A stretch of DNA of 7,479 nucleotides, taken from NCBI GenBank assembly GCA_964360965.1, contig CAYHYM010000010.1, positions 19,495 to 26,973 of the forward strand, given 5' to 3'. Both the position numbers and the translations under genes were made by a program. Below, piece after piece: positions 1-7,479 of the stretch (within the stretch, counting starts at the first letter, position 1; each line of letters begins with the position of its first letter). The notes under the pieces were generated by a model that saw nothing but the letters and a program-made list of their open reading frames with translations, was not told the origin of the DNA and searched no databases. Origin of the DNA: an uncultured Gammaproteobacteria bacterium (lineage in GTDB: Bacteria; Patescibacteriota; Microgenomatia; Daviesbacterales; UBA10151).

Positions 1-1
1 A

Positions 2-286
2 GAATTTGAGCAAGTCCTTCAGATTGAAGGACTTGAAGAGATCCAAGCAGAGGGTGAATTCAATCCTGCTTTGCAGGAGGCTGTTGACACAAGGGATGGA
101 GAAAATAATATAATTTTAGAAGTTGTCAGAAAAGGTTATACTTTAAATGGTAAGGTAATTAGACCAAGTCAGGTGGTGGTAGGTAGGAAAAATCCACCCA
201 GTATGGAAGAGACAAAAAACATTCCAGGTGGAGAAACCCAATCAGATATGCATTCACCACTGGATGAGAAAGGAGAGATGTCATAA
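2..286 (+). CDS. grpE: GrpE nucleotide-exchange factor, C-terminal part (5' end lies outside the window)
   Basis: The frame is open from the window edge to TAA at 284-286. The translation ...GEFNPALQEAVDTRDGENNIILEVVRKGYTLNGKVIRPSQVVV matches the conserved GrpE C-terminal beta domain (E. coli ...DPNVHQAI...MQKGYTLNGRTIRAAMVTV). It lies directly upstream of dnaK. It carries a roughly 30-aa extra tail after the conserved end. Confidence 0.85.
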   Translation, partial: EFEQVLQIEGLEEIQAEGEFNPALQEAVDTRDGENNIILEVVRKGYTLNGKVIRPSQVVVGRKNPPSMEETKNIPGGETQSDMHSPLDEKGEMS

Positions 287-289
287 AAC

Positions 290-371
290 GTCATTCCCGC
301 GCAAGCGGGAATCCAATTCCGAATCAGAGATGGTTAATTGGATCCCTGCATTCGCAGGGATGACAGAAAAG
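290..371. repeat. MITE-like double-hairpin element: an inverted pair of the GTCAT / AATTGGAT hairpin unit, with no gene inside
   Basis: Left arm 290-318: gtcat-tcccgc-gcaa-gcggga-atccaatt. Right arm 334-364: ttaattggat-ccctgc-attc-gcaggg-atgac, followed by the conserved agaaaag. The termini GTCAT...ATGAC are inverted. The same architecture recurs at 4080-4165. Confidence 0.75.
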
Positions 372-398
372 TTAATAACTCAAAATGGCAAATAAACT

Positions 399-623
399 AT
401 GAATATAGAAAATGGATCTAATAAAGAAAAAAGAGCAAATGAAGTGGGAGAAGCATATGCTAAATATCTAGACTCTGGTGATATTAGGCCTTTTTTCGAA
501 ACCTTTCACAAGCGAGTTCTTAGAGAATATGGTTTTATTGGAAGACTTATACAACCAGTAGCAACCTGGGTTTCTATGAAAGCATATGAGTTTGATAAAA
601 GGAGAGAGGAAAAATATGGCTAA
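399..623 (+). CDS. hypothetical small protein (74 aa), no recognisable family
   Basis: Open frame between the hairpin element and dnaK, overlapping the dnaK start by 8 nt. There is no clear Shine-Dalgarno sequence and I recognise no motif. It may be spurious. Confidence 0.3.
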
Positions 624-2580
624 AATTGTAGGTATAGATCTTGGAACTACAAATAGCTGTGTGGCAGTAATGGAGGGCGGGAAGCCCAAAGTTATTCATA
701 GCGCTGAAGGGGAAAATATTATCCCTTCTGTTTCAAATCCCAATAAAAATATTGTGGGCAGGGTGGCTAAAAGGCAGGCTGTGGTTAATCCTAAAGAAAC
801 TATCTTCTCTATTAAGAGACTGATGGGTAGAAAGTTTAAAGATGCTGAGGTACAGCGTGATATTAAATGGTTATCCTACACTATCAAAGAAGGTAAAAAT
901 GGCATGGCGGTGGTGGAGGTAGAAGGACATGAATATACCCCACAGGAAATCTCCGCCCAGATTTTACAAAAAATAAAAGCTGATGCTGAATCCTATTTAG
1001 GAGAAAAAGTGACAGATGCTGTAATTACAGTTCCTGCTTATTTTGATGATTCACAAAGGCAGGCCACCAAACAGGCTGGAGAAATTGCCGGACTTAATGT
1101 CCAAAGAATTATTAATGAACCAACTGCTGCTGCTTTAGCCTATGGTCTGGATAAATCTCATGCCCACACCATTGTTGTCTATGATTTAGGTGGTGGCACT
1201 TTTGATATTTCTATTTTAGAGTTGGGAGAAGGAGTTTTTGAGGTCAAATCAACAGCCGGCGACACCCATCTGGGAGGGGATGATTTTGATCAGGTAATCC
1301 TGAATCATCTGGCTGATGAATTTAAAAAAGAACAGGGAATTGATCTTAAAGGTGATAAACAAGCTTTACAAAGACTTAGAGATGCTGCTGAAAAAGCCAA
1401 GATTGAATTATCCTCTACTCAAGAGGCATCAATTTCCATCCCTTTTGTGACTGCTGACTCATCTGGTCCCAAGCATTTGGAGATGAAATTATCCAGAGCC
1501 AAGCTTGAGGTTATGGTCAAGCCTTTGATTGATAAAACATTTGATGCTGTTAAGGCATGTCTTAAGGATGCCAAAATGGAGGCCAAAGATATTGAGGAAG
1601 TGATTTTGGTTGGGGGTATGACCAGAATGCCGGCAGTGCAAAAGGCAGTGCAGGACTTTTTTGGCAAAGAACCACACAAGGGTATAAACCCAGATGAAGT
1701 CGTGGCTGTGGGAGCTGCAATTCAAGGTGGAGTTTTAGGTGGAGAAGTTAAGGATGTATTACTTTTGGATGTTACCCCTTTGACTTTGGGAATTGAGACT
1801 TTAGGTGGAGTAAGAACTCCATTGATTGTCAGAAATACCACTATTCCTTCTTCCAAATCAGAAATTTTCTCCACAGCTGCTGATAATCAAACATCTGTAG
1901 AGATTAATGTGCTGCAAGGAGAGAGAGAAATGGCAGCTGATAACAAATCTTTGGGCAGATTTATCTTAGATGGTATTCCGCCAGCCCCAAGAGGTGTTCC
2001 ACAAGTTGAGGTGGTTTTTGACATTGATGCCAATGGCATTTTAAATGTTTCTGCCAAAGATAAAGCAACCAGTAAGGAACAAAAGATAACTATTACTGGT
2101 TCCACAGGTTTATCTAAAGACGAAGTGGAAAAAATGACTAAAGAGGCAGAAGCACATGCGGAAGAGGATAAAAAGAAAAAAGAGGGTATAGAAATTAGAA
2201 ATATTGCTGACTCTTTAGTTTATCAAACAGAGAAGACTTTAAAAGAGCAAGGGGATAAAGTTCCAGCAGAGGTAAGGACAGAAGTGGAGCAGAAGTTAAA
2301 TGAGCTTAAGGAAGCTATGAAAGGTGAGAATACTGATGATATTAAAACCAAAGGTGATGCTCTGGGAGAATCTTTACAAAAAATAGGAGCTTCAATGTAT
2401 GGTTCTCAAGGTGAACAACCTAACACCTCGGATGGTGGCCGAGCCGGAGGCGAGGACTCCTCCGAGGTGGGCAAAGAGCCAAAGGAAGAAGCTGTGGAAG
2501 GTGAAGTGGTGGAGGATCCTTCGACCCCTTCGACAGGCTCAGGGCAAGCTAGCTCAGGACAAAGAAAAAAAGAGGAATAA
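616..2580 (+). CDS. dnaK: Hsp70 chaperone DnaK (654 aa)
   Basis: ATG at 616 is preceded by AAAGGAGAGAGGA (598-610). The N-terminus [22 protein letters not shown] and the motifs [23 protein letters not shown](V)GAAIQ and [10 protein letters not shown] are all canonical. The ORF-track start at 586 is only an upstream in-frame extension. Confidence 0.97.
2424..2562. repeat. GC-rich palindromic modules embedded in frame in the dnaK C-terminal tail
   Basis: An 8-bp inverted repeat cacctcgg (2424-2431) / ccgaggtg (2462-2469) has a nested 6-bp hairpin cggagg (2445-2450) / cctccg (2459-2464). A second module at 2511-2562, ggaggatccttcgaccccttcgacaggctcagggcaagctagctcaggacaa, shares GGATCCTTCG, TTCGAC and GCTCAGGA with 3887-3938 and with the infB insert. 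Confidence 0.6.
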
Positions 2581-2586
2581 TTTCCT

Positions 2587-3186
2587 ATGACAGAGCCAGA
2601 TAAAAGTGAGCATGTTTCTCCACTAATGTTAAATCAACGACTGATTGTGATTATTAAAAGAGAAGCTATAAATGAGGTTGCAAATGGCTTACCTAATTCA
2701 GTAATAGCATTACAGCAGGCTGAAAATGTAGTATCAATTGCTAGTAGAAGTATTTTATACAAAGTTCCAAGGAGAATATTTGAGGACGAACGGGCCCAAA
2801 ATATAGCAAGAGAGCTTGAAACTTTATTTGGGTTTGCATACCATCTTACTAATACAGGTCGACAGGTTATTACTGGAGATATTCTTGAATATTTATTTGG
2901 GCCTGGTCTGCCTGATGAACACAACCCTGATAAAAGAATTCCTATTCCAGGATATATTGCCGATTTGGTAAAGTCAGAGGAAGGAGGCTTATTTAATAAG
3001 GAAAAGGCCCCTGAATTAGAAGCTGGCGCGTACAGATCATTAAAAAGAAATTCAGATATTGCTACAAGATGGGTTAACCCATTTAAATTTTTACAACCTT
3101 TAGGTTATGAGATTAAAGATATGCTAGATGTTGTGGAGCATTGGGAATCTGAATTAATAAAAAAGCATGGTGTAATCCCCCAATAA
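2587..3186 (+). CDS. hypothetical protein (199 aa), no family recognised
   Basis: A long open frame starts 7 nt after the dnaK stop, with GAGG (2572-2575) 11 nt upstream of the ATG. It has coding-like composition and no low-complexity sequence. I see no catalytic or DNA-binding motif. It lies between the two copies of the dnaK 3' end. Confidence 0.6.
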   Translation: MTEPDKSEHVSPLMLNQRLIVIIKREAINEVANGLPNSVIALQQAENVVSIASRSILYKVPRRIFEDERAQNIARELETLFGFAYHLTNTGRQVITGDILEYLFGPGLPDEHNPDKRIPIPGYIADLVKSEEGGLFNKEKAPELEAGAYRSLKRNSDIATRWVNPFKFLQPLGYEIKDMLDVVEHWESELIKKHGVIPQ

Positions 3187-3242
3187 TATTTTCATTTTTC
3201 CCACGACCGTAGCATAAATGTATGGATGGGAATTCAGTTTGA

Positions 3243-3265
3243 GCATTTTTAATGGTGGAATCCTA
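3243..3265 (+). repeat. 23-bp direct repeat, copy 1 (gcatttttaatggtggaatccta)
   Basis: Identical 23-mer at 4044-4066. Its 3' half, ggaatcctaatt-like, resembles the inner end of the left hairpin arms (gcaggaatctaatt, gcgggaatccaatt). Confidence 0.8.
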
Positions 3266-3267
3266 TT

Positions 3268-3297
3268 TTGTATTTTTGTAGTACTTTGTGGTACAAT
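3268..3297 (+). promoter_or_regulatory. putative sigma70-type promoter for brnT-brnA
   Basis: TTGTAT (3268-3273), an 18-bp spacer, then an extended -10 TGgTACAAT (3289-3297). The predicted start is near 3304-3305, only 4-5 nt before the brnT ATG, giving a near-leaderless mRNA. Confidence 0.5.
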
Positions 3298-3308
3298 TTG
3301 TTTTGTGA

Positions 3309-3602
3309 ATGAAAGTAGATGAGCTTATTTTCAATGAAAGAAATATTGAACATATAGCTCGTCATAATGTTTTGCCAGAAGAAGTTAAGGAAGTTATAGA
3401 AGGGAATATTTTACCGCTGAAAGCTAAATTAGGGAGAGTGATGGTGATAGGTAAGACTAAAAAAAGTAGAACTTTGGCTGTAATTTTAGAAAAGTTTAAA
3501 GGTAATATCTACTTTCCTGTGACAGCTAGAGGTGCTGATAGGAAAGAAAGGAAAATGTATAAGGAAGAGATAGGAGGTGAAAATGAAAAAGAAAGTAATT
3601 AA
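3309..3602 (+). CDS. brnT: BrnT-family (DUF497-like) type II toxin, 97 aa
   Basis: The N-terminal ...FNERNIEHIARHNVLPEEVKEV... matches the WDxxNxxHIxxHGVxxEEAEEV pattern of BrnT-like toxins. The C-terminal ...PVTARGADRKERKMY matches the conserved (I/V)(S/T)AR...(K/R)ER..Y end. The gene overlaps the downstream antitoxin gene. Confidence 0.8.
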   Translation: MKVDELIFNERNIEHIARHNVLPEEVKEVIEGNILPLKAKLGRVMVIGKTKKSRTLAVILEKFKGNIYFPVTARGADRKERKMYKEEIGGENEKESN

Positions 3603-3861
3603 AATGCCCAAATTTAAAAATTATGAGGAAGAAACCCGTTTCTGGGGTACTCACTCTATTGCTGATTTTAGGAAAGAGCTTAAAAAAACTAACTTAGAGG
3701 TAAAAAAACCTTTAAAAATGACTTTTACTGTCAGGCTTGATCCTAAAACTGTGAAAGAGCTTGATAGTGTGGCCAAGGAGAAAGGGGTAGGCCCTAGAAC
3801 CTTAGCCAGGATGTGGCTTTTAGAAAAGTTAAAAGAGGACTATTATTCTAAATCTGCTTAA
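3583..3861 (+). CDS. brnA: BrnA / CopG-like antitoxin, 92 aa
   Basis: ATG at 3583 lies 6 nt after AGGAGG (3572-3577) and overlaps the brnT 3' end by 20 nt. MPKFKNYEEETRFWGTHSIADF... and the C-terminal ...RLDPKTVKELDSVAKEKGVGPRTLARMWLLEKLKE are the typical BrnA-antitoxin layout (an FW.THD-type N-terminus plus a ribbon-helix-helix-like C-terminus). Confidence 0.8.
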   Translation: MKKKVIKMPKFKNYEEETRFWGTHSIADFRKELKKTNLEVKKPLKMTFTVRLDPKTVKELDSVAKEKGVGPRTLARMWLLEKLKEDYYSKSA

Positions 3862-3862
3862 G

Positions 3863-3955
3863 GAAGCAGTTGAAGGTGAAGTGGTTGAAGATCCTTCGGC
3901 GGGTTCGACAAGCTCACCGCAAGCAAGCTCAGGACAAGGAAAAAAGTCAGAGTAA
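3863..3955 (+). pseudogene. orphan duplicate of the last 31 codons of dnaK, including the stop
   Basis: It aligns without gaps to 2488-2580 at 75/93 identical nucleotides by hand count. It reads [30 protein letters not shown] against [30 protein letters not shown] in dnaK. It begins immediately after the brnA stop and has no start codon or upstream dnaK body. Confidence 0.85.
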
Positions 3956-4043
3956 CTATGACTTAAGCTACTTCTATAGGTGAGTTGTTAAATCCAGTAG
4001 CTATATATCAACGCCTCAGTGATATTTATTATCCTAATTTGTC

Positions 4044-4066
4044 GCATTTTTAATGGTGGAATCCTA
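4044..4066 (+). repeat. 23-bp direct repeat, copy 2
   Basis: Identical to 3243-3265. Locally, atcctaatttg also occurs twice, 30 bp apart (4031-4041 and 4061-4071). Confidence 0.8.
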
Positions 4067-4079
4067 ATTTGCCTCCTTT

Positions 4080-4165
4080 GTCATTCCTGCGAATGCAGGA
4101 ATCTAATTAAAAACTAACTTAAAATGGTTAATTGGATACCGGTATTCACCGGTATGACAGATAAG
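4080..4165. repeat. MITE-like double-hairpin element, second copy, immediately upstream of the GIY-YIG gene
   Basis: Left arm 4080-4108: gtcat-tcctgc-gaat-gcagga-atctaatt. Right arm 4128-4158: ttaattggat-accggt-attc-accggt-atgac, followed by agataag. The layout matches 290-371. Confidence 0.75.
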
Positions 4166-4181
4166 GTGTCATAATTAAACT

Positions 4182-4463
4182 ATGTATTATGTTTACATTT
4201 TAGCTTCTAAAAGAAATGGAACTTTATATATTGGTATAACAAATAATTTAGTCAAAAGAGTATATGAGCATAAAAATGATTTAGTAGAAGGATTTACTAA
4301 GAAATACCAAGTTCATAATCTGGTTTACTTTGAGCCACATGAAGATGTCAATGAGGCTATAACTAGAGAGAAACAAATGAAGGAATGGAAAAGATATTGG
4401 AAAATAAAAACTATCAATAAATTTAATTCTGGTTGGAAAGATTTATACAGCTCAATTGTTTAA
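4182..4463 (+). CDS. stand-alone GIY-YIG (URI-domain) nuclease family protein, 93 aa (UPF0213 / COG2827-like)
   Basis: MYYVYILASKRNGTLYIGITNNLVKRVYEHK... carries the GIY-YIG beta-hairpin motifs (YVYIL ... LYIG) plus the conserved R..EH and the downstream E...E.K..W.R..K segment typical of this family. The stop TAA (4461-4463) lies inside the conserved TTAATTGGAT repeat box. Confidence 0.9.
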   Translation: MYYVYILASKRNGTLYIGITNNLVKRVYEHKNDLVEGFTKKYQVHNLVYFEPHEDVNEAITREKQMKEWKRYWKIKTINKFNSGWKDLYSSIV

Positions 4464-4490
4464 TTGGATCCCCGCGTAGGCGGGGATGAC
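4460..4490 (+). repeat. solo hairpin unit (right-arm type) overlapping the GIY-YIG stop codon
   Basis: ttaattggat-ccccgc-gtag-gcgggg-atgac. The conserved boxes are identical to 334-364 and 4128-4158, and the stem is different but perfectly complementary. Confidence 0.8.
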
Positions 4491-4501
4491 GTAACCGCAA
4501 G

Positions 4502-4528
4502 CTAGCAGTTTAAGCAAGCGACTGCTAT
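4502..4528. promoter_or_regulatory. CIRCE-like inverted repeat (candidate HrcA operator) in front of dnaJ
   Basis: cTAGCAgTt-N9-GAcTGCTAt compared with the CIRCE consensus TTAGCACTC-N9-GAGTGCTAA. The 9-nt spacer is exact, with 6/9 and 7/9 matches. The C-to-G change in the left arm is mirrored by G-to-C in the right arm, so the palindrome TAGCAGT/ACTGCTA is kept. It overlaps the -10 box. Confidence 0.45.
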
Positions 4529-4531
4529 AAT
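4523..4531 (+). promoter_or_regulatory. extended -10 promoter element (TGcTATAAT) for dnaJ
   Basis: A perfect TATAAT at 4526-4531 follows TG at 4523-4524. The -35 is poor (tagcag, 4503-4508). The -10 ends 7 nt before the dnaJ ATG at 4539 and no Shine-Dalgarno sequence is present, which suggests a leaderless dnaJ transcript. Confidence 0.45.
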
Positions 4532-4538
4532 ACAATCC

Positions 4539-5288
4539 ATGGCTAAAAGAGATTACTATGAAATTTTAGGGGTAAATAAATCAGCATCTACTGATGAAAT
4601 AAAATTAGCTTATAGAAGACTTGCCAGGAAACATCATCCTGATGTAGATAAATCTGCCGGGGCTGCAGAGAGATTTAAAGAAATAGGGGAAGCTTACCAG
4701 GTTTTATCTGATCCGCAAAAGAAACAATCATATGATCAGTTTGGCCATGCTGCTTTTGACAGAGGAGCCGGAGGATATGGTGGAGGAGCAGGGCCTTTTG
4801 GTGGCGGCGGGCAATCCTACAGTTGGTCTACTTCAGGTAACCCCAATATTCAGTTTGACTTTGGCGGATTTGAGGATCCATTTGAACTTTTTGAACAAAT
4901 TTTTGGCGGTGGGTTTGGTGCTGCCATGAGACGCCGCCCAACTTATCAACTTAATCTAACTTTTGATGAGGCCATCCATGGAGTGACTAAAGAAATAGAG
5001 GTGGAAGAAAGAAATAGTCAGGGAAGATTAACTAGAAAGAGACTTAAGATTAAAGTTCCGGCAGGAGTTGATAATGGGACTAGAATGCGTTTTGGTCCGT
5101 CAGCTGACGGATTGGATATTGTATTCAGAGTCCCCCGCCATCCGCATTTTTTGCGAGAAGGAGCGGATATTTTTTCGGAAATTAATATAACTATTCCCCA
5201 GCTGGTTTTGGGGGATATCTTTGAAGTAGAAACTGTTTCCGGAAAAGTCAAGGTAAAAGTCCCTCGGGAACACAACCTGGAAGCTTAG
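4539..5288 (+). CDS. dnaJ: DnaJ/CbpA-like class B J-protein (J domain, G/F region, no zinc finger); the frame ends prematurely because of a frameshift
   Basis: MAKRDYYEILGV...YRRLARKHHPDV...FKEIGEAYQVLSDPQKKQSYDQFG is a J domain with the HPD motif, followed by a Gly/Phe-rich linker. There is no cysteine and so no CxxCxGxG repeats. ...LKIKVPAGVDNGTRMRF is the C-terminal substrate-binding domain. The frame stops at TAG 5286-5288 while the homology continues in another frame. Confidence 0.85.
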   Translation: MAKRDYYEILGVNKSASTDEIKLAYRRLARKHHPDVDKSAGAAERFKEIGEAYQVLSDPQKKQSYDQFGHAAFDRGAGGYGGGAGPFGGGGQSYSWSTSGNPNIQFDFGGFEDPFELFEQIFGGGFGAAMRRRPTYQLNLTFDEAIHGVTKEIEVEERNSQGRLTRKRLKIKVPAGVDNGTRMRFGPSADGLDIVFRVPRHPHFLREGADIFSEINITIPQLVLGDIFEVETVSGKVKVKVPREHNLEA

Positions 5289-5467
5289 TTAAACTTAAGG
5301 GTAAAGGTGCTCCAAGGTTAAATGGTGGCCACGGAGATCATTATGTTAGGGTAAACTTAAATGTTCCCCAAAACCCTTCTAAAGAGGAAAAACAACTTTA
5401 TGAAGAATTATATCACTTATCCTCCCCGCCTGCCGGCGAGGCAAGCAAGAAAAAAGGCTGGTTTTAG
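5279..5467 (+). pseudogene. dnaJ: 3' portion of dnaJ displaced into the -1 frame
   Basis: The frame starting near 5252 reads ...GKSPSGTQPGSLVKLKGKGAPRLNGGHGDHYVRVNLNVPQNPSKEEKQLYEELYHLS...*. This matches the canonical DnaJ C-terminus (P.GTQPG..F.LKGKG.P.L.G...GD.YV.V.V..P..L...Q..L...L). It has no start codon of its own and ends at TAG 5465-5467. Confidence 0.85.
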
Positions 5468-5469
5468 GC

Positions 5470-5498
5470 TTGACTTAAATTTGTCAAAAAGTTACAAT
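5470..5498 (+). promoter_or_regulatory. near-consensus sigma70-type promoter upstream of nusA
   Basis: TTGACT (5470-5475), a 17-bp spacer, then TACAAT (5493-5498). The -35 is part of a small palindrome, ttgac-ttaaatt-gtcaa (5470-5486). Confidence 0.6.
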
Positions 5499-5503
5499 AT
5501 GGC

Positions 5504-5530
5504 TGGTGGGTGTTAACCCACCAATTTTTT
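5504..5530 (+). terminator. intrinsic-terminator-like hairpin plus T tract between dnaJ and nusA
   Basis: Stem tggtgggt (5504-5511) / acccacca (5516-5523) with loop gtta, followed by a T6 run (5525-5530). It lies 37 nt after the dnaJ stop and 4 nt before the nusA ATG. Confidence 0.6.
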
Positions 5531-5533
5531 ACC

Positions 5534-6589
5534 ATGCAAGTAAGAACTGAATTTGCAGCAGCGCTAAATCAAATAGCCTCTGAAAAAGGGGTTGAACCGT
5601 TAGTGGTTTTAAATGCCATCAAACTGGCTGCTTTGGCTGCTTATAAAAAAGATCTGATGCTTCGCAACGAGCCTGTTCCTGAGGATGTTGAACAGTTTAC
5701 CTCTGATGTTAATGCTGCCACCGGTGAGATTTCCATTTTTGATGGCAAAAAAAATGTTACCCCTCCCGGCTTTGCCAGAATTGCGGCATCTATTGCCAGA
5801 CAGGTGATAATGCAAAGGCTTTATGAGGCAGAAAAAGAGGCAATGTTGAAGGAGTTTGAGGATAAAATTGGGACAGTGATGTCAGGGTCTATCCAGCGCC
5901 AGGAAGGCAGTATCTATTTTGTTGACCTGGGAAGAGCAGAAGGGGTTTTACCCACGGCTGAGCAGACGCAGGGAGAGTTGTATCATCCAAATCAGAGACT
6001 AAAATTTTTTATCAAAGAAATTCGGGAAGAGGGAAGAGGGCCACAAGTGGTACTGTCAAGATCAGATCCGGGTCTTGTCAGGGGACTTTTTAAGCTGGAG
6101 GTACCGGAACTGCAAACAGGAAGGGTGGAAATAAAGGTCGTTGCCAGGGAAGCAGGAGGAAGATGTAAAATTGCAGCTTCTTCACTGCAGGAAGGAGTAG
6201 ATGCGGTAGGCGCTTTGGTGGGACAAAATGGGGGGAGAGTACAGGCAGTGATGCAGGAGCTGGGAGAAGAAAAAATAGATATTATTGCTTATTCGGATGA
6301 CCCTGCCCGTTTTATTGCTGCAGCTTTATCCCCAGCAAAGGATGTTCAAGTTAAGTTGAATGAAGCAGATAAAGTTGCCACTGTGACTATTCCTCAAAGC
6401 CAGCTGTCTTTGGCCATTGGTAAAGGTGGACAAAATGTTAGGTTAGCTGCCAAATTAACTGGTTGGAAGATAGATATTGTAGGTGCAGAAGAGCCTGAAG
6501 CAGTACCAACAGATTCTAGTAAAACAGTAGAAAAACCAGAGAAGTTAGAGGAGCAGAGTGTCAGTGGGTCAGAAAATCAGTCTAAGTAG
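5534..6589 (+). CDS. nusA: transcription termination/antitermination factor NusA (351 aa; N-terminal, S1, KH1 and KH2 domains, no C-terminal AR repeats)
   Basis: MQVRTEFAAALNQIASEKGVEP... is a typical NusA N-terminus. ...GTVMSGSIQRQEGSIYFVDLGRAEGVLP is the S1 domain. ...RSDPGLVRGLFKLEVPE..G.VEIK..AREAG.R.KIA... and ...LSLAIGKGGQNVRLAAKLTGWKIDI are the KH domains. I prefer ATG 5534 over the ORF-track start at 5510, which lies inside the hairpin. Confidence 0.93.
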   Translation: MQVRTEFAAALNQIASEKGVEPLVVLNAIKLAALAAYKKDLMLRNEPVPEDVEQFTSDVNAATGEISIFDGKKNVTPPGFARIAASIARQVIMQRLYEAEKEAMLKEFEDKIGTVMSGSIQRQEGSIYFVDLGRAEGVLPTAEQTQGELYHPNQRLKFFIKEIREEGRGPQVVLSRSDPGLVRGLFKLEVPELQTGRVEIKVVAREAGGRCKIAASSLQEGVDAVGALVGQNGGRVQAVMQELGEEKIDIIAYSDDPARFIAAALSPAKDVQVKLNEADKVATVTIPQSQLSLAIGKGGQNVRLAAKLTGWKIDIVGAEEPEAVPTDSSKTVEKPEKLEEQSVSGSENQSK

Positions 6590-6618
6590 TATGAGAACCA
6601 GTCAATCTAAAGATTTTT

Positions 6619-7479
6619 ATGGCAGAAAACATAAGACCACCTATTGTAACCATCCTTGGCCATGTTGATCATGGTAAGACTACCTTACTCGATTTTATCC
6701 GTAAATCTAATGTAGCCTCCAAAGAACATGGTGGAATTACCCAACACATTGGTGCCTACCAGATTGAGGTTCCGCAGGAACCGAAATCCCGAGAGAGCGA
6801 AGCGAATCGAGGGATCCTTCGGCAAGTCTTCGACTCCGAGGACTTCGACGGTGAGCTCAGTCGAACCGTCGCTCAGACTCGAGGAGCTCAGGATGATTTT
6901 GCGAATAACCGCAAAATCACTTTCATAGATACTCCTGGTCATGCTGCCTTTGAAAAAATGCGATCTCGGGGTGCAAAGGTTGCGGATATCGCAGTACTGG
7001 TGGTGGCAGTTGATGATGGAATAATGCCTCAAACTATTGAGTCCATAAAACATATTCAGGAAGCAAAGATTCCCTTGATTGCGGCAGTTAATAAGGTAGA
7101 TTTAGCAGGAATTAATTTAAAAGTTCAACTGGAAAAGATCAAAAAACAACTTTCAGATAAAGGAGTTTTGGTTGAAGAATATGGTGGAGATGTGCCTGTT
7201 GTGCCTTTGTCAGCAAAAACAGGAGAAGGAGTAGATAAGCTTTTGGAGATGATTTCACTTGTTGCAGAAATGCATGAGATAAAAGGGGATCCTCAAACTC
7301 CTGCATCCGGGGTGGTAATTGAAGCTAATTTAGATAAATTTAAAGGACCTATTGCCACAATTTTGGTAAGGAATGGCCAACTTAAGAAAGGTGACCAGAT
7401 AATGGTTGGTGGAGTAAAAGGAAGAGTTCGTGGGATGTTTGATTTTTCAGGTAAAAGCTTAGATCAGGCTGGACCATCA
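6619..7479 (+). CDS. infB: translation initiation factor IF-2, 5' part (3' end outside the window), carrying a 47-codon in-frame insertion
   Basis: Not listed in the ORF track because there is no stop in the window. I read the frame codon by codon through 6960 (the whole insert and both junctions) and translated the rest at sight, without seeing a stop from ATG 6619 to 7479. [25 protein letters not shown] (G1), [10 protein letters not shown] (G2), [10 protein letters not shown] (G3), NKVD (G4), SAKTG (G5), then ...[29 protein letters not shown]... (domain II). An in-frame TGA at 6592-6594 rules out any N-terminal extension. Confidence 0.93.
6769..6909. repeat. 141-nt GC-rich palindromic repeat block inserted in frame in the infB G domain
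   Basis: 79/141 G+C (56%) by hand count, against 23/60 in 6661-6720 and 20/60 in 7081-7140. Hairpins: ggttcc-gca-ggaacc (6767-6781), atccc...gggat (6786-6815) and gacggt-N12-accgtc (6846-6869). The GGATCCTTCG, (C)TTCGAC x2, GCTCAG x3 and GCTCAGGA motifs are shared with the dnaK tail repeats. Other bacterial IF2 proteins have only about 5-8 residues here (E. coli AYHVETENGMITFLDTPGH). Confidence 0.7.

Follow-up and report, generated by a model that had tools for sequence, protein, structure and literature searches.

The closest described counterparts of the repeats analyzed here belong to the Ssn system of Chenal et al. (2025, Nat Commun 16:2388; PMC11893778). In Neisseria, the repeat is NTS, CGTCATTCCCGCGMAVGCGGGAATCYRG, which contains the long-known dRS3 palindrome and falls within a wider class named the "Ssn-related motif" (SRM); across bacteria, NTS/SRM repeats flank ssnA, a gene for a 94-aa single-domain GIY-YIG protein (CDD cd10448) (PMC11893778). 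SsnA binds the repeat solely when it is single-stranded DNA, and its cut lies a few nucleotides upstream; the enzyme is inactive on the complementary strand, on duplex DNA, and on RNA, and an RNA copy of the repeat fails to bind Nm SsnA (PMC11893778).

In mutagenesis of the Neisseria repeat, cutting depended on the GTC that precedes the palindrome on its 5' side and binding on the C that directly follows it on the 3' side, and altering the palindrome while keeping the hairpin abolished the activity of Nm SsnA. On the protein side, mutation of Y6, Y17, or E64 of Nm SsnA abolished cutting (PMC11893778). The idea that NTS-ssn-NTS is a mobile element was raised in the same work and left undemonstrated (PMC11893778).

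RESULTS

Five hairpin units with constant flanks

A search of the window (the whole 7,479-nucleotide stretch of DNA that was analyzed) for the pattern AATTRGAT-N16-ATGAC with 0 mismatches found five sites, at 290-318(-), 336-364(+), 4080-4108(-), 4130-4158(+), and 4462-4490(+), the sign giving the strand on which the pattern reads. Dinucleotide-preserving shuffles contained a mean of 0.04 matches, and 0 of 200 reached five, which bears out the initial annotation both in its report of five hairpin units with near-constant flanks and in its judgment that chance was unlikely to account for them. The direct and inverted repeat families returned by a repeat finder are these same five copies. The units are real at the places first reported, with the correction that three of the ranges then given (334-364, 4128-4158, and 4460-4490) each include two bases more than the 29-nt strings quoted for them; these three longer ranges begin at the TT/TA of TTAATTGGAT.

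On the strand opposite to the search pattern, each unit reads GTCAT-stem-loop-stem-ATCC. The strands in the following list are those of this GTCAT reading.

290..318, + strand: left unit of a gene-less doublet; GTCAT-TCCCGC-GCAA-GCGGGA-ATCCAATT; DNA fold -9.0 kcal/mol; 27/28 match to NTS
336..364, - strand: right unit of the doublet, with GTCAT on the - strand; stem CCCTGC/GCAGGG; 7 NTS mismatches, mostly compensated stem changes
4080..4108, + strand: left terminal unit of the ssn module (see below); GTCAT-TCCTGC-GAAT-GCAGGA-ATCTAATT; from pattern and DNA fold
4130..4158, - strand: internal unit of the module, in right-end orientation; stem ACCGGT; from pattern and DNA fold
4462..4490, - strand: right terminal unit of the module; GTCAT-CCCCGC-CTAC-GCGGGG-ATCCAATT; from pattern and DNA fold

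As single-stranded DNA, all five units fold into a perfect 8-bp stem (the AT, which had been said to lengthen the stem to this size, plus 6 bp) closed by a 4-nt loop, with energies of -7.6 to -9.9 kcal/mol and z-scores of -3.3 to -5.0. Their arms, each of six bases, read TCCCGC, CCCTGC, TCCTGC, ACCGGT, and CCCCGC. Every stem is thus different and the changes are compensated on the opposite arm, as first claimed, but the variation is restricted: all five arms have the form N-C-C-N-G-C/T and differ mainly at arm positions 1 and 4. The oriented SRM motif (a 5' GTCAT box, a hairpin palindrome, and a C just 3' of the palindrome) is present in 5/5 units. The units are intergenic and G+C-rich, in surrounding sequence of about 40% G+C.

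The genes and composite features among which the units lie are as follows.

To 286: grpE, 3' end
290..364, no strand assigned: gene-less doublet of 75 bp; left unit, 17-nt spacer, and inverted right unit, forming an inverted repeat
399-623: orphan ORF (ORF74)
616-2580: dnaK
2587-3186: unidentified ORF
3309-3602: weak BrnT-like ORF (PF04365 E 0.0013, 19.4 bits vs a 34.5-bit cut-off)
3583/3604-3861: CopG-type antitoxin gene
4080..4490, + strand: composite Ssn module, with GTCAT at its left and ATGAC at its right; boundaries from locus L085 and a four-locus comparison
4168..4176, + strand: left-end box without hairpin, GTCATAATT, 5 nt upstream of the ssn start codon
4182..4463, + strand: ssn, 93-aa single-domain GIY-YIG nuclease; PF01541 E 3.1e-16; 53% identity to the N. 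gonorrhoeae SsnA orthologue
After ssn: dnaJ, nusA, and infB, the remaining genes

The gene-less doublet sits between grpE and dnaK, ahead of the orphan ORF, and its left unit begins 4 nt past the grpE stop codon. It aligns with the 5' part of the ssn module, in which units 4080-4108 and 4130-4158 together make up a doublet. The orphan ORF was considered as a decayed ssn, and this was rejected after a six-frame profile search of the window found one ssn gene only. ORF74 is probably not a conserved gene, because no homologue besides itself was found among 5.8 billion proteins.

The co-encoded nuclease and the identity of the repeat

The 93-aa product of the gene at 4182-4463 carries PF01541 over residues 1-74, its sole domain above a curated cut-off; T5orf172 scores 17.9 bits, under the 20-bit cut-off. 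Pfam and NCBIfam return only a generic GIY-YIG domain, and neither a search of the sequences of solved structures nor NCBIfam gave an informative match for the nuclease. Aligned without gaps to a 94-aa N. gonorrhoeae protein, it is 53% identical across 90/93 residues (tblastn E 5e-27; pairwise BLASTP E 5e-38). The published definition of the family is a BLASTP E of <1e-10 with at least 75% coverage to Nm SsnA CAX49033.1, for which the N. gonorrhoeae protein stands here as a proxy. That protein was taken from a chromosome held within a plasmid collection (two are present there; L097, 1489-1773), where it has NTS on both sides; its length, its Y6/Y17/E64 residues, and its NTS flanks mark it as the probable SsnA orthologue. 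Y5, Y16, and E63 of the window protein align with these three residues of the Neisseria protein and are invariant in 34 relatives.

SRM hairpins lie within 500 bp on both sides of the gene, two upstream and one downstream. The ssn stop codon TAA (4461-4463) falls inside TTAATTGGAT, where its final two bases also open the 29-nt right unit. The closest named relatives of the window Ssn are from Candidatus Daviesbacteria, and the exact protein also occurs on contigs from the 0.1-um fraction of Hainich groundwater well H51, which makes a bacterium of the candidate phyla radiation (CPR) the probable host.

The GTCAT strand of unit 290-318 agrees with the 28-nt NTS consensus at all positions but one, and the mismatch counts among the five units are 1, 5, 7, 9, and 5 of 28, mostly compensated stem changes. 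The initial annotation had proposed sequence-specific reading of the flanks; the invariant GTC and 3' C are the very bases found critical in the Neisseria mutagenesis (PMC11893778), which supports that proposal. The published SRM string, HGTCWYN(0-2)YYVSBRHN(0-5)WNVSBRGN(0-2)RNCYNB, strictly matches 0/5 units and matches 2/5 when its final base is relaxed. The final A (ATCCAA, not ATCYRG) accounts for misses, as does T/A in the stem where the string requires S. The same string is found near 49/78 of the relatives' genes described below, and on both sides in 14/78. We regard it as narrower than the family and the five units as members nonetheless.

Taken together, these results lead us to put a probability of roughly 0.85 on the reading that the five units are SRM/NTS-type repeats and that the co-encoded GIY-YIG protein is an Ssn that binds and cuts them as single-stranded DNA. 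The system is a further example of the Ssn/SRM kind already described in 2025.

Compensated changes across loci

The structural test used units collected by their flanks alone (GTCAT-N16-ATCC) from 80 unrelated loci comprising 1.17 Mb. In these loci the flank pattern occurs 173 times vs about 9 expected, and neighboring spacings such as N12-N15 occur at background level only. At least five nested Watson-Crick pairs are present in 84% of the 173 flank-defined units. Among the 97 distinct sequences, 91.5% of the cells of the proposed helix are paired, compared with 75.4% after shuffling (0/500 shuffles attain the 91.5%); both partners have changed in 112 cells vs 32 in shuffles, and the covariation score is 0.382 vs 0.116. 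Sliding the pairing partner by 1 to 3 columns lowers pairing to 19-44%.

The initial annotation had argued for selection on a fold as opposed to simple duplication and had named a covariation test on a larger alignment as the way to check it; the pairing and the double-sided changes in the 97 distinct units support the first and are what that test shows. Chance and plain duplication are excluded as the origin of the five units. The variation is uneven along the stem. Pairs 6/21 and 9/18 are changed on both sides in 31/97 and 50/97 units, respectively, and the remaining four variable pairs are about 78% one type, giving a consensus arm of N-C-C-N-G-C. Because the stems differ yet keep this pattern, the restricted variation points to recognition by shape and sequence both.

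Association of ssn with hairpins in other genomes

The GIY-YIG family to which the protein belongs is very large, with at least 7,998 members at E 1e-5 among the 8,000 candidates scored, which lie mostly on short contigs among the matches listed. Taking one genome per species gave 80 loci with proteins 57-73% identical, spanning Omnitrophota, Saccharibacteria, all classes of Proteobacteria, Planctomycetota, Chloroflexota, Ignavibacteria, Cyanobacteria, Nitrospirae, and others. The same flanks recur throughout: GTCAT-stem-loop-stem-ATCCAG about 10-40 nt upstream of the start codon, and CTGGAT-stem-loop-stem-ATGAC directly after the stop. Of the 78 loci with enough flanking sequence, 48 have hairpin units both before and after the gene and 25 on a single side, and the other 5 have none on either side. 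At these 78 loci the right unit most often starts 2 nt past the stop codon, and the left unit typically ends 15-25 nt short of the start codon. At the 39 full-length loci, 153/231 units lie within 1 kb of ssn. Doublets of a left and then a right unit with a spacer of at most 80 nt number 54 across the 80 ssn loci, and in locus L034 at least 11 near-identical doublets of 76 bp follow one another in an array.

The annotated N- or C-terminal extensions of some family members are translated hairpin, for example, MSFPRKRESK. Peptides encoded by the repeat when it is misannotated as an ORF (PAKAGIQ, RFRGND, and others) had no match in the literature.

A discrete 411-bp module

Ssn proteins at least 90% identical to that of the window occur in three further contexts, so that the following neighborhoods can be compared.

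L085: mreB, ssn, wzy
L091-L094: lon, ssn, orf170
L095: pspC, ssn, DUF433
Window copy: CopG, ssn, dnaJ

The ssn copies at the four loci share 84-87% nucleotide identity, and the L085 protein is 92% identical to that of the window. Homology between the window and L085 runs from TGTCAT (4079) to ATGAC (4490). Compared between the four loci, the modules show 72-86% identity and their 60-nt flanks 35-57%, the shuffled mean being 51.5%. Because homology ends at GTCAT and ATGAC and the flanks are at the shuffled level, 4080-4490 is one discrete 411-bp module. The same boundary behavior is seen in a gammaproteobacterial MAG, which has two 412-bp copies that are 88% identical and have unrelated flanks.

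Within the module the order is left unit, internal unit, hairpin-less GTCATAATT box, ssn, and right unit. A 36-nt stretch across the left unit (4079-4114) is identical in L085, and the 25-nt core of the unit is identical in L091. The internal unit, 4130-4158, is present in L095 and absent from L085 and L091, having been either deleted from these two or never inserted. The right unit has the stem CCCCGC/GCGGGG in the window and CCCGAC/GTCGGG in L085, L091, and L095; two stem pairs differ, and both differences are compensated. As for the hairpin-less box, GTCATAAT/GGCATAAT precedes the ATG in L085 and L091 too, and we infer that the box is a decayed left unit. An independent miniature element at 4080-4158 was also considered and was set aside, as L085, L091, and L095 put the functional left boundary of the module at 4080-4108.

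DISCUSSION

Proposed action of Ssn on the units

The structural interpretation in the initial annotation was essentially right, and the published behavior of the enzyme supports single-stranded DNA as the molecule that would fold. By that precedent, the GTCAT-reading strand of a unit, when single-stranded, would form the 8-bp hairpin; Ssn (4182-4463) would bind the hairpin, reading the stem together with the invariant 5' GTC and 3' C; and it would then cut that strand a few nucleotides before GTCAT, on its 5' side, leaving duplex DNA, RNA, and the complementary strand uncut. The two cuts predicted for the module would be on opposite strands, each directly beyond one of the ends derived from the comparison of loci, a placement that would suit a selfish, IS-like element. 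That this particular enzyme cuts these particular units is likewise something we expect from the Neisseria work.

One module carries three stems (TCCTGC, ACCGGT, and CCCCGC), though Nm SsnA did not tolerate a change of palindrome. Either the window enzyme tolerates changes at arm positions 1, 4, and 6, or some of the units are non-substrates. The role in Neisseria, which is to trim incoming transforming DNA and so limit transformation, may or may not apply here.

A possibly mobile module

A different emphasis would make the SRM-ssn-SRM module primarily a selfish mobile element, with hairpins as its ends, Ssn nicking just outside them, and host repair or replication completing the movement. This overlaps with the Ssn/SRM explanation and differs from it only in the purpose given to the system. 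We place its chances somewhat below even. What speaks for it is that related ssn genes stand in four unrelated contexts (CopG/dnaJ, mreB/wzy, lon/orf170, and pspC/DUF433) with module homology that begins and ends at GTCAT and ATGAC, that proteins of 57-73% identity are found across very distant phyla, and that left-then-right doublets are as frequent as described above (54, including the L034 array of at least 11). Most of the family members listed are on very short contigs, which could reflect repeats that break assemblies. The authors of PMC11893778 also raised the idea of mobility.

Weighing on the other side, the four CPR insertions show no visible target-site duplication, and strand transfer is not among the known activities of a lone 93-aa hydrolytic nuclease, which cannot itself rejoin DNA. 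The copies, at 72-86% identity, are not recent insertions, and rearrangement of neighboring genes could have produced the different contexts. An empty site was not found: exact look-ups of CopG and ORF74 returned only contigs of the same population, and a metagenome scan with the gene adjacent to the L091 module returned that contig only. With no empty site, no target-site duplication, and a nuclease that cannot rejoin DNA, selfish spread of the module is something that we infer from comparison of the copies and go no further. A more specific form of the proposal is that the module is an autonomous mobile element of an undemonstrated kind, about 370-410 bp long, in which single-strand nicks by the GIY-YIG enzyme lead the host to copy or move it, and of which the gene-less 60-115-bp doublets, 290-364 among them, would be non-autonomous derivatives or landing pads. 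We hold this only tentatively, as a little less probable than selfish mobility in general. What is new beyond PMC11893778 is the set of discrete GTCAT...ATGAC boundaries of related modules in four unrelated contexts, which fits a mobile module.

Less likely readings: action in RNA and other repeat systems

It could also be supposed that the hairpins act in RNA, as terminators, mRNA stabilizers, or processing sites for grpE-dnaK-dnaJ; a role as a terminator, small RNA, or processing site had been suggested at the outset. The intergenic position of the units and their G+C richness in DNA of about 40% G+C would suit such a role, as would the placement of unit 290-318 directly after grpE. That unit is also the only one that a terminator scan accepts, but the call is on the - strand only, opposite to all the genes, and the other four units have no T tract. 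No Rfam 15 covariance model matched either strand of the whole window up to E=1. The units face both ways with respect to transcription, the repeat brackets ssn in dozens of phyla whatever the neighboring genes, and the RNA version of the repeat is not bound by Nm SsnA (PMC11893778). A promoter-like match at 4154-4181 (-35 box ATGACA) scores 9/12, and such matches are no commoner than in shuffles. The suggested RNA-level role has little support, and we consider it improbable.

Weaker still, to the point of being scarcely credible, is the notion that the units are of the REP/REPIN type and depend on a RAYT (Y1/HUH) transposase encoded at another place in the genome. The oriented conserved flank, the REPIN-style inverted doublets, and the extragenic location would agree with it, but the bracketed gene is consistently GIY-YIG and not a Y1 transposase, the window ORFs scanned show no Y1 domain and no other nuclease or transposase family, and the conserved box is GTCAT, which an Ssn enzyme reads in published work (PMC11893778).

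Significance

On the preferred Ssn/SRM reading, an enigmatic-looking repeat would be the sequence recognized by the nuclease family that was described in 2025, and the identification itself is routine. Three of its consequences are of modest value. Since the published SRM string misses 5/5 units, surveys based on the string probably under-count the family in bacteria of the candidate phyla radiation. The pairing of one small enzyme with three stems that vary at compensated positions gives clues to how the stem pairs divide between those recognized by shape and those recognized by sequence, and such clues would be useful if Ssn enzymes become programmable cutters of single-stranded DNA. Finally, exact GTCAT...ATGAC boundaries at unrelated loci are the comparative evidence that the question of NTS-ssn-NTS mobility needs.

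Comparison with known systems

Free-standing GIY-YIG homing endonucleases of the I-TevI type share with the window protein the GIY-YIG catalytic domain, and their genes are similarly selfish-looking and horizontally spread. They differ in having a separate DNA-binding domain, in cutting duplex DNA, and in lacking flanking hairpin inverted repeats; the NCBIfam model for group I intron endonucleases scores 19.5 bits on the ssn protein vs a cutoff of 56. IS200/IS605 elements (and those of the IS91 type) resemble the module in having end hairpins that are recognized in single-stranded DNA and in producing no target-site duplication. In IS200/IS605, however, the hairpins are subterminal and non-inverted, and TnpA (Y1) cuts one strand at both ends, whereas the ends of the module here are true inverted repeats, so that the cuts would be on opposite strands.

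REP/REPIN-RAYT systems and BIMEs likewise consist of extragenic hairpins with an oriented box, often in inverted doublets, that flank a single-copy nuclease gene presumed to service the repeats in single-stranded DNA. The enzyme in those systems is a Y1/HUH protein and the box has another sequence; here the enzyme is a GIY-YIG hydrolase with no covalent rejoining intermediate. The dRS3 repeats of Neisseria (ATTCCC-N8-GGGAAT; dRS3/NIMEs) have the form seen in the palindromic cores of units 290-318 and 4080-4108 (ATTCCCGC...GCGGGAAT and ATTCCTGC...GCAGGAAT), and they too form intergenic clusters, but they are defined without oriented flanks. In Neisseria, dRS3 is a target of phage integration and a recombination hot spot.

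The closest agreement is with the NTS/SRM-Ssn system of Chenal et al. Both have an oriented hairpin of about 28 nt made up of GTCAT, a palindrome of the NCCNGC type, a 4-nt loop, and ATCC; in both, extragenic units bracket a gene for a single-domain GIY-YIG protein of about 94 aa, and the bases that are invariant are those for cutting (GTC) and binding (C). The differences are of host and of architecture. The host here, uncultured and from groundwater, was recovered in a 0.1-um filtrate, and the closest named kin of its Ssn are in Candidatus Daviesbacteria, whereas the family of the published work is mainly from Pseudomonadati. The 3' flank is ATCCAATTAA in place of ATCYRG, and the published string accordingly misses the units; the ssn stop codon lies inside TTAATTGGAT, with a two-base overlap with the right unit; and three different stems occur in the one module, a composite that joins a doublet to a gene with a hairpin-less left box.

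The dnaK tail and the BrnT/CopG cassette

Two copies of the dnaK 3' end lie in the window (2488-2580 and 3863-3955). They share 84% nucleotide identity, and each encodes a tail of 30 residues. Between the two tails lie ORF199, a BrnT-like ORF, and a CopG antitoxin gene. This block looks like an insertion into the dnaK end that brought or regenerated the tail and left an orphan copy behind. A 28-nt direct repeat, GCATTTTTAATGGTGGAATCCTAWTTTG, whose copies at 3243-3270 and 4044-4071 are identical at 27 of 28 positions, encloses the BrnT/CopG toxin-antitoxin cassette together with the orphan tail, and it may represent the cassette's termini or its attachment site. Only 8 nt separate the second copy from the left boundary of the ssn module, which consists of the GIY-YIG nuclease gene and its flanking inverted hairpin units and lies downstream of that copy.

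G+C-rich segments within coding sequence

Two segments, one in infB (6775-6900) and one in the dnaK tail (2401-2575), have 56-59% G+C versus ~38% nearby, and both are in frame within their coding sequences. The infB segment corresponds to ~40 extra residues in the G domain of IF2, between GAYQ and ITFIDTPGH. Motifs common to the two segments include GGATCCTTCG, TTCGAC, and GCTCAGGA; the infB piece folded no better than its shuffles. A second family of short inserts, tolerant of translation, may be represented by these two segments.

Other ORFs in the window

One small ORF lies behind the hairpin doublet, the pair of inverted units between grpE and dnaK:

399-623: ORF74, 74 aa, overlapping the start of dnaK

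Its position matches that of ssn behind its own units, and it has a similar AAACTATG leader. ORF74 matched no protein family, and a search of 5.8 billion proteins returned no homologue except ORF74 itself; that it is a genuine, conserved gene is unlikely.

The dnaJ gene is broken in the window at ~5285, where an ORF spanning 4539-5288 is followed by a change of frame, and it is intact (309 aa) on a contig of the same population (L001). Either an error of sequencing or assembly or a frameshift at strain level accounts for the split.

Sequence outside the left ends

Five left ends (the GTCAT side of a module or doublet) were examined, and three of them have TAAAAC or TAAAC within the preceding 3-6 nt, namely at 281-289 in the window and in two related ssn modules elsewhere (L085, 4231-4240; L091, 9931-9941). 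In two of these three cases the motif takes in the stop codon with which the preceding gene ends. The motif could be a target preference or a coincidence in AT-rich DNA.

Related ssn modules in other genomes

At two loci of one deltaproteobacterial MAG (L011, ~9890-10390; L020, ~9885-10400), the ssn module is itself enclosed by another inverted repeat, CATAAGCGCTAACTTAA ... TTAAGTTAGCGCTTATG, and such an outer repeat also occurs at three further loci (L043, L055, and L073). Beyond the outer repeat, similar 12-nt strings are found on either side (CCCCCCAGCCCC in L011), which look like a target-site duplication belonging to a larger element that carries the module. The ssn gene of a Thermodesulfobacteriota genome (L034, 9357-10910) has hairpin doublets of 76 bp on both sides, near-identical, spaced at ~112 nt, and numbering at least 11 in all; these are a tandem array, not dispersed copies.

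Two records of 2.17 Mb each that are labelled Neisseria gonorrhoeae plasmids in the plasmid collection (NZ_CP119140.1, our L097, and NZ_CP119142.1) are evidently whole chromosomes. At the gonococcal ssnA locus, the orientation of the NTS is opposite to the usual one, with GGAT...ATGAC upstream of the gene and GTCAT...ATCC downstream.

Follow-up and report, generated by a model that had tools for sequence, protein, structure and literature searches.

The locus analyzed here raises the question of how a dnaK gene can be intact and yet be followed, behind a toxin-antitoxin operon, by a second copy of its own 3' end. The window (the whole 7,479-nucleotide stretch analyzed) belongs to a lineage of the candidate phyla radiation (CPR), or Patescibacteria, which have tiny genomes and few recognizable mobile elements. 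To our knowledge, the routes by which these bacteria gain and exchange accessory genes are largely unknown. The relatives with which we compared the window (loci designated by L numbers) are Candidatus Daviesbacteria-like members of the CPR.

RESULTS

Duplication of the dnaK 3' end

The window's dnaK gene (616 to 2580, plus strand) encodes a 654-amino-acid protein that matches Pfam HSP70 (E = 2.4e-261) and is 85 to 88% identical to DnaK from contigs titled Candidatus Daviesbacteria. In its present form, dnaK ends with copy 1 (2488 to 2580, plus strand; the last 30 codons plus TAA), which has homologues in the real dnaK ends of relatives and recurs as copy 2 at 3863 to 3955 on the same strand. 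As the original prediction held, the two copies are identical at 75 of 93 nt with no gaps, and both keep the dnaK frame and the TAA. Across the window, a match this good is expected by chance ~6e-20 times. Copy 2 was also correctly described as abutting the brnA stop codon, which occupies 3859 to 3861; copy 2 begins 1 nt later. The 7-mer CTATGAC occurs after each of the two stop codons (2585 to 2591 and 3956 to 3962). The dnaK gene is intact, and direct repeats of its own 3' end flank the insert. We infer from the sequence both the direction of events and the probable identity of positions 3863 to 3955 as the former dnaK 3' end, displaced downstream, and we refer to such copies as orphans.

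A duplication of this kind could be a metagenome assembly artifact in which two strains were joined at the repeated dnaK end, and the low coverage (3 to 6x) is in keeping with this. However, three replicate ENA assemblies from Hainich well H51 and one Logan assembly all show the window arrangement, with two contigs (L001 and L213) that each span the entire region and a third (L002) that matches window positions 2533 to 3929 at 100%. No exact match between the copies is longer than 14 nt, which is too short for a chimeric join, and the same architecture is found in unrelated samples and metagenome-assembled genomes. With four assemblies in agreement, the suspicion of an artifact is not upheld, and we consider its probability to be negligible.

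Genes and elements between dnaK and dnaJ

Directly 3' of dnaK is ORF199 (2587 to 3186, plus strand), a lineage-restricted gene that always occupies this position and that lies outside the orphan-bounded unit. ORF199 has no Pfam or PADLOC match, and a profile search of 1.84e9 proteins gave nothing informative. Its homologues form only two other clusters, each directly behind dnaK, and its AlphaFold2 pLDDT is 40.7. It is followed by a 28-nt repeat, GCATTTTTAATGGTGGAATCCTATTTTG (R2a; 3243 to 3270, plus strand), upstream of the putative brnT promoter. Repeat comparison places a second copy, R2b, at 4044 to 4071 on the plus strand, and the two copies match at 27 of 28 nt. This direct repeat brackets brnTA and the orphan and is staggered with the dnaK-end repeat. 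Further copies of R2 lie ahead of brnT in L006 and L007, and the islands of L004 and L092 contain the element too. The promoter-like element GTAGTACTTTGTGGTACAAT (3278 to 3297, plus strand) is conserved 5' of brnT in L006, L007, L009, L012, L133, and L137, and may act as the promoter of the brnTA operon.

The brnT-like toxin gene (3309 to 3602, plus strand) encodes 97 amino acids and is a weak match to Pfam BrnT_toxin (PF04365; 19.4 bits, which is below the cutoff of 34.5; E = 0.0013). Its product is 75 to 83% identical to the orthologues of dnaK-linked relatives. The overlapping brnA gene (3577 to 3861, plus strand, with alternative ATG starts at 3583 and 3604) encodes a CopG-type antitoxin that matches CopG_antitoxin (PF12441) at 42.5 bits, above the cutoff of 28; 43 homologues were found. 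Behind the orphan is a unique spacer (3956 to 4043) that ends in a partial R2 core, ATCCTAATTTG, and for which we found no match elsewhere and no relative. Beyond R2b is a GIY-YIG nuclease unit (4079 to 4492, plus strand; gene at 4182 to 4463; Pfam GIY-YIG E = 3e-16) with hairpin repeats on both sides (4079 to 4160 and 4463 to 4492; inverted repeats I1 to I4). A like unit lies directly behind the dnaK stop codon in L083, and the GIY-YIG unit is a separate, later insertion. The dnaJ-proximal spacer (4493 to 4538, plus strand) resembles the sequence 5' of dnaJ in L007 and L012, and dnaJ starts at 4539.

ORF199 and brnTA had been described as a single cassette. In L004, however, ORF199 is right behind dnaK without brnTA or an orphan, while L007, L009, L012, L133, and L137 have brnTA and an orphan without ORF199. 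ORF199, R2, and the GIY-YIG unit share one hot spot but occupy it as separate entities.

Empty sites, orphans, and arrays in relatives

Empty sites were predicted to exist among relatives, and they do: the dnaK-dnaJ gap of L100 is 4 nt, and L066 and L094 have spacers of ~140 to 150 nt. The further expectation, that an empty site would continue into the sequence found at 3956 to 4079 of the window, is not met by any of them. In all dnaK-linked brnTA relatives, a copy of the dnaK end, complete or remnant, begins 1 to 46 nt (usually 1 to 7 nt) past the brnA stop codon. Orphans that are positionally equivalent to copy 2 of the window sit behind brnA in L007 (two orphans in all), L009/L010, L011, L012 (one orphan and, at 1903 to 1971, the relic of a dnaK end that carried a module), L133, L134, and L137 (three orphans in L137/L138), and L006, also dnaK linked, has only a short remnant behind brnA. 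No orphan was found at brnTA homologues elsewhere in the genomes, including L139/L214, whose BrnA is 78 to 79% identical.

Within the dnaK-linked brnTA loci, to which the orphans are confined, other cassette types are laid out alike. The PBECR-like/DUF2283 (RelE-like/DUF2283) pair and the DUF4258/MqsA-like pair of L137 each have an orphan behind them, and the Fic cassette of L007 is also trailed by one. In all, orphan dnaK ends behind cassettes recur in at least six related lineages, with arrays of up to three; the independent lineages number only six or seven, and many are on short contigs. Within the observed arrays, every plus-strand toxin-antitoxin operon has, behind its last gene, a copy of the final 14 to 17 dnaK codons, which makes a unit of 0.7 to 1.4 kb that is essentially one toxin-antitoxin operon. 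Orphans begin at (GCA)GTTGAAGG and end with the dnaK stop codon. The repeat is 45 nt long in most relatives, 93 nt where a GC-rich module is present, and ~80 nt in L007, where this length includes a short, hairpin-containing extension that is not from dnaK; there, the orphan lies behind the extension and starts ~40 nt past the stop codon. Related genomes have at least 10 different contents between dnaK and dnaJ, with no mobility genes. The dnaK-dnaJ gap in this Daviesbacteria-like lineage is a site of cassette accumulation.

The window copies contain 30 codons plus a stop because the dnaK tail of this lineage has a 45-nt GC-rich insert. This in-frame module lies at 2515 to 2562 (plus strand) in copy 1, where its GC content is 59% versus 40% for the window; the orphan has its own copy at 3890 to 3937, and related copies are found in infB (6766 to 6915) and at position 1903 of L012. 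As in REP/RPE-like elements, it is a multicopy short element that is in frame within conserved genes and missing at the orthologous positions of relatives. With respect to the palindromes of such elements, its fold z-scores are not significant, with only two possibly covarying pairs. The module had been proposed as a possible recombination substrate, which it is not: the dnaK ends of L004, L006, L007, L009, L012, L133, and L134 lack it, and the repeats of relatives consist solely of (A)VEGEVVEE-KKEE* codons. The reciprocal mismatch blocks described between the two copies (ACCCCT..GGG versus GCGGGT..CCG) are present in the sequence; the compensatory hairpin read into them is not supported, since the copies fold into differing structures (z = -1.55 and -1.68) that are no better than those of shuffled sequences.

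Divergence of real and orphan ends

L007, L009, and L012 together have 24 differences between real end and orphan, of which 0, 3, and 21 are at codon positions 1, 2, and 3, respectively. All 8 differences in L009 are synonymous, and so are all 4 differences within codons 1 to 10 of the window copies, each of which is at a third position. One explanation for the orphans is an old tandem duplication in place, by replication slippage or illegitimate recombination, with a downstream copy that has been decaying neutrally. Lineage-specific features common to both copies (in the window, the module; in L012, the shorter EEAKKE* tail) are consistent with this, as is the conservation of the brnA-orphan junction across brnTA lineages. 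However, the codon-position pattern has a P value of ~1e-4 to 3e-5 under duplication in place and neutral decay, and the third-position bias (21 of 24) indicates that the ends diverged as coding alleles. In addition, cassette identity exceeds dnaK identity (93% versus 77%), and other cassette types have orphans of their own. We therefore regard duplication in place as very unlikely. The predicted insertion footprint at the dnaK 3' terminus, with the downstream copy as the displaced original end, is supported by the empty sites, the recurring orphans, and these allele-like coding differences.

The preservation of coding features raises the possibility that orphans are retained for a function, either because reversible excision reuses them as a coding end or because they provide expression signals for the next gene. 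Full-length orphans all keep the frame and a stop at the homologous position, and their length changes only by multiples of 3 nt. The sequence of the truncated orphan of L133/L011 is GGTATAATATAG, with the ATG of a small ORF after it, and this orphan may act as a promoter. Against this, orphans have no start codon, their frame with respect to the preceding gene is not constant (+1 for the window, +2 for L009/L012, and 0 for one L137 copy), the downstream genes are often convergent (L009 and L012), so that there is no common signal role, and no excised form was seen. Retention for function is thus unlikely.

Comparisons between strains indicate that cassettes have been exchanged recently between lineages. 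The brnTA genes of L009 and L133 are 93.0% identical, while their dnaK genes are 76.8% identical. Those of L009 and L134 are 99.1% identical, but the dnaK end and the dnaK-to-brnT segment differ. L009 and L011 have 4 differences over the first 6,215 nt; divergence then sets in at the brnA 3' end and extends into the orphan, and their downstream content is different. The breakpoints beyond the repeat are at the brnA 3' end (L009/L011) and ~120 nt 5' of brnT (L134/L135). Together, the codon pattern and the mosaic breakpoints show that whole cassettes with dnaK ends move between lineages.

Search for a recombinase and a crossover core

The main model of the original prediction was site-specific integration, which we rank as the main rival. 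In its present form, a trans-acting recombinase, with its gene at another genomic location or on a visiting element, would act at a core in or near GTTGAAGG and lead to tandem accretion, a reading that we consider possible but doubtful. It is likewise a tentative suggestion that the cassettes resemble cis-mobilizable elements, having kept att sites and a replacement dnaK end in the absence of an integrase. The orphan left edges are within ~12 nt of one dnaK position across four cassette types (brnTA, Fic, DUF4258/MqsA-like, and PBECR/DUF2283), which is more like a fixed crossover site than scattered homologous crossovers. The 8-nt sequence GTTGAAGG, which reads GTGGAAGG in the real end of the window, is the only, and the longest, stretch common to nearly all real/orphan pairs. 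Empty sites exist, and arrays of target-gene ends are a known footprint of tandem accretion, as in cis-mobilizable elements (CIMEs) (PMC5704250) and Dehalococcoides ssrA islands (PMC3146451).

However, among the called genes of ~10 related loci with flanks of ~6 to 8 kb, none encodes a recombinase or transposase, and the window, as originally claimed, has no integrase domain among its ORFs. A search of viral contigs, plasmids, and phages revealed no element with an attP-like dnaK end, and neither there nor in the flanks did we find a cognate ICE/IME with the same site specificity. There are no dyad-symmetric binding sites in the repeat, and all of its conservation has a 3-nt periodicity because it is coding. 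Finally, the breakpoints of near-identical strains are also outside the repeat (L009/L011 and L134/L135).

DISCUSSION

For the movement of these cassettes, we favor homologous recombination by the host after DNA uptake from related cells, in which the orphan would serve as a portable homology arm, and give this explanation an even chance. An incoming copy of the dnaK end would recombine with the resident one and bring in new DNA, with the conserved dnaK body as the long left arm and the orphan behind the cassette as a short, portable arm on the right, able to pair with the recipient's dnaK end. The incoming DNA would provide the new working end of dnaK, and the resident end would be left behind the new cassette. 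The responsible enzymes would presumably be those of the host homologous recombination machinery. Patescibacteria are reportedly competent and retain homologous recombination genes (PMC12455944). Along with the mosaic breakpoints, this lends indirect support to movement by natural transformation and RecA.

The variable repeat length (45, ~80, and 93 nt) fits homology rather than a fixed site, and the absence of a nearby recombinase in all loci also argues for homologous recombination. Displacement of the resident end is supported by orphans that are still attached to their original downstream DNA: the last orphan of L007 is joined to the dnaJ-proximal spacer, and that of L133/L011 is joined to a small ORF that elsewhere starts in or beside the real dnaK end. 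On the other hand, 45 nt at 80 to 90% identity is a poor RecA substrate, the clustering of left edges is better suited to a fixed crossover site, and the first brnA-orphan junction needs a separate founding event. It also counts against homologous recombination that we found no excised or hybrid-tail dnaK variant; the 90% DnaK cluster has a single member.

A more specific proposal, which we offer tentatively and with less confidence than homologous recombination itself, is integrase-free cassette capture. Selfish toxin-antitoxin operons with a homology arm of ~45 nt from the dnaK end would be inserted by host machinery behind the dnaK of any related genome and would build accretion arrays, in which displaced ends would stay coding-like through repeated recycling as real dnaK ends. 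If so, this would be an integron-like system made from a gene end instead of attC, in ultrasmall CPR bacteria. If homologous recombination alone is responsible, a selfish cassette can safely target an essential gene while encoding no enzyme. If a recombinase acts in trans, dnaK is a new integration target, and the recombinase awaits discovery in these genomes. The dnaK locus is a concrete, recurring route for accessory genes, in which toxin-antitoxin operons gather behind dnaK and a leftover end marks each. At least two dnaK ends within a few kilobases would be a signature for finding such arrays in other uncultured lineages.

The closest precedents are the CIMEs of the ICESt1/ICESt3 family at fda in Streptococcus thermophilus, which accrete in tandem at the 3' terminus of a housekeeping gene and are defined by retention of attL and attR and absence of integration and transfer genes (PMC5704250). 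Here, too, mobility genes are absent and repeats are kept: integrase-less inserts lie between direct repeats of the target gene 3' end, a replacement end makes the gene whole again, and tandem units have leftover ends between them. In contrast to CIMEs, no cognate integrase-bearing element was found, the units are only 0.7 to 1.4 kb, the targeted gene is dnaK and the host a CPR bacterium, and the repeat is 45 to 93 nt of coding sequence with allele-type variation rather than a short identical core. Dehalococcoides ssrA islands are 10 to 30 kb, mostly with a serine recombinase module (DsiB), and repeat 20 bp of an RNA gene (PMC3146451). They resemble the dnaK arrays in having many tandem units behind a single-copy essential gene, each ending in a gene-end repeat, and some of them also lack an integration module. 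They differ in that the arrays described here have no recombinase and a protein-coding repeat.

Like integron arrays, the dnaK arrays consist of small cassettes in the same orientation, with a recombination-site-like repeat abutting the stop codon of the last gene. Chromosomal integrons often contain toxin-antitoxin cassettes. Unlike integron arrays, the dnaK arrays have no intI and no attC-type imperfect palindrome, the cassettes have their own predicted promoters, and the repeat is a gene-end copy; upstream are hrcA-grpE-dnaK rather than intI/attI, and no inverse core is apparent in the sequence. The window pair resembles BrnT/BrnA type II systems in its toxin-first overlapping arrangement and its CopG_antitoxin (PF12441) match, and differs in that the toxin is under the Pfam threshold and the clade is tied to the dnaK locus.

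Minimal mobile elements are variable cassettes without mobility genes that lie between two conserved genes and are swapped by transformation and homologous recombination. The dnaK-dnaJ gap likewise has variable cassettes between conserved genes without mobility genes. Such elements are listed for Neisseria in PMC3787668 and PMC3082526. Minimal mobile elements use both flanking genes as arms and have no repeated flank copies, whereas each cassette behind dnaK carries its own right-hand arm.

The duplicated dnaK end

The window runs from the grpE 3' end and ORF74 through dnaK (616-2580), ORF199 (2587-3186), a brnT/brnA-like toxin-antitoxin pair (brnTA, 3309-3861), and a GIY-YIG gene with flanking hairpin repeats (4079-4492) to dnaJ, nusA, and the start of infB. 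The final 93 nt of dnaK (2488-2580, copy 1) are repeated at 3863-3955 (copy 2), 1 nt after the brnA stop codon; the copies match at 75 of 93 nt, align without gaps, share a reading frame, and both end in TAA. The chance expectation of such a dnaK-end repeat within the window is ~6e-20. The sequence comes from a groundwater metagenome of Hainich well H51 (ERZ1292623/27/43, ERR3858113), and the identical arrangement is present in three replicate H51 assemblies and one Logan assembly, with two contigs spanning the whole region. The copies share no exact stretch longer than 14 nt, and a chimeric join at the repeat is therefore implausible. We conclude that the duplication described in the original prediction is real.

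Two further features of the window were also recorded. At window position 5264, a 1-nt deletion in dnaJ (CCTCGGG, versus CCTCCGGG in L001, one of the contigs that span the region) splits the gene into 4539-5288 and a shifted remainder; DnaJ of L001 is intact (309 aa), and the deletion, at 3x coverage, is probably a variant of sequencing or assembly origin. ORF74 (399-623), a small ORF with no family match, is located between grpE and dnaK, its last 8 nt overlapping the start of dnaK; in the relative L009, an ORF of another size (ORF111, 2921-3256) takes its place.

Accessory DNA between dnaK and dnaJ

The window DnaK is 85 to 88% identical to those of contigs titled Candidatus Daviesbacteria (Microgenomates, CPR). 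A loose dnaK-end pattern scan of genome_contigs gave, among the matches listed, mostly unrelated single ones, from which Daviesbacteria relatives were picked by tblastn (loci with L numbers are those fetched). The dnaK-dnaJ gap of these relatives is extremely variable: the dnaK stop is 4 nt from the dnaJ start in L100, spacers of ~140 to 150 nt with a terminator and a promoter are found in L066 and L094, and other relatives carry unrelated genes, including, immediately 3' of the dnaK stop in L083, a GIY-YIG unit with hairpins. These empty and variable gaps bear out the proposal that the whole dnaK-dnaJ interval of the window is accessory.

The further proposal that ORF199 and brnTA form a single bracketed cassette does not hold, since each occurs apart from the other. 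ORF199 has only two further homologue clusters among 5.8 billion proteins, both immediately 3' of dnaK. In L004 it is followed by a nucleotidyltransferase/HEPN-like toxin-antitoxin pair and then dnaJ, with no second dnaK end, and in L006 it is followed by brnTA. In turn, brnTA with an orphan dnaK end (a displaced dnaK 3' end such as copy 2) occurs without ORF199 in L007 (GCA_964399745.1), L009/L010/L011, L012 (GCA_039738275.1), L133, L134, and L137. The segment between dnaK and brnT is ~75 nt in L133 and ~290 nt in L007; it holds ORF199 in the window and L006, ORF153 (minus strand) in L009, a zinc-ribbon ORF plus ORF58 in L012, and ORF218 in L137. Nothing marks ORF199 as a hidden recombinase: it has no family match, is nearly unique among 1.84e9 representatives, and gave an unusable AlphaFold2 model (pLDDT 40.7), and family, profile, and AlphaFold2 analyses yielded no hint of its function. 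The idea that copy 2 runs on into a remnant of the 5' end of ORF199 was rejected, as 3956-4043 matches ORF199 no better than shuffles do and only CTATGAC is common to the two sides after the stop codon.

Orphan dnaK ends in relatives

When a profile built from dnaK ends was searched across the relatives, each brnTA-free relative had one copy and brnTA-bearing relatives had at least two. L007 reads dnaK end, brnTA, orphan, 58-aa ORF and Fic, orphan, dnaJ-proximal spacer, dnaJ. L137 reads PBECR-like/DUF2283 pair, orphan, ORF218, brnTA, orphan, hairpin and minus-strand ORF, DUF4258/MqsA-like pair, orphan. L012 has an orphan behind brnA in addition to its real dnaK end, and farther downstream lies a partial dnaK-end relic with a GC-rich module (1903-1971). 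The left edge of the orphans is (GCA)GTTGAAGG and the right edge is the dnaK stop codon, beyond which the sequences are unrelated. Orphans usually start 1 to 7 nt past the stop of the last gene in a plus-strand toxin-antitoxin operon; the exception is L007, in which a hairpin-containing extension of ~40 nt intervenes. No dnaK-like sequence follows brnA in the brnTA homologues located away from dnaK, including all those with BrnA of ≤71% identity and also L139/L214, whose BrnA is 78 to 79% identical. The brnTA genes of L139/L214 are surrounded by unrelated minus-strand genes, one of them for a cohesin-domain protein, and the similarity between L139 and L012 ends 2 nt past the stop codon (TAAGT). 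Thus, the orphan is a property of the dnaK site and not of the brnTA family. In Pseudomonas putida, the disordered C terminus of DnaK is reported to facilitate GraT toxin toxicity (PMC7918210), which could bear on the clustering of toxin-antitoxin operons next to DnaK-tail copies.

Several other readings of the orphan were rejected. A known RNA or tRNA as integration target is not indicated (no Rfam matches at E ≤ 1 and no tRNAs), and fold analysis rejects an integron-type attC. Translation by readthrough or frameshifting from the antitoxin gene is at odds with a frame relation that varies among loci, and a general role as ribosome-binding site or promoter for the downstream gene is at odds with downstream genes that are often convergent. 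The orphan of L133/L011 may be a promoter-type special case: at L133 1624-1660 and L011 6273-6310, the truncated orphan now reads GGTATAATATAG ahead of a small ORF's ATG and may have turned into a -10 promoter element.

The L137/L138 array contains another repeat family of the island, namely, segments of 80 to 230 nt (L137 1-240, 1516-1707, 2941-3117, and 4013-4125) that are mutually 79 to 94% similar and overlap ORFs with the common peptide YPPTAAA..STINIG.KP.

Origin and polarity of the two copies

Differences between the real end and the orphan in L007, L009, and L012 taken together fall at codon positions 1/2/3 in the numbers 0/3/21, and in L009 all 8 differences are synonymous, leaving identical peptides. 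Every full-length orphan keeps the frame and has its stop at the homologous place, with length changes only in multiples of 3 nt. In the window, the first ten codons of the copies have 4 differences, all synonymous and at third positions, while the remaining 14, located in the low-complexity module and tail, are mixed. If a dnaK end had been duplicated in place and had then drifted, about half of the differences would be expected at codon positions 1 and 2; the independent pairs have 2 of 19 there (P ~ 1e-4). The simplest reading of these patterns is that the two dnaK ends of a genome stem from different lineages and that each was once a working dnaK end. An old in-place duplication, a still-functional orphan, and an artefact share between them only the small probability that is left beside the two models of insertion considered below.

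Comparisons among relatives show that the dnaK-dnaJ locus has been reshuffled among related genomes. L009 and L133 are 93.0% identical in brnTA and 76.8% in dnaK; L009 and L134 are 99.1% identical in brnTA, with different dnaK ends and dnaK-brnT segments. A DnaJ neighbor-joining tree (without bootstrap support) intersperses genomes with and without brnTA. L009 and L011 have 4 differences in their first 6215 nt, dense mismatches from position 6216, within the last 55 nt of brnA, and wholly different DNA past the first 17 to 21 nt of the orphan. Exchange breakpoints lie in and around the orphan and also elsewhere.

The last orphan of L007 is joined directly to the dnaJ-proximal spacer, which also lies upstream of dnaJ in the window and in L012. 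The orphan of L133/L134/L011 breaks off after 21 nt, reading GTTGAAGGTGAAGTGGTA and then, across the cut, TAATATAGATATGGCAGAGGC, whose ATG opens a small ORF (MAEAKE...). The L107 counterpart of this ORF begins within the real dnaK end of that locus, and L019 has a small ORF in a similar place that begins within the last codons of its real dnaK end. These junctions argue that the downstream copy is the original end, as the original prediction had it: judged from the sequence, the copy now used by dnaK arrived with the insert, and the downstream copy is still attached to its original downstream DNA.

Repeats and inserts associated with the locus

Both window copies contain a 45-nt in-frame insert relative to every other dnaK end (~2515-2562 and 3890-3937), a GC-rich module of 57 to 59% GC versus 40% for the window overall; sequence related to it is present in infB and at L012:1903. 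This module had been put forward as a possible recombination substrate, a role we dismiss because the dnaK-end repeats of relatives lack it. Nor do we find support for the idea that the reciprocal mismatch blocks of the two copies are compensatory: the minimum-energy folds of the copies differ (z = -1.55 and -1.68), and the proposed stem is 3 to 4 bp long, with one pair broken in the L012 copy.

The infB insert (6766-6915) is a 50-codon, in-frame insert of 56% GC in the IF2 G domain, between GAYQI and ITFIDTPGH, and it shares GGATCCTTCG...GCTCAGGA motifs with the dnaK module. It is absent from L066, L111, L007, and L107, longer in L012, and shorter in L094. From its sequence, this insert resembles an element of the REP/RPE type with a habit of in-frame insertion in essential genes. 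The dnaK tails of two other Daviesbacteria, L092 (reverse complement, ~1690-1770) and L100 (~7420-7466), carry a different GC-rich in-frame insert, GCCGCCTCCGCTGAAAGCTCCGGCGAGCC, which follows the VEGEVVEE motif in L092 and precedes it in L100, and the disordered DnaK tail seems to tolerate GC-rich insertions repeatedly.

In the window, brnTA and the orphan lie between two copies of R2, a 28-nt direct repeat (GCATTTTTAATGGTGGAATCCTAATTTG), at positions 3243-3270 and 4044-4071. In L006 it likewise flanks brnTA on both sides, and in L007 it is found upstream of brnT; degenerate copies flank the L004 cassette, and a single copy is present in the L092 island. It is positioned 8 to 20 nt upstream of a conserved brnT promoter-like element and usually at that distance before the cassette promoter. 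Among the fetched loci, R2 was seen solely inside dnaK-dnaJ islands (window, L004, L006, L007, and L092), and exact-pattern scans of genome_contigs and metagenome_contigs gave no match, which argues against a genome-wide repeat. R2 may be an operator or a mark of the 5' boundary of a cassette, and the second window copy may be the beginning of another cassette, truncated by the hairpin/GIY-YIG insertion. A hairpin repeat family (GTCATTCCCGCGNAAGCGGGAATC and its reverse complement) is present at window 289-365, 4079-4160, and 4463-4492 and in L083, L137, and L080. Its members flank the 93-aa GIY-YIG gene (4182-4463) and are found in the grpE-ORF74 interval as well; the L137 array has a hairpin behind an orphan. 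The GIY-YIG/hairpin combination may be a mobile unit at the same dnaK-dnaJ hot spot.

Mechanism and comparison with known systems

Neither the window nor any related locus, out to ~6 to 8 kb, yielded an integrase, transposase, or other recombinase domain. The idea that a phage, plasmid, or virus carries an attP-like dnaK end was rejected: phage, plasmid, and viral contigs contain neither the cassette nor such an end, plasmid and phage collections gave no BLAST match, viral contigs contain no BrnA relatives, and the viral pattern matches are to the pattern alone, with no DnaK or BrnTA nearby. To homologous recombination after DNA uptake we assign about an even chance. The body of dnaK would serve as the left arm, and the orphan behind the cassette would form a short right arm, pairing with the dnaK end already present in the recipient. 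This model accounts for the absence of a recombinase, for breakpoints outside the repeat, for the allele-type divergence of the copies, and for a repeat length equal to the shared length (45 nt, 93 nt with the module, and ~80 nt in L007, where the repeat includes the non-dnaK extension). It also fits reports that Patescibacteria are competent and retain recombination genes (PMC12455944). A search of the protein collection for an excised or hybrid-tail DnaK variant found none, and the DnaK cluster has one member.

The orphan finding is real and more general than could be seen from the window alone, and it is here partly reinterpreted. Searches of the literature found no paper on dnaK-end repeats or on dnaK as an integration site. 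The orphans are a form of the known accretion at a gene's 3' end, distinguished by the dnaK target, the CPR host, tiny toxin-antitoxin cassettes free of integrase, and leftover ends that have diverged in the manner of coding sequence. Distinctly less probable than homologous recombination, yet better at explaining the near-common left edge in four different cassette types, is a recombinase that would act in trans at a core near GTTGAAGG. The cassettes would then behave like cis-mobilizable elements, which are stacked by tandem accretion (PMC5704250), and the comparison for such a model is with the ssrA islands of Dehalococcoides (PMC3146451).

Follow-up and report, generated by a model that had tools for sequence, protein, structure and literature searches.

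Results

Genes and hairpin units of the window

The window, a stretch of 7,479 nucleotides, contains the 3' end of grpE, the genes dnaK, dnaJ and nusA, and the 5' part of infB, together with several small insertions. Contigs near-identical to it come from groundwater metagenomes of Hainich, and among named relatives a Candidatus Daviesbacteria MAG is the closest. Thus, the host is a groundwater bacterium of the CPR/Patescibacteria, probably of the Daviesbacteria. A hairpin unit of 24-31 nt is present five times in the window: two copies bracket a small nuclease gene (ssn), one extra copy lies within the same cassette, and two are paired after grpE. Unit A (290-318, + strand, GTCATTCCCGCGCAAGCGGGAATCCAATT), a repeat of the SRM/NTS type described below, begins 3 nt past the grpE stop codon and faces the inverted unit B (334-364, - strand, reading GTCATCCCTGCGAATGCAGGGATCCAATTAA on that strand); the two make up a gene-less convergent pair of 75 bp (290-364). 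The second group is the SRM-ssn-SRM cassette (4080-4490, + strand), which is 411 bp long, or 369 bp without its extra unit. Its left end is unit C (4080-4110, + strand, GTCATTCCTGCGAATGCAGGAATCTAATTAA), its right end is unit E (4459-4490, - strand, reading GTCATCCCCGCCTACGCGGGGATCCAATTAA on that strand), and the solo unit D (4128-4158, - strand) lies between the left end and the gene. The AATTAA box of unit E includes the ssn stop codon, a TAA (4461-4463) sitting within the TTAATTGGAT box at 4459-4468; the same box is also found in the gene-less (-) copies at 334-343 and 4128-4137. A sequence-only reading of this DNA had described the hairpin arms, the second right arm at 4128-4158, the gene-less 75-bp unit at 290-364 and the stop codon inside the conserved box, and all of these statements about the sequence hold.

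Read on its own strand, each unit consists of GTC, an 8-bp stem starting with AT, a 4-nt loop, the second stem arm, and C(C/T)AATT(AA). Three of the eight stem positions differ among the five copies, with both sides changing together each time (T-A, C-G or A-T at position 3; C-G, T-A or G-C at position 6; C-G or T-A at position 8), and 40 of the 40 stem cells are paired. Folding as single-stranded DNA gave the same hairpin for all five units, at -7.4 to -9.3 kcal/mol and with z values of -3.3 to -5.0. When the window was scanned with a structure-only detector (GTC, a stem of at least 7, loop, stem, and C), exactly the five unit sites were found, whereas 300 dinucleotide shuffles gave a mean of 0.5 sites and a maximum of 3. 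The GTC located 5' of the palindrome and the C located 3' of it are kept in all five units, and the core of unit A, ATTCCC-N8-GGGAAT, is identical to the definition of the Neisseria dRS3 repeat as given in PMC11893778. The hairpin units have no match in Rfam. A terminator scan of the window returned no terminator-like site, no T-tract follows the stems, and a promoter scan of the window returned one promoter-like site, which is below chance.

The ssn gene product is a single-domain GIY-YIG nuclease

The product of the ssn gene (4182-4463, + strand) is an SsnA-family GIY-YIG nuclease of 93 aa that consists of a single domain and has the catalytic residues Y5, Y16, and E63. The Pfam GIY-YIG domain PF01541 matches residues 1-74 at E = 3e-16, and no other domain was found. 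The AlphaFold (AF2) model (pLDDT 86) has a GIY-YIG fold, and its best PDB matches in a fold search were generic only, namely UPF0213 BH0048, Slx1, I-TevI, and UvrC GIY-YIG domains; the PDB contains no relative by sequence and no solved Ssn structure. More than 8000 homologues of the window protein were detected, many of them on very short contigs, and 21 homologues share Y5, Y16, and E63 without exception. By tblastn, two N. gonorrhoeae chromosomes filed as plasmids in PLSDB were matched at E = 5e-27, which lies within the published criterion for homology to Neisseria SsnA (E < 1e-10 by tblastn; PMC11893778). The gonococcal ORF is 94 aa long, contains Y6, Y17, and E64, and is followed by NTS copies. 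In a BLASTP comparison, the window protein and this gonococcal SsnA orthologue are 53% identical over 90 ungapped residues (E = 5e-38), with Y5/Y16/E63 of the window aligned opposite Y6/Y17/E64.

Searches in NCBIfam, PADLOC, and PHROGs returned no specific family for the window protein, and phage genomes contained no homologue at E of 1e-10 or better. A plasmid collection gave 32 homologue matches, mostly to chromids or mislabelled chromosomes. The label UPF0213/COG2827, which the sequence-only reading had attached to the protein, is only approximate; the family is placed in cd10448 (CDD, GIY-YIG_unchar_3) by PMC11893778. An assignment of the protein as a GIY-YIG homing endonuclease was considered and rejected, given that the protein has no extra domain, no phage homologue at the above threshold, and no PHROG match.

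The window carries a divergent member of the published Ssn/SRM system

A nuclease named Ssn and its hairpin repeats have already been described by Chenal et al. (2025, Nat Commun 16:2388, PMC11893778). According to these authors, SsnA of Neisseria meningitidis is a 94-aa single-domain GIY-YIG protein, in which Y6, Y17, and E64 were mutated as catalytic residues. Its repeat is the Neisseria Transformation Sequence (NTS, CGTCATTCCCGCGMAVGCGGGAATCYRG), the core of which is the old dRS3 repeat, and the wider class is referred to as Ssn-related motifs (SRM); 71% of ssnA homologues have at least one SRM and 42% have SRM on both sides. SsnA binds and cuts the single-stranded hairpin only, on one strand only and a few nucleotides 5' of the hairpin, and it neither cuts duplex DNA nor binds RNA (PMC11893778). 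From the oligonucleotide lengths reported there, we infer that the cut lies ~3 nt before CGTCAT. Cutting depends on the three bases before the palindrome and binding on the C after it, and altering the palindrome while keeping the hairpin abolished the activity of the N. meningitidis enzyme. The role of SsnA in Neisseria is to limit transformation by repeat-bearing DNA, and deletion of ssnA led to ~5-fold more transformation by NTS-bearing DNA. The same paper likens NTS-ssnA-NTS to an insertion sequence and suggests a parallel with IS200/IS605-REP/RAYT as well as domestication, with mobility offered only as a hypothesis. Thus, the statement of the sequence-only reading that no described mechanism links this nuclease family to hairpins does not stand, since the association, the biochemistry, the role in Neisseria, and the REP/RAYT analogy are all found in PMC11893778. 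It was the search with the repeat sequence that led to this paper; literature searches on GIY-YIG with REP/RAYT, COG2827, or MITE returned nothing relevant, and a search on Ssn/SRM mobility found no follow-up paper after it. Its text makes no mention of CPR or Patescibacteria.

The published SRM pattern, HGTCWYN(0-2)YYVSBRHN(0-5)WNVSBRGN(0-2)RNCYNB, matches none of the five window units, and two of the five once its last two letters are dropped, because the last pattern position excludes A (ATCCAA in the window, ATCCAG in the pattern). Therefore, the structure-only detector was used in its place, with a background of ~0.09 matches per kb in shuffles. Since the critical GTC and C are kept in all five units, we read the mismatch as a hand-made pattern being too narrow rather than as an argument against membership, and the window repeat as a lineage variant like NTSvar of PMC11893778. 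Nevertheless, the failure of the pattern suggests that the specificity of the window enzyme may differ from that of the Ssn enzymes studied. In addition, some of the window units may be poor substrates, considering that the five stems differ and that palindrome changes inactivated the N. meningitidis enzyme on its site. We consider it very probable that the window carries an Ssn/SRM module, that is, an SsnA-family GIY-YIG endonuclease with five cognate hairpin sites (SRM, NTS/dRS3 type). Rather than representing a new kind of system, it is a further, somewhat divergent Ssn/SRM example in a CPR bacterium. What is new is the presence of Ssn/SRM in CPR/Patescibacteria, the 3' box ATCCAATTAA, which the published pattern misses, and the comparative evidence on movement given below.

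Hairpin units accompany ssn homologues across phyla

The association between nuclease and hairpins was analyzed in 80 genome loci with 85 ssn homologue genes, from groups including Omnitrophota, Pseudomonadota, Planctomycetota, Chloroflexota, Nitrospirota, Saccharibacteria, and other CPR groups. The homologues are 60-73% identical to the window protein, a level kept across these unrelated phyla. A unit was located at most 100 bp away from 75 of the 85 genes, and the canonical inverted pair surrounded 41 of them. The sequence-only reading had raised the question whether hairpins are enriched near GIY-YIG ORFs, and within 100 bp of ssn the density of units was 9.6 per kb, 29-fold higher than the 0.33 per kb of the remaining flanks. 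Altogether, 553 units were detected in the 80 loci, compared with ~110 in shuffles. In contrast, strong units were scarce in 80 CPR loci picked via DnaK instead of ssn (13 in 551 kb versus 304 in 1.19 Mb, respectively). When matches were picked by their flanks only, all seven free inner stem pairs were present in 211 of 340, and the compensatory stem variants among these include ATTCCCGC, ATTCCGGC, ATTCCTGC, and ATACCGGC.

The arrangement is also conserved. In nearly all loci, GTCAT-stem-loop-stem-ATCCAG is found a few tens of nucleotides ahead of the start codon, and an inverted CTGGAT-stem-loop-stem-ATGAC adjoins the stop codon. Gene-less convergent pairs like the one at 290-364 were the commonest arrangement of neighbouring units, accounting for 86 of 153. 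At several homologue loci the reading frame runs on through the downstream hairpin, and two homologues begin with MSFPRKRES (P0120) and MPACAGTTRGIP (P0104); these cases confirm, qualitatively, the remark in the sequence-only reading that hairpin-encoded peptides appear as tails on database GIY-YIG entries. Our results support the view that the nuclease and the hairpins are one system, and that their association is general across phyla.

Cassette, solo hairpin, and hairpin pair as discrete insertions

The closest homologues of the window protein are 92%, 89%, and 82% identical to it, and their neighbourhoods are unrelated to the window: they are found between mreB and a Wzy/TPR gene, beside a VIT1 gene, and elsewhere. 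Homology between the window and cassettes at such unrelated loci starts at the GTCAT of unit C and ends at the ATGAC of unit E. For three of them (L165, L166, and L167), nucleotide identity to the window is 85-86% within GTCAT...ATGAC versus 27-42% in the flanks. Because identity drops exactly at GTCAT/ATGAC, the transferable unit is the cassette at 4080-4490. A 42-nt stretch with unit D is missing from the otherwise collinear cassettes of L165-L169, which indicates that a solo unit was gained or lost inside the cassette. Furthermore, one deltaproteobacterial MAG contains two cassette copies that are 91% identical and bounded at both ends. Some homologue contigs begin inside the left hairpin, as expected from assembly breaks at a repeat.

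Presence/absence at syntenic loci, a comparison that the sequence-only reading had put forward, was seen for both the cassette and the pair. Three relatives with DnaK 83-86% identical to that of the window (L085, L087, and L089) have dnaK-dnaJ spacers with neither ssn nor a hairpin; L088 has ssn after dnaJ, and L006 has a cassette right after dnaK. The 75-bp pair and ORF74 are missing between grpE and dnaK in L006, L085, L086, and L087, of which L087 is collinear with the window up to the insertion point of the pair. The Ssn of L006 is 72% identical to that of the window, and the GrpE, DnaJ, and NusA proteins are 71-73% identical. Thus, Ssn is as diverged as its neighbours, which suggests that the cassette has long been inherited vertically at the dnaK site in L006 and the window, rather than having moved recently. 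No direct repeat that would represent a target-site duplication is found across the cassette or the 75-bp pair; in this the cassette departs from a classical IS/MITE, despite the presence of inverted ends. Along with the lack of phage homologues and the mostly chromosomal or chromid nature of the matches in the plasmid collection, these two findings speak against recent activity at this site. In brief, the cassette, the solo hairpin, and the hairpin pair behave as discrete insertions with ends at GTCAT/ATGAC and no target duplication, and movement at the level of the cassette is likely.

The apparent empty sites in L087 and L165 keep an ATGAC pentamer, which may hint that hairpins insert directly beside it but could also be due to chance. 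In another comparison, between L059 and L067, the region is too repetitive for boundary definition.

Discussion

Since PMC11893778 had already reported in 2025 how this nuclease is linked to its hairpins, along with the biochemistry and the analogy to REP/RAYT, the discovery value of the window is small. Of modest value are the placement of Ssn/SRM in CPR/Patescibacteria, which are bacteria with very small genomes, the finding of a lineage variant of the repeat that escapes the published search pattern, and the clean comparative evidence for a cassette of 370-410 bp, a solo hairpin, and a pair as discrete insertions. The latter sharpens the question of whether and how Ssn spreads its own sites, and provides well-defined substrates.

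If the window protein acts like the characterized Ssn enzymes, it would ignore duplex DNA and RNA, and would bind when the strand reading GTCAT...ATCC becomes single-stranded, which might occur in incoming transforming DNA and in replication or recombination intermediates. Hydrolysis of the bound strand would then follow, a few nucleotides away on the 5' side of the GTCAT box. The nicks predicted in this way lie just left of 290 and 4080 on the top strand and just right of 364, 4158, and 4490 on the bottom strand, so that those of the cassette and those of the gene-less pair would fall just outside each. The gene-less hairpins may be non-autonomous copies that depend on the nuclease. In the host, single-stranded DNA with SRM would presumably be trimmed or restricted and recombination thereby modulated, as in Neisseria, if a role in transformation is assumed for CPR bacteria too. 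GIY-YIG nucleases act on DNA by hydrolysis, and neither a covalent intermediate nor strand transfer is known for them. For this reason, copying by host repair, recombination, or replication initiated at a nick would be more likely than true transposase chemistry.

In the most far-reaching interpretation, SRM-ssn-SRM is a currently active, self-sufficient transposon resembling an insertion sequence, with Ssn as its transposase and the gene-less hairpins as MITEs, in other words a GIY-YIG counterpart of IS200/IS605 and REP/RAYT. We regard this as possible but doubtful. The inverted hairpins at the termini, the sharp limits of the cassette wherever it lies at unrelated sites, the presence/absence polymorphism of cassette, pair, and solo unit, and the two bounded copies within one genome are what such an element would produce, and the many close homologues on very short contigs, some starting inside a hairpin, look like those of a multicopy repeat. 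The 60-73% identity of Ssn across unrelated phyla is also consistent with it, and the authors of PMC11893778 raised the same idea. However, no target-site duplication or conserved target was seen, and the cassette at the dnaK site was apparently inherited stably between the window and L006. In addition, the hydrolytic chemistry of the superfamily, in which covalent intermediates or strand transfer are not known, does not suit a transposase. The published enzyme cuts a single strand orientation, so that each end would receive its nick on a different strand, in contrast to the 'peel and paste' of IS200/IS605, and with no covalent intermediate this route is not simply transferable to Ssn. If true, folded single-stranded DNA would be the substrate of a 93-aa GIY-YIG hydrolase that drives a previously undescribed transposition or homing pathway, and the cassette (~370 bp) would be the smallest autonomous element known, spread across bacterial phyla including CPR. 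The proposal of the sequence-only reading, an autonomous element with a miniature derivative, fits the sharp ends, the unrelated sites, and the empty relatives, whereas the part given to Ssn as the mover is hypothetical. The boundary and polymorphism data are compatible with a mobile element driven by Ssn, but do not identify the agent.

A related explanation is homing-type spread, where gene-less pairs are empty alleles, nicking by Ssn leads to repair that copies the gene in via the ~30-bp hairpin arms, and the reverse process deletes the gene. Many GIY-YIG enzymes are homing endonucleases. The gene-less convergent pairs share arm order and orientation with the cassette ends and are the commonest arrangement (86 of 153), and the window itself contains one of these pairs (290-364) as well as an arrangement resembling a pair within the cassette (4080-4158). 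Despite this resemblance, no site was seen at which one genome carries a pair and the orthologous position of another holds a filled cassette, and the empty sites of the relatives are without any hairpin. Moreover, as the arm stems vary from copy to copy, there is little continuous homology, and the Ssn enzyme does not cut duplex DNA (PMC11893778). We therefore consider homing improbable, and less probable than transposition. Far less probable still is a role at the RNA level, in which the hairpins would serve the heat-shock operon as terminators or regulatory stem-loops, and the proximity of the nuclease would be incidental. It would account for stable intergenic stem-loops right after the stop codons of grpE and ssn, but the stems lack T-tracts, terminator-like sites, and an Rfam match, as noted above, and the relatives keep the operon without hairpins. 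Furthermore, terminators have neither conserved non-palindromic GTC...C flanks nor a strict orientation to ssn, both of which are seen here across phyla, and SsnA does not bind RNA (PMC11893778).

As an Ssn/SRM module, the window shares with the system of PMC11893778 the protein family, its length and catalytic residues, the GTC-palindrome-C core, the inverted NTS-ssn-NTS layout, and the genome-wide association. It differs in its 3' box, ATC(C/T)AATTAA instead of the published ATCYRG, which accounts for the box being missed by the SRM pattern, in the ssn stop codon being built into the repeat, and in its host, a CPR/Patescibacteria groundwater organism from a group absent from the text of that paper; the activity of the window enzyme is predicted by homology. 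The resemblance to REP/BIME and RAYT is one of layout only. In both cases a small gene is flanked by inverted hairpins that are also scattered gene-less, often as inverted doublets, and the hairpin is recognised as single-stranded DNA, a property ascribed to the window by analogy. Unlike RAYT, which is an HUH Y1 transposase with 5'-phosphotyrosine chemistry, the window protein is a GIY-YIG hydrolase only, judging from Pfam, and the nicks predicted for the two ends of its cassette lie on opposite strands.

With GIY-YIG homing endonucleases of the I-TevI type, the window protein has in common the catalytic fold and a link to gene mobility. However, those enzymes have an extra DNA-binding domain and duplex targets, whereas the protein here has a single domain and the published substrate of its family is single-stranded DNA only. 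Integron attC sites are likewise imperfect palindromes that bound gene cassettes and whose folded single strand is recognised strand-specifically, but they are recombined by a tyrosine integrase, which the window lacks, and the window hairpins are much shorter. The Neisseria dRS3/NIME repeats were defined in Neisseria only, with neither orientation nor an enzyme, and have been superseded by the NTS definition of 2025; they have the same 20-bp palindrome core as the window and, like the units here, are paired repeats bracketing short segments.

Results and Discussion

The hairpin units (SRMs, the predicted recognition sites of the GIY-YIG nuclease Ssn) can themselves lie inside one another. At L035, a locus of a deltaproteobacterial MAG, hairpin units sit within the loops of other hairpin units (14502-14640, 17922-18060 and others), and other small palindromes have also been inserted into SRM loops. 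This nesting of units and palindromes in loops suggests that the folded hairpin is the insertion target. The pentamer ATGAC is kept at two 'empty' sites, in the relative L087 (c. 3990-4010) and in L165 (c. 4270-4290), which carries the ssn cassette at an unrelated locus, precisely at the position where the window carries TTAATTGGAT-stem-loop-stem followed by ATGAC. The hairpin may have been gained or lost right beside the pentamer, or the pentamer may be there by chance.

The interval between grpE and dnaK contains, in addition to the gene-less hairpin pair (290-364), the reading frame ORF74 (399-623), which matched nothing in Pfam, NCBIfam, PADLOC, or PHROGs. The four relatives L006, L085, L086, and L087 are without both ORF74 and the hairpin pair, and their grpE-dnaK gap is only 0-60 nt, with the two genes overlapping in L006.

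The same deltaproteobacterial MAG contains two ssn cassettes (L017 9884-10371 and L035 9884-10398) which are 91% identical and lie in a larger unit whose outer boundaries are a perfect inverted repeat of 17 bp (CATAAGCGCTAACTTAA). Direct repeats of ~12 nt (CCCCCCAGCCCC in L017) flank this larger unit and may be a target duplication; the unit resembles a composite, MITE-like element that carries the cassette. The Daviesbacteria relative L006 has the arrangement SRM-ssn-SRM-gene-SRM in its dnaK-dnaJ interval (9966-10906), where a methyltransferase-like gene of 184 aa lies 3' of ssn with two minus-strand hairpin units around it.

The 3'-terminal ~83 nt of dnaK is present twice in the window (2488-2570 and 3863-3945), with 84% identity between the copies. 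They frame a 1.3-kb block (2587-3861) encoding ORF199, for which no family match was found, and a BrnT-like toxin/CopG-BrnA-like antitoxin pair. The block is missing from the relatives L006, L085, and L087, and looks like a gene insertion with target duplication. A 28-nt direct repeat, GCATTTTTAATGGTGGAATCCTA(T/A)TTTG (3243-3270 and 4044-4071, 96% identity), is interleaved with the dnaK-end duplication, its first copy being in front of the toxin gene and its second immediately ahead of the ssn cassette.

Another repeat family in the window, GGATCCTTCG...GCTCAGGA, is rich in GC and is inserted in frame at three sites: the DnaK C-terminal tail (2514-2562), the duplicated dnaK remnant (3889-3937), and the G domain of IF2 (c. 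6776-6895). Differences between the two dnaK copies are apparently compensatory. The IF2 insert adds ~40 residues, has a local GC content of 0.56 versus ~0.40, and contains an SRM-like half hairpin (6783-6817).

Finally, dnaJ is frameshifted by a 1-nt deletion (CCCT-CGGG, c. 5265) when compared with L001, a near-identical contig that has an intact gene of 309 aa; either this is a misassembly or the gene is a pseudogene at the strain level.

Follow-up and report, generated by a model that had tools for sequence, protein, structure and literature searches.

The infB gene of an ultra-small, Daviesbacteria-like CPR bacterium from groundwater contains 47 extra codons in the region encoding the G domain of IF2. 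Because the DNA of relatives shows how this block was built layer by layer, it is not one unit, and on the evidence of these sequences its 141 nt are a nested composite. It is probably best explained by REP-like, GC-rich hairpin repeats, which were stacked in frame at the beta2-beta3 tip of the G domain and are translated as a loose surface excursion. An earlier sequence-only reading of the same DNA had regarded the block as a single element from a repeat family of this lineage. The relatives revealed separate layers instead, and about 80 nt were found to represent an old insertion that is common to many CPR lineages, some of them very distant.

Gene Context and Assembly Support

The stretch of DNA that was analyzed (7,479 nt, in the following called the window) contains the end of grpE, dnaK (616-2580), an unknown ORF, a BrnT/CopG toxin-antitoxin pair, a small GIY-YIG nuclease gene, dnaJ, nusA (to 6589), and infB from 6619. 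The order hrcA-grpE-dnaK-...-dnaJ-...-nusA-infB is common to relatives from Candidatus Daviesbacteria and other Patescibacteria, and the nearest relatives of the encoded IF2 are the IF2 proteins of the same groups. The infB coding sequence (6619..7479, plus strand) matched PF00009 (3.7e-41), and its best match in the PDB was Thermus IF2 (1.8e-74). Its first 287 codons are included; the N-terminus lies directly at the G domain, and the 3′-part of the gene lies beyond the end of the window. The G1 and NKVD motifs of IF2 are intact.

An independent contig from Hainich groundwater (L004) shares 99.94% identity with 6832 nt of the window. It confirms the 5′-junction of the insert and the first bases of a 60-nt module within it, and it ends at window position 6832, inside of this module. 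Because L004 stops there, the 3′-junction of the module is attested by the window alone. The coverage of L004, taken from the contig name, is about 3x.

The Insert in the G Domain of IF2

The insert (6769..6909, plus strand) is located between strands beta2 (AYQIE) and beta3 (KITFID), as revealed by translation, an alignment of relatives, and a structure model. The coordinates and the translation that had been given for the 47 in-frame codons, including the infB start at 6619, were exact, and so was the GC content of 56% (measured 56.0%). The value of 33–38% GC for the flanking infB sequence had to be corrected, because the rest of infB has a GC content of 40.1% and the whole window of 40.0%. 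The repeats that had been described (CTTCGAC twice, GCTCAG three times, and hairpins) are present, together with many short inverted repeats, and the absence of stop codons in three frames (+1, +2, and one minus frame) was verified. The RNA fold of 6760-6920 has a free energy of -63.8 kcal/mol (z = -3.4 compared with dinucleotide shuffles).

The spacer between GGITQ and DTPG comprises 17 residues in 82 of 120 close IF2 relatives and 61 residues in the window, and the net gain compared with this commonest Daviesbacteria form (HIGAYQVEHDGKLITFI) is 44 codons. At the position of the insert a turn of 2–5 residues is found in most Daviesbacteria IF2s and in solved bacterial IF2, and 2 residues of Thermus IF2 stand opposite 46 residues in the window. 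The claim that aIF5B is naturally longer at this site fits to the a/eIF5B chains, which have about 18 residues between the matched stretches compared with 2 in Thermus IF2. An AlphaFold model, which was based on an alignment of 63 sequences, predicts that the insert (residues 51–97) lies between beta2 (45–50) and beta3 (99–104), with pLDDT values of about 47–60 in the insert and above 90 in the G-domain core. The model agrees with the earlier proposal that the insertion point is the exposed turn of a beta-hairpin, at low confidence in this part, and according to it the insert would reside in an exposed part of IF2 and would leave the G-domain fold intact.

Searches for known elements were negative. 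For both strands of the window, Rfam yielded no match with an E-value of 1 or below, and thus no ribozyme or intron family. Pfam analysis of the IF2 fragment retrieved GTPase-superfamily and EF-Tu/EF-G domain-2 families only and no intein/Hint family; the size of the insert, 47 residues compared with at least about 130 for a splicing domain, also argues against an intein. When 63 kb from related loci were searched by BLAST for the 141-nt block, no long copy was revealed outside of infB. A hammerhead-like core (GUUGAG...CGAAA) was considered and rejected, because it does not fit to the consensus, its "GAAA" is paired in L017, and Rfam was silent.

Hairpin Units and Layers at the infB Site

Four hairpins were recognized in the insert and at its borders, all on the plus strand. 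Hairpin h1 (6768..6782) has the sequence GGTTCC-GCA-GGAACC. The core of h2 (6788..6813) is CCCGAGAGAGCGAAGCGAATCGAGGG and contains a GCGAAGC mini-hairpin motif. Hairpin h3 (6814..6894) is closed by ATCCT/AGGAT and is a member of a dispersed family of GAT...ATGA(C/T) hairpins. The fourth hairpin, hB (6894..6919), was identified by an inverted-repeat search and the alignment of relatives and reads TGATTTTGCG-AATAAC-CGCAAAATCA. Its 3′-arm consists of the R-K-I-T codons of strand beta3, and its 5′-arm, which encodes DDFA, is the reverse complement thereof. An alternative pairing between h2 and h3 (TCGAGGGAT/ATCCCTCGA, a perfect palindrome) was rejected, because a C-G to T-A covariation backs the local h3 stem.

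The earlier reading had proposed to look for relatives that lack the insert with clean boundaries, and such relatives were indeed found. The infB site of L027 is free of the insert. L002 and L003 contain h3 and hB, with GAG followed by ATCCCTCGACAAGCTCGGGATGATTTT and GCAGAAAACCGCAAAATCACT; these 27 extra nt are read as IPRQARDDF. L001 has 45 additional nt (ATTCCCGAGGAATCGAAATCCCGAGAGAGCGAAGCGAATCGAGGG) 5′ of an L002-type insert and thus 72 extra nt with h1, h2, h3, and hB. Relative to the L001-type insert, the window contains a further 60 nt inside the h3 loop, so that h3 has a length of 81 nt in the window and of 21 nt in L001 and L015. Among the carriers the h3 lengths are 21, 24, 30, 51, 51, or 81 nt. 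All length changes at the site are multiples of three, and every length variant of h3, h1, and hB is free of stop codons, which fits to translation through the insert; splicing or bypass would not impose such a rule. No target-site duplication was found at the infB insert.

The same IF2 loop contains unrelated palindromic inserts of normal GC content in other Daviesbacteria (L025, L026), and the insert-free site of L027 still has a small hairpin, TTACC-CATGAT-GGTAA.

The 60-nt Module

The nested module (6826..6886, plus strand) begins with GTCTTCGAC and ends with CTCGAGGAG; it adds net 60 nt, and one G at its boundary is ambiguous. In the window, h3 consists of ATCCTTCGGCAAG, the 60 nt, and CTCAGGAT, and the same h3 without the module, ATCCTTCGACAAGCTCAGGAT, is present in L015 and L019. 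By this comparison of sequences, L015/L019 and the window are a clean pair of empty and filled sites for the module.

The six-frame translations of the insert were concatenated and compared with 5.8 billion proteins, and this search yielded a sole match, P0121 (191 aa; locus L006). The search was insensitive to partial copies, and short matches such as P0001 stayed below the threshold; a protein search with a 50-residue query centered on the L001-type insert had no matches. Window positions 6818-6893 are identical in 76 of 76 nt to DNA in the P0121 gene, which is unrelated to infB and carries the module in frame, as a segment of 26 residues. This copy is flanked by a 13-bp direct repeat, which may belong to another repeat. 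An exact 30-mer of the module was found in six contigs from JGI metagenomes, corresponding to four distinct loci, none of them infB. The module loci outside of infB are the P0121 gene, one locus with no convincing spanning gene (L007, L009, L010), a tandem array (L008), and a further locus (L011). Long imperfect terminal inverted repeats surround the module in L007. The expectation that copies exist elsewhere, in genes as well as between genes, was thus borne out. Judged from these copies, the module is a separate dispersed repeat, and within the insert it alone looks recent.

Dispersed Hairpins and the DnaK Tail

Many hairpins with a length of about 24 nt are scattered over the intergenic regions of Daviesbacteria; they have GAT...ATGAC ends and stems that are variable but complementary. 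The ends read ATGAC(A/G), which is GTCAT on the opposite strand, and h3 of infB has the length and the ends of this family. Examples are GATCCTTCGCTCCGCTCAGGATGAC (L002, position 837), GATCCTTCGTTTCACTCAGGATGAC (L026, minus strand, 4694), and, in the window's own genome, an intergenic copy at L004 (minus strand, 2028), GATCCTTCG...CTCAGGATGAC. A loose hairpin scan detected 112 hairpins compared with about 55 in shuffled sequences, and the excess includes compact hairpins of about 21–37 nt.

Five hairpins of the family are located in the window. Two of them (290-318, 336-364) form an intergenic doublet in inverted orientation, GTCATTCCCGCGCAAGCGGGAATCC ... GGATCCCTGCATTCGCAGGGATGAC (288..365), which was detected by a search for inverted and direct repeats together with the hairpin scan. 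The other three (4080-4108 on the minus strand, 4130-4158 and 4462-4492 on the plus strand; together 4079..4492) bracket the gene for the 93-aa GIY-YIG nuclease (4182-4463). A GIY-YIG gene is bracketed by hairpins also at a second, independent locus (L026, about 4670-5050). L002 contains a gene for a 166-aa protein with a weak match to PF01797 (Y1-transposase-like); no RAYT (Y1 transposase) gene is present within the window. The links of GIY-YIG and Y1 genes to the hairpins are adjacency only.

The earlier reading had noticed that the insert shares motifs with the tail of dnaK, and the motifs do recur. The C-terminal tail of DnaK contains an element of 48 nt in frame (2515..2562, plus strand; 16 residues), which was assigned to the same motif family on the basis of shared motifs and a comparison of tails. 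It is missing in four Daviesbacteria DnaK tails, which read EGEVVEEEKKE. As revealed by a direct-repeat search, the dnaK 3′-end and its tail element are present a second time 1375 nt downstream (3863..3945, plus strand; 84% identical). Positions 2514 and 6812 share the 10-mer GGATCCTTCG, positions 3890 and 6813 share the 11-mer GATCCTTCGGC, and AGCTCAGGA is present in all three places, i.e., the dnaK tail, its downstream copy, and the infB insert. According to our own calculation, the chance expectation for a given 10-mer in 15 kb is about 0.014. The GrpE and NusA tails of relatives represent further in-frame terminal fusions of small repeats.

A Conserved Skeleton With Covarying Stems

About 80 nt of the insert, i.e., h1, h2, the ends of h3, and hB, form an insertion that many CPR lineages carry at precisely this position of infB, and the skeleton h1-h2-h3-hB was found at this site in at least 13 CPR genomes. 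The 26-nt core of h2 was used for an exact scan of 185,579 species-representative genomes. It was detected in 12 genomes, ten times in infB at this site and twice outside of infB in Margulisiibacteriota. The scan was performed at the DNA level and was thus blind to frame; all ten infB carriers have the core in frame and free of stop codons, together with h1, h3, and hB. The exact 26-mer is single-copy in every carrier genome. The IF2 proteins of the carriers are as little as 45–55% identical to that of the window over 170 residues, and in a rough tree the carriers within the Daviesbacteria cluster are interspersed with insert-free and differently inserted sequences. Two more carriers were recognized via protein variants; the center of h2 is shorter in L029, and in L028, where the insert resides in a gene with 61% GC, the h2 region is longer and more complex. 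The variant peptides came from a search of cluster representatives, which yielded 10 matches (full-length IF2 proteins collapse at 50% identity). At one of the two sites outside of infB (L021) the flanks, which were read by eye, show the hairpin downstream of a sequence like the 3′-end of a tRNA and followed by a T-run; the other site is L022.

The infB genes of the window and L001 are 76% identical, yet 36 of 36 consecutive nt are identical across h2. The identity of h2 across hosts with an IF2 identity of 45–55% requires either a constraint on nucleotides or horizontal spread, and passive tolerance does not account for it. The invariance of the 26-mer in ten loci is partly an effect of ascertainment, because the loci were found by an exact 26-mer search; the neighboring GAAAT and ATCC, which were outside of the search pattern, are conserved too.

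Covariation was analyzed with an alignment of the ten infB loci, from which the variable h3 interiors had been trimmed. The helices of h1, h3, and hB are paired in 98.1% of the cells, and six pairs are changed on both sides. In a control with partners slid by 1–3 columns, 33–55% were paired and at most one pair was double-changed. The h1 helix is 97% paired with three pairs changed on both sides; the GGTTCC/GGAACC of the window is replaced in relatives by GATTCC/GGAATC, GGTTCATCC/GGATGAACC, and similar variants. For h3, the closure ATCCC/GGGAT of relatives and ATCCT/AGGAT of the window represent a compensatory pair. The hB helix (helix 3) is 97.7% paired and exhibits UA/CG and GC/UA/AU covariation, with three pair types at one position; the arms found among the loci include GATTTTGCG/CGCAAAATC, GATCTTGCG/CGCAAGATC, GATTTTACG/CGTAAAATC, and GATTTTTCG/CGAAAAATC. 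Where the beta3 codons have changed synonymously, the inserted DDF(A) exhibits corresponding amino-acid changes. Compensatory substitutions thus maintain the stems of h1, h3, and hB. RNAalifold predicted the same helices and a non-varying h2 stem. A covariance model, constructed with these loci, found full-length matches at infB only in 208 kb, and sequences outside of the training set scored 97 bits (L029), 56 bits (L028), and 56 bits (L002).

Discussion

Small repeats, including the Rickettsia palindromic elements (RPEs; Ogata et al., 2000), are known to insert or fuse in frame in protein genes (PMC3184786). The sequence-only reading had compared the insert to RPEs, and the likeness holds insofar as a GC-rich palindromic insert lies in frame in a loop and related repeats exist elsewhere, but not for the idea of one unit, because the infB insert consists of nested short hairpin units and the 60-nt module. 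As for RPEs, palindromic repeats of about 100–150 nt are found in housekeeping genes and between genes, exposed protein regions tolerate them, and the genomes are small. The infB insert, the DnaK tail, and P0121 are, like RPEs, in frame and stop-free. The host is a member of the CPR/Patescibacteria, and the likeness is one of behavior; because it is a Daviesbacteria-like CPR bacterium, sequence kinship with the Rickettsia RPE families is not expected. Dispersal is seen for the module, with four other metagenome loci, and for the common h3-type hairpins, but the exact h2 core is single-copy per genome. A further difference is that the infB skeleton is bound to one gene site across distant lineages and has covarying stems.

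REP sequences and their REPIN doublets are mobilized by RAYT transposases (PMC3116915, PMC3337134). The hairpins described here are likewise short (about 24–35 nt) and GC-rich, they are imperfect palindromes whose terminal motif is conserved, they are abundant between genes, and they occur as inverted doublets (288-365 in the window; h2 and h3 are also mutually complementary); both families are long-lived. In contrast to REPs, which have GTAG at the 5′-foot of the hairpin and are typically extragenic, the hairpins here have a GTCAT/ATGAC end and lie also in frame in genes, and the neighbors seen here are genes of another type of nuclease, the small GIY-YIG proteins. The repeats further resemble MITEs and other small repeats, which are non-autonomous, fold into stem-loops, and form internal or 3′-terminal in-frame fusions, as at the DnaK tail and the GrpE and NusA tails of relatives (reviewed in PMC3184786). 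Neither terminal inverted repeats that match a known IS nor a consistent target-site duplication were found; L007 has the long imperfect terminal inverted repeats and L006 the 13-bp direct repeat, and infB has no duplication.

In the preferred explanation, i.e., REP-like hairpins stacked at a tolerant tip of IF2, the hairpins would be copied as DNA. The likely agent would be a trans-acting enzyme, and candidates are the flanking small GIY-YIG nucleases or a Y1/RAYT-like transposase. Landings in genes would persist only at positions where the protein can accommodate them and the reading frame stays intact, and resident stems would then be held either by selection for the structure of the nucleic acid or by repair via template switching. 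Against this explanation, no transposase or nuclease is tied to the hairpins beyond adjacency, and a target-site duplication is missing at infB. The single-copy h2 26-mer, located in infB in 10 of 12 genomes, resembles a site-bound conserved element more than a scattered repeat. The hairpin scan covered 10-kb flanks of relatives, and the 3′-junction of the module is seen in the window alone. Two features go beyond the RPE/REP picture: even in deeply separated lineages the skeleton is bound to a single site of a single gene, and its stems are preserved. Selection for an RNA or DNA structure could be the source of both, and template-switch repair, which makes and maintains hairpins (PMC8794818), could be the source of a part of them.

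A less probable alternative is that the skeleton h1-h2-h3-hB is a functional structured nucleic-acid element of infB that is kept by selection, with h3 as a variable, tolerant arm. Possible roles are an mRNA structure by which translation is slowed or regulated, a site for processing or protein binding, or a DNA site. This would account for the shared position in at least 13 infB genes of CPR lineages with IF2 identities of 45–55%, for the core that is identical in ten loci together with the conserved GAAAT and ATCC, for three helices with compensatory changes, some of which couple a synonymous beta3 change to an amino-acid change in the loop, for full-length covariance-model matches at infB only, including untrained sequences, and for the high GC content that persists in genomes of 40% GC. 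However, Rfam has no match at E-values up to 1, most close relatives are devoid of the insert and some have h3 and hB only, the center of h2 differs in L029 and L028, and the 26-mer invariance stems partly from the exact search. In addition, template switching can keep stems paired without selection (PMC8794818), and h3 plainly belongs to a dispersed repeat family. An extension of this alternative, which is tentative, would be a functional structured RNA or ssDNA element in the infB frame across CPR, doubly constrained by peptide and stems, in which h3 serves as a landing pad; the GAT...ATGAC hairpins and the GIY-YIG nucleases would then be an undescribed mobile system that remodels loops and tails of core proteins (IF2, DnaK, GrpE, NusA).

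It is rather unlikely that the palindromes were made in place by replication template switching, i.e., by fold-back copying of neighboring sequences at a tolerant site and without a mobile element. In the 5′-arm of hB the adjoining beta3 codons recur as their reverse complement, double changes look compensatory, unrelated palindromes of normal GC are found in the same loop (L025, L026), L027 has a small hairpin, and the process is documented to create and to maintain hairpins (PMC8794818). Yet it is a mutation process and not a repeat family, and it leaves identical copies at unrelated loci unexplained: it cannot account for the 76 of 76 nt shared with an unrelated gene, for the other copies of the module, or for the identity of the 26-mer with hairpins outside of infB in another phylum. 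Template switching may be responsible for hB and for the upkeep of the stems.

An ordinary lineage-specific protein loop, selected solely at the amino-acid level, is very improbable. The pattern S-R-...-R-G-I-P-R-...-R-D-D-F-...-R-K-I-T-F does recur in distant IF2, but the 36 of 36 identical nt, compared with 76% over infB, the rare GC-rich codons that are kept in a genome of 40% GC, the covarying base pairs, the same DNA outside of infB, and the patchy distribution among close relatives speak against it. The earlier reading had named protein-level conservation with synonymous drift and normal GC as the case that would contradict it, and instead nucleotides and pairing are conserved and the GC content is high.

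Some yeast mitochondria bypass GC-rich inserts within AT-rich genes. It is nevertheless highly improbable here that the insert is an artefact of the assembly, or that it is removed by splicing or skipped by the ribosome: the sister contig L004 breaks inside of the module at its roughly threefold coverage and a distant IF2 fragment (P0128) is apparently frameshifted inside h3, but the 5′-junction is independently confirmed, the reading frame continues into hB and IF2 sequence as expected, the independent length variants are without exception stop-free multiples of three, and no ribozyme or intron family matches.

No description of such inserts in CPR bacteria was found in the part of the literature that was covered. 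The genomes of CPR bacteria are tiny, and their core proteins and rRNAs contain many insertions that are unexplained. Hairpin repeats that land in frame in tolerant loops and tails, with more landing on top of them, would offer a concrete DNA-level route to such insertions, and the series from an empty site to three layers at one IF2 codon position is unusually complete. Covariation of the stems extends even to an arm that encodes a conserved beta strand, and the site is thus a test case for whether hairpin stems in coding regions are kept by selection or by the replication machinery. If the skeleton is functional, a structured element would be hidden in the G domain of an essential GTPase gene, and if the link to the GIY-YIG genes holds, a new small mobile system would be defined.

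The IF2 β2-β3 Loop Is a Hot Spot for Insertions

The β2-β3 loop of the IF2 G domain, which carries the in-frame insert at window 6769-6909, is also occupied in other Daviesbacteria, including L025 (10001-11491), L026 (10001-11503) and many further IF2 relatives. The inserts found there are different and unrelated, examples being VQSEKGKVQSGLNTQHSS and SVQGTGDSGQSDKKSSELKPVTSN. Their GC content is normal, and the DNA of each contains a long imperfect hairpin. The loop is a hot spot for insertions. In a distant IF2 fragment (P0128) the peptide encoded by hairpins h1 and h2 is present, but the IF2 frame is lost within the h3 region. Either the hairpin was misread in sequencing, or the gene is a pseudogene, or the loss has a more interesting cause.

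Copies Outside infB

An unrelated protein that carries the 60-nt module nested in h3 (P0121, DNA L006) contains further repeat-like in-frame stretches, namely ITNHQSQITNHKS and a duplicated KVQS (L006 880-950 and 1056-1164), and the module is bordered on both sides by the 13-bp repeat AAAGTTCAAAGTT. The 26-nt core of h2 was found in identical form outside infB in two Margulisiibacteriota genomes (L021 640-665 and L022 7888-7913), and therefore the motif crosses phylum boundaries. In L021 it lies 3′ of an apparent tRNA 3′ end and is followed by a T-run. In a distant CPR genome (L023), hairpins resembling h1 and h3 (TCCTTCGCGAAGCTCAGGATGAC) are clustered at 4547-4651 of the minus strand, some 500 nt 5′ of the infB insert and on the opposite strand, with a covariance model score of 27.7 bits.

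In-Frame Elements in dnaK, grpE and nusA

A 48-nt element of the same motif family as the infB insert is located in frame in the DnaK C-terminal tail (window 2515-2562), and four Daviesbacteria DnaK tails are devoid of it. A short distance 5′ of it a second stretch with 59% GC (2428-2470) looks palindromic (CCTCGGA...TCCGAGG). The three Daviesbacteria loci L004 (3138-3164), L025 (4733-4760) and L027 (3405-3432) have an in-frame h2-like hairpin, CCTGAGCGAACGAAGTGAGTCGAAGG, within grpE, which codes for LSERSESKD/G. From their coordinates, further hairpins of the family fall within the 3′-terminal parts of grpE (L002 about 2316-2400) and nusA (L025 about 9565-9665).

Variable Cargo and GIY-YIG Nuclease Genes Between dnaK and dnaJ

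The final 83 nt of dnaK (window 2488-2570) are present again 1375 nt downstream (3863-3945) with 84% identity, and the two copies enclose an unknown 199-aa ORF and a BrnT/CopG toxin-antitoxin pair. The arrangement has the appearance of cargo inserted into the dnaK 3′ end with duplication of the target. The cargo of the dnaK-dnaJ spacer differs from relative to relative. The dnaJ gene itself is frameshifted, as one base is missing at window 5264 compared with the Hainich groundwater contig L004 (ORFs of 249 and 309 aa, respectively); the difference is either genuine or an error made in sequencing or assembly.

The spacer that separates grpE from the ORF after it contains two family hairpins in inverted orientation, 17 nt apart (window 288-365), a layout similar to that of a REPIN doublet. 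A spurious ORF runs through them (SFPRKRES...WIPAFAGMT). Opposed GAT...ATGAC hairpins were also found on both sides of a small GIY-YIG nuclease gene between dnaK and dnaJ at two loci, the window (4079-4492, 93 aa) and L026 (about 4670-5050, 98 aa). Gene and flanking hairpins together resemble a miniature transposon in layout, and it is possible that the small GIY-YIG nuclease is an autonomous partner of this hairpin family.
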